Assembly: GCA_031254335.1 (NCBI GenBank)
Contig: JAIRUP010000011.1
Location: 9,199 to 73,198, forward strand
Origin: Rickettsiales bacterium
GTDB taxonomy: Bacteria; Pseudomonadota; Alphaproteobacteria; Rs-D84
Direction of reading: 5' to 3'
DNA: 64,000 nucleotides
Each line of letters begins with the position of its first letter. Position 1 is the first letter of the stretch. Under the pieces are notes generated by a model that did not search any database, was not told the origin of the DNA, and saw only the letters and a program-made list of their open reading frames with translations. The position numbers and the translations under genes were made by a program. Below are positions 1 through 64,000 of this stretch, one piece after another.

Positions 1-21
1 GGAATAAAGTCAAAGGAAAAT

Positions 22-518
22 CTAAAAGTGGACGAGCGGGTCGGGATTGTCGATGGACCGAATCATGATGTTCATATCTTCCGTATCGCCGTATATGCGC
101 TGCTGGCACATATATTCGCAAGGCCAGTTGTAGGCTTTTTCAGTATCCAATCCAAGCTGGGCAAAGCTTTGTTCCTTGCAACTTGCCACGCAATATGGCG
201 TTCCCTGTCCCGCGCCAAGGCAGTATCTGTTCGCGCAAAAGTCGTCCAGGTCCTGTTGCGACGCAAGGCGGTGTTTCACCAAATATCCGCCATAGACATT
301 GGGTTGTCCGAACCGATTGTCGGAAGTTCTTCTAAGCATGCAAAAGCAGTTTAATCCGTCCCCGGCCGGGACAAGCTTTGTCAGCAGCTGGTATGTTTTG
401 CCGTCGGACCAGCCCATCATTAATCCGAAAGACGGAGTGGAAACAAGCGCGGATATTAAGAAAACGCGCAGAAATCTAGAGAGAGAGAGAGAGAGAGTTG
501 TAGGTTTGTGTATTTCAT
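22..518 (-). CDS. Cys-rich secreted protein, family member A (body frame 22..477; upstream ATG 518 out of frame across (CT)10)
   Basis: Track ORF 22..420 stays open upstream without ATG/GTG/TTG, through a signal-peptide-like RFLRVFLISALVSTPSFG, up to the repeat. ATG 518 is 41 nt (21+20) from that frame. Shares NCFC, FC..YC and CY..C cysteines and the C-terminal P.PLV(R/H)F with the ORFs at 15539 and 20164. Confidence 0.6.
478..497. repeat. (AG)10 = (CT)10 dinucleotide tract in the coding sense of gene A
   Basis: Read directly: tct(ag)10ttg. The + strand ORF 299..520 translates it as ERERER. Confidence 0.95.
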
Positions 519-524
519 AGTGTG

Positions 525-533
525 ATTATATCA
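525..533 (-). promoter_or_regulatory. Extended -10 element TGATATAAT, 6 nt upstream of ATG 518 (leaderless geometry)
   Basis: Minus strand reads tatgatataat-cacact-ATG. The same TATAAT-N6-start geometry occurs at 16057, 21890 and 35513. Confidence 0.45.
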
Positions 534-540
534 TAAAAAG

Positions 541-568
541 TAAGAAGTAAGAAGTAAGAAGTAAGAAG
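541..568. repeat. Tandem heptamer TAAGAAG x4
   Basis: Four perfect tandem copies read directly. In minus sense they lie immediately upstream of the gene A -10 element, covering the -35 region. Confidence 0.9.
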
Positions 569-571
569 GGG

Positions 572-591
572 TGTGTCTATTATAATAGACA
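572..591 (+). terminator. Perfect 20-nt palindrome GTGTCTATTATAATAGACAC followed by TTTTATTT
   Basis: Perfect inverted repeat plus T-rich run on the + strand. Same design as the hairpin at 50665..50680. No obvious + strand gene upstream, so its function is uncertain. Confidence 0.35.
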
Positions 592-597
592 CTTTTA

Positions 598-745
598 TTT
601 ATTACCTGCTATCGCAGGCCTTATGACCTGGATTCCAGCCTTCCCCCACCCACGACCTGCGCTGCACTTCGTTTGCTCGGTCGCGGCCCCCGGGGTCGCT
701 GGAATGACGGCGGGGAGGGGGGGCAGGCCCGACCATGACAAACGA
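598..745. repeat. Copy of the TTACCTG...CCCGACCATGACAA intergenic hairpin module, split by a ~110-nt GC-rich self-complementary insert
   Basis: The flanks ttattacctg (598..) and cccgaccatgacaa (729..742) match the modules at 16066..16110 and 63855..63905. The interior contains paired segments TTCCAGC/GCTGGAA and CGACC/GGTCG, and C-rich/G-rich runs. Confidence 0.4.
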
Positions 746-746
746 G

Positions 747-1679
747 TCAGCGGACTTCGTTATAGAGTTCCAGGATTTTTTTCGCGCTGTGGCGAAGCTG
801 CTTCGCCTCGAACGAATTCATTTTGGGATATATCGTTTCAATCACTCCGTCGCGTCCGATTATCCTTGGCAATGAAAACGCGACAGGTTCCTCCAAGAAT
901 CCAGCCGTCAGAATCGATGTCGGCAACAGCTTTTTCGCGTCCGTTATAATCGCGCCGACCAGCTCCGCCGCCGCCGCGCCGATGCCGTCCCAGGTCGCGT
1001 TCCGGCCCCTTATAATCGAATAAGCCGCGTTCACCGTCTTATGCGTTATGGTATCCATAACCGCAGGCGTCAGCGGGATTTTCGCCTGAATGCAGAAATC
1101 TTCCAGCGGCACGCTTCCGACCGTCGCGCCCGACCAGTTCAGGACTTCCGAATCCCCATGCTCGCCCACCACGAACGAATGGATGGACTTGTGCGACACG
1201 CCCGTCAATTTCGACAGCAACGACCGAAACCTCGCGGAATCAAGCAGCGTTCCCGTTCCGATTACCCTTGTCGCCGGAAGGCCCGAGATTTGCGTTATGA
1301 TTTGCGTCATGACATCCAGCGGATTCGTAACGGGGACCAATATAACCTTGTTCGGGTCGACGACCGCCATCAATTTCGGGACTATGTCCAGCATGTTCCG
1401 CGCGTTCCGCTCGACCAGTTCGGTGCGCGACTCGCCCGGTTTTTGCTTTGCGCCCGCGGTTATTATCACTATATCCGCGCCCTTAAAATTTCCGTATTGC
1501 CCGGCCTGTATCGTTATATCCCCGCCGAAGACGCTTGCGTGCGTAAGGTCTTCCGCGACCGCTTGGCTTTTCTCGGGCTCTAAATCGAACAGCACGATTT
1601 GGGACACAAGGCCCGTATTCATAAGGTCGCGCGCGATTGCGCCGCCCACGCTGCCCGCGCCCACAATTCCTATTTTCAT
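747..1679 (-). CDS. ldh: L-lactate dehydrogenase
   Basis: 310 aa. GAGSVGG Rossmann N-terminus, ITAGAKQKPGESR (Gln at the LDH/MDH discriminating position), and a GEHGDS motif. Confidence 0.88.
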   Translation of the reverse strand: MKIGIVGAGSVGGAIARDLMNTGLVSQIVLFDLEPEKSQAVAEDLTHASVFGGDITIQAGQYGNFKGADIVIITAGAKQKPGESRTELVERNARNMLDIVPKLMAVVDPNKVILVPVTNPLDVMTQIITQISGLPATRVIGTGTLLDSARFRSLLSKLTGVSHKSIHSFVVGEHGDSEVLNWSGATVGSVPLEDFCIQAKIPLTPAVMDTITHKTVNAAYSIIRGRNATWDGIGAAAAELVGAIITDAKKLLPTSILTAGFLEEPVAFSLPRIIGRDGVIETIYPKMNSFEAKQLRHSAKKILELYNEVR

Positions 1680-1718
1680 CTTTTGACTTCCCTCATCCTA
1701 TGTGTCATTATATCATAA

Positions 1719-2702
1719 ATGCTTCCTTTAAGGAAAACGATTTTGACGATTCTTTTGGCCGCTTCGCCCATCATGGCGAACGCGGACGACGGCGATTTCG
1801 ATTACAACAGATGGAACACCATCCTGAACCAAGTGCAAGAATCCGCCATAAAAGCCAAAATCTCGAACGACACCATAAACGCCGTAATCCAGAACGCCAG
1901 CTTTATCCCCCGCGTCGTCCACCTTGACCGAAACCAGCCCGAATACAAACTTACCACCACCGAATACCTTGACCGCATGATTAACAATCAGCGCGTGGCC
2001 GAGGGCAAAAATATGATGCGCGAGTATCCGACCCTTCTCTCGCGCGCCGAAAAGGAATACGGCATTCCGAAGCAGCTTATCGTCGCCTTTTGGGGACTTG
2101 AAAGCAATTACGGCAAGTTCAAGGCCAGCTTCGTTTTGTCCGACGCCTTCCTAAGCCTGATTTACGACGGCCGGCGCGAGGGATTCTTCAAGAGCCAGCT
2201 GCTTAGCCTTATGAAGACCGCCGACAAGTCCCGTTTGGACATTACACAAATCGAAGGCTCCTGGGCCGGCGCGATGGGACATTTCCAGTTCATTCCAACC
2301 ACTTTGGAACAATACGGCGTCGACGGAAACCGCGACGGAAGAATCGACATAATCCACAGCGTGTCCGACGCCATGATGTCCGCCGCGAACTACCTTTCCA
2401 AGCTGAAATTCGACAAGTCCAGCCGCATAGTCCGCGAAGTGTTTCTGCCCGAAGGATTCAACGCTTCGCGCTATGACACCAAGACGAAAAAGACGCTTTC
2501 CGAATGGGCCGCGCTTGGCATTCGCTTGGTCGACGGGACGCCGCTTCCGCATTCCGACATGCAGGCGGGCCTGTTCGCGCCGGAAGACATGGACGGCCGC
2601 GCTTGGCTTACATACGACAATTTCGACAGAATCAAACGGTGGAACAATTCCAACAACTATGCGCTGGCCGTCGCAATTCTTATGGATAAACTGAAACAAT
2701 AG
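1719..2702 (+). CDS. Lytic murein transglycosylase (MltB/SLT_2-type)
   Basis: 327 aa with signal peptide. WGLESNYG, GAMGHFQFIP and NYALAV motifs are typical of this family. Confidence 0.85.
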   Translation: MLPLRKTILTILLAASPIMANADDGDFDYNRWNTILNQVQESAIKAKISNDTINAVIQNASFIPRVVHLDRNQPEYKLTTTEYLDRMINNQRVAEGKNMMREYPTLLSRAEKEYGIPKQLIVAFWGLESNYGKFKASFVLSDAFLSLIYDGRREGFFKSQLLSLMKTADKSRLDITQIEGSWAGAMGHFQFIPTTLEQYGVDGNRDGRIDIIHSVSDAMMSAANYLSKLKFDKSSRIVREVFLPEGFNASRYDTKTKKTLSEWAALGIRLVDGTPLPHSDMQAGLFAPEDMDGRAWLTYDNFDRIKRWNNSNNYALAVAILMDKLKQ

Positions 2703-2713
2703 AGGAGAGAAGA

Positions 2714-3445
2714 ATGAAAAACATGAAAATAATCGGCGGCGCGGTCGCCGTTTTAATCATCGCGGGGGCAGTGTATGCGCTTTGCGGGTCCGACAGCAAT
2801 GTCATATCCGTAAGCGGCGAATGCAACATGAAGGTTCAGCGCGACAAGCTGCGCGTGCGGTTGCAAATCCGCTCGTTGGACAAGAACGCCGCCGTGTCGC
2901 TTCGCAATGTTCAGCTTGCCGCGGACGAAGTCGCAGGCCGCATCAAGAAAATCGACGACCCCACGATGGAGATTCAGACCAAGCGCGTTTCCAGCAACGA
3001 AGAAACAACCTGGAACAACAATACCCGCGTAGTTTTGGGCATTCGGTCCGAAGTCCTTCTTGAAATAACCACCGACCGCAAGGAAACTTTGACCGCCGTC
3101 CTTAACACCGGCGAAGGCGCAAGGAACACCGAGATTCTGCCGCAGGGAATGTCGAACTTTTCGTCCCCCGCGGTCATAGCCGCCGCGACGGAAGAATGCC
3201 TTAAAGCCGCGACAGAAAACGCGCGCGCCAAGGCCGAAGCGATTGCGCGCGCCGACGGGCGCAGGCTTGGACGCCTTGTCGTCGCGCGGCTTGGCGGGAT
3301 GGATTCGGATGACGACGCCCCGGTGCTTTACAGGGCCAAGGCGTTAAGCGCGCCGTCCAGTTTCGCCGAGTCGGCGGGCGATTACATCCAATCCAGCGAC
3401 GGAGATTTGTCCCTTTCCGTCGGCGCGGTTTTTCGCATAAGATAA
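2714..3445 (+). CDS. Periplasmic protein, SIMPL/DUF541-like
   Basis: 243 aa, N-terminal membrane anchor or signal. Overall resemblance to SIMPL-domain proteins is recalled from memory only. Confidence 0.5.
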   Translation: MKNMKIIGGAVAVLIIAGAVYALCGSDSNVISVSGECNMKVQRDKLRVRLQIRSLDKNAAVSLRNVQLAADEVAGRIKKIDDPTMEIQTKRVSSNEETTWNNNTRVVLGIRSEVLLEITTDRKETLTAVLNTGEGARNTEILPQGMSNFSSPAVIAAATEECLKAATENARAKAEAIARADGRRLGRLVVARLGGMDSDDDAPVLYRAKALSAPSSFAESAGDYIQSSDGDLSLSVGAVFRIR

Positions 3446-3601
3446 ATAAGCTGAAATATGCGAAAAACTCGTAAAAACCGCCCTGTTATGCATAATCTGC
3501 TATAATTAGGAGTGATTAGTCGGGTTTAATTATAATTTTCCTTGATTTTTTATTATTAAATGTCATAATTTACCTGTAATTATAGGAAAACGGGGTTTAT
3601 T

Positions 3602-4720
3602 ATGGACAGCGGGAAATTCATAGATACTGGGAAAGGCTATATGGCGTTTTCGCCGACCAAACTGGAAATCGTGGGGCAGGGGTTGCGGTTGGATAGTCTT
3701 CAATCCGTGATAGAGCGCGCAAATATCGCAATAGGCGAGCTGCGGGCTTTGGAAAAAATGCTTCCGAATCCTGAATTGCTGACCGAACGATACGCAATGA
3801 AGGAATCCGTGCTGTCATCCCAGATAGAGGGAACGCAATCCACCCTGGCGGAGTTTATAGAGAACGAAGACGAATCCGATGTAAGCATAGATGTCATGGA
3901 AGTACGGAATTATTTCAATGCGCTGGAATTCGGCGTGAAGAATATAAAAAATCCAAACGGTTTGCCGCTTTCATCAAGGCTGCTTCGAGAATGCCACAGC
4001 ATTCTTATGAAAGGCGTGCGCGGCGGGGAGAGCAATAAAACTCCGGGAGAGTTTCGCGCATCCCAAAACTGGATTGGCGGAAGCAGGCCGTCGGACGCGA
4101 AATTCGTCCCGCCGGTATTCGGCGAGGTATCGGATTTGATGGGAGATTTGGAAAACTATATCCATAATAATTCCCAGCCGAATCTTGTAAAGGCGGCCCT
4201 GATGCATTATCAATTCGAGACAATACATCCGTTCCAAGACGGAAACGGCCGCATAGGACGGCTGCTTATACCATTGTTTCTGATAGACAGAGGCATTCTG
4301 AATTCCCCGACATTATATATCAGCCTTTACCTGAAACAAATGCAGGGGGAGTATTACGACCGACTTATGTCCGTCAGGACCGGCGGCGACTATGACAGAT
4401 GGGTGGAATTCTTTCTGGTAGGGGTCGTCAAGGTCTCAGAGCAGATAATGACGACTACCAAAAACATAATCGCACTTGAAATCAAAGACAGGAATTTGGC
4501 GAAAACAGGGAATGAAATCAAATTATTGGAATTCCTTCTGACGAGGCCAATCATAACGATAAAAGAAGCGCAGGAAAAACTAGGCGTTACAAACGCGACC
4601 GCAGGCTCGTTGGTAAAAAAGCTGGAAGGCAAGGGGATACTGGTTCAGACAAATAAAAAGAAAAGGTATCGCAAATACGCATATAAGGAATACATAAACA
4701 TCATCGACGCCGGGCTGTAA
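3602..4720 (+). CDS. Fic family protein (AMPylase-type), class II with intramolecular inhibitory motif
   Basis: Fic motif HPFQDGNGRIGR; N-terminal SSQIEG fits (S/T)xxxE(G/N); C-terminal wHTH-like tail. The gene and its upstream region are visibly more AT-rich than the flanks. Confidence 0.9.
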   Translation: MDSGKFIDTGKGYMAFSPTKLEIVGQGLRLDSLQSVIERANIAIGELRALEKMLPNPELLTERYAMKESVLSSQIEGTQSTLAEFIENEDESDVSIDVMEVRNYFNALEFGVKNIKNPNGLPLSSRLLRECHSILMKGVRGGESNKTPGEFRASQNWIGGSRPSDAKFVPPVFGEVSDLMGDLENYIHNNSQPNLVKAALMHYQFETIHPFQDGNGRIGRLLIPLFLIDRGILNSPTLYISLYLKQMQGEYYDRLMSVRTGGDYDRWVEFFLVGVVKVSEQIMTTTKNIIALEIKDRNLAKTGNEIKLLEFLLTRPIITIKEAQEKLGVTNATAGSLVKKLEGKGILVQTNKKKRYRKYAYKEYINIIDAGL

Positions 4721-4792
4721 TTATAATTTGACTTTGGCGGCATTTCCCGCATAATTAGCCTATGATTTAACAAAATCAAAGAGGATTACATT

Positions 4793-5692
4793 ATGGCCAT
4801 GACGACCATGGGCGAGTTCGAGACCAGACTTGCCAAAGGAAAAGCCGAACGAAAGGCCTTTCTTAAACTGCGATACAAGGTCTTCGTCGAGGAAGAGGGC
4901 AAGAAACCGTCCGAGGAAGAAAAAAAGGCCCGGGAAGAAACCGACAGCTTCGACAAATACGCCGAATACATGCTGGTTTTCCACAAGAAGAAAGTAATCG
5001 GCGGATATAGAATCATAACCAAAAAGGCCGCCGACGAAAACGACGGATTCTACACCGAAACAGAATTCGACATTGCAAAGGTCAAAAAAATCCGCGGAAA
5101 CATCGCCGAGATGTCCCGCGCCTGCATCGCGAAAAAATACCGCGAAAACCAGCTGGCAATCAGCATGCTGTGGCTGGGCCTTGGCAACTATATATTAAGG
5201 AACAAAATCGTGGCAATGTTCGGCGTCGCATCGTTCGTGGGCCTTAAACCCGTCGCCAGCGCGCAGGCTTTGTCGTATCTTTACTACAACAGCCTTGCGC
5301 CGAAATCCGTCCGGGCCAAGGCTTTGCCGGGGAAATTCGACCGCATGGACATCCTTCCAAAGGAATATGTCGACGAGGAAAAGGCGTTCGCGGAAATGCC
5401 GCCTTTGGTCAAAGGCTATCTTCGCCTTGGCGCGGAATTCGGGCAGGGCGTGTTCATGGACGAGCCTTTCAACTGCTATGACATTTTCGTGACCCTGCAA
5501 ACCCGCAAAATCAGCAAGGTTTATCAAAAAAGATTCCTTGGCAACGAAGCCGCGCTGGACCATCTGATTATCGAAGACGGACTGATTAAGACCGGCGCGA
5601 AGACCACCGCGAAAATTCTGAAAATGCCGTTCGCCGGGATTGCGCTGGCGGCGAACTTCATCCTGAACAACAAGGCGGAAGATGAGAAATAA
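4793..5692 (+). CDS. olsB: Ornithine-lipid N-acyltransferase OlsB-like (hemolysin-like GNAT)
   Basis: 299 aa. The N-terminal FETRLAKG..LRYKVFVEE and the acyltransferase core resemble OlsB. Translationally overlapped by a PlsC-type gene. Confidence 0.7.
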   Translation: MAMTTMGEFETRLAKGKAERKAFLKLRYKVFVEEEGKKPSEEEKKAREETDSFDKYAEYMLVFHKKKVIGGYRIITKKAADENDGFYTETEFDIAKVKKIRGNIAEMSRACIAKKYRENQLAISMLWLGLGNYILRNKIVAMFGVASFVGLKPVASAQALSYLYYNSLAPKSVRAKALPGKFDRMDILPKEYVDEEKAFAEMPPLVKGYLRLGAEFGQGVFMDEPFNCYDIFVTLQTRKISKVYQKRFLGNEAALDHLIIEDGLIKTGAKTTAKILKMPFAGIALAANFILNNKAEDEK

Positions 5693-6524
5693 TATGATGG
5701 GGATAAAGAAATTTTTCGGTGGAATGCGGTTCTTCGTCTGGTTCGCTTGGAGCATACTGAACGCCCCGCTGTTCATAATATCGTCCATGCTGCCGCCCAA
5801 TTCGCGCGTCGGAATCCTGCGATTCTATATGAAGAACTCATACCGCGTGTTCGGGTTCCGCGCGCGCCGCATCGGCGATGTCGCAAAGGACAGGCCCCTT
5901 ATGATTGTCTGCAACCATATCGGATGGCTGGAACTTTTCGCTTTGCCAAGCGTCGCGAAGGTATCCTTCTTCGGCAAGGCCGAAATTAAAAGCTGGCCGG
6001 TTTTGGGCTGGATTGTCGGCGCGCTCGGCGTCGTCTATGTGGACCGCAGGCCCCAGCATGTGAAGGAATCCCTGGCCGCCGTCAATTGCGCCATGAAATG
6101 CGCGGCGCACCCAATCGCGCTTTTCCCCGAAGGCACCACCAGCAACGGCGCGTATATCAAAAAATTCAAGTCGTCCCTGTTCAATTTTTTGGAACCGCAG
6201 CTTGCGGGCCAGGGCGGAAATGTCGCAATCCAGCCCGTAGTTCAGATTTACAGATACCCGGACGGACGCCTGATTCCCGACAAGGATTTGGCCGACAATT
6301 ACGCCTATTTCAACAACGACTCGGTCGAATACGGCCCCCAGGCAGAGGTTCAGCGAAACGGCGTCGCAATCGCAATCAATATCATGGCGCGCGGCGGGAT
6401 TTTGGTGGAGTATCACTTCCTTCCCGTCGTCGATTTGTCGGGCGTTCACGACCGCAAGGCCTTGGCGGAAAAGTTGCAAAAGATTATAGCGGATAAGTAT
6501 AAGGAATTAAGGGCAGGGGCATAG
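5682..6524 (+). CDS. olsA: Lyso-ornithine lipid O-acyltransferase OlsA-like (PlsC family)
   Basis: 280 aa. NHIGWLE and FPEGTTSNG acyltransferase motifs. Overlaps the olsB end by 11 nt (alternative ATGs at about 5694/5697). Confidence 0.7.
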   Translation: MRNNMMGIKKFFGGMRFFVWFAWSILNAPLFIISSMLPPNSRVGILRFYMKNSYRVFGFRARRIGDVAKDRPLMIVCNHIGWLELFALPSVAKVSFFGKAEIKSWPVLGWIVGALGVVYVDRRPQHVKESLAAVNCAMKCAAHPIALFPEGTTSNGAYIKKFKSSLFNFLEPQLAGQGGNVAIQPVVQIYRYPDGRLIPDKDLADNYAYFNNDSVEYGPQAEVQRNGVAIAINIMARGGILVEYHFLPVVDLSGVHDRKALAEKLQKIIADKYKELRAGA

Positions 6525-6525
6525 T

Positions 6526-6578
6526 CCCCCCCACCGAAACCGCTTTGCGGTTTCGACTCCCCCACAAGGGGGGAGTTA
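6526..6578. repeat. Double-hairpin palindromic element, intergenic copy
   Basis: cccccccaccGAAACCGctttgCGGTTTCgaCTCCCCCacaaGGGGGGAGtta, starting 2 nt after the olsA stop. Near-identical copy at 21099..21155. Confidence 0.85.
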
Positions 6579-6587
6579 ACAAGTCAA

Positions 6588-6839
6588 TTATTCATAGAGT
6601 TTGCAATAGACGGTTTCGTCTTCCTTCACCATGCTGGCGAAGGAATTGCCGCCGTCGGACATGACCTTGTCGTCGATTGCCCTGCAATCTTCCTTGGCCG
6701 TCGCCTCGTTGTTCATGCGGCATTTGCCGTCTTCGACCGTGCCGAACTGCTCGCAGGCTTCATTGAAATTCGGGTTGGCATACGCGACGCCGAACGACAT
6801 GGCGGCAACGACGGGAACGATTAAAAGTTTTTTGTTCAT
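6588..6839 (-). CDS. Small secreted Cys-containing protein (hypothetical)
   Basis: 83 aa, signal peptide MNKKLLIVPVVAAMSFGVAYA, 4 Cys, AAGGAG Shine-Dalgarno. N-terminal similarity to ORF 61358..61690. Confidence 0.6.
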   Translation of the reverse strand: MNKKLLIVPVVAAMSFGVAYANPNFNEACEQFGTVEDGKCRMNNEATAKEDCRAIDDKVMSDGGNSFASMVKEDETVYCKLYE

Positions 6840-6901
6840 GACGGACTCCTTTTTTAATGGGTTGCCCCATCATATCATAAAACAGAAATTCGTTCAAGGG
6901 A

Positions 6902-7393
6902 CTAAGAACATTCCTCGTCGGACCAGCACTGGAACTGCGTCGCCAGGGACACGCTGAAATTGCCGTTCTTTTCCCGCCTTAGATACACCGAAAAATTCCG
7001 ATTGTCTTTCAGCGACATATCCACCCGCATATTCTTCCCTGTTTCGGGATTGAACACGCACGCCTTGTCGTCCGCGATTTCGCACAAATTCTTCCGCCTG
7101 TTCATATACAAATCGACAATCGTGTATTTATAGTCCTTGCCCGCCAGATACGACAGCGCGTTCTTCATGTCTTCCGAATATTTCAGGCCGACCTTTTTGC
7201 AAAGGTCCGGCTGGTTCCTTATCACGCACGCCACCACCGTATCGAACACGCACATCGGGTCGTCCGCGCGGCCCACGCACTCGCCGTCCTTCGGCGACAC
7301 CGACACGGTTCTTTCCGCGAAGTAGTTCTCGGCGGAGAACGCCGAAAAAGGAAGAAGGAAGAAGGCAGAAGCAAGAAGTAGTGATTTCATCAT
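6902..7393 (-). CDS. Secreted hypothetical protein
   Basis: 163 aa, signal peptide MMKSLLLASAFFLLPFSAFSA, several Cys. Lies 19 nt downstream of the M23 gene on the same strand. Confidence 0.6.
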   Translation of the reverse strand: MMKSLLLASAFFLLPFSAFSAENYFAERTVSVSPKDGECVGRADDPMCVFDTVVACVIRNQPDLCKKVGLKYSEDMKNALSYLAGKDYKYTIVDLYMNRRKNLCEIADDKACVFNPETGKNMRVDMSLKDNRNFSVYLRREKNGNFSVSLATQFQCWSDEECS

Positions 7394-7411
7394 TTTGTTT
7401 TCCTTGGTTTA

Positions 7412-8464
7412 TTATTGCTCATAAAGGCTTTCCGTGTCAATAAGTTGTCCGCCGTAATACAATTCGAAATGCACATGCTGCGCGACATGGTTCCCGTAAT
7501 GCGGACGCACATCCTGCGTCGTTCCGATTACTTCGCCCGCGCCGACATGGTCGCCCACATTCAGGCCGTCCCGCGCGCGGACATAAAGCATGCGCGCCTG
7601 GCTGCCGTTGTCGTTCTGTATAACCACCTGCGCCAAACTCGGGTCGCTTGCATACACACGCGAAATTCGGACAATTCGGCCGCTGAAAAACGAGGGCATC
7701 GCCGTTCCGGGCGCGGGCGGACGGCCACCCGGCATTATGTCCGTTCCCGCATGGTCGCGGTTGCCGTGTCCGCGCCTTGCGCCGATATGTCCGTCGCCTC
7801 CGCCCCATTGCGGGCCGCGGATGGCTATATTAAATCTGCGGATGACTTCAAGCGCGACTTCGCGCGCGCCGCTGTTCCAAAGAGGGGTATTTTCTATTGG
7901 AACGACCTGCCGCCTTTGGCCCGGGCGCACCGTTATGGATTCGGGATGGAAGCGATTGCCTTGGCGCGTAGTCGGGCGCGTCGGCCTTGCCGCCGCCGGT
8001 CTTTCGACTTCCGGCGCGATTTCGGCCCGGATGTCCGGGACCGTTCCCGCCGTCATCGCGCTTTCTATAAATCCGTCCGGCAATCTTATGTCCCCGGACA
8101 AGCGCACCACGCGGCGCACATCCTCCGCCGGGACTTTTATGCGGCGGCAGGCGATTTCCTCGAAATCATGCGCCGTGCCGTAAAGCACCGCCATAAGCGG
8201 CCTGATAAACGACAGGACAACGAACATCAAGGTGAGGTTCCGCAAATTGTTCACGATATTCATTTTCGAGCCGCGAATCAGCGCAATCGCCCAGCCCGCA
8301 AGCAGCAGGCCCGCGATTATATAAAGCAAAACCTGGAATTCGCCTAGAAACTCGAAAACGCTATTGATAAAGCAGCCGCGGTCGCTTACGAAAAAATCGC
8401 CGCCCACGATTTCGGCTTGGACCCCGCTTTCCCATAAATGCTGCAAGATTTGGTCGTTCGTCAT
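7412..8464 (-). CDS. Membrane-anchored M23 family metallopeptidase
   Basis: 350 aa. Two hydrophobic helices near aa 45-95. C-terminal M23 motifs HAGTD and HVHFE. Confidence 0.8.
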   Translation of the reverse strand: MTNDQILQHLWESGVQAEIVGGDFFVSDRGCFINSVFEFLGEFQVLLYIIAGLLLAGWAIALIRGSKMNIVNNLRNLTLMFVVLSFIRPLMAVLYGTAHDFEEIACRRIKVPAEDVRRVVRLSGDIRLPDGFIESAMTAGTVPDIRAEIAPEVERPAAARPTRPTTRQGNRFHPESITVRPGQRRQVVPIENTPLWNSGAREVALEVIRRFNIAIRGPQWGGGDGHIGARRGHGNRDHAGTDIMPGGRPPAPGTAMPSFFSGRIVRISRVYASDPSLAQVVIQNDNGSQARMLYVRARDGLNVGDHVGAGEVIGTTQDVRPHYGNHVAQHVHFELYYGGQLIDTESLYEQ

Positions 8465-8486
8465 TTCCCTCTCTCGAAAAGACGGA

Positions 8487-9110
8487 TTAGATAAGGCCCT
8501 TCAACGCGTCCGGGAAATCGAACTTGTCGTCGTCGGCACCGTTGGCCGGGCCGCCCGCCCAGTCGAAAAGATTCGGGCCGCCCGGCTCCGCCTTGCCTTT
8601 TCGCCGCTTGGTTCTGAAAGGAATCACATTCAGCAGGTCGGACACGCCCTTCGCCGTTTTCTTTATCAGGCTTTCATTGATTTTCTCGAAGTCGTCGTCC
8701 GAAAGGCCGCCCATTTCCTCGGCCAGGTCATGCACAGACTGCGGGAATTCAGAGTCCGGCTCTTTCGCCGCCGATTTCACGACGGACGGCGCGGGTTCCG
8801 CTTCGGAAAGAGGGCTTATATCGCCCAAGATGTCTTCAAGGTCGTTGGAGACGGAGTCGGATTCGGCCGAGATTCCCCGGTCTTCGCTATCGCTTCGCCG
8901 TGGAATGACATTATTTAATTTGCTTAATTTGCCTATTATCGGTTTGGATTCGGCGACCGGGATTTGGGCTTGGTCCACGGGAATTCCGAACAGAATCGTG
9001 TCCCGGGGCAATTTAAGGGCCGCGCGGACATCGTCAAGGGCGCGCTGTATATCGGCCGGCTCGAATCCTTCGCCGCAAGAAATATACACTACCTGAGCCT
9101 TCATTCCCAT
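8487..9110 (-). CDS. Acidic hypothetical protein (likely start at ATG 9104)
   Basis: 207 aa. Small N-terminal domain, then a Ser/Asp/Glu-rich, probably disordered region. TGTGATATAAT promoter and GGGGA Shine-Dalgarno upstream. First gene of a minus-strand cluster. Confidence 0.55.
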   Translation of the reverse strand: MGMKAQVVYISCGEGFEPADIQRALDDVRAALKLPRDTILFGIPVDQAQIPVAESKPIIGKLSKLNNVIPRRSDSEDRGISAESDSVSNDLEDILGDISPLSEAEPAPSVVKSAAKEPDSEFPQSVHDLAEEMGGLSDDDFEKINESLIKKTAKGVSDLLNVIPFRTKRRKGKAEPGGPNLFDWAGGPANGADDDKFDFPDALKGLI

Positions 9111-9180
9111 TTCCCCTTATTTCAGACATTATATCACATTTGGGTTGACTTGCTAATCAATTTTTTTGCAAATTATAGGC

Positions 9181-9402
9181 ATGCAGGATACAAAACAGGA
9201 AATCTTCAAGGAACTTGACAGGCTGGAAGACGCCGCCGCGGCCCTTCTTGACGCCAAAAGGAATTCCGGCCGCCAGACCGACCTTGAAACCGCAATCCTT
9301 ACCCGGCAGGTTCAGTCGCTTTCCGCCGCTTCCGAGCGCGCCAATTCCTATATCAATGAAGCCGTTTCGATTCTTAAAAAGCTGAAAAAGGCGAAGCAAT
9401 GA
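9181..9402 (+). CDS. Small coiled-coil protein upstream of zapA (DUF4164/ZapB-like)
   Basis: About 73 aa from ATG 9181 (track ORF starts at TTG 9166). Heptad-like charged sequence. Stop overlaps the zapA start. Confidence 0.5.
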   Translation: MQDTKQEIFKELDRLEDAAAALLDAKRNSGRQTDLETAILTRQVQSLSAASERANSYINEAVSILKKLKKAKQ

Positions 9403-9686
9403 GCACCGTGGCACTTAAAATCGTCAATCAAAATTATGTCATCGGGTGCGAGGACGGACAGGAAACGCGCCTTCACGCGCTGGCCCGCGTCGTCGATTCC
9501 AAGGCGCGCGAAATCCTGAAACAGGTCGGACCGCTGCCGGAAGACACCCTTTTGGCGACGACCTGCATCGTTCTGGCGGACGAGCTTTCGGGGCGCGCCG
9601 AAGGCGGCGTCAGCGACGAAGACATCGAACAGATTCTAAAACGCATAAAGCAAATCACAAAAAAGCTGAGTCAGGGAGGCAAATAA
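9399..9686 (+). CDS. zapA: Cell division protein ZapA
   Basis: 95 aa. KIVNQNYVIGCEDGQE..L..LA..VD pattern typical of ZapA. Confidence 0.7.
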   Translation: MSTVALKIVNQNYVIGCEDGQETRLHALARVVDSKAREILKQVGPLPEDTLLATTCIVLADELSGRAEGGVSDEDIEQILKRIKQITKKLSQGGK

Positions 9687-9687
9687 A

Positions 9688-10059
9688 ATGATTATAGGCT
9701 TGGGAAACGACATCGCCGTATGCAGCCGTTTTTTGGAATGGACCGACTTCAAGAAGGGCCGGATTTTCACAAAGAAAGAGATGGAGCACGCCGCGCAGGA
9801 CAACTGCAACGAAGAGAAACATCTGGCGAAATTCTGGGCCGCGCGCGAGGCTTTCGTAAAGGCCCTTGGCACCGGGTTCGACGACGGCATCGCCTTCACG
9901 GATGTGTCGGTGCTTCATGACGAGCGCGGCGCGCCCGAGCTGCTGATTGCGGGAGAGGCGAAAAAGATTCTGGCCGCGAAATCGAAGGACGCGAAAGTTT
10001 ATCTGTCCCTTTCCGACGACGGCGACTATGCGCTGGCCACGGTTATTATAGAAGGGTGA
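9688..10059 (+). CDS. acpS: Holo-[acyl-carrier-protein] synthase
   Basis: 123 aa. The MIIGLGNDI N-terminus, WAAREAFVKALGTG and SLSDDGDYA motifs match AcpS. Confidence 0.85.
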   Translation: MIIGLGNDIAVCSRFLEWTDFKKGRIFTKKEMEHAAQDNCNEEKHLAKFWAAREAFVKALGTGFDDGIAFTDVSVLHDERGAPELLIAGEAKKILAAKSKDAKVYLSLSDDGDYALATVIIEG

Positions 10060-10061
10060 TA

Positions 10062-10090
10062 AAAAATAAAGGCCAATATTTTTTGAGTTC
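10062..10090. terminator. A/T hairpin AAAAAATA-loop-TATTTTTT between convergent genes
   Basis: Its arms match the outermost arms of the 150-nt hairpin elements (aaaaaatat...atatttttt gag) but have no interior. Confidence 0.4.
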
Positions 10091-10093
10091 TCA

Positions 10094-10813
10094 TTATCTT
10101 GCGAGCGTCCGCCTGAAGTTCAATATTTCCAACGCCTCGTCGTTCGAGATTTTCCTTTCGTATTCAAGGTGCGGCGACCAGTAGTCGCGGAAGACGCGGG
10201 TTATATAATGCTCGCCAACCTTGTCGAATTCGCCGTATCCGTTGCGCGCGTATTCCGACGCGAAGCCCGCGATTATTTCGCGCTTCGATTCATAAGTGCA
10301 TTCGTTCTCCGCGCCGTCGTGATACTTGAAGTCGACGATATACGGCTTGTTCGCAAGAGTCCCGAACCGGACGCTGTGCAATCCGCGGTTCACAACTATG
10401 TTCCGCCATTCGTATGTCCGCCGCATCCACAGCGGGTCGATGTTCAGAATGTCCAAAGTTTCCTTGTCCATGGAAACCGCTTCCGCGCCGATATATTTCA
10501 TAAGGCCGACTTCGCCGGGCTTGGCGTCGCGCTCGACCAGATTCACCTTTGCGCCGGCGCGCAAATGCAAATCCAACATGAACGGGTATCTGTCCATAAA
10601 CGGATGCGCGGTTTCCGGCAATTCGCCCAAGCCGTTGTCGCAAACGACGGCCAGCGGTTCTTTCATGTAGCCCTTGCATTCCGGGATGAAAGGATAGACA
10701 GGCCCGTCGGTTTTTATATATGAACGAACCAAATCCATCATCGGATTTTTCCTGCCGCCGAACCCAAGTCCAAACCAGCCGCCGTGTTTGCGCCCATCAA
10801 TGAATATCGGCAT
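10094..10813 (-). CDS. Hypothetical protein (no recognisable family)
   Basis: 239-aa ORF with normal composition. The opposite-strand ORFs are Arg-rich shadows. Sits 3 nt downstream of ORF 10817..11053. Confidence 0.6.
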   Translation of the reverse strand: MPIFIDGRKHGGWFGLGFGGRKNPMMDLVRSYIKTDGPVYPFIPECKGYMKEPLAVVCDNGLGELPETAHPFMDRYPFMLDLHLRAGAKVNLVERDAKPGEVGLMKYIGAEAVSMDKETLDILNIDPLWMRRTYEWRNIVVNRGLHSVRFGTLANKPYIVDFKYHDGAENECTYESKREIIAGFASEYARNGYGEFDKVGEHYITRVFRDYWSPHLEYERKISNDEALEILNFRRTLAR

Positions 10814-10816
10814 TCT

Positions 10817-11053
10817 TCACCGTCCCCGGCGCGCGGCAAATTCTTCCGTGAAATGCTGCGTCCACCATTTGTGGGAAGACTCCGCGAGCTCTTTGGTGCA
10901 GTGTCCGAATTTTTTTATGGTTCCAAATTCCATGCGCTTGAAATTATAAGGCAGTTTCACGCCGAACAGCTCGCCGTCCGGGTCGTGTTCGATGGGACCA
11001 AGCCGCGCGGCCAGATATTCCTGCAATGTGGGTTTCTTGAATATATTGAACAT
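10817..11053 (-). CDS. Small hypothetical protein, first gene of a two-gene unit
   Basis: 78-aa ORF, tightly coupled to 10094..10813. Confidence 0.5.
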   Translation of the reverse strand: MFNIFKKPTLQEYLAARLGPIEHDPDGELFGVKLPYNFKRMEFGTIKKFGHCTKELAESSHKWWTQHFTEEFAARRGR

Positions 11054-11111
11054 GTCTGTATCCTTTGGTTTCTTAACTGGAATATAACATAGGTTTTTGT
11101 TTTGTCAAGCA

Positions 11112-11135
11112 TATTATTCTTAATTCGGAATAATA
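11112..11135. promoter_or_regulatory. Inverted repeat TATTATTC-N8-GAATAATA in a divergent promoter region (candidate operator)
   Basis: Read directly, between the divergent genes 10817..11053 (-) and 11177..12445 (+, HTH N-terminus). Confidence 0.35.
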
Positions 11136-11176
11136 CAGCCTATAAATTGAGAAAATACTTGATTTTTCAGTGAAAA

Positions 11177-12445
11177 ATGCTTAGTATTGTTCTTAAAAAG
11201 GAAGAAGCGGTGCAGTTTATGGATGTTTTGACGGCGGCCAAAAAGTGGAGCCTTACCGAGCGGCGCGTTATCGCCTTGCTTCGCGCGGGGCGCGTCAAGG
11301 GCGCGGTCAAGAACGGACACAGCTGGCAGATTCCGTCCGACGCGGTCAAGCCATACGACAAGCGCGCCAAATATTCCAGATATGAAAAGCCCGCGCGCCG
11401 CAGCGTCGTCGCCGGAATCGACACCGACATCGGCCGCGACTTGGCCGCCATTCTTACCGACAATAATTTCGAGGTCATCGGATTCAAGCGCGCCGAATGC
11501 GCGGACGCGAAATCCGCAGCCGCCAAATGCGCCGCGATAAACGGCTTTATCGACGGCTTCGCATTCGTGAATTTGGACTCCGGCGCGGACATCGCCCAAT
11601 CCCTTGTGCGCGACATACTGCCCGCGCACGCGATGGCAGAGGGGCTTATCGATAAAATGAATTACCAATCCGGCATGGTTCTTATCAATTCCGCCGCGTC
11701 CCCCGCGCGCGCCGCGCACGAAGACATCGTAAAATCATGGGCGCCGAAACTTGCCCAGATTGCCGGCACGCGAATCAATTCCCTTACCATAACCGGCGGC
11801 GCGGCGGGCGCGGGCGACACATTGTATATGTCGCGCGAAATCGCGGACGAAGCCTTTCTGCTGATGACGCGGCATTCGCGCACCACGGGTTCCTCCGTCT
11901 TTTCCGACGGCGGCGCGATTGCAATCGACAAGTCCGGCCAAAGCGAGGACCTGGACAACGGCCAGCTTTACGCATGGATTCACAAGTCCTTTTCCGACAT
12001 CAAACCGGGCGGCCATGTTTGGGCAATATCGACCATGATGGACAACGAATGGACCGACGACGCGATGGAACGCCAATTCAAGCGGGACAATCTGGACGCC
12101 GTCCAACGCGGCGTCAAACTTACCCGCATTTTCATATTCAGCCGAAAAAACGCCCGCCGCTTCAAGGACAATCCGAACATCGTCGTGTATATTACGAACG
12201 CGAAGGCCGAGACTTTGTTCGTCGATATGGACGAGCTGCGCAAAAAGCATTATTCGCTGCTGCGCGAAATCGGCGACGGATGGATTGCCTTCGGCGACGA
12301 CAGGCTGTTCATGGACATAATCGGCTGGGAATACGGCAGGCCGCGCGCCTACCTTACCATCGACAAGAAGACCATCGCGGCCAAGAAAAAAATCTTCGCA
12401 GAGCTTAAAAAACTTTCCGTCCCGCTGAAAACGGTTGTGAAATAA
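11177..12445 (+). CDS. HTH (excisionase/MerR-like) - Rossmann-like - unknown C-terminal domain fusion protein
   Basis: 422 aa. N-terminus LTAAKKWSLTERRVIALLRAGRVKGAVKNGHSWQIP looks like a HTH_17-type DNA-binding domain. VVAGIDTDIGRDLA is an SDR-like glycine motif. The C-terminal 150 aa is unassigned. An alternative start is ATG 11219. Confidence 0.6.
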   Translation: MLSIVLKKEEAVQFMDVLTAAKKWSLTERRVIALLRAGRVKGAVKNGHSWQIPSDAVKPYDKRAKYSRYEKPARRSVVAGIDTDIGRDLAAILTDNNFEVIGFKRAECADAKSAAAKCAAINGFIDGFAFVNLDSGADIAQSLVRDILPAHAMAEGLIDKMNYQSGMVLINSAASPARAAHEDIVKSWAPKLAQIAGTRINSLTITGGAAGAGDTLYMSREIADEAFLLMTRHSRTTGSSVFSDGGAIAIDKSGQSEDLDNGQLYAWIHKSFSDIKPGGHVWAISTMMDNEWTDDAMERQFKRDNLDAVQRGVKLTRIFIFSRKNARRFKDNPNIVVYITNAKAETLFVDMDELRKKHYSLLREIGDGWIAFGDDRLFMDIIGWEYGRPRAYLTIDKKTIAAKKKIFAELKKLSVPLKTVVK

Positions 12446-12449
12446 TTGC

Positions 12450-12469
12450 ATTTGGTGGATGGTGAGGGA
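12450..12469 (-). repeat. Duplicated 3-prime fragment of tRNA-Val (att-like direct repeat)
   Basis: atttggtggatggtgaggga is identical to 12627..12646, which covers the CCA end, the acceptor 3-prime strand and part of the T arm of the intact tRNA. Confidence 0.75.
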
Positions 12470-12629
12470 TTGGCTCGACCTTAGGCCTGCGCCGCATTCG
12501 TTCGCGCTCGAACTTCGCAAGCTCGTTCTCGCTGACTCATTGTCGAACCCCTCGCCGCTTCGCGGCTCATGGGGTTCTCGAAACCCACATATTCACCAAA
12601 TTTCCATAACCGCAAGGGTTATTGAAATT

Positions 12630-12705
12630 TGGTGGATGGTGAGGGACTCGAACCCCCGACCCTTTCGATGTAAACGAAACGCTCTACCAACTGAGCTAAC
12701 CATCC
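12630..12705 (-). tRNA. tRNA-Val (anticodon UAC), CCA encoded
   Basis: Reverse complement GGATGGTTAGCTCAGTTGGTAGAGCGTTTCGTTTACATCGAAAGGGTCGGGGGTTCGAGTCCCTCACCATCCACCA folds as a cloverleaf: 7-bp acceptor stem, anticodon loop TTTACAT, TTCGAGT T-loop. Confidence 0.9.
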
Positions 12706-12755
12706 GGTCGGCTTATTTTACTGGAATTTTCGGAAAAGTCAAATATACTTGCGGA

Positions 12756-14027
12756 ATGTTCGATAATAACGACACCATTTTCGCTTTGTCTTCCGGGAAT
12801 CCCCCGGCGGGCGTCGCCGTCACAAGGATTTCGGGAAGCGGGTTGGAAAAATTATTTTCCGATTTGACGGGAATCGCCGAACCGGCGGCGCGCCATTTGT
12901 ATCTTGTGAAAATTCCGAATGCGGACGATGTTCTGGCCGTGTATTTCAAGGCTCCGAATTCCTTTACGGGCGAGGATGTCATCGAGATTCATTCGCACGG
13001 TTCCGACGCCGTGATTCAGAAAATATTCGCGCTTCTTAAAACACGCGGCGCGCGTTTGGCAGAGCGCGGCGAATTTTCCGCGCGCGCTTTCCTTAACGGC
13101 AAAATGGATTTGCAGCAAGTCGACGGCTTGGCCGATTTGATTCACGCCAAGACCGAGCAACAACGGATTCAGGCATTCGCGGCATACACGGGCGAGGGTT
13201 CCCGCCTGTATCATTCCTGGCGCGCGCGCTTGGTCAATGCGACCGCCAACCTTGCCGCCGCCGCGGAATTTCCCGAGGACGAATTGCCGGGAGGATTGGT
13301 CGCCGGCGCGCTTAAAGAAATTCGCGCGCTCGCCGACGAAATCCTTAAACATCTTGGGACATACGCTGCCGGCCGCGCCATCAGGTCGGGATTCCGCATA
13401 GTTCTCGCGGGAAAGGTGAACGCCGGAAAGTCCAGCATGTTCAACGCTTTGCTTGGAAGCTCCCGCGCCATTGTTTCCGAAACCCCGGGCACCACGCGCG
13501 ATTTCATAACGGCAGAAATCGACATCGGCGGGTATTTGGTGGAACTGATTGACACGGCGGGACTCCGCGAAACCGAGAATGAAATCGAGAATGCGGGAAT
13601 AGAAAAATCGCGCGATTTGATAACAGGGGCGGACCTTGTGATAAGCGTCATCAATCCAAAGGATGAGATACCGGGTCGCGGCTTCGCCTTGCCCGGTATG
13701 ACAGTGAAGACACACTTGGATTTGTATTCGGACGCCGATGTGTCCGTCAAGACCGGGCAGGGTATGGAAGATTTTATTTCCAGGATTAAAAACGAAATAA
13801 AAGGCAAATTGGAAACGCGCGAGCCCGCCGTCGTTTCAAATGAAAAGACCGCCGAGCTGCTGCGCGCCGCCGCCGATTATTTGCGCGCCGCCTTGGCGGA
13901 ACCGGTGCCGGAGCTTGCCGCGGAGAATGTCCGCCTTGCGGCGGATGCGCTTGGAAAAGTTCTTGGCGAAGTCGATTTCGACGAGATTCAGTCCGCGATT
14001 TTCGGGCGTTTGTGCTTGGGGAAATAA
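12756..14027 (+). CDS. mnmE: tRNA modification GTPase MnmE
   Basis: Starts at MFDNNDTIFALSS. Has GKVNAGKSS (G1), DTAGLRE (G3) and the C-terminal CLGK. The upstream part of track ORF 12459.. runs through the tRNA and is an artefact. Confidence 0.9.
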   Translation: MFDNNDTIFALSSGNPPAGVAVTRISGSGLEKLFSDLTGIAEPAARHLYLVKIPNADDVLAVYFKAPNSFTGEDVIEIHSHGSDAVIQKIFALLKTRGARLAERGEFSARAFLNGKMDLQQVDGLADLIHAKTEQQRIQAFAAYTGEGSRLYHSWRARLVNATANLAAAAEFPEDELPGGLVAGALKEIRALADEILKHLGTYAAGRAIRSGFRIVLAGKVNAGKSSMFNALLGSSRAIVSETPGTTRDFITAEIDIGGYLVELIDTAGLRETENEIENAGIEKSRDLITGADLVISVINPKDEIPGRGFALPGMTVKTHLDLYSDADVSVKTGQGMEDFISRIKNEIKGKLETREPAVVSNEKTAELLRAAADYLRAALAEPVPELAAENVRLAADALGKVLGEVDFDEIQSAIFGRLCLGK

Positions 14028-14096
14028 ACCCAGGAATTCATACAAATAAACATGGCGCGACTGTTTTCTTATACTCCTTGAAAACAGGAGGGAAAA

Positions 14097-14333
14097 ATGA
14101 CTCACAAAGATGTTTGGGACATGATTGAAATGATGGCCGTGAAACACGGCAAGACCGTTTCGGGACTTGCGCGCTGCGCGGGCCTGGACGCGACGACATT
14201 CAACCGCAGCAAACGGTTCACCAAGCAGGGACAGGAACGCTGGCCGTCGACGCACAGCATTTCCAAAATCATGATTGCGACGAACTGCTCATTAATGGAC
14301 TTGATGAAGATTTACTTCAAGTTGAAAAAATAA
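14097..14333 (+). CDS. Small HTH (XRE/phage-repressor-like) transcriptional regulator
   Basis: 78 aa. MTHKDVWDMIEMMAVKHGKTVSGLARCAGLDATTFNRSKR pattern. Paralog at 50689..50952. Confidence 0.65.
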   Translation: MTHKDVWDMIEMMAVKHGKTVSGLARCAGLDATTFNRSKRFTKQGQERWPSTHSISKIMIATNCSLMDLMKIYFKLKK

Positions 14334-14373
14334 GCGCATTGACAGGCCGGTTCGCGTCGTCTAACATATTCGC

Positions 14374-14988
14374 ATGACAGAATTCTTGGATATTTACGAC
14401 GCGAACGGAAATTCAATCGGGCAGGCCGACCGGGTTGTGGCGCACGCTTTCGGGCTTTGGCACAAGACCGTCCATTGCTGGATTGTTTGGGACGGCAAGC
14501 TGGTTTTCCAGCGGCGCGGCGGCCGGGTCGGCGTGCGGCGCGACAACCTTTACACCACCGCAAGCGGGCATATCGCGGCCGGTGAAACCGTCGCGCAGGC
14601 CTTCGCGCGCGAAGCTCATCAGGAAATCGGAATCCTTGTGCGCGAGCCGAAATTCCTCGATGAATTCGTTTGGGTGAAAGACATGAAGAAGGCCGACGGC
14701 AGCGTCGTCCGCGACCGCGCTTTTTCCAATGTGTTCTGGGCGCGCTGGGACGGCGCGCTTGAAGACTTCAAGTTCAACGACGGAGAGGTTCATTCCGTCG
14801 TCGCAATCGATTTGGAAAAATTCATAGAATGGTCGCGCGCGGCGGCGGGCGAAATTTCCGGCGTGGAATGGGACGGGAAGACCGTGCGCAAAGTCAAAGT
14901 CGCGGCGGAAGATTTCCTGCTTAACGAAGGCGAAACAATCCATCGCAAATACGGCAATGTCGCCGATATGATAAAGGCCGCAAAATGA
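14374..14988 (+). CDS. NUDIX hydrolase
   Basis: Nudix box GHIAAGETVAQAFAREAHQEIGI. Confidence 0.85.
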   Translation: MTEFLDIYDANGNSIGQADRVVAHAFGLWHKTVHCWIVWDGKLVFQRRGGRVGVRRDNLYTTASGHIAAGETVAQAFAREAHQEIGILVREPKFLDEFVWVKDMKKADGSVVRDRAFSNVFWARWDGALEDFKFNDGEVHSVVAIDLEKFIEWSRAAAGEISGVEWDGKTVRKVKVAAEDFLLNEGETIHRKYGNVADMIKAAK

Positions 14989-15545
14989 AAGAGCTTTACA
15001 AGCTGGTGGAAGAGCAATCCAAGCATTACGACAAATATGAGAAAGTCTTCGAGGGGCAGACTTGGAAATACCACCTTAAACCCGTAATCGACAATGCGGT
15101 CAAGTTCGCCAAAGAGCGCGGAGGCGACGCCGAAGTCGTGGAAATCGCCGCGCTGTTCCACGACTGGGCGAATCTTGTGGATTTCGAGAAATACAGCGAG
15201 GTTCATCACATCGCCGGCGGCGATTTGGCCGAACCCATTCTCTTGCAAGCCGGTTATTCCCGGGACTTTATAGACAAAGTCAAAAAGTGCATTTTCGCCC
15301 ATCGCGGAAGCGTCGCGAAGAAAAAGGAATCCATAGAGGAAACATGCCTTGCGGACGCCGACGCAATCGCGCATATAGAGAATCTGTTCCAAATGATAAT
15401 GTGGATGGGACAATGCGGGCGGCCGATAGAAGAGGCGAACGAATTCCTTAAAGGCAAAATCACGCGCGATTTCGCTAAATTAAGCGACGCGGGCAAGGAT
15501 TATATCCGCGATAAATACGAAGCCGCGATGAAGATTTTTTATTGA
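14985..15545 (+). CDS. HD domain protein
   Basis: 186 aa. AALFHDWAN (HD motif) and a later H..D cluster. Start overlaps the Nudix stop. Confidence 0.7.
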   Translation: MKELYKLVEEQSKHYDKYEKVFEGQTWKYHLKPVIDNAVKFAKERGGDAEVVEIAALFHDWANLVDFEKYSEVHHIAGGDLAEPILLQAGYSRDFIDKVKKCIFAHRGSVAKKKESIEETCLADADAIAHIENLFQMIMWMGQCGRPIEEANEFLKGKITRDFAKLSDAGKDYIRDKYEAAMKIFY

Positions 15546-16050
15546 GGGTTGGGGCTGTCAAATCTGACCAGGGGCGATGGATTCGCGATTGAATCCGCCA
15601 TGTGCTTCAAGGCCGCCGGGTCTTTCGAGAACTTGTTGCACGCAACATAGCACGGACGCTCATGGATGTTCAGATTCGGATCATTTACGCAGGCACTAAT
15701 GCATGCGCCCATTCCCGGTCCGGGATTGTCTTCGCAGAATACGCTGCCGCAATAATATGTCCTATCATGTCCTGTTAGTTGTCCGGCATATACCATGAGG
15801 CCGCCGTATTGATTGAACTGTCCCGTCGCGCCGTCTTCGCGCTTCAATCTGCAAAAGCAGTTGTAGCCGCTTTTGTCATTTCCGCCTTCAAGACGGACAA
15901 TTATATGCTGGATACCGTATTTCGCGCCGTTATAAGTTATGTCGTATTCTCTTAATTCATAGGTGGCGAGGGCGGGGGACGATATTACGATTAGCGCGCA
16001 AACGCGCAGAAATCTAGAGAGAGAGAGAGTTGTAGGTTTGTATTCTTCAT
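15539..16050 (-). CDS. Cys-rich secreted protein, family member B (body frame 15539..16015; upstream ATG 16050 out of frame across (CT)7)
   Basis: The track ORF starts at TTG 15847, but the frame is open upstream through GYNCFC (family motif) and the signal-peptide-like RFLRVCALIVISSPALA to the repeat. ATG 16050 is 35 nt (21+14) from that frame. Confidence 0.6.
16016..16029. repeat. (AG)7 = (CT)7 dinucleotide tract in the coding sense of gene B
   Basis: Read directly: tct(ag)7ttg. The + ORF 15963..16259 translates it as ERER. Confidence 0.95.
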
Positions 16051-16056
16051 ATAAGG

Positions 16057-16065
16057 ATTATAGCA
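16057..16065 (-). promoter_or_regulatory. Extended -10 TGCTATAAT, 6 nt upstream of ATG 16050
   Basis: Minus strand reads TTGACC-N18-TATAAT-ccttat-ATG. The TTGACC lies inside the hairpin module at 16066..16110. Confidence 0.45.
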
Positions 16066-16110
16066 TTACCTGGGTTCTCGGGTCAAGCTCGACCATGACA
16101 ATTTTTATTT
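16066..16110. repeat. Intergenic hairpin module ATTACCTGG..TCGGGTCAAGC.CGACCATGACAATTTT
   Basis: Homologous to the reverse complement of 63855..63905 and to the split copy at 598..745. Stem GGTCGAG/CTCGGG-type around a TCAAGC loop. Confidence 0.5.
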
Positions 16111-18196
16111 ATCCTATCACTAGATTTTTGGAATTGGCGTCAAGGTCTACCATTCCGCCGGGCTTCGTTTTCCCGGACAGGATAAGGTCCGCGATTTTGT
16201 CCTCTACCTCCGTCATAATCAATCGCTTCAACGGGCGCGCGCCGAATGCCGGGTCATAGCCATGCTCGGCCAGCCATTCCACCGCGCGTTTCGATGTGTG
16301 AAGCGACAGGTTTTTTTCCTGCAACCGTTTTTCCAGATTGCCCAGCTGTATTTCCACAATGTCGTCCATGACTTTGCGCGAAAGCGGCTGGAACATTATG
16401 ACTTCGTCTATTCTATTCAGAAATTCCGGGCGCAGGCTGCGTTTAAGCAACGCCATCACCCCGTCCGTATCGTTCGGGTTTTCCAGCAGCAAATCAGAAC
16501 CCAGATTGGAAGTCATTATTATAATGGTGTTGGAAAAATTCACCGTGCGGCCCTGTCCGTCCGTAAGGCGGCCGTCGTCAAGGACTTGCAGCAGCACATT
16601 GAAGACATCGCGGTGCGCCTTTTCGATTTCGTCGAACAGCACGACCTGATACGGCCTTCTCCGCACGGCTTCGGTAAGCGCGCCGCCCTGCTCGTAGCCC
16701 ACATATCCCGGAGGGCTGCCGATTAGGCGCGACACCGAATGCGGCTCCATATATTCGCTCATGTCAATCCGCACCATCGCGGAATCGTCGTCGAACAAAA
16801 GTTCCGCGACGGCCTTCACCAGCTCGGTTTTGCCGACGCCGGTCGGCCCCAAAAACATGAACGAACCCTGCGGCCGCCTGCTGTCGGACAGGCCCGCGCG
16901 ACTGCGCCGGATGGCGCGCGCGATAACGCCAAGCGCGTTGTCCTGGCCCACCACGCGCTTCGCCAGCTCGCTTTCGATTTTCAATAATTTCGACTGCTCG
17001 TCTTCCGATAATTTTTGCACGGGTATGCCGGTCCATTTGGAAATCACCTGTTCGATATGTCGCGCGCCGACGGTTTTCAGGTCTTCGGAACTGTTCTTTT
17101 CAAGCCGCGCGATTTTCGCCGTCAGCTCCGGGATTTTTCCGTTCTGCAAGCCGCCCGCCGCCGCGTAATCGCCGCGCCGAACCGCGCTTTGCATTTCGGC
17201 CTTGGCCGCGTCAAGTTCCTCTATCGCGCCCGCCAGGCCCTTCATGTTTTCGCGCTCGGTCTTCCAGGCCGCGGTCATGGCCGCCGATTCCTTTTCGATT
17301 TCCGCGATTTGCTTTTCAAGCTCGGCCAGCCGTTTTTTAGAGTCGGCGTCCTTTTCCTTTTTCAACGCTTCGCGCTCTATCTTCATTTGCGTCAGGCGGC
17401 GGTCGGTTTCATCCAGCTTTTCGGGTTTCGACGCGATAACAATGCGGACGCGGGCGGCGGCTTCGTCAATCAAGTCAATCGCCTTGTCCGGCAGGAACCT
17501 GTCCGAAATGTATCTGTCCGACAGGCGCGCCGCCGCGACCAGCGCGGCGTCCGAAATGCGCACGCCGTGATGGCCTTCGTATCTTTCTTTTAGTCCCCGC
17601 AGAATCGAAATCGTGTCTTCCACCGTCGGCTCGTCCACGAAAACGGGCTGGAAGCGGCGCGCAAGGGCAGGGTCCTTTTCGATATACTCGCGGTATTCGT
17701 CTAGCGTCGTCGCGCCCATGCAATGAAGCTCGCCCCGGGCGAGCATGGGTTTCAGCATATTGCCCGCGTCCATTGCGCCTTCGGCTTTGCCCGCGCCGAC
17801 CACCGTATGAAGCTCGTCTATGAAAAGAATTATTTTGCCGTCGGAATCTTTGACGGCGTTAAGGACGCCTTTCAGCCGTTCCTCGAATTCGCCCCTGTAT
17901 TTCGCGCCCGCCGTCATCGCGCCCAAATCAAGCGACAGGATTTTTTTGCCCAGCAGGTTTTCCGGCACATCGCCCGAGACTATGCGGCCCGCAAGGCCTT
18001 CGGCGATGGCGGTTTTTCCGACGCCCGGCTGGCCGATTAAAACGGGGTTGTTCTTGGTGCGGCGGGTCAGGACCTGAATCGCGCGCCGAACCTCGTCGTC
18101 GCGGCCGATTACCGGGTCAAGTTTTCCCTTCGCGGCAAGCGCGGTAAAGTCCGTCGTGAATTTTTCAAGCGGGTTTATATTTTCATGTTCTTCCAT
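16109..18196 (-). CDS. clpB: ClpB-type AAA+ disaggregase lacking the N-terminal domain
   Basis: About 695 aa from [14 protein letters not shown] (GAGG Shine-Dalgarno 5 nt upstream). Two Walker A motifs ([16 protein letters not shown]) and a coiled-coil M-domain. The sequence begins where NBD1 normally begins ([20 protein letters not shown]). Confidence 0.9.
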
Positions 18197-18240
18197 TTGC
18201 GCCTCGTTTTGATTTATTTTATCAAAAATACCACGCCTTA

Positions 18241-18269
18241 TAAATAGGGAACCAATCCGCCTTGTCAAG
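18241..18269 (-). promoter_or_regulatory. Sigma-32-like heat-shock promoter CTTGACA-N13-CCCTATTT upstream of clpB
   Basis: Minus strand reads cttgacaaggcggattggttccctattta, about 45 nt upstream of ATG 18196. Resembles the RpoH consensus CTTGAAA-N13-15-CCCCATnT. Confidence 0.5.
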
Positions 18270-18333
18270 AGGCGGTGAAAAAAGTATTGGCTTCGGCGGT
18301 TGGATTTTTCTATAATGCCGGAAAGGAAGCAGA

Positions 18334-18477
18334 ATGTTCAAAACGAAACCATTGAAGAATTATTCGGATTTCATAGCATTGCGCAAGAATCTTAGATGTT
18401 CATTTGATCACCGCGACGATTCAAAAATTTACAAAAAGCCGCGGTTTGTGCGTATTATCAAAAAAAGATTTGATTGA
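18334..18477 (+). CDS. Possible 47-aa basic peptide upstream of the methyltransferase
   Basis: ATG preceded by TATAAT and an AGGAAG Shine-Dalgarno. [49 protein letters not shown]-rich. No homology recognised. Confidence 0.25.
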
Positions 18478-18504
18478 AGAGCTGGCCCCGTATTTATCGG
18501 ATGA

Positions 18505-19341
18505 ATGATGGATTATGTGAATAAAGTCTTTAACGAAGATGTGATGGAAACCCTCAAAAGGATTCCTGACAATTCCGTCGCAATGATTTTTGGCGACCCT
18601 GATTATAATGTCGGCATAAACTATGCCGGCGCGAGATACACAAAAAAATGGAACGACTATATCGATTGGTATATCGCATTGACGAAAGAATGCATGCGCG
18701 TGTTAAAGCCGGACGGAAATTTATTCATGCTAAATTATCCTAAGCAAAATTCATATCTGCGGGTAAAGTATCTTGACGACAATGCATATTCGGTGAACGA
18801 TTATGTTTGGGTTTATAATTCCAATGTGGGGATGTCGAACAATAAACTAACGACGGCGCACAGGTCGCTGCTGCATGCCACAAAAAGCAAGAATAACAAA
18901 TTTTACAAAGACGCTGTCGCTGTTCCATATCAAAATCCGACGGACAGGCGGATTATGCGAAATATCGCAAATGGAAGCAAAGGCAGAATGCCGTATTCCT
19001 GGTTCTATTTTGATTTGGTAAAGAATGTATCCAAAGAAAAAACCTTTCATTCCTGCCAAATCCCGCAAAAGATGGTTGAAATGCTTATAAACGCGACGAC
19101 TGTTGAAAATGATTTGGTGCAAATCCTATTCGGAGGTTCCGGCGGGGAAATCATTTTGGCGAAAAATATGAATCGCCGATTCGTATCCAGTGAAATTCAC
19201 AAGCCTTATTTCGATTTGATAACAAAACGATTGGAATCAGGCGGAGATATTCCAAAAGTTCTTAAATTAAATTTGCACAAGAACAGAAAAGTGGATGACA
19301 AAACAAATTTATTTAATGAAAAATTGTTATTGGTGGCTTAA
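18505..19341 (+). CDS. DNA methyltransferase (N6-adenine/N4-cytosine, beta class)
   Basis: 278 aa. Motif IV FGDPDYN (DPPY-type) precedes motif I FGGSGG. Markedly AT-rich relative to neighbours. Confidence 0.85.
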   Translation: MMDYVNKVFNEDVMETLKRIPDNSVAMIFGDPDYNVGINYAGARYTKKWNDYIDWYIALTKECMRVLKPDGNLFMLNYPKQNSYLRVKYLDDNAYSVNDYVWVYNSNVGMSNNKLTTAHRSLLHATKSKNNKFYKDAVAVPYQNPTDRRIMRNIANGSKGRMPYSWFYFDLVKNVSKEKTFHSCQIPQKMVEMLINATTVENDLVQILFGGSGGEIILAKNMNRRFVSSEIHKPYFDLITKRLESGGDIPKVLKLNLHKNRKVDDKTNLFNEKLLLVA

Positions 19342-19343
19342 TA

Positions 19344-19796
19344 ATGGCCACCATACATTTCATGCACGGATTCATCGCTTGTGGCAAAAGCACTTATGCC
19401 AAAAAGCTGGCGCGGGAGCTTGGAATTCCAAGGGTCGCGCGGGACGATATTTGTATGGAAATCAAAGGCAGGCCGATATTCGAGTTCGACACCGAGACGC
19501 GGAGAGAACTTATGGACATGACCCGCGCCAGGGTTGCGGAAATCGTCAAGGACGGCAAGGATGTCGTTTTCGACATGGGCAACTGGACGCGGGCTTCGCG
19601 CGACGAAAACAGGAAATGGGCGAAGTCCCTGGGCGCGGATTATAAATTTTACAGCATGAAATGCACGCCGGAAACCGCATTGAAAAGGTCGGCGGCGCGC
19701 GATGACGGATACCCGCCGGAGCGTTTCGCCGAACAATTCAAACGGTTCGAGCCCATGCAGGCCGACGAGGAATTCGTGGAAGTTGATTCGGAATAA
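19344..19796 (+). CDS. P-loop kinase-like ATP-binding protein (AAA_33/zeta-toxin-like fold)
   Basis: 150 aa. Walker A GFIACGKST at the N-terminus. Starts 3 nt after the methyltransferase stop. Confidence 0.65.
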   Translation: MATIHFMHGFIACGKSTYAKKLARELGIPRVARDDICMEIKGRPIFEFDTETRRELMDMTRARVAEIVKDGKDVVFDMGNWTRASRDENRKWAKSLGADYKFYSMKCTPETALKRSAARDDGYPPERFAEQFKRFEPMQADEEFVEVDSE

Positions 19797-19802
19797 AAAA
19801 AA

Positions 19803-19824
19803 GGGGGCCGAAAGGCCCCTTTTC
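19803..19824 (+). terminator. Rho-independent terminator
   Basis: GGGGCC-gaaa-GGCCCC followed by TTTT, immediately after the stop at 19796. Confidence 0.8.
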
Positions 19825-19914
19825 GATTATACCAAAACCGGCACGCCTTCAAGTAAAGCCGCCCGCATGAAAAAAGTGTTGGCATTACATCTCGTTTGAT
19901 ATTATAATGTTTCT

Positions 19915-20024
19915 TGAATCCAAAGGGATTTGGGTTCGGGACCTTCAAAAAGTCCATCACTAAACGGTATATAAAAATGTGCCGTATCCGCTGGGCAATA
20001 AAGCGGCGCGTATGCGCCTTTTTT
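19915..20024 (+). ncRNA. Candidate small RNA (own promoter and terminator)
   Basis: TTGGCA-N18-TATAAT (19879..19908), four short hairpins, then GGCGC-gtat-GCGCC plus T6 at 20005..20024. No credible ORF. Confidence 0.35.
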
Positions 20025-20030
20025 ATTGTT

Positions 20031-20158
20031 TCCCCTGCCAAAGGTCGGGGAGCCGCCAGTTATACAACAGGGGCAACCCAAAGACCGGCGGGGTCATTTT
20101 AGTGATGATTTTTTGAACTCTCCCGACCGCCAACTTCCCGTTGGCGGTTTTTTCTAAA
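20031..20158 (+). promoter_or_regulatory. Structured leader with pseudoknot potential and a terminator, upstream of Cys-rich gene C
   Basis: Interleaved pairs CCCCUG(20032)/CAGGGG(20068) and CCGCC(20053)/GGCGG(20087). GGUCGGG(20043)/CCCGACC(20122) overlaps the terminator ACCGCCAAC-loop-GUUGGCGGU+U6 (20126..20153). Confidence 0.35.
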
Positions 20159-20163
20159 AAAGG

Positions 20164-20619
20164 GTGAAAAAAATCATAAGCAAAAAAATCTTTTTTTTCG
20201 CGGCGGCCGCCGCCATATTCGCGGCGCAAGGGCAATGCTTCGCCGCAAACGACTATGAAATCAAATATAGGATGGTGGAAATCGGCGGCGGATACAACTG
20301 CTTTTGCGGCCTTGAAAGAAAATCGGACGGCAAAACAGGCGGATTCAACCAATACGGCAAATTCATACCCAAGCTCAATCTTGCGGCAATGACCCAAAAT
20401 GAACTAGAATCATTCTGCGGCACACAATATTGCGAAGGATTAGTAGGCCAAAGTAATGGCTATTGCATGCAAGATTGCACAAACGGGCGTCCAAAGGTTT
20501 TTCCCAAATTAGAAGACCGGGTTTGTTATGTCCAGTGCAATAAGTTCGAGAAAAATACCGATGCCATGGAATTTATGAAGGGTTCCATAGACCTGCCTAA
20601 TCCGCTTGTCCGGTTTTGA
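20164..20619 (+). CDS. Cys-rich secreted protein, family member C (intact)
   Basis: 151 aa. Signal peptide MKKIISKKIFFFAAAAAIFAAQGQCFA, then YNCFCGLERKSDGKTGGFNQYG, FC..YC, YC..C, CY..C, ending PNPLVRF. Confidence 0.75.
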   Translation: MKKIISKKIFFFAAAAAIFAAQGQCFAANDYEIKYRMVEIGGGYNCFCGLERKSDGKTGGFNQYGKFIPKLNLAAMTQNELESFCGTQYCEGLVGQSNGYCMQDCTNGRPKVFPKLEDRVCYVQCNKFEKNTDAMEFMKGSIDLPNPLVRF

Positions 20620-20629
20620 CATTCGATTT

Positions 20630-21883
20630 TTATTTGCTTAAATAATTCACGGGGTTCAGAGCGCGGGTGCCTTGGCGAAGCTCGAAGTGAAGCTGCGGGC
20701 TGGATACCTTGCCCGTCGCGCCCGCGCTTCCGATTTTCGCGCCGCGCGCGACCGTTTTGCCGCGCTCGACCAGTATCGTGTCAAGGTGTGCATAGACCGT
20801 CATGAAATTGTCCGCGTGCTTTATGATGACCAAGTTCCCAAGGCCCTTGATTTCGTTCCCGGCGTATGCGACGACGCCGTTCTCCGCCGCCGACACGGGG
20901 TCGCCGCGCACGGCCTTGATATTGATTCCGTCGTTGTAAAGCCCGTTCGATTTCGCGCCGAATTCCGACAGGATTATGCCATGCAAGGGCCAGGCGAATT
21001 TCTTCGCAGAGCGCGGCGGGACTTTTGGAAGGCTTGAAACACTGGCCGGCTTTTTCACGGCGATTGGCTGGGCTGTTGGAGTTGGTTCGGTTTTTTGACC
21101 CCCCACCGAAACCGGCGTTTCAGCCGGTTTCGACTCCCCCGCAAGGGGGGAGTTAGCAGGGGGTGTATCCGCAATGGGGGAGTTATTTGTTAATTGAATC
21201 TGGGCGGGAAGGACAAGTTTTTGGCCGACGCTTAATGCGAACGGCTCCTTCAAATCGTTCATTTGCGCGAGGCTGTTCAAGTCCATTTGGTAAAGCCGCG
21301 AAATCGAATAAAGCGTTTCGCCCTTCGCAACCGTATGCACGAACTGGCTTGGCAAAAACAGCCGGCGGCCCGGGTTCAGCGCATAGGGCGGTTCCAGCTT
21401 GTTCGCCGTGATAAGGTCGCGCAGCGGGACATTGTGCTTACGCGACAGGCTGTAAAGGGTGTCCCCGGCCGCGACGGTTATAATGCTTTGCTGTTGCGGC
21501 ACTGTTTGGACCGGCGCGGGAGCTTCGGCGCGCTTCGGCACAATCAGCACATCGTCTTCGCCGCCGTCTTCCTTCGCCACGGGAACGGGCGGGGCGGGCG
21601 GGTCATAGTCCGACAATTTCCCGGTCGTGTAATAGTCCGATTTCGCGGAAGTGTTCACAGGTTTTTGGACTTGCGCCAGTTGTTGATAGTCCGAGATTTT
21701 TCCGGTTTCGTATTTAGGTTTTTCGGAATAGGGATTCGCCCAGAAACTTCCGGCCCCGCCTTCGTCCGCCTTCACTTCGTTACGGCGCGACTCCGGCGCG
21801 GCGGGTTTGCCGGTAATCGATTCCCGTATGTCGCACGCGGTTGTCAAAAACAGTGCCGCCAAAGCGACCATGACCTTTTTCAT
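20630..21883 (-). CDS. nlpD: LysM-LysM-M23 murein hydrolase activator/peptidase lipoprotein (NlpD-like)
   Basis: 417 aa. Lipobox LFLTTAC; two LysM repeats (ITVAAGDTLYSLSRKHNV.., HTVAKGETLYSISRLYQM..); C-terminal M23 domain (GINIKA.., LHFELRQG). Confidence 0.85.
   Translation of the reverse strand: MKKVMVALAALFLTTACDIRESITGKPAAPESRRNEVKADEGGAGSFWANPYSEKPKYETGKISDYQQLAQVQKPVNTSAKSDYYTTGKLSDYDPPAPPVPVAKEDGGEDDVLIVPKRAEAPAPVQTVPQQQSIITVAAGDTLYSLSRKHNVPLRDLITANKLEPPYALNPGRRLFLPSQFVHTVAKGETLYSISRLYQMDLNSLAQMNDLKEPFALSVGQKLVLPAQIQLTNNSPIADTPPANSPLAGESKPAETPVSVGGQKTEPTPTAQPIAVKKPASVSSLPKVPPRSAKKFAWPLHGIILSEFGAKSNGLYNDGINIKAVRGDPVSAAENGVVAYAGNEIKGLGNLVIIKHADNFMTVYAHLDTILVERGKTVARGAKIGSAGATGKVSSPQLHFELRQGTRALNPVNYLSK
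21099..21155. repeat. Double-hairpin palindromic element inserted in frame in the nlpD-like gene
   Basis: ccccccaccGAAACCGGcgtttcaGCCGGTTTCgaCTCCCCCgcaaGGGGGGAGtta. It encodes ANSPLAGESKPAETPVSVGG in the linker between the LysM and M23 domains. Confidence 0.85.
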
Positions 21884-21889
21884 ATCAAT

Positions 21890-21898
21890 ATTATATCA
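21890..21898 (-). promoter_or_regulatory. Extended -10 TGATATAAT, 6 nt upstream of the nlpD-like ATG 21883
   Basis: Minus strand reads tatgatataat-attgat-ATG. Confidence 0.45.
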
Positions 21899-22044
21899 TA
21901 AAATAAAGGAAGATGGAAGAAGGCAGAAGGAAGGGGCCGGGGGTGACGATATGGGGAAGGGCCCGGGGGGGGGTGACACATTATTTTATGCTTGCCTTGG
22001 CCGCTTGAAACTTGCTAATCTTCAAGAATAGAAGGGAGAATTTC

Positions 22045-22659
22045 GTGGCTATGATTCCACCGGGCTTTGTCATGTCCAGGATTTTGGCGCTTGTTTTGGC
22101 CGCCATGCTTAGCGTCGCGTTCGCCCTTTGGCTTGCTTTGGACAGCCTGTTCCCGCTATCGAAAAAGCAGATTTTCTTCATGGCCGAACAGGAGCGCTTC
22201 ATAACCGTCGCCCCTTATTTCCCGAACACCAAAAACCTTGAACAATTCAAGGAAAACTTCATTCGGCAATACATCAACGAACGGCTTAGCATTCTTCCAA
22301 ACGCCGCCGCCATGGCGCGCAGATGGGGCGCGGCGGGGCGCGTCCGCGCCTGGTCCAGCCCGGAAGTTTATCGCGAATTCTCCGCCGAACCCATGACAGC
22401 CGCCGTTTTGCAAGCGGAACCCTTTTGGTCGACCCGCATTTATTTCCTTGGAAATCCGACGCCAAGGGGCCAGGACCGCTATGCCGTCGGCATCAGAAAA
22501 ATAAGTGAATTAGACACTGGACAGACCGAGGCAAAAATCTTTACAATAATCCTTAGGTTAGAGTTCCAAAGCGACATGGTCGTCAGATGGGAAGACAGGC
22601 TTAAAAACCCATTCGGCGTAGTCGTTTCAGAATTCCGAATTGAAGAGGCATCAGAATGA
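22045..22659 (+). CDS. virB8: VirB8-like (TrbF/ComB8-type) T4SS inner-membrane protein
   Basis: One N-terminal TM helix, FIRQYINERLS-type segment, and the VirB8 signature NPFG near the C-terminus (RLKNPFGVVVSEFRI). GGGAG Shine-Dalgarno lies 6 nt before GTG 22045 (ATG 22051 is an alternative). Confidence 0.7.
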   Translation: MAMIPPGFVMSRILALVLAAMLSVAFALWLALDSLFPLSKKQIFFMAEQERFITVAPYFPNTKNLEQFKENFIRQYINERLSILPNAAAMARRWGAAGRVRAWSSPEVYREFSAEPMTAAVLQAEPFWSTRIYFLGNPTPRGQDRYAVGIRKISELDTGQTEAKIFTIILRLEFQSDMVVRWEDRLKNPFGVVVSEFRIEEASE

Positions 22660-24146
22660 AAAAAATATTCGCGCTTATCGCCTTGGCGGCCTGCTGTTTT
22701 TCGGCGCAGGTCGCTTCGGCAAATTTCGGCGTTCAGGCGGCTTGGGACAATCCCGAAGCCAACATGGCCCCCGGAAGCGTCAAGCCCGGATACGCCCAGC
22801 TTAGCTGGTCGCCCGGAACAATCCTTACCATCCGCCTGCGGAACGGAATGGTGACCATGATTAACCTTCCCGAGGGCGAGGAAATCGCGACCGCGGACAT
22901 CGGAAACAGCGGCCTGTTCGAAATACCCGACAACCTTCAAGGCAAACGCTCGTTCATGGTTACACCCATGCCCGACAACCAAGGGTCCGACACAAACCTG
23001 ATTGTCGTCGGACGGTCCGGCAACAAGTATGTGTTCTATCTGCGCTCGGAACCCGCGAACTCTTCCGAAATCACTTATTCGCAGGTCGATATTTCAGTCG
23101 AGGGCCAGCGCGGCGCGCTGGGCGCGGCGCGGAACGGCGGCGGCATGGCCTCGCTTACCAGCAAGCCCGTTTCCAAGGGCGGTGTCAGTTTCGACGGCGA
23201 CGATTACAGCTGGATTAAAAGCATGAAAATCGACCCGTCCGAATTCCGCTTCGACCTGGACATCTTCGTCCCGAACCCGGACGACTATGTCATCGCGCCC
23301 GAACGCGTTTGGCGCGACAGGATTTTCACCTATATCGATTTCGGCGACAAGGTAATCGCAATGACCCAGCGGCCAGTCGTCAGCGTTCTTATCGAGGGCG
23401 GCGAGTCCCCGGTCGGATTCCGAACCGACGGACCCGACGGACGGCTGCTGATTGTCGAAGCCGTCGGCGACATGGTTCTTCGCTCCGGCCAACGCATAGT
23501 CTGCATCAAGAAACGCGCGAAACCGTTCCTGATTTCCAACAGCGCGCAGGTCATGGCTTTGGCCGAGGCCAATGTCGTCAGCCGCATGAACGCCGGAATG
23601 TCATTCAACAGTTCGGTCTATGGCGGCGTGCCGATGGGCGACATGGGAATTGGCATGGGCGGATTCGACAATTCATGGCAGGGCGGCGGAATGGGAATGA
23701 TGCCCGCGAACATGATGTATGGCGACCCTTCGATGATGGACACGGGAAGCAACAATGTATTCATGCCGGGCGGCGGCTCCGCTCCGCGCGTGACGGCGGG
23801 CGCGTATCTGCCCAACCGGGACATCCCCATTGTTTCAAGCAACCAAAAGGGCGTTGCGGTGGAACTGCAATCGGATACTTCGGTGAAAGCACTGAACGAT
23901 TATTGGAACAAGCTGCTTGCGAAGTTCTCGTCCGACACCGGCCAGGGAATTCTCGCGCCGTATGCTTCCAAGGTGTTTTTCGCGGTTGACGAGCAGGGAG
24001 TCGGCTCGCTCGGGACCGGCACGGCGACCGGGCGGCTGTATCGCCTTCGCATAGGGCCGATGTCCGGGATAGACGAGGCGCAGACGCTTTGCAATCAGCT
24101 TGCCAAATTCCAAGGCACCGCGTGCAATGTCGTCCGAATACAATAA
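22656..24146 (+). CDS. virB9: VirB9-like (TrbG/ComB9-type) protein with Gly/Met-rich linker and C-terminal SPOR domain
   Basis: Signal peptide; N-domain (ILTIRLRNGMVTMINLPEGEEI..NLIVVGRSGNKYVFYL); C-domain (PERVWRDRIFTYIDFGD..VVSVLIEGGESPVGFR..GRLLIVEAVGDMVLRSG). The last ~98 aa have the SPOR pattern (LYRLRIGPMSGIDEAQTLCNQL). ATGA overlap with the virB8-like gene. Confidence 0.78.
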   Translation: MKKIFALIALAACCFSAQVASANFGVQAAWDNPEANMAPGSVKPGYAQLSWSPGTILTIRLRNGMVTMINLPEGEEIATADIGNSGLFEIPDNLQGKRSFMVTPMPDNQGSDTNLIVVGRSGNKYVFYLRSEPANSSEITYSQVDISVEGQRGALGAARNGGGMASLTSKPVSKGGVSFDGDDYSWIKSMKIDPSEFRFDLDIFVPNPDDYVIAPERVWRDRIFTYIDFGDKVIAMTQRPVVSVLIEGGESPVGFRTDGPDGRLLIVEAVGDMVLRSGQRIVCIKKRAKPFLISNSAQVMALAEANVVSRMNAGMSFNSSVYGGVPMGDMGIGMGGFDNSWQGGGMGMMPANMMYGDPSMMDTGSNNVFMPGGGSAPRVTAGAYLPNRDIPIVSSNQKGVAVELQSDTSVKALNDYWNKLLAKFSSDTGQGILAPYASKVFFAVDEQGVGSLGTGTATGRLYRLRIGPMSGIDEAQTLCNQLAKFQGTACNVVRIQ

Positions 24147-24152
24147 GGAGGG

Positions 24153-24311
24153 ACAAAAAATCCAAACTCGGTTTTTCGTTTTCGGATTAAATCCCCGAAT
24201 GACACATCGAAAAACCACCCGTCGCGGCGGCGTTACAGGCCAGACGCCGGGTGGTTTTTCTTGGTCCTCGACGATTTCCTCTCGAAAACGCGACCTCGCT
24301 AGGATTTTTTG
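24153..24311 (+). repeat. Extended hairpin element E1 (~150 nt) plus T-tract, between the virB9-like and virB10-like genes
   Basis: Outer arms AAAAAATCC/GGATTTTTT, conserved blocks TTTTCGTTTTCGG and CTCGAAAACGCGA, central 13-bp stem GAAAAACCACCCG/CGGGTGGTTTTTC, then TTTTTTGAG. Confidence 0.65.
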
Positions 24312-24335
24312 AGTTATTTATAAGGCAAGGCAGAA

Positions 24336-26666
24336 TTGAGCAAGATAACGCAATATTTTCAGAATGTAAAAAAGTCCAGTCCGGCTTTGATGCGCTGGGC
24401 GCTGCTTGGCATCGCCGCCATGCTGCTTGTCATATTCATTTTCGTTATATTGCCCGGGACGAAAAATCCGCAGGGGACGCCATCCAATACCGCCTCGAAC
24501 ATAACCGCCAGGCCGGAATCCGCGACGCTTGCGGGAACGGTCGGACAGGAAACCAAGGTCGCAATCGAAATTTCTTCCGCCAATGAAATCGAGATTTTCG
24601 ATGTTCGTTTGGAATCCGTGGACAGCGGCCTTAAAATGAACAATACATGCGCCAGCCTTCAACGAATATCGAAAGACATCCCGTGCCAAGTCAATTTGAC
24701 ATGGACGCCCGCGTCCGAAACAGTCGGCAGGTCCGCGAAGGTTCTTATCGAATACGGCGCGGTCGGCGCGCCGAAAGACGCGGCGATTACGCACGCGATT
24801 TTGGTTTCCATGAACGCGGATGCAAAGGAAGAAGTAATAATAGAAGAAAAATTTTCAGAATCCAAACCGTCGGAAGAAGATATTATCGCGGACTTCTTGA
24901 AGGACGATTCCCCCGCGCCTGTTCAGAATGAAGAATCATTCGAAGACGATTATGCCGACGACGATTTTTCGGACGACGGCCTTTCGGGCGGCTATGATTA
25001 CGACGACGGCGCGGCTTTGACATTCGACGATTCCATCGTTCCGGACGACGGCGACGCGTGCTATCGCTTCGCTTTCGTCGGATACAATGTGTCCGGGCAA
25101 AAGGCCGGATGGATTCGCCCGCACAAAGGCCAATATCTTTTCCATCCGTTTTCCGACACCAAATGCAAAAAGCCGACCGGCATATATAATATGGACACCG
25201 GCTTCATACACGACATCAAGGACCGCTCGAAGAAAATCGGCTCGGATGCCGAACGGGTCCGCGACGCCCGGACGCTTCGCCGCAATATCCAAGTCCCAGA
25301 GCTTAGCAATCCGCCGCAGCAAAAGCAGGTGAATCGCGCGCAGCAATTGACGGGCGACCTTCCCGCCGCCGCGGGCGGCCATGTAAGTTTGGTTTCCACA
25401 TCGCCGGAACGAAGCGAGCTTGTGCCGTCTTCAAAGAGCGGAAACGACGCCATCATTTCTTCCGCAAAACCGTATGACCGCAGGTATGTCCTTCGCCAGT
25501 TCAAGCCCATTCCCGCCACAATAGTAAGCGACATTCGCGTGGACCAAAGGATTCACGACCTTCCCATCGTCGCAACCGTGGAACGGAATGTCTATTCCGA
25601 CAACGAGCGCACCATAATAGTTCCCGTCGGAACAATGCTGCTTGGATATGTCGACGACACCGTCAATCTTCCCGGACCTTATAAAACCATCGGCCGCATA
25701 ACCGTCTGCTGGTATCAGATGATACGGCCCGACGGCGTCGAATTCCATTTGGGCAACGATTGCAGCGTTTATGCCGCCGACAGCCAAGGGCGCGTAGGCG
25801 TGCCGGGCCGCGGCTCGACCGATTACTTGGAAGAAATAGTCATTCCGATGGCGGCGGGTTTGGTTCCCGCGGCGGTCAATCTTGTCGCGCCGATTTCAGA
25901 CCGCTTTGTAAATCAAATCGACCTTAACAACAACACCGTCACCCAAAGCGGGCAGATGCGTTCGAGCGAACTTGCAAAGCAGGAAATCATAAAGTCGTGG
26001 GACAAGGTTTCGCAACGCCTTTTCATGGACATGATGGACAACCTGACGCCGCCTTTCACGATTCCCGCCGGCACGCGCATAACCGTCCTTTCAAGCAAGG
26101 ACCTGATAGTCAACTGGGACAGCGACAAACTTGGCGACGGCAACGCCTATACCCCCAAACCGACCAAGCGCGGGACGCCTCCCAATTTCTCGCAGAACAA
26201 GGAAGAGCTTGTCGGGCAGGTAAGGTCGACGACGGTCGGTCCCGACGGCAAGATTATCTATGACACGCAAAGCCCGTTCCTTCAATCCTTTATGAACCAG
26301 GCCAACCAATACCAATCCCAATATCAGGCCCAGCAGGGCGCGTATTGGAACCAGCAGAACACCGCCGCCGCGCAGGGCAATGTCGACGAATGCGGCAACA
26401 ATAGGTATCTTAACCTGCGGTATATTCCGGGAACCTGCACCATAATGAGCCCGTCGGCCAAGGCCCCGGCACCCGTTCAGGCAATGGAAGACGCGATGTA
26501 TGGCGGAAACCTTACGGCCGGGCCGGGCGGACTTATGTGCGACGACGGAACGCCGCCGGATACATACGGCTGCTGCCCAAGCGCGGGCGAAGAGTTCGTG
26601 AACGAAGACGGCGGGATTTGCTGTTTGATTTCCAGCCCCGACGAATGCTTCCCGCCCCTAATGTAA
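24336..26666 (+). CDS. virB10: VirB10-like (TrbI/ComB10-type) protein with long N-terminal extension and Cys-rich C-terminal tail
   Basis: 776 aa. TM helix near aa 20-40 and an acidic low-complexity region. TrbI/VirB10 core (IPATIVSDIRVD..IVATVERNVYSD..IIVPVGTMLLGY..RPDGVEFHL..DSQGRVGVPG). The last ~90 aa contain 9 Cys. Confidence 0.75.
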   Translation: MSKITQYFQNVKKSSPALMRWALLGIAAMLLVIFIFVILPGTKNPQGTPSNTASNITARPESATLAGTVGQETKVAIEISSANEIEIFDVRLESVDSGLKMNNTCASLQRISKDIPCQVNLTWTPASETVGRSAKVLIEYGAVGAPKDAAITHAILVSMNADAKEEVIIEEKFSESKPSEEDIIADFLKDDSPAPVQNEESFEDDYADDDFSDDGLSGGYDYDDGAALTFDDSIVPDDGDACYRFAFVGYNVSGQKAGWIRPHKGQYLFHPFSDTKCKKPTGIYNMDTGFIHDIKDRSKKIGSDAERVRDARTLRRNIQVPELSNPPQQKQVNRAQQLTGDLPAAAGGHVSLVSTSPERSELVPSSKSGNDAIISSAKPYDRRYVLRQFKPIPATIVSDIRVDQRIHDLPIVATVERNVYSDNERTIIVPVGTMLLGYVDDTVNLPGPYKTIGRITVCWYQMIRPDGVEFHLGNDCSVYAADSQGRVGVPGRGSTDYLEEIVIPMAAGLVPAAVNLVAPISDRFVNQIDLNNNTVTQSGQMRSSELAKQEIIKSWDKVSQRLFMDMMDNLTPPFTIPAGTRITVLSSKDLIVNWDSDKLGDGNAYTPKPTKRGTPPNFSQNKEELVGQVRSTTVGPDGKIIYDTQSPFLQSFMNQANQYQSQYQAQQGAYWNQQNTAAAQGNVDECGNNRYLNLRYIPGTCTIMSPSAKAPAPVQAMEDAMYGGNLTAGPGGLMCDDGTPPDTYGCCPSAGEEFVNEDGGICCLISSPDECFPPLM

Positions 26667-26820
26667 AAAAATGAAAGTGCAATGTTTCAAAATCGGTCTA
26701 TATCGCCCATTATCTTCGCAAAACCGACGCCTCGCGGACGCATCAGTCCAGACTCGGGTCGGTTTTGCTGGATTCCGGGCAATCTATCCTCGATTTTGCG
26801 ATTGCACTAACATTTTTTTG
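26667..26820 (+). repeat. Extended hairpin element E2 plus T-tract, directly after the virB10-like stop
   Basis: Arms AAAAAAATG/CATTTTTTT, GTGCAAT/ATTGCAC and CAAAATCGG/CCTCGATTTTG, central GCAAAACCGAC/GTCGGTTTTGC. Compensatory changes relative to E3. Confidence 0.7.
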
Positions 26821-26851
26821 AACTTATAATATATAAGAAGGAGTGCTTGAA

Positions 26852-26983
26852 ATGAAAAAGACTTTGGTTTTGTTTATTTTGGTTCTGGCGGTTATAGGGA
26901 CGATTGCTTATTTCGCAATGGCTCAGGACGACGGGGACGCCATACCGTGCCATGAAATAGAAATCGCAGAGGTGGAACAATGA
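26852..26983 (+). CDS. 43-aa single-TM micro-protein
   Basis: AAGGAG Shine-Dalgarno. MKKTLVLFILVLAVIGTIAYFAMAQDDGDAIPCHEIEIAEVEQ. Stop overlaps the ATG of the next gene (ATGA). Confidence 0.4.
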   Translation: MKKTLVLFILVLAVIGTIAYFAMAQDDGDAIPCHEIEIAEVEQ

Positions 26984-27360
26984 AGAAAATATTGGCTATT
27001 TCTTTGATTACGGCGGGATTTTGCGCTGGCGCTTCGGCAAAAGAGCCGTTGCTTTTCCTTCCCAATTTCGAGGATGTTCCCGCCGCCGCGGGCTGCGCGG
27101 CCGACGAAGGGTTCCTTTTCTCTGTTCCAGAGGGCAAGATTGTCGAAACCGTAGTGCGTTGCGAAAAATCCATGACTCGCCGCGCTTTTCAGCGGTTTTA
27201 CAAGGATTCCATGAAGGGGCTTGGTTGGGAAATCGTCAAAGACGAGTCCAAAATCCAGGAATTCGTCCGCGAGGGCGACATCCTTAGCATCGAAATTTTA
27301 TCCGCCGAGCCGGTAGAGGCCCGGTTTTCCATGTCTCCTGTCGATAAGGAGCAGGAATAA
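26980..27360 (+). CDS. Secreted hypothetical protein
   Basis: 126 aa, signal peptide MKKILAISLITAGFCAGASA. Confidence 0.6.
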   Translation: MKKILAISLITAGFCAGASAKEPLLFLPNFEDVPAAAGCAADEGFLFSVPEGKIVETVVRCEKSMTRRAFQRFYKDSMKGLGWEIVKDESKIQEFVREGDILSIEILSAEPVEARFSMSPVDKEQE

Positions 27361-27421
27361 TTTCAGTTGCAAAACGAATTCCAAGTGCTAGAATTTTGGC
27401 TAATTCACCGTAAGAGGCTAT

Positions 27422-28579
27422 ATGTCCATACAATATAAAAGGCTGATGAAAAAGCTGATTTCCTGGTCCGGGCTGGTATTCTTCGCGCTGGCCGCAGTCA
27501 TGCTTTACTGGCAGCTGTCCCACTATTCGCTTATGGAGATTCTGCATATTCTTTGGAATATTCCGCCGCGCAACCTTTTCCTGGCCTGCGTCGCCGCGTT
27601 CTTCGGCTATGTCGCCTTGTCGTTCTACGATTATCTCGCGCTGCGATACATAGGCCGCATGGTTTCGTGGTGGAAATGGATGCTGGCCGGAATGCTGGGC
27701 TTCGCCATCAGCAACAACGCCGGCCACGCCGTCATTTCCGGCGGAAGCATTCGATACAGGCTTTACACCCGCTGGCGCATAAAGGCGTCCGAAATCGTCA
27801 AAATGGTCGGGTTTTCCGGCTTCACTTATTTCATCGGCTGCATATCGATAGTCACGGTCGCGTTCTTCATGGTCCCGCGCGAGACATTCAGCGGCGAAAT
27901 CATGGGCGGCGTCGGCATGAACCTGTTCATGGCGTTCTGCCTGGCCAGCCTGCTGCTTTATTTCGGCGGCTCGCTTTTCTATCGGAAAAAAATCAGAATC
28001 TTCAACCTTAAATTCAGGCTGCCGAATTTTTGGACCGCGATGTGGCAGGCCATAATCGGCATGACCGACAGCGTTCTGGCCGGGCTTGTGCTTTATTCGA
28101 TATTGTCCGCGTTCGTCGATATTCCCTTCATGACATTCATCAGCGTTTTCGTCATCGCACAAGTCGTCGGCGTGTTCAGCCAGGTTCCCGGCGGAATCGG
28201 AGTATTCGAGACGATGTTCATGCTTGCGATGCCCGAGCTTGCGGGCGGGTCGAACGCCGCGCTTTTCGCAAGCCTTATCGCCTACCGCATAATATATTTC
28301 CTTCTGCCGCTGCTTGGAATCGGCGGCGCGTTCGTCGTCTACGAATACATACTGCGGTCGCGCATGAAACGATGGATAGAGGAAGCCAAAGCCGCCAGCG
28401 TGCGCGCCGGGCATATAGCCGCCGCGCCGTTCGTCGCGGTGTCGCACGGAGTCTATAACATAACGCACAGGCATAAAGGCGACGCGACAATCAGGCGCGG
28501 CGCGCGCGCGACCAAGGTCCGCGCCGAACCCGGCCCGCGCCGGGGCCTGCGCTGGCTTAAAAAATCAAACAAAGATTAA
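27422..28579 (+). CDS. Polytopic membrane protein, lysylphosphatidylglycerol-synthase TM/flippase-like (UPF0104) domain
   Basis: 385 aa with about 8 predicted TM helices. The N-terminal pattern resembles the MprF flippase region. No synthase domain is present. Confidence 0.65.
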   Translation: MSIQYKRLMKKLISWSGLVFFALAAVMLYWQLSHYSLMEILHILWNIPPRNLFLACVAAFFGYVALSFYDYLALRYIGRMVSWWKWMLAGMLGFAISNNAGHAVISGGSIRYRLYTRWRIKASEIVKMVGFSGFTYFIGCISIVTVAFFMVPRETFSGEIMGGVGMNLFMAFCLASLLLYFGGSLFYRKKIRIFNLKFRLPNFWTAMWQAIIGMTDSVLAGLVLYSILSAFVDIPFMTFISVFVIAQVVGVFSQVPGGIGVFETMFMLAMPELAGGSNAALFASLIAYRIIYFLLPLLGIGGAFVVYEYILRSRMKRWIEEAKAASVRAGHIAAAPFVAVSHGVYNITHRHKGDATIRRGARATKVRAEPGPRRGLRWLKKSNKD

Positions 28580-28642
28580 ACTTGACAAAAGGCCCCATAT
28601 GATTAAAATGGGGGACGCAGAAATAAAAAAAGGAAAACTTAA

Positions 28643-28810
28643 ATGTCAAAGATGAAAATACTTATGAATATGCTCAAAAAGAATCCGAAGGTCCTGTTGT
28701 TTGTCGTGCCGCCCGCCTTGGCAATCACGATTTTATACAAGGCGCAGAGCGACAACTATAAAAACGACTTGAAGAAAAGAATAATCAACGCGGTCAAGCG
28801 CGCGCGATAA
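28643..28810 (+). CDS. 55-aa single-TM micro-protein
   Basis: TTGACA-N16-TAAAAT promoter at about 28581..28608, AGGAAA Shine-Dalgarno. MSKMKILMNMLKKNPKVLLFVVPPALAITILYKAQSD.., followed by a strong terminator. Confidence 0.35.
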   Translation: MSKMKILMNMLKKNPKVLLFVVPPALAITILYKAQSDNYKNDLKKRIINAVKRAR

Positions 28811-28829
28811 TAAAAAGCCGTCCGCAAAA

Positions 28830-28857
28830 AGCCCCGGCTTGACCGGGGCTTTTTTTT
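28830..28857 (+). terminator. Rho-independent terminator
   Basis: AGCCCCGG-cttgac-CCGGGGCT followed by T7. Confidence 0.8.
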
Positions 28858-28885
28858 ATGCTGTAATCATCAAAAGGGGGCGGAC

Positions 28886-29755
28886 ATGAGCGACGCAATT
28901 TTCATAGACATCGGGTCAAGCACCATCAAGGTTTATTCCAAATCCGCGGACGGCGCGCTGGATTTGACCGACGAAAAATCGATTCTTTTCAAGGACGGAT
29001 TCACGCAGGACGCCGGCGTCGCGGCGCACAATATAGACGCGCTGCTGGAATACTTGGAACAATGGCGCGGGCGGAATGTCCGAACTTTCGCAACGGGAAT
29101 TTGGCGCGAGCTCCCGGCCGCGCAGGCGAAAAGCCTTGGCGAAAACAGCCCCGTCGGATTCAATATAATTTCGCACGACGACGAGGCGCGCTATCTGAAA
29201 CAGGCCGCGGACCTGCCGTTCGCCGGCAAGAAGGCAATGGTTATAAACATGGGCGGCAAAACCACAGAAATCGTTTCCGTTCTGCCAAACTTTGATACCA
29301 AGACGCAGCTCTTAAAAATCGGCGTCGCGGACTTGCTGAACCAATTCCCGAATGTGAACGAGGAAATCTCCGGCGCGAGCATCGAAGAGATGGAAAAATT
29401 CGTCCGCGACAAACTGGACGCCGAACAATTCGACACCGATTACGACTTCGCGCTTTTCACGGGCGAGCTGCGGTTCGAGAAGCTGTCCGGCTATCCATTG
29501 GAACCGAACGCGCAGTTTTCCGAAGCCAACCATCCGTTCCAAGTTTCAATCGACGGCTTCATCATTGGCACGCGCAGGATATTCTTCGACATGACGATGT
29601 CGGAACTTCGCGCGCTTATGCCGAAAAATCCAAACTGGATGAGCGGCGCGCGGCCTGGCGCGGTTCTTCCGCTTGCGATTTTCAACCGCGCGAAAATCAA
29701 AGCCATCGTTCCCAGCGACTTGAATCTTATCAACGGAGTTGTCAAAGATTTCTAA
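28886..29755 (+). CDS. ASKHA-superfamily (Ppx/GppA- or actin-like ATPase) protein
   Basis: 289 aa. The N-terminal phosphate-1 motif FIDIGSSTIKVY and a later NMGGKTTE resemble Ppx/GppA-type nucleotide-binding folds. Confidence 0.5.
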   Translation: MSDAIFIDIGSSTIKVYSKSADGALDLTDEKSILFKDGFTQDAGVAAHNIDALLEYLEQWRGRNVRTFATGIWRELPAAQAKSLGENSPVGFNIISHDDEARYLKQAADLPFAGKKAMVINMGGKTTEIVSVLPNFDTKTQLLKIGVADLLNQFPNVNEEISGASIEEMEKFVRDKLDAEQFDTDYDFALFTGELRFEKLSGYPLEPNAQFSEANHPFQVSIDGFIIGTRRIFFDMTMSELRALMPKNPNWMSGARPGAVLPLAIFNRAKIKAIVPSDLNLINGVVKDF

Positions 29756-32700
29756 AATCTGTAAGATATTCCGGCGCGGGCGTTGAAGCCGTTTATCTCG
29801 TCGCTTGACCGCAAGGAAAACTTCGCGTCCAAAGTCAAAGATTCGCGGACGCTTCCGACCATTCCGAAACCATATTCGAAATACGAGCCGACCATTCCCA
29901 ATTTCGGCTGCTCCATTTCGCCGATTCTGTTTTTGGAGTCGCCGGACAGGTTCCAATTATAAAGCCCGGAAAGAAAAACATTCACCGATTCCATCCCGAA
30001 TATCAGCGCAAGGCCCGGCGCGACATTCGCGCCGTCCACATAGCTTGAATACATTTCTATATCGCCGTAATTCGACATCCATTCGCGCCCGCCGAAGTGG
30101 TTGTAAGACGCCATAAAATTCGGCTGGACAATCGTGTATCTCATCACGCGCATGTCATAGGCGATTTTTCCCGCCGCGCCGACGAACCAGTTGTCGACGG
30201 AATCCTTCGCGCCCCCGACATCAATCTCGGTGTTATAGAATCCGTTATACGCCATAAGCGCGCCGATGAATTTCCCGTTCGTCCAGGTGCTTTGGATTCC
30301 GATTTGCCCGCCGTTCTGCGTCATTTCGACGCCGCTCCATCTCTGTTTGCCGCCGTTATAGGCCATGTAGAGCGTCGGCACCCATCGCCAGCTTTTTTCC
30401 CCGCCAATCAGGACGGACGCGGTGTCCAGGCCCGCGATTATTCCGTATAAATTGCTGTCCGCCTCGTCCAAGCCGCCGCCAAGTTTCAGTTTTTCCGCGC
30501 CGCCATAGGCCTTGACCCAGACGCCCTTCTGGTGTTCCTGGAACTGCCACGGCGCATACTTGCACATCAGGCATTCGTCGCTGTCAAGGAACACATGGTC
30601 GAACATGACGCCCGCGACAAGACCCTGCGACAGCATCATCGCGTTCGTCGATACCCCGCCGCGCAAGGCCTGCGGATTTCCGCCTTGCAGCCGAAGCTCG
30701 TAATTTCCGCTTCCAAGCGACACAAGCGAATATTCCCCCGCCGGAGTCATTATGGAATCCGCCGACGCCGCGAACATAATCGCGGGGTCGTAGTTCGGCG
30801 AGCTCATTATATTGAACGGCACGACCGCCGAGCGCGGAGAATTCAGCAAATTGATTTCATCCAGCATGACAACCGCGTCCATCGCGTAAATGTCGGCTAT
30901 GCCCGACGCCGGGTCGCCGTTCACTATCAATTCGCCCGGCGCCGCCGTTCCGCTGAAAACAAACTGGTCGGAGCGCGCGTTCCGCGCGTCCAAATCCACC
31001 GAGAATTTCGCAATGCTGTTCACCGGATTGTCCAAGACCGAAAAGATTGCGAACTTGCCCGCGAAATTGTGCGTTTGGATTGCTCCGTCCATCGAATTCA
31101 CAAGCGCGTTGTCGCCCATGACAAGCGCGCCGCTGGTTGCGATGTATGTTCCGCCGCCCGCGCCGACATTAAGGGCGACATTGTTTATGAACAGCGTGGA
31201 ATCCGACAGGACCAAGTCGCCGCCCGTAAGTCCGCCGCTTGGCGCAAGGCCTTTGACATAGGCGACCGCGTTGTTGCCGATTACCGTGACTCCGCCCGTT
31301 TTTTGCAGCACATCCGAATAGACGGCAAGCCCCGCGCCCCGGGCGACAATATAACCGTCGCTTTGATTGACTTTGCCGAATGTTCCGCCCGACGACGCGG
31401 GCATGGAATCGGTCGGATTCAGCCAAATCGCGCCGCCCGCGATGTCCAGGAATCCCGTCGAATACAGATTAATCGTCGCCGATTCCCCGATTATGTCGCC
31501 CGGATTCAACTTCAAGCCGCCGTATATGTTGACGGTGCCGCCGGTTATGTTCATGACCGCGCTGTCCAGCTTGTCGGCGTTCAGATGCCAGTTCAGGATT
31601 CCGCTTTGGATGTTGTTCGTTCCGCCGAAGAACATTCCGTAAGCATCGACGATTCCATTGGTCTGCAAGAATTCGCCGAGATAGTTCGAGTTGTCCGCCG
31701 ATTCCGCCAATATGAAATCCGCCGGACTATGCTTGGCGATTAGCGCGCCGGCCGTTCCCGCAATGCCGCTGCCGAAGAACAGAATCCCGCCGGTGGAAAT
31801 CAAGGTTATCGTTCCCGCGTTGTATATGTCGTTCGCGCCGGTGCTGTCGGCATTCCCGCTGAAAATCATGTTCGCGCCCTGCGCGACGCTTATGTCCAGC
31901 TGGCTTCCCGCCGCGTTGTAAATCGCGCCGCCAAGGCCGCCCGCCGTATTGCCCGTGAAGTTCATGTCGTGGTCGCCCGAATATATCGCCGTGGTTTCGG
32001 ACGAACTTGACGAGTCGTGGTAAATCGCGCCGCCGTTCCCGCCCGCGCTGTTTCCGACGAAGGAACCGCCGTGCTTGTTTATAGTCCCCGTATTGTAAAT
32101 CGCGCCGCCGTCGCCGCCCGCGGAATTATTCGTGTAATCCAGATTGGTGCTTGTCGTGCTTCCCGCCGCGATGTTCGCCGCGCCGCCGTTCCCGGTCGAG
32201 CTGTTGTTTTGCAGCGCAAGGTTCGAAAGCGTCGCGCTTGAACTTGCGTTGTCCATATAGATGACCGCGCCGCCGCGGCCGGAAGAATCCAAGGCGTCCC
32301 GAACGGTCAAATCCTGCAATGTGAAATATGTATCGTCGTTCTCGATGTCGAACAGGGACTGCCCGGTTTCGCCGTCCGTCGAATTCAATCCCGACAGAAC
32401 GGCCGTTCTTGTTCCGGCAACCGCGCCATGGACCGAGAATGTCCCGTCGGCCATAACTCCCAAATCCCCGTCGTTCTGATAAATTTCCGCCGCGCCGATT
32501 TGCCACGAGCGCGCGACCGCGTCCGACATCCCGGCCGCCGCCGCATTCGAATCAAGCTCGTTCACATCGTTCAGCACAAGGACAAGGGACGACGGATTGT
32601 TCGGAACGCTAATCATTCCCGTCGATGTCCCGCCCGGATTCGTAGTCGTCGAGGCCGTGCCGCCGTTAGGGTCGGTCGTGCTTGAACCGCCGCCGTTCGG

Positions 32701-35496
32701 GTCCGTGGTCGTAGTGGTCGAGCCGCCGCCGTTCGGGTCGGTCGTGTTTATCGTCGTGTCGCCGCCGGGATTCGTGTTTATCGTTGTGCCGCCGCCGCTT
32801 GGCGGGACTATGGTCGTGGTCGTTCCGCCGTTCCCATCCGGGCCCACATCGACCGTCGTGCCGTCGGGCAGGGACGCGCTTCCGCTGCCGCCCGCCGGGA
32901 CATCGACGACCGTTCCGCCCGGCTCGCTTGTTATGGTGCTGTTTCCGTCCGGGTCGGTCACAACCGTTATCGTGTTGCCCGCGCCGTCGTCCGTCGTGCT
33001 TGCGGAGCTTCCGTCGGGATTCGTCGTCGTAGTCGTCGTGCTTCCGTCCGGGTTCGTCGTGGTCGTAGTCGCGCCGCCGCTCGGGTCGGTCGTCGTAGTC
33101 GTGGTTCCGCCGCCCGGATTGTTCGTGGTCGTCGTCGTGCCGCCGCCGGAATCCACGGCGGACGAAGAGCTTCCCGAACCGCCCCCGCCGCTGGGCACGC
33201 TGTCAAGCTGGACATACTGGTTGTTCACGGTCGTAATCGTGTATGTTCCGTTGGAAGTCGCGACGAACTGCGACAAGCCGTTTTGGAAATCCAGGACATC
33301 GCCGTATATTATGCGCATGGTTCCGGTAATAAGGCCGTCCGCGTCATTCACATAAATTTTCCCCAGATAATTTATCGTGCCTCCGCCGTTCGCGACATTC
33401 AGCGAGTCCGCCGAAAGCCCGCCCTGGTTATTTCCGATTTTGAACGAAAGCGACGCGGTCGCGTCGGCCCCAAGATTCAAGAAATTATACTGCTGGTAAT
33501 TCGCCGACGAATTCGCAAGGTCTATAAGCGAGCCGTTGTAAAAACCGTAAGCCGTGCCGCCGGTATAATCGGCGCTTCCCAATATGACGCCGCTATTATT
33601 GAAGCCGATAGAGTTCGACTGCCCGTTCGATATGTCGTTTTGCAGATTGTAAAGCGCGCCGCCCGGCATGCCCGCATTGAATCCGACCGTCGCGCCGCTT
33701 CCCATGAAATTTATGCCCGCGTCCGCGATGGCCGCGGCCCGGCTTATGGAAATCCTGTTGCTGGACACGGCCGTGAAGTTCATGGCCGAATCCGACAGCA
33801 TATCGGCGTTGAAATAGAATGTATCCTGGCTGCTGCTTACATTCGCCGTGCCGCCGATATTGTTTTGCCCGCCGAACATAAGGCCCTGAACATTGACGAC
33901 GGCCCCGGCCGCATTGTTGAAGACTCCCGCGAAGCCCGTGCTTTGACTGGCCGCGTTCAGGTTCAGGGTGGTGCCGGATTCCTGATTTATGGTTCCTATG
34001 CCCGCGATTCCGTCGTTTATGTTCACGGTGCCGCCGCCGGTTATGTTTATGGCGGCGGTCGCCGAATCCTGGTATATTCCGGGGCCGTTCGCAAAACCCG
34101 CCGCATAATTGTTCAGGAAATTTATTCCGCTTGCGCCGGTATTCAGATTAATCACTCCGTTCCCGGAATTGTAAATCGCACCGCCGAACAACGCGCCGTT
34201 CGCGTCGAACAATGTCCCGTCCGCTATGTTCACGACGCTTGTCCCCGGATAATTGTTCCCGGAAGTATTGTAAATCGCGCCGCCGCCACCGCTTGCATAG
34301 TTGTTCGTGAAGCTGCCTGAAATATTTACGACTATATCGGCCTGGCCCGCCTGGATATTGTTGTAAATCGCGCCGCCGAATCCGGCCGACTTGTTGCTGT
34401 CGAACGGCCCCGATATATCGAATGTTATATTTCCGCCGTAAGGCGAATACTGGTCGCCGACCGCATTGTAAATCGCGCCGCCCTGCGCCGCTACATTGGA
34501 ATAGAACGAGCCGACCAAATTCACATTAACGGCGGTGTTTCCGCCGTTTATTTCGGTCGCAACCGCGCCGCCGAACGCGGCCTGGTTCTGTGTGAAGACG
34601 CCGCCCGCAATATCGAAATTGTTCGCGGCGGGGGCGTTTCCATTCAGGACTCCGTTATAAACCGCGCCGCCCATGCCGGCCGCATAATTCTGGTAATAGG
34701 TATAGCCCTGTGCGCTGAAATCGTTCGACACGCCCGCGCCGCCCGCGTTATTGCCCATGAAATAAATCGCGCCGCCGTTCTGGGACGCCCTGTTCATCGC
34801 CAGATAATGCCCGTTCGTCCCGGTGTCGTCCACAACCGCAAATGTTCCGCCGCCGTTCTGCGAATTGTTCGACGCCATATAGACCGCGCCGCCGCTTGCC
34901 GCGGCATTGTTTGCGAAGTCGTTGTCGGTCAGAACATACGAATTGTCGCCGCCGCTTTGCATTTGGGAATTCACGGACACCGCCGCGCCGTTCGCAGACG
35001 ACGAGTTGTTATAGAAATAAGTTCCCGCGACCGTAAAATTATGATTGCCAATACCGTTTCCCGCAAATGCAACCGCGCCGTTCGCCGCGCCATAGACCGT
35101 AAGATTCGAGATGCTCGCGCTTATGTCGTTATTCCAGCCGGGCGCGAAGGCAAGGGTATATCCCCCCATAATCAGCGCGGTTCCGTCCGGCGTTCCTCCA
35201 TAACTGTTTATGCTTAGGGCGGGGCCGGAAAACGGATTCAGCGCGTTCGCCAGAATTATTCCGTAATCGCCTTTGGAATCGATGGCGGTTCCGACGACCG
35301 TTATCGAGCCATCGCCGCCGTTCCACGCGTCCGCAAAGTCCGCGGAAGTCGCGGCATCCGCCGCGTCCGCCGCGCGGACCAAGCAAAAACATACCATGCC
35401 CGACAATAATACGGCCGAGAATCTCATGATTAATAATATAAAAAAACGGCGCGGAATTTTATAGGTAGCTATTCTCAGATTAATTTCCCTTTCCAT
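29752..35496 (-). CDS. Autotransporter adhesin with polymorphic-membrane-protein (PMP) repeats
   Basis: 1914 aa. Dozens of GGA(I/V)Y(N) and FxxN motifs. Central Thr/Gly/Asn/Pro-rich block (TTTTTNPDG-like repeats). C-terminal beta-barrel ending ISYRF. The signal peptide probably starts at Met-24 (35427). Confidence 0.85.
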   Translation of the reverse strand: MEREINLRIATYKIPRRFFILLIMRFSAVLLSGMVCFCLVRAADAADAATSADFADAWNGGDGSITVVGTAIDSKGDYGIILANALNPFSGPALSINSYGGTPDGTALIMGGYTLAFAPGWNNDISASISNLTVYGAANGAVAFAGNGIGNHNFTVAGTYFYNNSSSANGAAVSVNSQMQSGGDNSYVLTDNDFANNAAASGGAVYMASNNSQNGGGTFAVVDDTGTNGHYLAMNRASQNGGAIYFMGNNAGGAGVSNDFSAQGYTYYQNYAAGMGGAVYNGVLNGNAPAANNFDIAGGVFTQNQAAFGGAVATEINGGNTAVNVNLVGSFYSNVAAQGGAIYNAVGDQYSPYGGNITFDISGPFDSNKSAGFGGAIYNNIQAGQADIVVNISGSFTNNYASGGGGAIYNTSGNNYPGTSVVNIADGTLFDANGALFGGAIYNSGNGVINLNTGASGINFLNNYAAGFANGPGIYQDSATAAINITGGGTVNINDGIAGIGTINQESGTTLNLNAASQSTGFAGVFNNAAGAVVNVQGLMFGGQNNIGGTANVSSSQDTFYFNADMLSDSAMNFTAVSSNRISISRAAAIADAGINFMGSGATVGFNAGMPGGALYNLQNDISNGQSNSIGFNNSGVILGSADYTGGTAYGFYNGSLIDLANSSANYQQYNFLNLGADATASLSFKIGNNQGGLSADSLNVANGGGTINYLGKIYVNDADGLITGTMRIIYGDVLDFQNGLSQFVATSNGTYTITTVNNQYVQLDSVPSGGGGSGSSSSAVDSGGGTTTTTNNPGGGTTTTTTDPSGGATTTTTNPDGSTTTTTTNPDGSSASTTDDGAGNTITVVTDPDGNSTITSEPGGTVVDVPAGGSGSASLPDGTTVDVGPDGNGGTTTTIVPPSGGGTTINTNPGGDTTINTTDPNGGGSTTTTTDPNGGGSSTTDPNGGTASTTTNPGGTSTGMISVPNNPSSLVLVLNDVNELDSNAAAAGMSDAVARSWQIGAAEIYQNDGDLGVMADGTFSVHGAVAGTRTAVLSGLNSTDGETGQSLFDIENDDTYFTLQDLTVRDALDSSGRGGAVIYMDNASSSATLSNLALQNNSSTGNGGAANIAAGSTTSTNLDYTNNSAGGDGGAIYNTGTINKHGGSFVGNSAGGNGGAIYHDSSSSSETTAIYSGDHDMNFTGNTAGGLGGAIYNAAGSQLDISVAQGANMIFSGNADSTGANDIYNAGTITLISTGGILFFGSGIAGTAGALIAKHSPADFILAESADNSNYLGEFLQTNGIVDAYGMFFGGTNNIQSGILNWHLNADKLDSAVMNITGGTVNIYGGLKLNPGDIIGESATINLYSTGFLDIAGGAIWLNPTDSMPASSGGTFGKVNQSDGYIVARGAGLAVYSDVLQKTGGVTVIGNNAVAYVKGLAPSGGLTGGDLVLSDSTLFINNVALNVGAGGGTYIATSGALVMGDNALVNSMDGAIQTHNFAGKFAIFSVLDNPVNSIAKFSVDLDARNARSDQFVFSGTAAPGELIVNGDPASGIADIYAMDAVVMLDEINLLNSPRSAVVPFNIMSSPNYDPAIMFAASADSIMTPAGEYSLVSLGSGNYELRLQGGNPQALRGGVSTNAMMLSQGLVAGVMFDHVFLDSDECLMCKYAPWQFQEHQKGVWVKAYGGAEKLKLGGGLDEADSNLYGIIAGLDTASVLIGGEKSWRWVPTLYMAYNGGKQRWSGVEMTQNGGQIGIQSTWTNGKFIGALMAYNGFYNTEIDVGGAKDSVDNWFVGAAGKIAYDMRVMRYTIVQPNFMASYNHFGGREWMSNYGDIEMYSSYVDGANVAPGLALIFGMESVNVFLSGLYNWNLSGDSKNRIGEMEQPKLGMVGSYFEYGFGMVGSVRESLTLDAKFSLRSSDEINGFNARAGISYRF

Positions 35497-35512
35497 CGCG
35501 GAAAAGTCGCGC

Positions 35513-35518
35513 TATAAT
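35513..35518 (+). promoter_or_regulatory. TATAAT hexamer 6 nt upstream of GTG 35525
   Basis: gcTATAATcgggaaGTG read directly. Same N6 geometry as three minus-strand genes. Confidence 0.35.
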
Positions 35519-35524
35519 CGGGAA

Positions 35525-36847
35525 GTGAAAAAGTTTCCGCTTGTCTTCATCGCGCTCGCCTTCTTCGGATTTTCCGCCGAAGCGGCCCCCGGCATGCGCG
35601 AAATCAACGACACCGAAATCGAGACCGTCGTCGAAAAACTCATACAGCCAATCGCGCGCGCCGCGAAAATCCCCGACAGGCGGCTTCGCGTCCACATCAT
35701 AGCCGACAACGACCTGAACGCGTTCGTGTCCAGCGGCGAGGACATATACATATACGCCGGAACAATCATGAAGCTGGAAAACCCGAACGCCTTCCAAGCC
35801 GTCGTCGCGCACGAGCTTGGACATATCATCGGCGGCCATTACACCAACATGATGTCGCGCGTGGAAAAAGAGCTTGTCGCGGCGATTATAATGCAAAGCC
35901 TTGGAATCGCGCTTCTCGCGATAAACCCGGAGGCGGGCGCAGGCGTCATGATGGGCGCGCCGGGAATCACGCAATCCAACCTTATGGCGTTCTCGCGCGA
36001 CGAGGAAAGGCTGGCCGATATGACGGGCCTCGGGCTTTTGAAGTCCGCGGGCCTCCCGCGCGGCGGATTCATAGAGATGATGGAAATCATGCACGGCCAG
36101 AATGTCTATATAGAAAACGCGAAGAACCATTCCCAGATAAGCCATCCGACCACCGCGGAACGCCTTATGAACGGCAGGCAATGGATTCTTAAAAACGGCG
36201 GGGACGGCGGAGAGCTTCCGAAGGATTTGGTCCGCGAATACCAGATGGCGCGCGCCAAACTTATCGGATACCTGCAATCCGAAAAGTCCGTGCAGGACTT
36301 GTATCCCTCGAAAAACTCCGTCGCCGCGAAATACGCGCGCGCGATTTCCGACCTTAGGCGCAGCAAGCTGAAAACCGCGCTTAAAACCGCGCAGGAACTT
36401 TCCAAGGCCGACAAAAGCAACCCTTATTTCTTCGAGCTGGCGGGCGACATATACATGCAGACCGGGAAATATTCCGACGCGATAGAATCCTATGAAAAAT
36501 CGCTTTCGCTTTTGGAAGACGAATCCATGCAGATAAGCGCGGCGCTCGCGCTTGCCTTGGTCGAGCGGAACGAAAAGGACGACGCGGCGGAAGCGACCCG
36601 CAAAGCCAAGCGCGCGCTGATTCTCGCCGGCCCGTCGGCGAAGCACAACCCGTTCCTTTATTTCATTTTGGCGCGGGCATACGCGTCGCAAAATATGCAG
36701 GGTCTTTCCGACTGGGCGACGGCGGAATACAACTGGTCGCTTGGAAAAAAGAAGGAAGCGAAAAAATTCGCCGAGCGCGCGAAGAAAGTCCTTCCCGCGG
36801 ACTCCGCCGAATACAAAAAATCCGAAGACATTTTAAGGAAGGAATAA
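35525..36847 (+). CDS. M48 family metallopeptidase with TPR region (BepA-like)
   Basis: 440 aa. Signal peptide, HELGHIIGGH zinc motif, C-terminal TPR-like repeats. Confidence 0.8.
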   Translation: MKKFPLVFIALAFFGFSAEAAPGMREINDTEIETVVEKLIQPIARAAKIPDRRLRVHIIADNDLNAFVSSGEDIYIYAGTIMKLENPNAFQAVVAHELGHIIGGHYTNMMSRVEKELVAAIIMQSLGIALLAINPEAGAGVMMGAPGITQSNLMAFSRDEERLADMTGLGLLKSAGLPRGGFIEMMEIMHGQNVYIENAKNHSQISHPTTAERLMNGRQWILKNGGDGGELPKDLVREYQMARAKLIGYLQSEKSVQDLYPSKNSVAAKYARAISDLRRSKLKTALKTAQELSKADKSNPYFFELAGDIYMQTGKYSDAIESYEKSLSLLEDESMQISAALALALVERNEKDDAAEATRKAKRALILAGPSAKHNPFLYFILARAYASQNMQGLSDWATAEYNWSLGKKKEAKKFAERAKKVLPADSAEYKKSEDILRKE

Positions 36848-36956
36848 CCTTGTTTTTTTACAAGGCTTTGAATGTCGCCTGTAATTATTCCTTTTGACTT
36901 TTCGCCGGATTGAATGATAAAATTCACCGTTCATAGAACTACAAAAGGAGATTTTT

Positions 36957-37976
36957 ATGGCAAACAAGAAAACCCGCGTCGCAATCAACGGCTTCGGCCG
37001 CATAGGCCGAATGGTCCTGCGCGCTTATATCGAGTCGGGGCGGAAAGATTTGGAATTCGTCGCAATCAACGATTTGGCTCCGATGGAAAGGTCCGCGCAC
37101 CTCTTGGAATTCGACTCGGTCCATCGCAGATTGAAGACGCCGGTCAAACTGACGAAAACGGGAATCAGCGTCGGCGGACAGAACATAACGATTGTAAGCG
37201 AGCGCGACCCGAAAATGCTTCCGTGGAAGAAAATGAACATCGACATAGTCATGGAATGCACGGGAATTTTCACCAACGCCGACAAGGCGCGGGTCCATTT
37301 GGAAGCCGGCGCGAAGAAAGTCCTGGTGTCCGCCCCGTCGGACGGCGCGGACGCGACGATTGTTTTCGGCGTCAATGAAAAGACCTTGAAAAAATCGCAC
37401 AACATCATCTCGAACGCTTCCTGCACGACGAACTGCCTTGCCCCGGTAGCAAGCGTCATAGACGACAACTTCGGAATCGTGAACGGATTCATGACGACGG
37501 TGCATTCATACACCGGCGACCAAAGACTTGTCGACACCGACCACAGCGGCGACCTTAGGCGCGCGCGCGCGGCGGCGGTTTCCATGATTCCGTCCAAGAC
37601 CGGCGCGGCGAAAGCCATCGGCCTTGTGCTGCCGAAATTGTCCGGCAAACTGGACGGCGCGGCCATCCGCGTCCCGACGCCGGATGTCTCGGTCGTGGAA
37701 TTGGTCGTGAACCTGAAAAAGAAAACGACGGCGGAATCCGTGAACGCGGCCATAAAGAAAGCAAGCGAAGGCGCAATGAAAGGCATATTGGGATATTCGG
37801 ATTTGCCATTGGTCTCGGTGGATTTCACCGGCGACGCAAGGACTTCGATTCTGGACGCCGCGCTGACGAAGGTCATTGACGGCAACCTGCTTCATATCAC
37901 AAGCTGGTATGACAACGAATGGGGCTTCTCGAATAAAATGTGCGACACCGCCGCCGCCATCGGAAAGCTGCTTTAA
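36957..37976 (+). CDS. gap: Glyceraldehyde-3-phosphate dehydrogenase
   Basis: 339 aa. INGFGRIGR N-terminus and the active-site SNASCTTNCLAP. Confidence 0.92.
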   Translation: MANKKTRVAINGFGRIGRMVLRAYIESGRKDLEFVAINDLAPMERSAHLLEFDSVHRRLKTPVKLTKTGISVGGQNITIVSERDPKMLPWKKMNIDIVMECTGIFTNADKARVHLEAGAKKVLVSAPSDGADATIVFGVNEKTLKKSHNIISNASCTTNCLAPVASVIDDNFGIVNGFMTTVHSYTGDQRLVDTDHSGDLRRARAAAVSMIPSKTGAAKAIGLVLPKLSGKLDGAAIRVPTPDVSVVELVVNLKKKTTAESVNAAIKKASEGAMKGILGYSDLPLVSVDFTGDARTSILDAALTKVIDGNLLHITSWYDNEWGFSNKMCDTAAAIGKLL

Positions 37977-37985
37977 GCAAAAAAA

Positions 37986-38011
37986 AGCCCCGCAAAAGCG
38001 GGGCTTTTTTT
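37986..38011 (+). terminator. Rho-independent terminator
   Basis: AGCCCCGC-aaaa-GCGGGGCT followed by T7. Confidence 0.85.
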
Positions 38012-38124
38012 ATCGCTGCGATTTACTTTTTCATTATGAGGCAATGATACAAATCGTCCCCACCCCGATTGGTCATATCGACTTCGTCAAATGAAAGTTG
38101 GGTGTGTGTTTCTTTCCAAAAATG

Positions 38125-38379
38125 TTATCTTTTCAGCTGCTTCATGACTTCGTTATAGAATGTTTCGAGCTGCGGCGCGCCAAGCATAAGCCCGTATATC
38201 TTGTCCGCGGCGGCTTGCTCCAAATTATCCAAAGCCATCGGGACAAGCAGCGGTTTCAGATTTTTCGTCCCCGCTTCGATTTCGCCGTCGATTTCGGACA
38301 GCCGCTTGCTGACGGGGTCGCCCGGAAATTTCTCTATGAAGAGTTTCGATACGCTCAGCATCTCGGAAGTAAAATCCAT
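38125..38379 (-). CDS. Small hypothetical protein downstream of speB
   Basis: 84-aa ORF, 9 nt after the speB stop on the same strand. Non-biased composition. Confidence 0.45.
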   Translation of the reverse strand: MDFTSEMLSVSKLFIEKFPGDPVSKRLSEIDGEIEAGTKNLKPLLVPMALDNLEQAAADKIYGLMLGAPQLETFYNEVMKQLKR

Positions 38380-38388
38380 TGTTCGCTC

Positions 38389-39255
38389 CTATCGTTTTTT
38401 GCCCTTGCCCATCATGAAGAGCATTTCCATCGCAAGGTATGCCGCGACATTCGTCGACATTCCCGAAGCGTCCAGATTCGGCGAAAGCTCGACCAAATCC
38501 GCGCCGACTATATTATATCTTCCGCCGCCAAGCTCGCGCACCCAGCCCATCAATTCATTATACGACAAGCCGCCCGGGACGACGGTTCCCGTGCCGGGCA
38601 TTACGGACGGGTCAAGGCAATCCACATCAACCGAAACGAAAATGTTCTTGCCGTAAAGGTCCGCAATCCCCGAAAAATTATATATAACAGTTCTGTTCTT
38701 TTCCATAAAATCCCATTCGGATTTCGCCGCCGACCTTATGCCGACCTGCCTGATGTTCTTAACCGGGACGAATTCGGATATGCGGCGCATGACGGTTCCG
38801 TGCGAAAGCGATTCCCCATAGACTTCGTCCGCCATGTCGCCGTGCGCGTCGAAATGCACGACCGCCAAGGTCTTCGGGTCATAGAACTCTTGAATCGCCA
38901 TCATCGCGGGCAAGGTTACAAGGTGCTCGCCGCCGATTCCGAAATATCTTTTCTTGTCCTTGTAAATTTCCGCGACGGTTTCCTGTATCAAGGGCAGGGC
39001 CTTGTTCTTGTCTTTGGACAAGTCCAGCTCGCCCGCATCGAAGAAATTAAGCGCGTCGTCCATGGTCTTGCCGAAGTGGAAGGAATTCTCTTCGATTTCG
39101 CGGGACGCCGGGACTATTGCCGAATATGCGAAGCGCGTTCCGGGGCGGTTCGTGGTCGTGCCGTCGAACGGAAGGCCGACCATGACGGTTTCGGCATGGT
39201 CGTAATCCGGCGCGCTTCCAATAAAATTTTTACTCTTGAACGGGCCTTTCAGCAT
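38389..39255 (-). CDS. speB: Agmatinase/arginase-family ureohydrolase
   Basis: 288 aa. Motifs GIGGEH, FDAHGDM, VSVDVDCLDPS..PGTGT..PGGLS. Confidence 0.8.
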   Translation of the reverse strand: MLKGPFKSKNFIGSAPDYDHAETVMVGLPFDGTTTNRPGTRFAYSAIVPASREIEENSFHFGKTMDDALNFFDAGELDLSKDKNKALPLIQETVAEIYKDKKRYFGIGGEHLVTLPAMMAIQEFYDPKTLAVVHFDAHGDMADEVYGESLSHGTVMRRISEFVPVKNIRQVGIRSAAKSEWDFMEKNRTVIYNFSGIADLYGKNIFVSVDVDCLDPSVMPGTGTVVPGGLSYNELMGWVRELGGGRYNIVGADLVELSPNLDASGMSTNVAAYLAMEMLFMMGKGKKR

Positions 39256-39363
39256 TGAGGTTTGTCCTTATGTTATTGAATTTATTGTCAATAATAAACT
39301 AAAAATAACATAATTCAAGAAATATTATATTGATAATAATTCCCAGTTTGATATAATACTTTC

Positions 39364-39501
39364 GATACGAGGAGTTCTCGCGTCGGGGAGTCAAAGACCT
39401 CTTGGAAACTCTTGCCTTTGGCAGGAGGGTAGCGAAAGCTACACTATTTCCAATAGTCTTTGAACCTCCTGCCACTTTCTTCGAGAGTGGCTTTTTCTTT
39501 T
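39364..39501 (+). ncRNA. Structured RNA element A (riboswitch-like leader or sRNA)
   Basis: Follows TTTGATATAAT (39347..39357). Helices: GAUACGAG/CUCGCGUC, AAAGAC/GUCUUU, UUGCC/GGCAG, GUAGC-GAAA-GCUAC, and CUAU/AUAG with loop UUCCA pairing to UGGAA. CCUCCUGCC is complementary to GGCAGGAGG. Terminator GCCACU..AGUGGC+U5. Homolog at 50973..51112. Confidence 0.6.
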
Positions 39502-39520
39502 AACCGAACAGGAGGAATTC

Positions 39521-39673
39521 ATGGAATACAAAAAAGCGCCCGCCGCGCATACGGTCGTGAAGGAACTGAAAAAACTCATGGATAGGATGAGGAACGACAT
39601 GGTGTTCCTTGCGATGGTGGAAAGCATATTGGAAAAAACCGACGAACGCTGGACCCCGCCAAAGAAGAAATAA
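39521..39673 (+). CDS. 50-aa hypothetical protein downstream of RNA element A
   Basis: AGGAGG Shine-Dalgarno 6 nt upstream. MEYKKAPAAHTVVKELKKLMDRMRNDMVFLAMVESILEKTDERWTPPKKK. Confidence 0.4.
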   Translation: MEYKKAPAAHTVVKELKKLMDRMRNDMVFLAMVESILEKTDERWTPPKKK

Positions 39674-40015
39674 TCGGAGTATATTGATAAAAACTGGCGC
39701 AAGTCATAAGGTTATTCGCATAAAAAATAATTGTCTTGATATGTCGCCAATGGGGTGCTAGTCTATGGGCGTATTCGGGCGGCTCGCCCGGGTATGCCAA
39801 AAGAACAACAAATATGCCGAGATTCCCCGGTCAAGCCGTGGAATGACAGGCTGAAAAACGAAAAAAAAGGGTGCGGATGTCTATAACAAGGCTCTGTTCA
39901 ATGTCGTCGGCGCGGTTTTACTTCGCGCTTATTGCCGGAATGACGAAAGTCCGAGGCAATCGCGGCACAGCCCAAATTTCCGTTCATAAAACAAGCAGAT
40001 ACAAAGGATTATATC

Positions 40016-41833
40016 ATGCCAAAACAAGTATATGTGGATGCTGTCCACCCGGAGGAAGTCCGTGTTGCCGTAGTTGACAACAACAAAGTAGCCGACTTCG
40101 ATGTAGAAACAACCACAAAACCCCAAATCAAGGGCAACATTTACCTTGCCAAAGTCGTTCGGGTCGAACCGTCGCTTCAAGCGGCTTTCGTCGAATACGG
40201 CGCGGGCAAAAACGGCTTCCTTCCGTTCTCGGAAATCCACCCCGACTATTACGATGTCCAGGCACAGGACAAGAAAGCCATGATGGAGTCCGCCCACGCC
40301 AACATGGTCGACGACGACGACGACCAGGACGAGGAAAACTCGGAATTCGTCGAATACGACGACAACAGCGCGGGCGAAGACAACAAGGAAATCCTGAAAC
40401 GCATGCGCGAATACAAGATTCAGGATGTCATCAAGCCAAAGCAAATCATGCTGATTCAGGGCGTCAAGGAAGAGCGCGGTCAAAAGGGCGCGTCCATGAC
40501 GACATACCTTTCGCTGGCCGGTCGGTTCGCGGTCTTCATGCCGAATTCCCGCAAGCGCAACCTTTACGGCATTTCCAAAAAAATCGGCGGCAAGGAAGAG
40601 CGCGCGCGCCTGCGCGACATCCTGCACGGCCTTAAAATTCCGCGCGGCATGACGGTCGTCCTCCGCACCGCGGCCGCGGGCGCAAGCAAGGACGACATCG
40701 CGAAGGACTATGAATACCTTACATCGCTTTGGAACGAAATCAGGCAGCAGACATTGAAGTCCGTCGCGCCGGCAATCATACACACCGAAGACTCGCTTCT
40801 GCGCCGCGTCGTCCGCGACTTCATATCGGACGAAAGGGATGTGCTTACCATCCAAGGCGACGAGGCCTTCGAGCAGGCGCAGGAATACTTCAAGATGATG
40901 CACGGCACCGCGCCCAAGAACCAAATAGTGAAATACGAGGACAAGGTTCCGCTTTTCGTAAAGGTGAACATCGAGCAAAGGCTTGAAGGACTTCACAAGC
41001 CCGAGGTGAATCTTCCGTCCGGCGGCAGCATCGTCCTGAACCAGACCGAGGCGATGGTCACAATCGATGTGAACTCGTCCCACGCGATAAAGGAAAAGAA
41101 CATCGAGGAAACCGCGCTCAACACCAATTTGGAAGCGGCCGAGGAAATCGCAATCCAGCTTCGCCTGCGCGACATGGCCGGAATCGTCGCCATCGATTTC
41201 ATCGACATGGAGGACGAGAAGAACCGCCGAAAGGTCGAGGCCCGCGTCCGCGAGCTTATGAAGCGCGACCGCGCGCGCACCCAGGTCGCGAAAATCAACA
41301 ATTTCGGCGTGCTTATGCTGTCGCGCCAGCGGCTTCGCAGCAGCTTCATCGAAAGCTCGTATGTGCAATGCCCGCACTGCACGGGGACCGGCGTCGTGCC
41401 GTCCATCCAGACCGCGTCCGTCATAATCTTCCGCCACTTGCAGGAAAAGATGATGAACAAGGCCATGAAGAAAATCGCGATTTCGGTTCCAAGCGATGTC
41501 GCAATCTATCTTCTGAACCAAAAGCGCGAGGACCTGTCGAAACTTGAATCGGAATACGATGTGGATGTGGTCGTCCTTGCCGACGACTCGCTGTCCAGCA
41601 TAAACCAGTATCAAATCATGAGCGTGCCGCTTGACTACAACGACGACGACGCGCTGCGCGCGAATGAACCCGCCGGGAACACTCCGAAGAAAAAATCGCC
41701 CGAGCAGCAGGCCGCGAAAAAAACCGTAATCGACACGCCGGTCCATCGAAGCGGCCGACGCCGCAGGGGCCGCAACAAGAATTTCCAGCAACAGCAGAAG
41801 AAGCAGAGTTTTTGGAAAAAGCTGGTCGGATAA
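40016..41833 (+). CDS. rne: Ribonuclease E/G
   Basis: 605 aa. S1-domain N-terminus (IKGNIYLAKVVRVEPSLQAAFVEYG) with an acidic insert, catalytic core (VTIDVNS, GIVAIDFIDM) and a basic C-terminal tail. About 300-nt upstream untranslated region. Confidence 0.85.
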   Translation: MPKQVYVDAVHPEEVRVAVVDNNKVADFDVETTTKPQIKGNIYLAKVVRVEPSLQAAFVEYGAGKNGFLPFSEIHPDYYDVQAQDKKAMMESAHANMVDDDDDQDEENSEFVEYDDNSAGEDNKEILKRMREYKIQDVIKPKQIMLIQGVKEERGQKGASMTTYLSLAGRFAVFMPNSRKRNLYGISKKIGGKEERARLRDILHGLKIPRGMTVVLRTAAAGASKDDIAKDYEYLTSLWNEIRQQTLKSVAPAIIHTEDSLLRRVVRDFISDERDVLTIQGDEAFEQAQEYFKMMHGTAPKNQIVKYEDKVPLFVKVNIEQRLEGLHKPEVNLPSGGSIVLNQTEAMVTIDVNSSHAIKEKNIEETALNTNLEAAEEIAIQLRLRDMAGIVAIDFIDMEDEKNRRKVEARVRELMKRDRARTQVAKINNFGVLMLSRQRLRSSFIESSYVQCPHCTGTGVVPSIQTASVIIFRHLQEKMMNKAMKKIAISVPSDVAIYLLNQKREDLSKLESEYDVDVVVLADDSLSSINQYQIMSVPLDYNDDDALRANEPAGNTPKKKSPEQQAAKKTVIDTPVHRSGRRRRGRNKNFQQQQKKQSFWKKLVG

Positions 41834-41878
41834 TGACAGAAATTGCGCCAAGGATTTTTGGAACCAAGGTAAGATAAT

Positions 41879-42691
41879 ATGAAATTCAGTAAAATTTTCG
41901 TGCCGATTGCGGCCGCTTCGCTAAGCCTGGTTTATTCCGCGACGGTCTTTTTGGGACAGGACATGCTGCTGTTCAAGCCCAAGAAACAGAACCCCGTCGG
42001 CGCGGATGTCGCTCCGCCGCAGTTCAAGAAAGTCTTCGCAAAGACCATGGACGGACTGTCGCTCCGCGCGAATTATTTCGAGGGCGGCGCGGACAAACCC
42101 GCGATACTTTACAACCACGGGCAGTCGTATAACATAGACAAGCTGGCGTTCGTGATGAGGCCGTATATAGAGGCGGGCTTTCCGGTCTATATGACGGAAT
42201 ACCGCGCGTATGGCGGAAATCCCGGCAAATATTCCGAAGCCGGCTTCGTTCTGGACATAGCCGCCGGATGGAATTTCCTTCGCGGCGAGGGCCATGAAAA
42301 AATAATCGTCCACGGTTTTTCGATGGGCTGCGCGCACACCGCGCGCTTCGCCGCCGAACACAAGCCGCAAGCCGTCATCTTGGAATCGTCGTTCGAGAAT
42401 CTCGCGCAGGCGACCCGCGCCGCGACCAAGCTGCCGCTTGCCGCAAATGTCCTGAAATACAAGATGGACACCGCGGGGCACGCGGCGAAAATCAGCGCGC
42501 CGACCTTGGTCATGCACGGAAGCGCGGACAAGAAAGTCCCGATAGAGCAGGGCCGCAAAGTTTTCCAATCGGTCCCGCACGCCGACAAGGAATTCGTCGA
42601 GATTCCCGACAGCGACCATTATATCTATACCAAAGGCTCCATCCAGAAAATCATAACCTGGCTTTCGTCCAGGGGCCTCGATAGATGCTGA
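41879..42691 (+). CDS. Alpha/beta hydrolase
   Basis: 270 aa. N-terminal TM/signal, nucleophile elbow HGFSMGC, later HGSAD and DH. Confidence 0.75.
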   Translation: MKFSKIFVPIAAASLSLVYSATVFLGQDMLLFKPKKQNPVGADVAPPQFKKVFAKTMDGLSLRANYFEGGADKPAILYNHGQSYNIDKLAFVMRPYIEAGFPVYMTEYRAYGGNPGKYSEAGFVLDIAAGWNFLRGEGHEKIIVHGFSMGCAHTARFAAEHKPQAVILESSFENLAQATRAATKLPLAANVLKYKMDTAGHAAKISAPTLVMHGSADKKVPIEQGRKVFQSVPHADKEFVEIPDSDHYIYTKGSIQKIITWLSSRGLDRC

Positions 42692-42700
42692 ATTAAAAAA

Positions 42701-42720
42701 CTCCCCCGCAAGGGGGAGTT
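42701..42720. terminator. Bidirectional hairpin CTCCCCCgcaaGGGGGAG between convergent genes
   Basis: Flanked by A6 and T-containing runs. Identical in design to hairpin 2 of the double-hairpin element. Confidence 0.65.
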
Positions 42721-42739
42721 GGTTATTGCGTTTTTGTCC

Positions 42740-44377
42740 TTAGTGCGCGAAGTGGCGCGTATGGGTTTTAATCATGGCGATTCCGCGTTTGTCCGCGGCT
42801 TTGATAACCGCCGGGTCGTTCTTCGAGCCGCCCGTCCAGATAACCGCGCTTCCGCCGTGCTTTGCGAAAACTTCCACGCAGTCCGGGAACGGGAAGAAGG
42901 CGTCAGACGCCATGACAAGCGGGGCGACCGCGTCGGCGAGATGGAGCTTCGCGGCGATATTGATGAGCCTGCCCGCGATTTTTCCATGGCTTCCCTGCAT
43001 CTTCATCATTCTTTTGATTGCGATTTCGAGAGAGTCTATGCGGCTTTGCTGGCCGGTTCCGACGCCGACAAGCTGCGTCCCGCGGCCGATGATTATGCCG
43101 TTCGATTTCGTCGGCTTGCACGCGCGCCACGCGAACATCATCGCTTCCATCTCGTCCGGCGTCGGGCGGCGTTTGGATACGATTTCCAACTTGTCGTAAA
43201 GTTTCGTGTCCCTTTCCTGGGCAAGCATTCCGCCGTCCAGGGCCTTGTATATCAGGCCGGACGGAATCTCATACGATTCGGGCTGGACCACAAGGCGCAG
43301 GTCCTTTTTGGTTTTAAGGACCATCAATGCCCTGCTGGAATATCCCGGCGCGATTATGCATTCGACGAAGTGCTTTTTGATATTGACTATTTCCTCGGCG
43401 GTCTCGCTGTCCACCGGGCGGTTGAACGACATGATTCCCCCGAACGCCGACAGCGGGTCGCACGCGAACGCCTTCTGATAGGCTTCCAGCTGGGTTTCGC
43501 CGAACGCCGCGCCGCAGGTGTTGTTGTGCTTGGCGATATTGCACATCGGCTTGTCCTTCGCGAATTCCTCGATGAATTTTTTCGCCGCGTCAAGGTCCAG
43601 ATAATTGTTGTATGACAACGCCTTGCCGTGAATCTGCCGGGCGTTGATGGCAAGCCCTTTGCCGCCGTCCGTCTTGTTCAGATACAGCGCGCCCTTTTGG
43701 TGCGGATTTTCCGCATACCTGATTTCGGTGTCCACTTTTTCAAGCGGTATGGTCTTCTTTTCCGGGAACTGCTCGTAGTTCAGATAATCCGCGATAATCG
43801 AATCATAATAAGAAGTATGCCCGTAGACCTTGGCCGCCAGAGCAAGGCGGAATTCTTCCGTAATGCCGCCGTCCTGCAAGCCGGAAACCACGGACGCATA
43901 GTCGCGCGGGTCGGTTATCACAAGGACATCCTTGTGGTTTTTCGCGGCGGCGCGAAGCATGGTCGGCCCGCCTATGTCTATGTTCTCGATAATCTTCGGG
44001 TCGATTCTTTTGTTCGCGGGCTTCTTGATGTCGGCGGCGACTTTCTCGAACGGATACAGGTTGCAGACGACGATGTCGATTGTTCCCGCGCCCAGGTCCG
44101 CCAGGTCCTCCATGTGTTCCTTCTTGCTTCGGTCGGCGAGTATGCCGCCGGTCACCATCGGGTGCATCGTCTTCACGCGGCCGTCCATCATCTCCTTCAT
44201 GCCGGTGTATTCCGAGACATCCTTGCACGGGACGCCTTCCTTGCGAAGTGTCTTGGCCGTGCCGCCGCTGGAAATTATGTCGTATCCAAGGCCGACCAGC
44301 TCCCATGCGAAATCCACGATTCCCGTTTTGTCGAACACGCTCAGCAGCGCGGTTTTTGCTTCATGTTTTTTGTTCAT
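42740..44377 (-). CDS. purH: Bifunctional AICAR transformylase / IMP cyclohydrolase
   Basis: Starts at MNKKHEAKTALLSVFDKTGIVDFA (MGS-like domain), followed by the AICARFT domain. The upstream 190 codons of the track ORF overlap purL and are an artefact. Confidence 0.92.
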   Translation of the reverse strand: MNKKHEAKTALLSVFDKTGIVDFAWELVGLGYDIISSGGTAKTLRKEGVPCKDVSEYTGMKEMMDGRVKTMHPMVTGGILADRSKKEHMEDLADLGAGTIDIVVCNLYPFEKVAADIKKPANKRIDPKIIENIDIGGPTMLRAAAKNHKDVLVITDPRDYASVVSGLQDGGITEEFRLALAAKVYGHTSYYDSIIADYLNYEQFPEKKTIPLEKVDTEIRYAENPHQKGALYLNKTDGGKGLAINARQIHGKALSYNNYLDLDAAKKFIEEFAKDKPMCNIAKHNNTCGAAFGETQLEAYQKAFACDPLSAFGGIMSFNRPVDSETAEEIVNIKKHFVECIIAPGYSSRALMVLKTKKDLRLVVQPESYEIPSGLIYKALDGGMLAQERDTKLYDKLEIVSKRRPTPDEMEAMMFAWRACKPTKSNGIIIGRGTQLVGVGTGQQSRIDSLEIAIKRMMKMQGSHGKIAGRLINIAAKLHLADAVAPLVMASDAFFPFPDCVEVFAKHGGSAVIWTGGSKNDPAVIKAADKRGIAMIKTHTRHFAH

Positions 44378-44391
44378 GTCTTCTTCCTTTT

Positions 44392-47300
44392 TTATCTGGT
44401 AAAGTGGTTGTTTGCGGAGGCGAACATTTGCAGCCACGGCATCGCGGCCAAGTCGCCCGGCGTCCAAAGTTTGACGCCCGGATTCCAAGCCCATTGGTGC
44501 GGCAGAATCGCGCGCTCGGGGTGCGGCATCATGGCGACTATGCGGCCGTCCATCGACGCGATTCCCGCGACGCCCATATAGCTGCCGTTCGGATTCCCGG
44601 GATACTGTTCGTATGCGTATTTCAGAACGATTTGATAGTCCCTGCCGAAACGGATGTTGGATAAATCGAACTTGCCTTCGCCGTGCGCGACCCAAACCGG
44701 CATCGCGATTCCGGACAGTTCGCCGAGCATGACCGAGCTGTTCGCCGGGATTTGCGTCGAAACGAACGCGGACTCGAATTTGCCGGAATCGTTCCTTTGC
44801 ATCGGGGAAGGCTTGCCGCCGATAAGCCCAAGCTCCATAAGAACCTGGCATCCGTTGCAAACGCCCAGAATCAAGGTGTTTCCGCGTCCATAGAAATTCA
44901 TGAGGGCGTCGTTCGCGCGCGCGTTGTATTTGAATTTCGCGGCCCATCCCCTTCCCGCCGCGAAAGCGTCCGCGTTCGAGAATCCGCCGGCGAATATCGC
45001 CATGTCGGCGTCGGTGAGATTTTCGCGGCCTTCCATAAGGTCGGTCATGGTTATGTCGCGGACGGCGTCGAATCCGCCCATCTTGGCGGCGTATTGCATT
45101 TCGCGGTCGCCGTTCACGCCCTTGTCGCGGATGACGGCGGCGGTCGTTTTTCTTTTCGCGTTTTTATTGATGTTGATGTATTTCAGGCCGCGCGTCATGT
45201 CGTCCACGACAAGCGGCTGCTTGAAGATGTTCGCCCTGCGTTCCTTGGCGCGCTTGTTCTGGAATTTTTCCAGCTCGGCAGAGGGGCGCATCCAATCTTC
45301 GCGCAGGCTGTCGATGTCCAGGCTGATTGGCCTTTCGTTCTCGCGCACTATTTCCAATTTGCGCTCCGGGATTGTTTCGCCGATTCTGGCCGCCATGTTC
45401 TTCATGAAGTTGTATTTCGGGTTGAAGAGTATCTCCTCGAACCTGGCCGTGTCCTTTTTGGCGACCTGGACGATGACGCCCGGATTTTCCGAGAACATTT
45501 CCGGGTGCATGTCGTCGGAAAGCGACCAAAGTTTCACGCCGCCTTTTGTGTTGGCGAATGTCATTTCAAGAAGCGCGGTTATCATTCCGCCGGAAGATAT
45601 GCTGTTCCCCGCGAGAATCAGGCCTTCGGAGAGCGCGGCTTGAACGGCCTCGAACGCGTCCTTGAAATGCTCGGCGCTTCGGACATCGGGCGACTCGCCC
45701 CCGACGAATCCAAGCGACTGCGCCAAGGCCGAGCCGCCGAGGTTCATCGACGCGAACGACATGTCTATTTGATATAGCACGGATTCGGTTTTCGCGTCCA
45801 TGACCGGCAGGACTTTTTTCTCGATGCCTTGGACGGTTCCGCCGGACGAGATTATGACGGTTCCGGGCGCGCGGGTCTTTTCGCCCGCGACCGACTGCGT
45901 CATGGAGAGCGAATCCTTGCCGGTCGGGACGGTTATGCCGAGCGAAAGGCAGAAATCGCGCACGGCAAGGACGGCGTCATACAGGCGCGCGTCTTCGCCG
46001 GGATTCCTGCACGGCCACATCCAGTTCGCGGAAAGCGCGACGCCGGAAAGCCCGTCTTTAAGCGGCGCGAATATAAGGGGCGTCAGCGCGTCCGCGATTG
46101 CAAGGCGCGAGCCGGACGCGGCGTCGATAAGCGCGGCGACGGGCGCGAATCCCACGGCCTCGGCGACACCCGCGTCCGTGTCCAGGTCGAATTTCGTGAT
46201 TCCGTATTTGCAAACCGGAAGCTGCAATTCGCCAACGCACGGCTGCTGCGCGACAAGGCCGGTGACGCTGCGGTCGACCTTGTTCGTCATCCAGTCCCTG
46301 CTTCCGACCGAAGTCATGGACAGGACATTTCTAAGGTTTTCCTCGAAATGCCCGTTGCTGCAAACGGCGTCCGCGAATTCGTGCTTTACGCGCGAATCCT
46401 TCATGATGGTTTTCGGGGGATTCCTCAGGATTGATTCAAGGTCCATGTCCACGGGCTTGTCGCCGTCCGCCTGTTCGAACGCGAATTTGAGGTCGCCGGT
46501 AAGCTCGCCTATGACGAAGGCCGGGCAGCCCTCGCGCTTCGCCGTCGCAAGGACTTTTTTCACATCCGCTTCGTCCACAAGCAGGCCTTCGCGCTCCTGC
46601 GATTCGTTGCTTATGATTTCGCGGGCGGACATGGTCTTGTCGCCGACCGGGAGGCGGTCCATGTATATTTTTCCGCCGGTTTTCTCGACCAGTTCCACAA
46701 GGCAGTTGAAGTGGCCGCCCGCGCCGTGGTCATGGACGGATACGATTGGATTTTTCGCGGATTCGGCGCAGGCGCGTATGACGCGGAACACGCGGTTCTG
46801 CATTTCGGCGTTGTCGCGCTGGACGGACGCGAAATCCACGGCCTTGGTGGTGGCGCCGCTGTTCAGGGACGCGGCCGAACCGCCGCCCAGGCCGACAAGA
46901 TAGTTCGAGCCGCCGAGCAGGATGATTTTCTGGCCGGGCTTCACGCGGCTTTCGTCCTTCTTCATGAATTTCTCGTTCACATATCCGACGCCGCCGGCTT
47001 GAAGGATGGGCTTGTTGTATCCCCAGTTGATTCCGTTTTCGGAATGCTCGAATGTGAAGACGCGCGCGTTTGTAAGGGGCTGTCCGTATTCGTTGGCGTA
47101 ATGGAACGCTCCGTCGGTTCCCTCGGTCAGAATCTGCTGCGGCGAGGAATAAAGGTATTCCTTTTTGCTGTCCAAAGGATTTGTCATGATGACAAGCGTT
47201 CCCGAAAGCGGGACAGACCCGTGTCCCACGGACATGCGGTCGCGGATTTCGCCGCCGGTGCCGGTCGCCGCGCCCGGAAAGGGCGACACGCCGGTCGGAT

Positions 47301-48078
47301 GGTTGTGCGTTTCGGCTTTAAGCGTCCAGCCGACGCGGATTGGTTTTTTGACCATTTCGCCGTTTTCATTCGGCGACCATTGGACCATGTCCATGCTGTC
47401 CATGACGGCGGCGTTGTCGCCGTAGGCGTTTTTCACATTGCCCTTGTAGCCGGTCGCGGAAGATTTGTCGAGCGTCGTTTCCTTTATCATCTGGAACAGG
47501 GTCTTGTCCTGTCTTTTGCCGTCAATCCAGAATTCGCCGTTGAAAATCTTGTGGCGGCAATGCTCGGAATTGGCCTGGCAGAAACCCATAAGCTCGGCGT
47601 CCGTAAGGGACGCGCCGCGCGCCGCCGCGTATTTTTCCAAATATTCTATTTCCTCTTCCGAAAGGGCAAGGCCGTGCTCCTTGTTGTAGCCGCGGATGTC
47701 TTGGATATGCTTTATGGGCTGGGCTTCGCGGTCGATGTTGAAGATATCCTGTCCAAGCATCGGATAGACGCTTTGCAGCATTCGGTCGAATTCGGGATTC
47801 GTCTCGTCCGCGCGGACATAGCTTTCTATGCGCGTGATTCCGTGGACGCCCGCGGCCCGGGCGATTTCCGTCGCGGATGTCGAGAACGGCGTCTCGCGTT
47901 CCCTGCGCGTCCCGACGAACGAGAAGTTTTCGGCGATTCTGTCGGAATCGTCGTATTCGCCGTTCGTAAGGTATTCCAGCTTTTCTATGTATTCCTTGGA
48001 CAGCTTGCCGTTATGCTCCGCCGCATAAACCAGCTTGGAATTTCCGTTGTTCCTGAAAAAATGTATGTTCCTTGCCAT
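44392..48078 (-). CDS. purL: Phosphoribosylformylglycinamidine synthase, single-chain large type
   Basis: About 1228 aa from MARNIHFF. Contains an N-terminal PurS-like region, duplicated AIRS domains and a C-terminal glutaminase (GVCNGCQ, HPER). Confidence 0.92.
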   Translation of the reverse strand: MARNIHFFRNNGNSKLVYAAEHNGKLSKEYIEKLEYLTNGEYDDSDRIAENFSFVGTRRERETPFSTSATEIARAAGVHGITRIESYVRADETNPEFDRMLQSVYPMLGQDIFNIDREAQPIKHIQDIRGYNKEHGLALSEEEIEYLEKYAAARGASLTDAELMGFCQANSEHCRHKIFNGEFWIDGKRQDKTLFQMIKETTLDKSSATGYKGNVKNAYGDNAAVMDSMDMVQWSPNENGEMVKKPIRVGWTLKAETHNHPTGVSPFPGAATGTGGEIRDRMSVGHGSVPLSGTLVIMTNPLDSKKEYLYSSPQQILTEGTDGAFHYANEYGQPLTNARVFTFEHSENGINWGYNKPILQAGGVGYVNEKFMKKDESRVKPGQKIILLGGSNYLVGLGGGSAASLNSGATTKAVDFASVQRDNAEMQNRVFRVIRACAESAKNPIVSVHDHGAGGHFNCLVELVEKTGGKIYMDRLPVGDKTMSAREIISNESQEREGLLVDEADVKKVLATAKREGCPAFVIGELTGDLKFAFEQADGDKPVDMDLESILRNPPKTIMKDSRVKHEFADAVCSNGHFEENLRNVLSMTSVGSRDWMTNKVDRSVTGLVAQQPCVGELQLPVCKYGITKFDLDTDAGVAEAVGFAPVAALIDAASGSRLAIADALTPLIFAPLKDGLSGVALSANWMWPCRNPGEDARLYDAVLAVRDFCLSLGITVPTGKDSLSMTQSVAGEKTRAPGTVIISSGGTVQGIEKKVLPVMDAKTESVLYQIDMSFASMNLGGSALAQSLGFVGGESPDVRSAEHFKDAFEAVQAALSEGLILAGNSISSGGMITALLEMTFANTKGGVKLWSLSDDMHPEMFSENPGVIVQVAKKDTARFEEILFNPKYNFMKNMAARIGETIPERKLEIVRENERPISLDIDSLREDWMRPSAELEKFQNKRAKERRANIFKQPLVVDDMTRGLKYININKNAKRKTTAAVIRDKGVNGDREMQYAAKMGGFDAVRDITMTDLMEGRENLTDADMAIFAGGFSNADAFAAGRGWAAKFKYNARANDALMNFYGRGNTLILGVCNGCQVLMELGLIGGKPSPMQRNDSGKFESAFVSTQIPANSSVMLGELSGIAMPVWVAHGEGKFDLSNIRFGRDYQIVLKYAYEQYPGNPNGSYMGVAGIASMDGRIVAMMPHPERAILPHQWAWNPGVKLWTPGDLAAMPWLQMFASANNHFTR

Positions 48079-48089
48079 GACGCGGCTCC

Positions 48090-48890
48090 TTACCTTACGA
48101 TTGTTCTTTTCTCGTTGCTTATCCTGTTCGTTATGATGATTTGGCCTATGTTGCCGGTCTCGACAAGGTTCAGCATGGATTCGCATTTGACCGCCATGCC
48201 GTCCGTTATTACTCCGGCCTCTTTAAGGGCGGGATAATTGTCCTTGGTTATTTCGGGTATGATTTCTTTTTGCAAATCCAAAACGCCCGGGACATCCGAA
48301 AGCATATAAAGGCTTACATCGTAAAACCTGCCCGTTTCCTTCGCGACGGCTTCGGCGACATGGTCGGCGTTGGTGTTCATGACATTGCCCCGGTCCTTCA
48401 ATACCGTAAGGCAGTGTATCACCGGGGACATATTATATTGAAGAATCTGTTGGATGCTTGAAACATGGACGCAGCCCGGATAAACCCTGCCGACGAATCC
48501 GTAATCGACTTCGTTCCCGTCCTTGTCCTTGTCGACGGGCATCTGTTCCGAATTGACGAGAATCCCCGTCTTGTCGTGGCCGAGATAGACCGTGTTGTCC
48601 CCGCAAAGCCCGTTCAGGGTGTTCGCGATGTCGCGGTTGATTTCCAAGACGACTTTTTCGACGACATTCAAGACCGGCTCCGGCGTTATGCGAAGCCCGT
48701 TGTGGGTCGCGTTCAGAATGCCTTGTTTTTTAAGCTCTTCGGATATAAGGACGCCCGCGCCGTGGCTGAGGAGCTTGTATCCGGGAAGCGCGTGGAAATC
48801 TTGGACGGTTTCCGCGAATTCCGTTTTGTTCTCGTATTTCTTGCCGCTGATTTTAACAATGCTGAGCGCCGGTTTTTTAACTTCGGACAT
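48090..48890 (-). CDS. Amino-acid kinase family protein (acetylglutamate kinase-like)
   Basis: 266 aa. SIVKISGKK nucleotide-binding N-terminus, SHGAG, and a C-terminal ITDGM pattern. Exact substrate is uncertain. Confidence 0.6.
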   Translation of the reverse strand: MSEVKKPALSIVKISGKKYENKTEFAETVQDFHALPGYKLLSHGAGVLISEELKKQGILNATHNGLRITPEPVLNVVEKVVLEINRDIANTLNGLCGDNTVYLGHDKTGILVNSEQMPVDKDKDGNEVDYGFVGRVYPGCVHVSSIQQILQYNMSPVIHCLTVLKDRGNVMNTNADHVAEAVAKETGRFYDVSLYMLSDVPGVLDLQKEIIPEITKDNYPALKEAGVITDGMAVKCESMLNLVETGNIGQIIITNRISNEKRTIVR

Positions 48891-49044
48891 ATATTGGCCT
48901 TACAGGTTTGTTCTCTCCAACCCCCGGCTTATTTGGAAGTTATACCACCCGAATATATTTTTGTCAAACACTATTATTTGTTATTGTAAATCGGGAAAAT
49001 ACGATATAATCTTTGGTGTCTAGCGACAAAAAAAGGAATAAAAA

Positions 49045-50634
49045 ATGATAAAGAACATTTACGAGGTTCTGGCGGGCGCGTGCCAATCCAACGCCGCCAA
49101 CACTTTCTTTGTGCGTCCGCAAAAAACCTATGCCCAGCTGCTCGGCATGGTCCAGAAACGCGCCGTGAAACTGGCGAAGAAATACGGCGTCAAAAAAGGC
49201 GACACCGTCGCCTTGCTTTCCGGCACCAGCGCGGAATTTTTGGTGTCCTATTTCGCCATACTGTCGCAGGGCGCGCGCGCGCTGATGCTTGACACCGGCC
49301 TATCCAAGGCCGAACACGAAAGCATGATGAAAATCGCCGAGTGCAAGCTGGCCCTTGCGCAGAAAAGCTATTTTATCGAGGGCAGCGAAACCAAGATGGC
49401 GGACATCGAGGAACCCGATTCCGAAAGCGAATCCGAATTCCGCGCCGCCGATGTGGTCCGCGAGGACATCGCCCAGATTTCCTTCACATCCGGCACGACC
49501 GGCGTGCCGAAAATCGTGCCGCTTACGCACGGCAACCTTGTGTCCCTGGCCGAGGGCGCGCTGATTTACGGCGCGGTCATAAAGCCGGGCTTCATGTTCT
49601 ATGGATTCCTGCCGCTTTACCATATATACGGCGTCGTGATAAACATAATCGCGCCGATTGTGCTTAAATGCTCGCTTCTGATTCAGCCGGTCTTGAATCC
49701 AAAGGAATTCTTGAAGGACTTCGCCGAATACAAGCCGCATGTCATCCCGGCCGTGCCGCGCATTTGGGAGGGATTCTATAAAAAAATCATTTCCAGCGCG
49801 AAGGAAAAGAAGAAATACACCATTATGCGCGTCGTTCTTGCCGCGCAGGGATTCTTGAAACTTGTCGGCCTTGGCTCTCTCGTCAAAAAGGTGAAGGCCC
49901 CGGTGCATGAAATCTTCGGCGGGCGCGTCAGGCTCCTTGTTTCCGCGGGCGCGACATTGAAGCCGTCCGTTCGGAAATTCTTCGAGCGTTTGGACTTCGT
50001 CGTCGGCGACTGCTATGGCCTGACGGAAACGACCGGCCCCGGGAACTTCAACTTCAAGTTCAAGATGGAGGACGGCAGGACGAATTGGGCCGGGCCGCTT
50101 CCGGGAAACAAAATCAAAATCCACAATCCCGACAAGAGCGGCGTCGGCGAAATCTGGATTAAGGGCAGCCTTGTCATGAAGGGCTATCTGAACAATCCGG
50201 CCGCGAACGCCGAGAGCTTCGAGGACGGATGGTTCAAGTCCGGCGACCTTGGCGTCATCGATTCCAAGGGCCGCCTGACGGTCAAGGGCAGACGGAAGCA
50301 GATTATCGTTCTGGACAGCGGCAAGAATGTCTATCCCGACGAGTTGGAGGATTTGTATCTGCAAAACGACGACATCCTTGCGGCCGCCGTGTTCGAGCGC
50401 GTGATTAATGGCAAGACCGTCGCATACGCGGTGTTCCAGGTCGCGCCCGGGACGACGCTTGCGAAAGTGTCGCAGCTGATTAAGGTGTCGAACCTTATGA
50501 TTGCGCCGTATAAGTGGGTCAGCCATTTCGCGATTACGGAGGACGAGCTTCCGCAGACATCGGCGAAGAAGATAAAGCACTTCGAGATAAAGAAGATGCT
50601 TGACGCCGGCGCCTTCCCGCTGCGCGAGGAATAA
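49045..50634 (+). CDS. AMP-dependent synthetase/ligase (long-chain acyl-CoA synthetase-like)
   Basis: 529 aa. AMP-binding motif SFTSGTTGVPK, YGLTET, GWFKSGDLG, and the terminal SAKKIKH lysine. Confidence 0.85.
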   Translation: MIKNIYEVLAGACQSNAANTFFVRPQKTYAQLLGMVQKRAVKLAKKYGVKKGDTVALLSGTSAEFLVSYFAILSQGARALMLDTGLSKAEHESMMKIAECKLALAQKSYFIEGSETKMADIEEPDSESESEFRAADVVREDIAQISFTSGTTGVPKIVPLTHGNLVSLAEGALIYGAVIKPGFMFYGFLPLYHIYGVVINIIAPIVLKCSLLIQPVLNPKEFLKDFAEYKPHVIPAVPRIWEGFYKKIISSAKEKKKYTIMRVVLAAQGFLKLVGLGSLVKKVKAPVHEIFGGRVRLLVSAGATLKPSVRKFFERLDFVVGDCYGLTETTGPGNFNFKFKMEDGRTNWAGPLPGNKIKIHNPDKSGVGEIWIKGSLVMKGYLNNPAANAESFEDGWFKSGDLGVIDSKGRLTVKGRRKQIIVLDSGKNVYPDELEDLYLQNDDILAAAVFERVINGKTVAYAVFQVAPGTTLAKVSQLIKVSNLMIAPYKWVSHFAITEDELPQTSAKKIKHFEIKKMLDAGAFPLREE

Positions 50635-50664
50635 TTTTATAAATACCCGCATCGTTTATAAAGC

Positions 50665-50690
50665 GTCCATTATAATGGACACTTTATTTT
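50665..50690 (+). terminator. Palindromic hairpin GTCCATTATAATGGAC plus T-rich run
   Basis: Read directly, 30 nt after stop 50634. Same design as 572..591. Confidence 0.55.
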
Positions 50691-50952
50691 ATGCCGGTTC
50701 GGCGCTGGCTTTGACCTTCGGATAAAGCGCGGCGAATTCCATAAAGTCGGTATCCGTCGCTTTCAGCATTCTTGCAATCGTCTCCATTTTGGGCCATGAC
50801 ATGACCGTTTTGCCGCTCTTGCTTTTGACCACCCTTCTGCACGGATTGAATATCGTGCCGTCCAAACCCGACAATCTCGCCAATCTGAACGGACTCATAT
50901 TTTTGGTCTTTGCGAACAGGTCTATCATGGCCCATATTTCATCGTGCGTCAT
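50689..50952 (-). CDS. Small HTH (XRE/phage-repressor-like) regulator, paralog of 14097..14333
   Basis: Starts at MTHDEIWAMIDLFAKTKNMSPFRLARLSGLDGTIFNPCRR, with a GGAG Shine-Dalgarno upstream. The longer track ORF start (51015) would run through a terminator. Confidence 0.65.
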   Translation of the reverse strand: MTHDEIWAMIDLFAKTKNMSPFRLARLSGLDGTIFNPCRRVVKSKSGKTVMSWPKMETIARMLKATDTDFMEFAALYPKVKASAEPA

Positions 50953-50972
50953 TGAGGTTTCTCCTTTTGCGC

Positions 50973-51112
50973 AAAGAAAAAGCCACTTTATAAAAAGTGG
51001 CAGGAGGTTGAACAACTATCAAAACAATAGCGTAGCTTTCGCTACCCTCCTGCCGAAGCAGAAGTTGTTTTGAGAGGTTGTTCACACCCCGACGCGGACA
51101 GCCGTTCGCGTC
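50973..51112 (-). ncRNA. Structured RNA element B (homolog of element A)
   Basis: Follows TTTGATATAAT (51119..51129, minus). Identical core GGCAGGAGGGUAGCGAAAGCUAC and AACCUCCUGCCACUU. The other helices are changed in a compensatory way (GAACAAC/GUUGUUC, CAAAACA/UGUUUUG, UCUGC/GCAGG). Terminator GCCACUUU..AAAGUGGC+U5. Confidence 0.6.
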
Positions 51113-51153
51113 AAAATCATTATATCAAATCAGGAATTTTTATCAATATAAAT

Positions 51154-51684
51154 TTATCTTTGATAGGTCGCGGTTATTTGCGTTGCGTGCAGGGCGTGCG
51201 CTTTGATGATTTCTTCCGCTTCCGCCGGTGTGTCGCCGTCCATGATATGAAGCGTTTCAACATTCAGCGCGTATAAGGTGAAAATGTAAAAATGCTTCCC
51301 GGAACCCGCGGGCGGGCATGGCCCGTGATAGCCCGGCGCGCCGGAATCTCCGGCGACCTCGCGGATTGGCGGAACAAACGCTTCTCCCTTCGTGAAGCCT
51401 TGGACGGTTGCGGGTATGTCTATGACAATCCAATGATAGAATCCGTTCGGCCGCGCAGCCATCGGGTCGTGCATCACAAGCGCGAAACTTTTCGCGCCCG
51501 CCGGGGCAACGCCCCATGATAAATCCGGCGAGATGTTCGACCCGTCGCATTCGTATGCGGCCTGGTCGGCAATCATGCTCTCGCCTTCGGATATTGTGTC
51601 GCTGGAAAGCTCCCACGCGCGCGCATCGGGAATCAGCGCGAACAGAAACGAAAGCAAAAATATGAATTTTATAATCTTCCCCAT
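51154..51684 (-). CDS. YbhB/YbcL family Raf-kinase-inhibitor-like (PEBP) protein
   Basis: 176 aa. Signal peptide, then the motifs SPDLSW, FALVMHDP, YHWIVIDIP, GPCPP, HFYIFTLYAL. Confidence 0.85.
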   Translation of the reverse strand: MGKIIKFIFLLSFLFALIPDARAWELSSDTISEGESMIADQAAYECDGSNISPDLSWGVAPAGAKSFALVMHDPMAARPNGFYHWIVIDIPATVQGFTKGEAFVPPIREVAGDSGAPGYHGPCPPAGSGKHFYIFTLYALNVETLHIMDGDTPAEAEEIIKAHALHATQITATYQR

Positions 51685-51785
51685 GATTTCATAATGACAT
51701 TATTGAAGAATTAATTCATTAGGACTGTTGTCCAAATTATTTGGATTTTTTGCTTGCCATCCGCAGCCTTGGCGAAGGATGGTCC

Positions 51786-52439
51786 TTACCAGCCAAATTT
51801 ATATAAGAAGCCCATGCGGGGTTCGATATTTTGGACATTGCCGATAAGCGCGAATTCCGGCCCTTTGTTCCCAGTTCGCCCAAGGCTTTGGAATTTGATG
51901 TTAAGGTCCACATCGAACCGGCTGGTTATTATGAATCTTGTCCCAAGTTTCACCTGATACGAAAACGCCAGGTCATCGCTTGAAGAACTGTCGGCATAGC
52001 TTGTATAGATTTTGCCGCCCACGGTGCAGTTCGCGCATTTGAATTCCATGCTGTTCGACCAGACGGCGTATCCGATTCCCGCGCCCGCATAGGGCCGGAC
52101 GAAGTTCCAATATGTTTTCCCGTAAGTCGCGCCGAAAATCAAATATGCGTTGGTCGCGTTGCTTGTCTGGTGTTCGGACATAATCGTGATGTCCATTCCG
52201 CCGGCCTCGAATTCAAGCGCGACGCCGTCGCCCGCGTTGTATCCGAACGCAAGCGCCGCGCCCCGGCCGCCCAGTTCCAGTTCCTTGAAATGGTTGGGGC
52301 CGTAAGCAATCATGCTGTAATTCGGCCATACCGCGTAAAGCCCGACGGACCAGTCGCGCACCGGCGCGGATTCGTTTTCGTCGGCGAAAGCATAAACGGG
52401 GGAGAGTAAAATAAATAACGCGGGTATGATTTTTTTCAT
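51786..52439 (-). CDS. Outer-membrane beta-barrel protein (OmpW/OMP_b-brl-like)
   Basis: Starts at MKKIIPALFILLSPVYAFA. Alternating beta-strand pattern, C-terminal YKFGW. ATGA overlap with the rnc stop. Confidence 0.65.
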   Translation of the reverse strand: MKKIIPALFILLSPVYAFADENESAPVRDWSVGLYAVWPNYSMIAYGPNHFKELELGGRGAALAFGYNAGDGVALEFEAGGMDITIMSEHQTSNATNAYLIFGATYGKTYWNFVRPYAGAGIGYAVWSNSMEFKCANCTVGGKIYTSYADSSSSDDLAFSYQVKLGTRFIITSRFDVDLNIKFQSLGRTGNKGPEFALIGNVQNIEPRMGFLYKFGW

Positions 52440-53065
52440 AATATTTTTCTCAATAGTTCCTCGGCGGCGGAAAGCGTCGCGGATTTTTTGGAATGCCCGC
52501 CGCCTTTCGCCGTTTTGCCGCCCGCGCGGACTTCCACATTGAACACGGGATTGTGCGACGGGCCGCTTTCCTCCATGAATACATAAACCGGCAGAGTTCC
52601 GAAATTCTTTTGGCATAATTCTTGAAGCGTCGTTTTCGCGTCCTTTGGCGGCGCCGCGAATTCCGCCGCGACCGGCCTTAAAATCCCGCGGACGATTCCG
52701 CGCGCCGCGTCCCATCCGCCGTCTGTGTAAATCGCGCCCAAAACCGCCTCGAAGCCGTCGGCCAGGACGCCCGTTTTGTTCCCCGCGGTAAGGTGCGAAT
52801 GCCTTATTTTCGGGAACAGGCCCAAGTCTTCGGCTATTTTTCCCAATGTCGCGGTCGAAACAAGGCTGGCGTGCCTTTGGGCCAGCGCGCCCTCGGGCTC
52901 CGCCGGGAACATTTCGCCAAGCAGTTCCGCCGCCGCGAGTCCAAGCACCCGGTCGCCTAAAAATTCCAGCCGCTCGTTGTTGTCCGCCCCGTCCGCGCCG
53001 CTTTGCGTAAGCGCGCGCTCCAATAATTTTTCATCCTTGAATTCATAACCCAGCACCGACGCCAT
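52436..53065 (-). CDS. rnc: Ribonuclease III
   Basis: 209 aa. Signature NERLEFLGD, and a C-terminal dsRBD. Confidence 0.9.
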   Translation of the reverse strand: MASVLGYEFKDEKLLERALTQSGADGADNNERLEFLGDRVLGLAAAELLGEMFPAEPEGALAQRHASLVSTATLGKIAEDLGLFPKIRHSHLTAGNKTGVLADGFEAVLGAIYTDGGWDAARGIVRGILRPVAAEFAAPPKDAKTTLQELCQKNFGTLPVYVFMEESGPSHNPVFNVEVRAGGKTAKGGGHSKKSATLSAAEELLRKIL

Positions 53066-53970
53066 CAGCGGACTCCAAGTCCGAACCGCTCGAACCGCAG
53101 CTTGTGCGGCCAGTTCCAGACGGCCAAAAGCGGCGAGTAATAATTATGCGAATAGAATATGAACCACGCCTTTCCAATCAGGTTGTCGCGCGGAACGAAT
53201 CCCAGACTCGCGCGCGAGTCTTCCGAAGAATCACGGTTGTCGCCCATGAAGAAATATTTCCCGGCGGGAACCGTGAAGACCTGGGTGTTGTCGTATCGGC
53301 CGCCTTCGCTCATCTTTATAATATTGTGCTTCTTTCCGCCTGGCAGGGTTTCCACATACAGCTCTCCCGTCTGAATCCGGCATTCGTCCGGGCGAAGCTG
53401 GCAAATCGCGTCGGCCTTGTATTCGATTGTGAATCCGTAATCGACGGGCTTGTTGTCCTCGAAAATCCGGTTGCCCTTGATTACCATTATGCGCCCGCTC
53501 GATTGGTCGACGCGCTGGAAGCCGACGCCGCGAAGCATCTGCGGCAAGACGGCGACGACATATTTGCCGACGCGCTCGCGCTCCACAATCTGGCCGTTAA
53601 TCCAAAGCCGCCCGCTGCGCATCTGGACGGTGTCGCCGGGAAGCCCGACAAGCCTTTTCACATAGTCCATGCTGTCGTCCGGCGTCCTGAACACTATGAC
53701 ATCGCCGCGGCTCGGCTGCGACCGCTCGAAAAATCTGCCGTCGAACATTTTCCACGAGCCGAACGGGAATGAATAGCGCGAGTATCCATAGCTCCATTTT
53801 TTGACGAACAGATGGTCGCCGACCTCCAAGGTCGGAATCATGCTGCCGGACGGAATATTGAACGGCTCCAACAGAAAGCTGCGGAACAATATGGCGATAA
53901 GTCCGGCCCAGACTATGGTATTGAGCCAATCCTTTACGCTGCCTTCGTCCTTTCTGTATCTTCTTCTCAT
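53065..53970 (-). CDS. lepB: Signal peptidase I
   Basis: 301 aa. SGSMIPTL (catalytic Ser), KRLVGLPGD (Lys box), GDNRDSSEDSR. Confidence 0.9.
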   Translation of the reverse strand: MRRRYRKDEGSVKDWLNTIVWAGLIAILFRSFLLEPFNIPSGSMIPTLEVGDHLFVKKWSYGYSRYSFPFGSWKMFDGRFFERSQPSRGDVIVFRTPDDSMDYVKRLVGLPGDTVQMRSGRLWINGQIVERERVGKYVVAVLPQMLRGVGFQRVDQSSGRIMVIKGNRIFEDNKPVDYGFTIEYKADAICQLRPDECRIQTGELYVETLPGGKKHNIIKMSEGGRYDNTQVFTVPAGKYFFMGDNRDSSEDSRASLGFVPRDNLIGKAWFIFYSHNYYSPLLAVWNWPHKLRFERFGLGVR

Positions 53971-54037
53971 GTGGCGGTCCTTTTGCTAGGGTTAAGAATA
54001 CCCCCGGCGGCAGCGTTTTGCAACTTGTTTTTTCCGC

Positions 54038-54066
54038 TTGATTTTTCGGGGCCAAGACCTTATAAT
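54038..54066 (+). promoter_or_regulatory. Sigma-70 promoter TTGATT-N17-TATAAT upstream of rplY
   Basis: Read directly, about 68 nt upstream of ATG 54134. Confidence 0.55.
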
Positions 54067-54133
54067 CCGCCGCATGCAGCGTATCACCCTTGGAGGACGC
54101 GCATAAAACGAAAAAACCAGAAAGGACAACGCA

Positions 54134-54877
54134 ATGGCAAAAATATCATTGAATGTCGGAATCCGCGAGCGAGTTGGCAAGGGGGCCAGCCGCAAAAACC
54201 GCACCAGCGGCTTGATTCCGGGAATAATATACGGCGAGAAAAAAGCGCCGACCCCTATTGAAATCAACTCGAAGGAATGGGTGGAGCTGATTAAAAAGCC
54301 GGGCCTTCGGACGAAGCTGTTCGAGATAAAGGCCGGAAAAAACACCGAAGACGCGATGCTTGTCGATATACAATATCATTCGGTGTCCGACAAACCGATA
54401 CATGTCGACTTCAAGCGCATAGACGCGAAAAAGCCGGTCGGCGTCAGCGTCCCGGTCCGCTTGGTCAACGAAGCCCTTTCGGTCGGCGTGAAAGCCGGCG
54501 GCGTGGTGAACTTCTCGGTCCGCCAAATCGCGCTTGTGGCCAAGGTCGACAACATTCCCGAATACATAGAGATAGATTTGTCGGCGATGAAAATCGGCGA
54601 CGCCGCGCACGGCAAGGACATAAAATTGCCGTCGGGCGTGTCCCTTGGGCTTCACCAGGCCGACCTTGCGTTCGTCGCGATTACGGGCAAGGAAGAAGAG
54701 AAGGAAGTCGCCCCTGCGGCCGCTTCCGTCGCCCCTGCCGCCGGTGCCGCCGCAGCCGCCCCGGCCGCTGCCGCCGGCGCGAAACCCGCCCCGGGCGCGG
54801 CTCCTGCCGCGAAACCGGCTCCGGGTGCCGCACCGAAGGCCGCCGCGCCAGCCGCGAAACCCGCCGCCAAAAAGTAA
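54134..54877 (+). CDS. rplY: 50S ribosomal protein L25/general stress protein Ctc with Ala/Pro/Lys-rich tail
   Basis: 247 aa. N-terminal L25 fold (RE..GKGASRKNRTSGLIPGIIYG). The C-terminal 55 aa are AAPAAKPA repeats. Confidence 0.85.
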   Translation: MAKISLNVGIRERVGKGASRKNRTSGLIPGIIYGEKKAPTPIEINSKEWVELIKKPGLRTKLFEIKAGKNTEDAMLVDIQYHSVSDKPIHVDFKRIDAKKPVGVSVPVRLVNEALSVGVKAGGVVNFSVRQIALVAKVDNIPEYIEIDLSAMKIGDAAHGKDIKLPSGVSLGLHQADLAFVAITGKEEEKEVAPAAASVAPAAGAAAAAPAAAAGAKPAPGAAPAAKPAPGAAPKAAAPAAKPAAKK

Positions 54878-54897
54878 TTCTCTTTGGCATACAAACC

Positions 54898-54925
54898 AGC
54901 TCCCCTTATCGGGGAGCTTTTTTAT
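54898..54925 (+). terminator. Rho-independent terminator
   Basis: AGCTCCCC-ttatc-GGGGAGCT followed by T6. Confidence 0.85.
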
Positions 54926-54991
54926 TTTATGATTCCGTTCCTAGTGCAATAAATCTTATGCGCCGCTAATCTATCCGAAAAGGAGCGGAGC

Positions 54992-55684
54992 ATGGACAAG
55001 CCATACATAAAAATCACGAAGGACGGGCCCTATATGGTTCAGGGCCTGAGCAAAATCTCGGAAAAGGTAATCCTGACCGACGACAACGGAATCTCGGTCA
55101 AATACGGCGACGGGCAAAGTTTCCAAATCAATGCGGACCCGGTCGCGCTCTGCCGCTGCGGCAAATCCCAAAACGCCCCCTTCTGCGACGGAAGCCATAT
55201 AGAGGGCGGATTCGTCGGGACCGAAACCGCGCCGAAAACGCCCATCATGAAGAACGCCGAAATCTTCAAGGGGCCGAACCTGAACCTTGCGGACAACGAG
55301 AAATACTGCGCCTTCGCGCGGTTCTGCGACGCGGGCGGAAGGATTTGGAACCTTGTCATGGCGGGGGGCGAAATAACCGACAAGCTGGCGATGAAGGAAG
55401 CGAACCTTTGCCCGGCGGGCCGCCTTATGGCGTTCACGAAATCGGGCGAGGCATTGGAAAACAAATACGACCCGGAACTTAACATGATAGAGGACGGGGG
55501 GCTTAAAATCAGCGGCCCGCTGTGGGTGAAAGGCGGCATAGTCGTCGAATCCGAAGACGGCACGACCTATGAAGTGCGGCAGAAGCAGACGCTTTGCCGG
55601 TGCGGCGCAAGCGGAAACAAGCCGTTCTGCAACGGCGCGCACGCGTCCGTCCGCTTCCACGCGCATAAAGCCCCGCACGAATAA
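54992..55684 (+). CDS. CDGSH iron-sulfur domain protein
   Basis: Two CDGSH-type motifs: CRCGKSQNAPFCDGSH and CRCGASGNKPFCNGAH. Confidence 0.8.
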   Translation: MDKPYIKITKDGPYMVQGLSKISEKVILTDDNGISVKYGDGQSFQINADPVALCRCGKSQNAPFCDGSHIEGGFVGTETAPKTPIMKNAEIFKGPNLNLADNEKYCAFARFCDAGGRIWNLVMAGGEITDKLAMKEANLCPAGRLMAFTKSGEALENKYDPELNMIEDGGLKISGPLWVKGGIVVESEDGTTYEVRQKQTLCRCGASGNKPFCNGAHASVRFHAHKAPHE

Positions 55685-55738
55685 ATTTGCAACTTGATTT
55701 TTTTTATTGTATGATTGGTTTGCAACGAAGGACAAATC

Positions 55739-56794
55739 ATGAACTGGGTCTTATTGGCCATGCTGGTCGTGGGCATATTGAAATTCGGACAGGCTTTGCT
55801 TGCGCCGCTTCTGGTCGCGGTCTTCATATGGTATCTCTTGAACGCGGTCGCGGAATATTACCGCCGGATTTTCACGGTGAAGAATCCCGTGGCCGCGACA
55901 GTCGGCTCGTTCGCGGCGGCAATCGGAACATTCGCGATATTCGCCCTGGTCTTCCTTGTGAACATCCGCCCCATATCAAGCCAGTTCCAGGAAAAGCTGC
56001 CGCTAATCGAATCCAAAATTTCAAGCCTGCTTCACTATGTCGCGGACAATTTCGGAATCGCCACGGACTTCGCCTGGATGCCAAGCATCCAAAGCGTCGC
56101 GGTGTCGGTCGGGTCAAGCGTAGCCAACCTGGCCGCAAGCGTCGGAATCATAATGGTCTACCTGCTGTTCCTTTTTATAGAGCAGGGGACATTCCGCAAC
56201 AAGTTCAAGAAACTCTTCGATTCCAATGAAAAATACGCGCGCTGGCATAAGATAATCTCGAAAATCGACGCGGGAATAAAACGCTATCTGTTCGTCAAAA
56301 CCGCGATTTCCCTGGCGACCGCGACAACCTCGTACGCGCTGATGTCCGCGGCGGGCATAGACCTCGCGCTGTTCTGGGCGTTCCTGATTTTCATGCTGAA
56401 CTATATCCCGACATTCGGCTCCATCGTCGCGGTGTCGCTTCCGGTCTTGTATGCGTTCGCCAGCCTTTCCCTTCCGGCGGCGGTATGGATGACGGGCGGA
56501 TTGATTGGAATACAAATCCTGTTCTCGAATATTATCGAGCCGCGGATTATGGGAAGGACGCTGAACCTTTCGACGCTTGCGATATTGGTGAACCTGGTGT
56601 TTTGGGGCATGCTGTGGGGCGCGGTCGGGATGTTCTTTTCGGTGCCGCTCTTGGTCGCGGCGTTCATAGTCCTAAGCCACCTGAAACCAACGCGGCAAAT
56701 CGCGGTCCTGATGTCGGCGAACGGCGACCTTCCGGACGACACGGATTCGACGCCGGCCAAGCCCGCGCCGAAACCCAAAAAAAGCAAATCCTAG
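55739..56794 (+). CDS. AI-2E family transporter (PerM/UPF0118)
   Basis: About 351 aa from MNWVLLAMLVVG, with about 8 TM helices. NYIPTFGSIVAV and the IIEPRIMG motif are typical of the family. Confidence 0.8.
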   Translation: MNWVLLAMLVVGILKFGQALLAPLLVAVFIWYLLNAVAEYYRRIFTVKNPVAATVGSFAAAIGTFAIFALVFLVNIRPISSQFQEKLPLIESKISSLLHYVADNFGIATDFAWMPSIQSVAVSVGSSVANLAASVGIIMVYLLFLFIEQGTFRNKFKKLFDSNEKYARWHKIISKIDAGIKRYLFVKTAISLATATTSYALMSAAGIDLALFWAFLIFMLNYIPTFGSIVAVSLPVLYAFASLSLPAAVWMTGGLIGIQILFSNIIEPRIMGRTLNLSTLAILVNLVFWGMLWGAVGMFFSVPLLVAAFIVLSHLKPTRQIAVLMSANGDLPDDTDSTPAKPAPKPKKSKS

Positions 56795-58686
56795 AAATGC
56801 TTGGTTAGGCGGGTAGAAACGCCGGTGCCGAACTTGTTCAGCTCGTAAAACCACTCGATTTTAAGTCCCGTATCTATTTGCAGATTGCGGTTTATGAAGA
56901 CCGTGAAGCGGTTGCCGAATCCCGCGCTTCCGTATCGGCGCGTCGCCGCGTTCGCAAAAATTTCCAAGTTGTCCTTCCCGAACGACAAGTATTCCGCGAG
57001 CCCGAATTTCATCCCGGCCGATTGGAATTTCGAATTCAAATCCGCGGTCGCAAAAAGATAGACCAGGTCGCCATCGCCGCTTACGACGAAGCTTTTTCCG
57101 AAACCGCCGTCAAGGCCGAACGCGACGCCGTCGCGCCGCCAGGTCTTCACATCCTTGAAAGACCAGAATCCCGCGCCCGCGCTCCAAGACCAGCCGTCAA
57201 ACAGCGCGACTTCCGGGTTCATCGAAATCAAACTCGCGAATGTGAACCGCTCGAACAAGACGCCTTCGGTCCCAAGCGACCCTTCAAGTTCCAACGCGCT
57301 TATCTCCGACCATTTGTTCATGCCGAAATCGTCGTCCATGAACCTGTGATACGCCGGCGAAAAACCAAGCAGGGCGCGGCCGCCGAAATTGTCGGCCGCC
57401 GCGCCCATATACGCCGACATTATCCTGTGCGTATCGAACGCGGGCTCCAATTCCGGGGCGTCGTCGAAGACCGGCCCCAAGCCCCGCAGCGCGCGGCGCG
57501 TATAAATCAGCTCGAAACTTTTTTCGCGCATTTCCTCTTCGGTTATATTCCCGTGCGCAAGGTCGTATTGATTCATATCGAACAAAACCTCGACCACCCT
57601 CGCGCGCGACCGAAGGTCGGGCAGGCCGTCCAAGTCCTCTATTTTCTTGAAGTTTTTGACCGCGGCTTTCTCCTCGGGCGTCAATTCGTTCCAGCGCGAG
57701 GTAATCCTGGCCTGCATGGAAAGGCGGAGCTTTCCGCCCTCCACCATCGGTTCCACCGCGCGCATGACTTCGGTCGGGAAGACGGCGACGCCCCGGTTTT
57801 CCTTAATCAGCGGATTCGCGACGCGAAGCAAATCGACAAGCGCGCTGCTGCAATTCACATCCATGAAATAATAATCGGCATAGACATAGGACAGCTCCCA
57901 AATGTGCTGCTTCAAGAACTCGACCTGCTCGGGCGACAGGTTCAGCCTGAACTCTTGAAGGTTGCGGTTGTCGATGATTCCGTAAATCTTGATTTTCTCA
58001 TAATACGGCGCGACCGTCCAGATTCCCGGGTATCCGCCCGTAAAGCCCTGGACCGCGAAGACCAGCGCATTCGATGTATCCGGGGTCACCGCCGCGAAAT
58101 TCACGGTCGGGCTGCCGAAGACATTGTCGTCCTGGTCTATGCGAAGGAAGGTATGCCCGAACATGCTCGACGGATTGCCAAGCGTATTGGACGCGAAGAC
58201 GACCGACGCGGAATCGCCAAGCATCCTTGCGCGCCATTGCTCGTAATTCGGGCATCCTACGCGCGGGAAAGAAGTCCCAAGCGCGGTTTCAAGAAACGCG
58301 AGCCGCGCCGGATACGCGCAGGTCGGGTGCTGTTTAAGGAAACTGGATTTATATCCGTTCTTGAATTCGCGCTCGAACATCCTGGGCGAAAAATACGGCT
58401 CGTAAAATCCGCGGATTGTGGCTTCCAGCTCGGCCTCGGGGTTTTTCCGCCCGTCCTCGGCCAGCCAGAATTCCGGGTCGGTTATGACGGACGAACCGCC
58501 GGTAAAATGAAGCAGGGCGCGCCACGATGGGTGCGACGCAAGGTTCTGCTCTTTCGCGGCGGCAATCAGGGAATCAATCCTATCCGCGCGCGCGGCATGG
58601 CCCGCAACCGGGATAAAAAGCGCGAACAAGACGACAAGAATTTTTTTCATAAGGCGCAGTATAGACCGCCGTTTCCCATCCGTCAA
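56791..58686 (-). CDS. DUF4105 (Lnb N-terminal periplasmic domain) protein
   Basis: Signal peptide MKKILVVLFALFIPVAGHA (likely true start 58650). The FGHTFLRI motif is typical of DUF4105. The C-terminal half looks beta-rich. Confidence 0.7.
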   Translation of the reverse strand: MTDGKRRSILRLMKKILVVLFALFIPVAGHAARADRIDSLIAAAKEQNLASHPSWRALLHFTGGSSVITDPEFWLAEDGRKNPEAELEATIRGFYEPYFSPRMFEREFKNGYKSSFLKQHPTCAYPARLAFLETALGTSFPRVGCPNYEQWRARMLGDSASVVFASNTLGNPSSMFGHTFLRIDQDDNVFGSPTVNFAAVTPDTSNALVFAVQGFTGGYPGIWTVAPYYEKIKIYGIIDNRNLQEFRLNLSPEQVEFLKQHIWELSYVYADYYFMDVNCSSALVDLLRVANPLIKENRGVAVFPTEVMRAVEPMVEGGKLRLSMQARITSRWNELTPEEKAAVKNFKKIEDLDGLPDLRSRARVVEVLFDMNQYDLAHGNITEEEMREKSFELIYTRRALRGLGPVFDDAPELEPAFDTHRIMSAYMGAAADNFGGRALLGFSPAYHRFMDDDFGMNKWSEISALELEGSLGTEGVLFERFTFASLISMNPEVALFDGWSWSAGAGFWSFKDVKTWRRDGVAFGLDGGFGKSFVVSGDGDLVYLFATADLNSKFQSAGMKFGLAEYLSFGKDNLEIFANAATRRYGSAGFGNRFTVFINRNLQIDTGLKIEWFYELNKFGTGVSTRLTKHF

Positions 58687-58753
58687 GCGCCGGAAACTTT
58701 TTGTCTTGCGGGGCGATTTTTAGATGCTATAATCGCGGACAAAGAGGAATACC

Positions 58754-59311
58754 ATGGAAGAAATTCAGATACTATACATAATAGCGGGCGCAATCGGATT
58801 TCTGCTTGCCGGGATTTGGGGCGCGGTCGCCGGAGTCGCGAAGAAGACGGACGCCGCGAACAAAATCGCGTCGCACAACGGAACGCTGCTTAAAAGCATC
58901 GCGGCGAACATTGCGACATACAACCAGCAGGATTCATTCATAAACAATCTGGATATAGTCTATCAGGAACTCGCGCACACGCTCGCGCCGATTCTGAAAA
59001 CGCTTGAAATCCAGCCGCGCCAAACATTCGAGCATAATATTTGGCGGATGACCGGCGGGCTCGTCGACGCCAAGGACAAGAATCCGTTCGTCTTGGAACA
59101 GCTGCGCCGCAACATCAAACTTGACGCGGAATTCGCCAACAATGTGGAATCATTCATGTTCAAGGCAAGAAAAATGCTTGAAAAGATGCAGTCCGTCGAC
59201 CCGGACGGGATTTTAAGCGCGGCGTTTTCGGACGGCCTGCTCGGCCAGACGACAACGATTTTTTCAAGCGCGCAGCAGCTTGCGGCGGCGTCCAAAAATG
59301 ACCATAATTAA
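58754..59311 (+). CDS. Membrane-anchored hypothetical protein
   Basis: 185 aa. One N-terminal TM helix; the remainder is helical with no recognised family. Confidence 0.5.
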   Translation: MEEIQILYIIAGAIGFLLAGIWGAVAGVAKKTDAANKIASHNGTLLKSIAANIATYNQQDSFINNLDIVYQELAHTLAPILKTLEIQPRQTFEHNIWRMTGGLVDAKDKNPFVLEQLRRNIKLDAEFANNVESFMFKARKMLEKMQSVDPDGILSAAFSDGLLGQTTTIFSSAQQLAAASKNDHN

Positions 59312-60644
59312 GCCCGGAATTTCAGAGGAAACAATCCGGGAAATATCCAAAATCCGGCAAGAGCCGGAATGGCTGCTCGACTGGCGGCTGTCCGCATTTT
59401 CGGCATGGAAAAAAATGACGGAGCCGCATTGGGCCGAGATAGATTACGAACCGATTGATTACGACGCTTTGCAATACTTCAAGTCCTCCGCGCCCGCCGC
59501 GCCCTCGGACGACCTGACCGCGATTTACGACCGTCTGAAAATTCCAAAGCACGAGCAGGCCGCGCTTATGGGCATGGCCGTCGATGTCGTGGAAGACTCG
59601 GAATCCGTGAACACCTCGCTGTCCGAGGAATTGGCCGCGCGCGGAATAATTTTCCTTCCGTTCTCGAAAGCTGTTTTGGAATATCCCGACTTGGTGCGCG
59701 AAAATTTGGGTTCCGTCGTCGGCGCGACCGACAATTTTTTCGCGGCCCTTAATGCCTCCGTATTCTCCGACGGGACTTTCGTCCATGTTCCGGCAGGCGT
59801 CAAATGCCCGGTGGATTTGGCAAGCTATTTCCGCATAAACACCGCGAATATCGGCCAGTTCGAGCGGACGCTTATAATCGCCGAACCGGGCGCGGAGCTG
59901 TCCTATCTGGAAGGTTGCAGCGCGCCGCGCCGTCCCAACCACCAGCTTCATTCCGGCGTCGTGGAAGTCATAGTCAAAGACGGCGCAACCGTGAAATATT
60001 CCACGGTGCAGAATTGGTTCGCCGGGGACAAGGACGGGCGCGGCGGAATCCTGAACTTCGTATCCAAGCGCGGACGCGTCGGCAGAGACGCGAAGCTGCT
60101 TTGGACGCAGCTGGAAATCGGAAGCGCGAAGACTTGGAAATATCCGTCCAGCATCCTCGCCGGCGAAAACGCGCATTCGGATTTTTATTCGCTTGCGATA
60201 ACGCGCGGAACGCAGCAGGCCGACACCGGCACGAAAATGGTTCATATCGGGAACAATTCGACATCCAACATAATGTCCGTCGGCGTCGCGTTGGAAAATT
60301 CGAAGCAGACATTCCGAAGCCTTGTATCCTTTTCGCCGAACACGGTCGGCGCGAAGAATGCCAGCAACTGCGACACGAAAATCATCGGCGACTTTGCGGT
60401 TGCGAACACTTTGCCCACAATCCTGCATTCCAACGGCGAGAATGTTTCGGGGCACGAGGCGGCGACCTCGGCCATTTCAGACGCCGCTTTATTTTATCTT
60501 GGCGCGCAGGGGATAAACCGCAACGACGCGACCGCGCTCATAGTCGGCGGAATGGCCGCGCCGGTTCTGTCGCGGCTGCCTATGGAATTTTTGGTGGAAT
60601 CAAAGCACCTTATAAAACTAGCGTTGGAGAACGAGCATGCTTGA
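59298..60644 (+). CDS. sufB: Fe-S cluster assembly protein SufB
   Basis: Starts at MTIIKPGISEETIREISK. The conserved SufB core (LEGCSAP, KYSTVQNW) is present. Confidence 0.9.
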   Translation: MTIIKPGISEETIREISKIRQEPEWLLDWRLSAFSAWKKMTEPHWAEIDYEPIDYDALQYFKSSAPAAPSDDLTAIYDRLKIPKHEQAALMGMAVDVVEDSESVNTSLSEELAARGIIFLPFSKAVLEYPDLVRENLGSVVGATDNFFAALNASVFSDGTFVHVPAGVKCPVDLASYFRINTANIGQFERTLIIAEPGAELSYLEGCSAPRRPNHQLHSGVVEVIVKDGATVKYSTVQNWFAGDKDGRGGILNFVSKRGRVGRDAKLLWTQLEIGSAKTWKYPSSILAGENAHSDFYSLAITRGTQQADTGTKMVHIGNNSTSNIMSVGVALENSKQTFRSLVSFSPNTVGAKNASNCDTKIIGDFAVANTLPTILHSNGENVSGHEAATSAISDAALFYLGAQGINRNDATALIVGGMAAPVLSRLPMEFLVESKHLIKLALENEHA

Positions 60645-61299
60645 AATAAAAAACCTGAGCGCGTCCGCGGGGGACAAAAAAATCATAAGCGGTTTTTCGA
60701 TGTCAATCGCGGACGGCGAAACCCTTGTCCTTCGCGGAAAAAACGGAATCGGCAAATCGACGCTGGCCGCCGCCGTCATGAACGACCCGGCGTTCCATAT
60801 AACGGCGGATGAAATCAAATTCGACGGGCGCGATTTGTCGCTGGATTCCGCGACGACCCGAGCGTTGCTTGGCATTTATTACGCGCCGCAGAACGCGCCG
60901 GAAATTCCAGGCCTTACGCTTTCGTCCTTTTTCAAGCATTCCATGAACGCGCGGAAAAAAGTGAGCGACAAGCAGGAAATTTCCGCCGGAGAATTCTTCG
61001 AGAAGCTGAACGCCGCGCGTTCAAGCCTGGACATTCCCGAAAGCTGGCTCGCGCGCAGCGTCAATGTCGGATTTTCCGGCGGCGAAAGAAAGCGCGCCGC
61101 GCTTCTCGGCCTGAAACTCGCCTCGCCGAAACTCGCCATACTGGACGAGATAGACGCGGGCGCGGACGCAAGCCTCCAAAAACTAATCGCCGGAACAATA
61201 AACGAAATGCGCGCGGCTGGGACTTCGTTTTTAATCATCTCGCACCAGGAAAACTTCATAAAGCTGCTGGACAATCCCCGCACGGTGAATTTATTATGA
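60637..61299 (+). CDS. sufC: Fe-S cluster assembly ATPase SufC
   Basis: 220 aa. Walker A GKNGIGKST, ABC signature FSGGERKR, Walker B ILDEIDAG. Confidence 0.9.
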   Translation: MLEIKNLSASAGDKKIISGFSMSIADGETLVLRGKNGIGKSTLAAAVMNDPAFHITADEIKFDGRDLSLDSATTRALLGIYYAPQNAPEIPGLTLSSFFKHSMNARKKVSDKQEISAGEFFEKLNAARSSLDIPESWLARSVNVGFSGGERKRAALLGLKLASPKLAILDEIDAGADASLQKLIAGTINEMRAAGTSFLIISHQENFIKLLDNPRTVNLL

Positions 61300-61317
61300 A
61301 ATTATAAGCAAACAAAA

Positions 61318-61342
61318 AACCGCCCGGAAGGGCGGTTTTTTG
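61318..61342 (+). terminator. Rho-independent terminator
   Basis: AACCGCCC-ggaa-GGGCGGTT followed by T6. Confidence 0.85.
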
Positions 61343-61357
61343 TTTGCCGATATAATA

Positions 61358-61690
61358 TTACAGGCTAAGCGAGGCGCCGCAGGTAACGCTTGGGGCGATG
61401 CTTGGGTCTTCGCCATAGCCGCGGTTGACCGTATAGCCGTCCTTGGCCGCGCCGGTATAGCCCATCACATTCTCCAACGCGGTAACCTTGGCCCAGCAGG
61501 CGTCCACAGTCGCCTGAATGCCCAATTTGCATTCCGTGACATAGTTCACGCTTTCGCCGACTTCACCGCCGACGGCCACGCACGCGCTGTTGAAATTTCC
61601 GATTGCGTTGTTCGGTTTCGGTGCCGCCGCGACGGCCGCGCCCATTCCCATAACCGCCAGAACCGGCAGAATCAATAGTTTCTTAGTCAT
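61358..61690 (-). CDS. Small secreted Cys-containing protein (hypothetical)
   Basis: 110 aa. Signal peptide MTKKLLILPVLAVMGMGAAVAAA, AAGGAG Shine-Dalgarno. The NFNSAC motif is shared with ORF 6588..6839. Confidence 0.6.
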   Translation of the reverse strand: MTKKLLILPVLAVMGMGAAVAAAPKPNNAIGNFNSACVAVGGEVGESVNYVTECKLGIQATVDACWAKVTALENVMGYTGAAKDGYTVNRGYGEDPSIAPSVTCGASLSL

Positions 61691-61820
61691 TTTTCACTCC
61701 TTTTTATATGAAAAACCTTCCTTGCATTCCAATAATACAAAAATTTTAAGCACCGGGTCAAGCCTTTTATGGTATAATATAAAATAATGAAATGAACAAT
61801 GGACCCCGGCCTCCGCCGGG

Positions 61821-63695
61821 GTGACGGGGCGGATGAAAGCACTTGAAAGGATTTTGCGGGAAAAGGGCGCGCGCCTGCACAACTGCGGGCCGCGCCGCCG
61901 CGGGATGAATCCCGCGCCCATGCACGCGCTGCTTCCGTTTTCCAAGCGGCGCGGAATCTTCGCCGCCGCGTTCAGGATTTTCTCCCCAATCGTCATGGTC
62001 GGCTCGGTCCTTATATTCGGCTATATAATGCTTGTGTTCACGCAGATGCCGTCCCTTGACGCCATGCTTACCGAAACGCGCACGCCAGCGATAATAGTGG
62101 TCGACAGAAACGGTTATGAAATCCGCAGCTTCGGCCGTCTTATGGGCGACCCGATAACAACGAAGACCGTTCCGCATTATGTTTGGCAGTCAATCGTCGC
62201 CACCGAAGACAAGCGGTTTTTCGAGCATGGAGCAATCGACCTTTACGGCCTTGGGCGGTCGGTATTGCGCAATGTGTCCGCGGGCCGCGTGGTCCAGGGC
62301 GGAAGCACGATTTCACAGCAGCTTGCGAAAAACCTTTTCCTTGGATACAAGCGGTCCGTCACCCGCAAACTGCAAGAGCTAATCCTCGCGTTCTGGCTTG
62401 AAGAAAGATTTTCCAAGGAACAAATCCTTGACCTTTACATGAACCGCGTGTCCCTGGTCAAGGGCATGCGCGGCATAGACGCCGCCGCCCGCGACCTGTT
62501 CATGAAGACCGCGGACGAGCTGACGCTCGCCGAGTCCGCCATGATAACCGCGATGCTGAAAGCGCCGACGACATACAATCCGTCGCGCCATCCGGAAAAC
62601 GCGGTGCGGCGCGCGCGGCTTGTCCTGACCTCGCTTAAAGACCAGAAATACATTTCCGCGGAAGAATACAAAAAGGCCCAGGCCCAGCTGGACAATTACA
62701 AGCCCGCAATCCGCCAGGACGAGAACATTTACAGATACTTCGCGGACTTCGTGGTCGACGATGTCCATTCGCGGTTCGGCGGCAATATAAATTCGGACAT
62801 GATAGTCCACACCACTTTGGACAGCCCGCTTCAACAGCGCGCCAGCCGCGCGCTTAACAGAAAAATGTCCGAGTCCGCCGACAAGGGCGCGGGGCAGGCC
62901 GCGCTTGTCGCAATGGAAAAGGACGGCGCAATCGCCGCCATGGTCGGCGGAAGGGATTACCAGGCCAGCCAGTTCAACCGCACGACCGCTCTCCGCCAGC
63001 CGGGTTCCGCATTCAAGTCCGTGGTGTATCTGGTCGCGCTTGAACGCGGAATGCAGCCGGGCGACACCGTGTATGACGAGCCGTTCGGAATCGGCGACTA
63101 CAACCCCAAAAACTATAACGAGAAATATTACGGAAGCCTCAGCCTAAGCTCGGCCTTCGCGAAGTCCGTGAATTCCGTGCCGCTGAAACTGACGCAGGAA
63201 TTCGGATTGGACACGGTGCTTAAAATGGCGCGCAGGCTTGGCGTCGGGACGAAGCTGCGCCGCGAATATTCGACCATCCTGGGCGCGTCCGAGATGTCGC
63301 TTATCGAGCTTACGACAATGTATGCTGTGATTTTCAACGGCGGGCAGTCGGTCATTCCCTATGCCGTGAATTTCATAACGGACAGCTATGACAAGGTGCT
63401 TTACACGCGCACGCCGTCCAAGCCCGCCCAGCTGCTTGGCGCGACCACTATCGAGGAAATGACCGCCATGCTTGCCGAAGTCGTCAAAAGCGGAACCGGG
63501 CGGCGCGCGAATGTCCCCGGCAAAACCCGCGGCGGAAAAACCGGCACAAGCCAGAACTCGCGCGACGCATGGTTTATCGGCGCGACGGACGCGATGACAA
63601 TCGGGGTTTGGGTTGGAAACGACGACTACACGCCCACAAACGGCATCACCGGCGGCACCTTGCCCGCCGAAATCTTCCGCTCCGTCGTGGAATAA
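61821..63695 (+). CDS. mrcA: Class A penicillin-binding protein (PBP1A-type transglycosylase/transpeptidase)
   Basis: GT51 motifs ATEDKRFFEHGAID and GGSTISQQLAKN. Transpeptidase motifs SAFKS (SxxK), SVN, KTGTS. The exact start is uncertain (GTG 61821 or downstream ATGs). Confidence 0.88.
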   Translation: MTGRMKALERILREKGARLHNCGPRRRGMNPAPMHALLPFSKRRGIFAAAFRIFSPIVMVGSVLIFGYIMLVFTQMPSLDAMLTETRTPAIIVVDRNGYEIRSFGRLMGDPITTKTVPHYVWQSIVATEDKRFFEHGAIDLYGLGRSVLRNVSAGRVVQGGSTISQQLAKNLFLGYKRSVTRKLQELILAFWLEERFSKEQILDLYMNRVSLVKGMRGIDAAARDLFMKTADELTLAESAMITAMLKAPTTYNPSRHPENAVRRARLVLTSLKDQKYISAEEYKKAQAQLDNYKPAIRQDENIYRYFADFVVDDVHSRFGGNINSDMIVHTTLDSPLQQRASRALNRKMSESADKGAGQAALVAMEKDGAIAAMVGGRDYQASQFNRTTALRQPGSAFKSVVYLVALERGMQPGDTVYDEPFGIGDYNPKNYNEKYYGSLSLSSAFAKSVNSVPLKLTQEFGLDTVLKMARRLGVGTKLRREYSTILGASEMSLIELTTMYAVIFNGGQSVIPYAVNFITDSYDKVLYTRTPSKPAQLLGATTIEEMTAMLAEVVKSGTGRRANVPGKTRGGKTGTSQNSRDAWFIGATDAMTIGVWVGNDDYTPTNGITGGTLPAEIFRSVVE

Positions 63696-63698
63696 GGA

Positions 63699-63851
63699 CA
63701 AAAAATATAAGCGCAATTTTTCGTTTTCGGTCTAAATCGCCCACTACCGGCGGGAAACCGGCTTCGCAGGAGCGGCAAGCCTAGCGCGCGCCGGTTTCCC
63801 TTGGTATTGAACGATTTATCCTCGAAAACGCGATTGCGCTAATATTTTTTG
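63699..63851 (+). repeat. Extended hairpin element E3 plus T-tract, directly after the PBP1A stop
   Basis: Arms AAAAAATAT/ATATTTTTT, GCGCAAT/ATTGCGC and CGTTTTCGG/CCTCGAAAACG, central GGGAAACCGG/CCGGTTTCCC, then TTTTTTGAG. Confidence 0.7.
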
Positions 63852-63854
63852 AGT

Positions 63855-63905
63855 CTTATTAAAATTGTCATGGTCGGGCTTGACCCGACCATCCAGGTAA
63901 TAATC
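63855..63905. repeat. Intergenic hairpin module (reverse orientation copy)
   Basis: The reverse complement reads attattacctggATGGTCGGGtcaagCCCGACCATgacaatttt, homologous to 16066..16110. Confidence 0.5.
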
Positions 63906-64000
63906 ATTTTCCATATTTAACTTGAAACCGAGCGCATAAACGCAAACTGTTCCCGGTGCAAAAAGGACTTGAAACTTTTTGTCCAAGCACCCCGCGCGCG

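Follow-up and report, generated by a model that had tools for sequence, protein, structure and literature searches.

The window, a 64,000-nucleotide stretch of contig JAIRUP010000011.1 from a Rickettsiales bacterium (assembly GCA_031254335.1), contains two related elements of about 135 nt each, copy A on the plus strand (39364-39501) and copy B on the minus strand (50973-51112), and no further copies. Copy A is flanked by an arginase-family gene on the minus strand on one side and by a small ORF followed by an RNase E/G gene on the other, while copy B is flanked by a PEBP-family gene and an 87-aa ORF, with a gene for an AMP-binding enzyme adjoining. Both loci are chromosomal, lie beside housekeeping genes and are outside any prophage. 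At the Rfam gathering cut-off, tRNA is the sole match in the whole window. The organism is rare, its proteins being found in one public run (SRR14710927) besides the source.

The two copies are 84% identical over promoter, RNA and terminator, and the similarity, which runs from near -45 to the end of the T-tract, is confined to these parts (Table 1). Both promoters carry a TG upstream of the -10 box and agree with the sigma-70 consensus, and a TATAAT box is also found upstream of most homologues described below; transcription starts (copy A ~39364) were placed solely from the -10/promoter spacing. Each RNA ends in an 8-9-bp hairpin followed by T5 (GCCACTTTCTTCGAGAGTGGC in A, GCCACTTTTTATAAAGTGGC in B), and an ATG with a strong Shine-Dalgarno sequence stands ~20 nt past each terminator, the ORF starting ~45 nt beyond a CCUCCUGCC box. 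The original prediction of two elements with an identical promoter and a terminator before a gene with a strong Shine-Dalgarno sequence is thus confirmed in its positions, promoters and T5 hairpins.

Table 1. Features of the two RNA elements and of the genes behind them (positions in the window; dG in kcal/mol)
Feature	Positions	Strand	Remark
Copy A promoter: -35 TTGATA, 16-nt spacer, TG-extended -10 TATAAT	39330..39357	+	11/12 matches
Copy A P1, 5'-terminal hairpin	39364..39384	+	6/6 pairs covary in family
Copy A G-box GGGG (39385-88), AGU spacer, P2 5' strand CAAAGA (39392-97), C-box CCUC (39398-401)	39385..39401	+	
Copy A P3 5' strand UUGGAAA	39402..39408	+	
Copy A U strand CUCUUGCC	39409..39416	+	Forms hairpin P4 with M
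Copy A M strand GGCAGGAGG	39420..39428	+	Partner common to U and D
Copy A P5 hairpin GUAGC-GAAA-GCUAC	39429..39442	+	Loop GAAUAUAUUGAAUAA in most relatives
Copy A Px arms CUAU/AUAG enclosing P3 3' strand UUUCCAA, then P2 3' strand GUCUUUG	39444..39462	+	
Copy A D strand CCUCCUGCC	39465..39473	+	9 bp with M; last 3 nt form terminator stem base
Copy A intrinsic terminator, hairpin (39471-39491) and U-tract	39471..39501	+	dG -12.0 with D nucleotides, -3.4 without
Copy A predicted controlled gene, Shine-Dalgarno AGGAGG (39510-15) and 50-aa ORF (39521-39673)	39510..39673	+	No family match
Copy B promoter TTGATA-16-TATAAT	51119..51146	-	11/12 matches
Copy B 5' domain: P1 (51091-51112), G-box (51087-51090), P2 5' strand (51077-51083), C-box (51074-51077), P3 5' strand (51065-51072), U strand (51058-51064)	51058..51112	-	
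Copy B 3' module: M (51046-51054), P5 (51032-51045), Px/P3 3' strand (51013-51030), P2 3' strand (51010-51016), D (50999-51007)	50999..51054	-	
Copy B terminator, hairpin (50982-51001) and U-tract	50973..51001	-	dG -10.2 with D nucleotides, -1.6 without
Copy B predicted controlled gene, Shine-Dalgarno AAGGAG (50961-66) and 87-aa ORF (50952-50689)	50689..50966	-	

Both copies fold far better than shuffled sequences (z-scores -5.4 for A and -7.5 for B; none of 200 shuffles folds equally well). The changes between A and B are compensatory and concentrated in P1, P2, P3 and U; none falls in M, P5, Px, D, the G-box or the C-box. All the pairings for which compensatory A/B changes had been predicted exist. 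The M strand is able to pair with an upstream (U) or a downstream (D) copy of CCUCCUGCC. In copy A, two A residues separate the P2 3' strand from D, and the G-box can pair either with the C-box, in a co-transcriptional hairpin, or with the first 4 nt of D. The UGGAA/UUCCA pairing, previously described as a pseudoknot, survives as a helix (P3) but not as a pseudoknot in the minimum-energy fold, where it is nested; it is pseudoknotted only with respect to the CUAU/AUAG arms of Px, a helix that is itself backed by covariation in homologues.

Homologues were sought with the pattern GGCAGGAGG-N20-50-AACCTCCTGCC in one genome per species, which gave 86 loci, ~24 of them true relatives and the others chance hairpins; the same pattern yielded ~15 more relatives in metagenomes. 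The metagenome-assembled genomes (MAGs) that hold true relatives are labelled Alphaproteobacteria, Rickettsiales or Proteobacteria and are of vertebrate gut (human, rabbit, rumen) or insect gut (termite or cockroach) origin. A covariance model (R1) built from 25 sequences additionally found copies without the pattern, among them second copies on the same contig (L081, L035, L065) and tandem ones (L073, L138). The family thereby reaches ~50 homologues in at least 15 MAGs, and every one belongs to uncultured Alphaproteobacteria of gut, termite or rumen. Several MAGs hold 2-4 copies, two flavours are present on single contigs, and free-standing M-P5-Px-D modules occur at L073:553-654 and L138:449-510. 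A search that did not depend on the pattern, by the small downstream protein family, retrieved three loci, and the RNA lies upstream in all three. The pattern found 2 chance matches and no family members in viral contigs, where an Xcc1-type pattern gave no match. The 87-aa protein of copy B, used as a query for homologues, found only itself, a literature search for the box sequences returned irrelevant matches only, and a search for RF32/riboswitch motifs found nothing matching.

Covariation in an alignment of 47 members (A3) supports both sets of helices. In the default state, 94.5% of cells are paired, versus 74.8% in shuffles and 39-51% in slid controls, and the covariation score is 0.586 versus 0.200, a value reached by none of 500 shuffles. 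The helices of the alternative state are paired in 95.4% of cells, which none of 500 shuffles attained and which beats all slid controls. Strong covariation is seen in P1, P2, P3, P5, Px and the G-box/C-box hairpin: double changes occur in 10-26 sequences per pair in P1, P2 and P5, the Px pairs alternate (UA 28, AU 13, CG 2; AU 39, GC 4), and so do those of the G-box/C-box hairpin (GC 20, AU 13, GU 11). P3 is not alignable by column and was therefore examined by permutation, cognate strands giving runs of 7.0 bp and non-cognate strands 4.0 +/- 0.16 bp (maximum 4.6). Conserved loops comprise NNUU in P1 and GAAUA..AAUAA in P5. The forecast that a structured RNA is encoded here, and that a covariance-model search of genomes and metagenomes would uncover further covarying homologues, is thus well supported.

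M and D are paired in 100% of cells and U and M in 92.6%, the latter tolerating wobbles and end mismatches; the conservation of M and D is inflated, since both were fixed by the search pattern in most members, and M/D covariation rests on ~5 independent variants. In L081b and L035b, M GGUUGGAGG is accompanied by U CUCCAACC (or CCCCCAACC) and D CCUCCAACC; M GGCGGGAGA goes with D UCUCCCGCC in L073a, and M GGCAGGAUG with D CAUCCUGCC in L138b; L215 has one G-U case. These variants indicate that U, M and D change together.

The minimum-energy fold comprises P1, P2 (extended by pairing of the G-box with the CCUC of D), P3, P4 (that is, U:M), P5 and the terminator, and the stepwise minimum-energy path leads from P1 over the G/C hairpin to U:M, P5, P3, P2 and the terminator. 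RNAalifold applied to the 3' modules alone gives a three-way junction of M:D, P5 and Px. In these calculations, which ignore pseudoknots and kinetics, the full-length terminating fold has -60.2 kcal/mol versus -48.3 for the M:D fold in copy A, and -63.2 versus -48.0 in copy B, which gives the terminating fold a predicted advantage of 12-15 kcal/mol in the window copies; in the family, computed up to D, it is more stable by a mean of 7.4 kcal/mol, and this holds in 45 of 46 members. The energy difference suggests that the default state is OFF. As U:M also forms before D exists, switching to ON would need an active factor.

A canonical intrinsic terminator follows in 41 of the 46 members, and every one of these 41 stems draws its G-C pairs beside the U-tract from the last 2-4 nt of D. 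The stem is otherwise A/U-rich, with a mean dG of -9.4 kcal/mol with the D nucleotides and -3.1 without them. Such a stem is weak without D, so locking D in the 9-bp M:D helix should disable the terminator; the dependence of the stem on the last nucleotides of D makes M:D a credible antiterminator. The claim that CCUCCUGCC and GGCAGGAGG form a switch pair sharing GCC with the terminator is thus upheld, and three-way covariation of U, M and D together with the dependence of the terminator on the shared GCC nucleotides argues that attenuator logic holds.

Two members, L173 and L125, have no terminator, and there D (CCUCCUG) is complementary to the CAGGAGG Shine-Dalgarno sequence of the gene. This complementarity suggests the same polarity at the level of translation, free D being OFF and M-bound D ON. 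Sequestration of the Shine-Dalgarno sequence by D in all members was considered and rejected, because extended complementarity (CAGGAGG) occurs in ~8 of 35, about the chance rate; it is plausible only in the two terminator-less members.

The first ORF begins 37-54 nt past D in 29 of 34 scorable members, and this fixed spacing favours a cis-acting leader over a free-standing sRNA gene. The downstream genes are heterogeneous, and no metabolic theme emerged among them. About 14 encode small (48-92 aa) helical proteins with basic tails, to which the ORF behind copy A is similar. Others encode helix-turn-helix (HTH)-like proteins: the ORF behind copy B, HTH-like as judged by eye only, is clearly homologous to an ORF that follows the RNA in L013, and L022 gives weak XRE/RstR-type matches. 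A further group consists of secreted Cys-rich proteins, two of them with a Listeria-Bacteroides repeat, and one GT2 glycosyltransferase and one bPH_2 protein occur singly. Neither the window ORFs nor most downstream proteins match Pfam, PHROGs or NCBIfam, and no PDB sequence matched either of the window ORFs.

The elements match no Rfam family at threshold, as had been anticipated, but the 3' junction has a relative there. The sole recurrent match at permissive thresholds is sRNA-Xcc1 (RF02221; gathering cut-off 53 bits), described from Xanthomonas campestris, with further annotated copies in integron cassettes, in Xylella and in phages of the APSE and Stx kinds. Copy A scores 24.0 bits (E 0.04), below the cut-off, and the relatives L202, L150 and L126 score 31.6-33.4 bits; copy B has no match at E<=10. 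RF02221 matches always run from M to D and cover the whole model. Conversely, a model built solely from alphaproteobacterial 3' modules (R2) recognises sRNA-Xcc1 loci in a Stx2a phage (L218, 36.5 bits), a Pasteurella plasmid (L217, 29.4), an Aggregatibacter phage (L220, 27.2) and a Mannheimia phage (L219, 26.9), with E-values, rough for both R1 and R2, of 4e-8 (L218) to 2e-5; these are the only R2 matches in 20 kb. The Stx2a and Pasteurella loci are true members (Rfam 75.7 and 59.3 bits), as is a Kingella plasmid locus (56.4 bits), on which R2 gives 9.7 bits and is not significant.

Both groups have GAAUA...AAUAAG in hairpin 1 and UUUCGAA-CCUCC before D. The full hairpin-1 motif, GAAUAC/UA ... 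AAUAAG, is found in most alphaproteobacterial relatives, and both window copies have GUAGC-GAAA-GCUAC instead. The family also forms the three-way junction of sRNA-Xcc1, with a 9-bp G-rich/C-rich closing helix (equivalent to M:D), two hairpins and a purine-ending linker; sRNA-Xcc1 in turn is likewise multi-copy and stands 30-45 nt upstream of a same-strand ORF. From the reciprocal model recognition and the common motifs we conclude that the 3' three-way junction is a distant homologue of sRNA-Xcc1, although the window copies fall short of the Rfam membership threshold, and our verdict is that the window elements are a new long-form variant of that family. The Rfam model and the literature covered, however, treat sRNA-Xcc1 as a trans-acting sRNA of ~88 nt, first described with mapped ends and a 5' end at the position of M (PMC2996969), whereas the unit found here measures ~110-170 nt. 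It adds a 5' domain that competes with the junction (P1, the G/C hairpin, the P2 and P3 5' strands and U) and a D-dependent terminator, and it differs in host clade (gut Alphaproteobacteria) and in downstream genes.

The long form is not confined to the Alphaproteobacteria, if the gammaproteobacterial loci are read correctly. In Pasteurella, Mannheimia, Aggregatibacter and the Stx2a phage, the segment that Rfam annotates is preceded by (A/G)AGG-NGU, a P2 5' strand and CCU(C/U), then by a P3 5' strand with complementarity to the loop of hairpin 2, an insert hairpin and a U strand. Covariation among these loci is seen in P3 (GUACAAGG/CCUUGUAC, CUCUAAGG/CCUUAGAG, GCAAUAGG/CCUAUUGC and CUAAAG/CUUUAG) and in P2, and RNAfold predicts the same architecture for the Pasteurella locus (z = -4.6). 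The full-length model R1 does not detect these long forms, so that the case rests on RNAfold and on sequence reading; it suggests that a long form with an unannotated 5' domain exists beyond the Alphaproteobacteria. In these relatives, D shows no obvious overlap with the downstream hairpin.

The genes that follow sRNA-Xcc1 outside the Alphaproteobacteria are often of the anti-repressor type. The coding sequence for the anti-repressor Ant begins 32 nt past the match in Mannheimia, Ant also follows in Aggregatibacter, and Bro-N and KilA-N genes follow at other sRNA-Xcc1 loci. An ORF6N gene follows in Stx2a phages, present in 160 of 5426 complete E. coli genomes. In published work, the Xanthomonas integron cassette that is most widespread has sRNA-Xcc1 ahead of symE (bioRxiv 10.1101/2025.06.18.660453), APSE phages have it ahead of an ORF6N gene (bioRxiv 10.1101/2020.03.17.996009), and Xylella has seven copies (PMC12189769). 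Neither a 5' domain nor a cis mechanism was found in the published accounts of sRNA-Xcc1 that were covered.

On balance, each element is probably the 5' leader of the next gene and acts in cis as an attenuator, that is, a conditional transcription terminator; regulated termination, the direction of the switch and its trigger are the parts of this reading that we infer. A strong constitutive promoter would start the RNA at the P1 hairpin, and the G-box/C-box hairpin, U:M (P4), P5, P3 and P2 would form in this order as the RNA emerges. In the default fold, D would be unbound by M and its last 2-3 nt (GCC) would serve as the G-C base of the terminator, so that RNA polymerase would stop and a small RNA of ~130 nt would be released (OFF). 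In the alternative fold, pairing of M with D would create the three-way junction of M:D, P5 and Px, the part homologous to sRNA-Xcc1; the terminator would lose its base and transcription would read through into the ORF ~20 nt downstream (ON). An RNA- or protein-mediated trigger is more likely than a small-molecule ligand, given the U/M/D layout, the anti-repressor context and the free-standing three-way-junction modules, and might involve processing of the released leader or its action in trans, as phage P4/P1-type systems do. With terminator/antiterminator riboswitches and attenuators in general, the elements share mutually exclusive helices, of which one takes away part of an intrinsic terminator, and, in some members, translational platforms. 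Several points weigh against the attenuator reading: D overlaps the terminator by only 2-4 nt, the terminating fold is strongly favoured, an overlap of D and hairpin is not obvious in the gammaproteobacterial relatives, and a single fold could account for Px and the G-box/C-box hairpin, as pseudoknots or as intermediates in its folding.

A minor but serious possibility, which overlaps with the attenuator reading, is a trans-acting, self-addressed antisense RNA of the P4 CI, P1 C4 or N15 type. The terminated leader would be processed 5' of M into an sRNA-Xcc1-like three-way-junction RNA, whose hairpin-2 loop and linker (the P3 and P2 3' strands) would pair in trans with the nascent 5' domain of the same locus and thereby set termination or read-through. 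The U/M/D triple mirrors the seqA-CI(seqB)-seqC arrangement of the P4 CI leader (PMC4825925), and a middle box complementary to upstream and downstream copies is likewise found in P1/P7 C4, N15 immA and Gifsy-1 IsrK of Salmonella, the specificity boxes covarying in P4 CI/C4-type systems as they do here. PMC4825925, and references in PMC4488713, describe phage leaders in which premature termination before anti-repressor or regulatory genes gives short and long isoforms. Also consistent with an antisense RNA are the detection of sRNA-Xcc1 itself as an 88-nt RNA beginning at M (PMC2996969), the anti-repressor genes behind the relatives, the free-standing M-P5-Px-D modules, and the several copies per genome with two flavours on single contigs; differences between A and B in P1, P2, P3 and U, with M, P5 and D identical, are how copy-specific addresses would look. 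However, every predicted fold already engages the candidate antisense segments in cis pairing, and pairing of the middle with the downstream box should here prevent termination rather than cause it as in P4 CI-type systems. Moreover, unlike phage P4/C4-type leaders, the window loci are chromosomal, beside housekeeping genes and outside prophages, and Rfam C4 (RF01695) and isrK (RF01394) have no match at E<=10 on either copy and none at E<=0.01 on the Stx2a locus.

A metabolite or second-messenger riboswitch, in which a ligand bound by a pseudoknotted aptamer moves M between U and D, is improbable, and of the earlier alternative "riboswitch or attenuator" only the attenuator is retained. The complex, strongly covarying fold with conserved P1 and P5 loops would suit an aptamer, a structured 5'-UTR domain is joined to an expression platform, and platforms vary, with a terminator in most members and Shine-Dalgarno sequestration in two. 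Several copies per genome precede varied genes, as is the case for c-di-GMP riboswitches. Unlike riboswitches in general, though, the family has no coherent metabolic gene theme and no association with one pathway, its relatives precede anti-repressor, KilA-N, Bro-N, ORF6N and symE genes, its most conserved nucleotides sit in the switching helices (U, M, D) and not in junctions, its default is strongly OFF, and in the window copies a GNRA tetraloop stands in place of the conserved P5 loop. Less probable again is a static leader, whose single double-pseudoknotted fold would stabilise the transcript while a leaky terminator sets a fixed low expression, M:D complementarity being used only in the free-standing three-way-junction form. 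On structural reasoning, P2 and the G/C hairpin together have the geometry of a canonical H-type pseudoknot, the Px loop is occupied by P3 in the manner of kissing loops, and the default fold is strongly favoured energetically; yet a static fold leaves unexplained the three-way U/M/D covariation, the constant use of D in the terminator base wherever a terminator is present, and the perfect pairing of M:D where U:M tolerates wobbles and mismatches. The chance that the elements are repeated or mobile DNA, or similar by accident, without function at the RNA level is close to nil: they are multi-copy, and the duplicated unit has sharp borders, but strand and spacing to the downstream ORF are fixed, and the massive compensatory changes in ~50 members from at least 15 MAGs effectively refute this explanation.

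The suggested likeness to anti-Shine-Dalgarno sRNAs is not borne out. Alphaproteobacterial sRNAs of this kind include families with the CCUCCUCCC motif, and the elements resemble them in their repeated CCUCC-type boxes, their own promoter and terminator, and their taxon. Here, however, both predicted states place the CCUCC boxes in helices and not in exposed loops, the position before the ORF is fixed, and the Rfam anti-Shine-Dalgarno sRNA families do not match the window elements. RfaH ops, ANTAR, type III toxin-antitoxin and T-box elements were also considered and dropped, as the motifs that define them (an invariant ops sequence, twin hexaloop hairpins, tandem repeats) are absent.

These results define a family of ~50 RNAs from uncultured gut Alphaproteobacteria that is well supported, that Rfam does not capture and that may control small regulators and secreted Cys-rich proteins. 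They also suggest that the sRNA-Xcc1 of Rfam, treated in the literature covered as a trans-acting, virulence-linked sRNA, may be just the 3' half of a longer bistable leader. A more speculative extension, which we regard as rather doubtful, is that the window elements, and with them the sRNA-Xcc1 leaders of Stx2a and other prophages, are self-addressed RNA switches. The terminated leader would be processed beside the tRNA-like M:D stem into a three-way-junction sRNA, and its P3 and P2 3' strands would pair in trans with the nascent 5' domain of the same locus only, flipping M from U to D and opening the gene. If this were true, the family would amount to an RNA immunity circuit in the style of P4/P1 in which each locus has its own address, domesticated in gut Alphaproteobacteria to control dozens of genes on the chromosome that encode small regulators and secreted proteins. 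The attenuator reading itself has wider consequences, as the same long form appears to stand before anti-repressor-type genes in Mannheimia, Aggregatibacter and APSE phages. Its apparent presence before such genes in Stx2a-converting phages makes attenuation directly testable in E. coli, and attenuation by the leader could bear on the control of prophage induction.

The 5' domain of the leader RNA family also occurs outside Alphaproteobacteria. Upstream of the Rfam sRNA-Xcc1 match (RF02221, a distant relative of the family's 3' three-way junction of M:D, P5 and Px), three phage loci and one plasmid locus (see table) carry a conserved 5' domain composed of a G/C hairpin, the 5' strands of helices P2 and P3, and the U strand. 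P2 and P3 covary among the four loci, and genes of the ORF6N, Ant or Bro-N anti-repressor type lie directly downstream of the whole unit of 5' domain plus sRNA-Xcc1. The E. coli version of this long-form unit was found in 160 of 5426 complete genomes; no ncRNA feature is listed in the annotation at the position of the E. coli match.

The 3' module (M-P5-Px-D) also occurs without the 5' domain. Two loci, L073 and L138, contain such a free-standing module in tandem, immediately 3' of the terminator of a full element. In L138, this module shows a distinct compensated flavour (GGCAGGAUG/CAUCCUGCC), lacks a terminator and leads directly into a Shine-Dalgarno sequence and ATG. In another locus (L065), two family members lie back to back, with divergent promoters approximately 110 nt apart; the second, whose sequence is incomplete, has the variant M strand GUCAGGAGG.

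In the window, the tRNA gene is the sole Rfam match at curated thresholds. The GC dip at 18-20 kb coincides with the N6/N4 DNA methylase gene, after which comes an AAA_33 kinase-like gene; this region is probably horizontally acquired DNA. CagX/VirB9-like and TrbI/VirB10-like genes are present, and therefore a type IV secretion system is encoded nearby. No Pfam domain was matched in the gene-like 1914-aa ORF. The 50-aa ORF that follows copy A contains, at its 3' end, a terminator-like hairpin with a T-run on the minus strand (39639-39662), with no minus-strand gene upstream of the hairpin; 343 nt separate this ORF from RNase E/G (40016).

Coordinates of RNA elements and other features (window positions unless a locus is named)
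Feature	Position	Strand	Remark
Long-form sRNA-Xcc1, Stx2a-converting phage Stx2_EH0505	L218:2395-2600		
Long-form, Mannheimia phage	L219:2501-2685		
Long-form, Aggregatibacter phage	L220:2501-2681		
Long-form, Pasteurella plasmid	L217:603-800		
Module without 5' domain	L073:553-654		
Module without 5' domain	L138:449-510		
Family member 1	L065:7579-7728	-	
Family member 2	L065:7838-8000	+	cut off by locus end
3 nt after D, copy A	39474-39476		ACU
tRNA gene	12633-12705	-	Rfam, 70.5 bits
N6/N4 DNA methylase gene	18505-19796		GC3 0.46 vs ~0.7 in neighbours
CagX/VirB9-like (with SPOR domain) and TrbI/VirB10-like genes	22656-26666	+	
1914-aa ORF	29752-35496	-	GC3 0.72, gene-like

A purine directly follows the M:D stem in 45 of 46 family members, and many continue as RCC(A) (the nucleotides after D are often ACC, sometimes GCCA or ACCA). 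This pattern may be a mere reflection of the terminator stem. RCC(A) after the M:D stem gives a tRNA-acceptor-like end; RNase P substrates include the P1 C4 and P4 CI RNAs.
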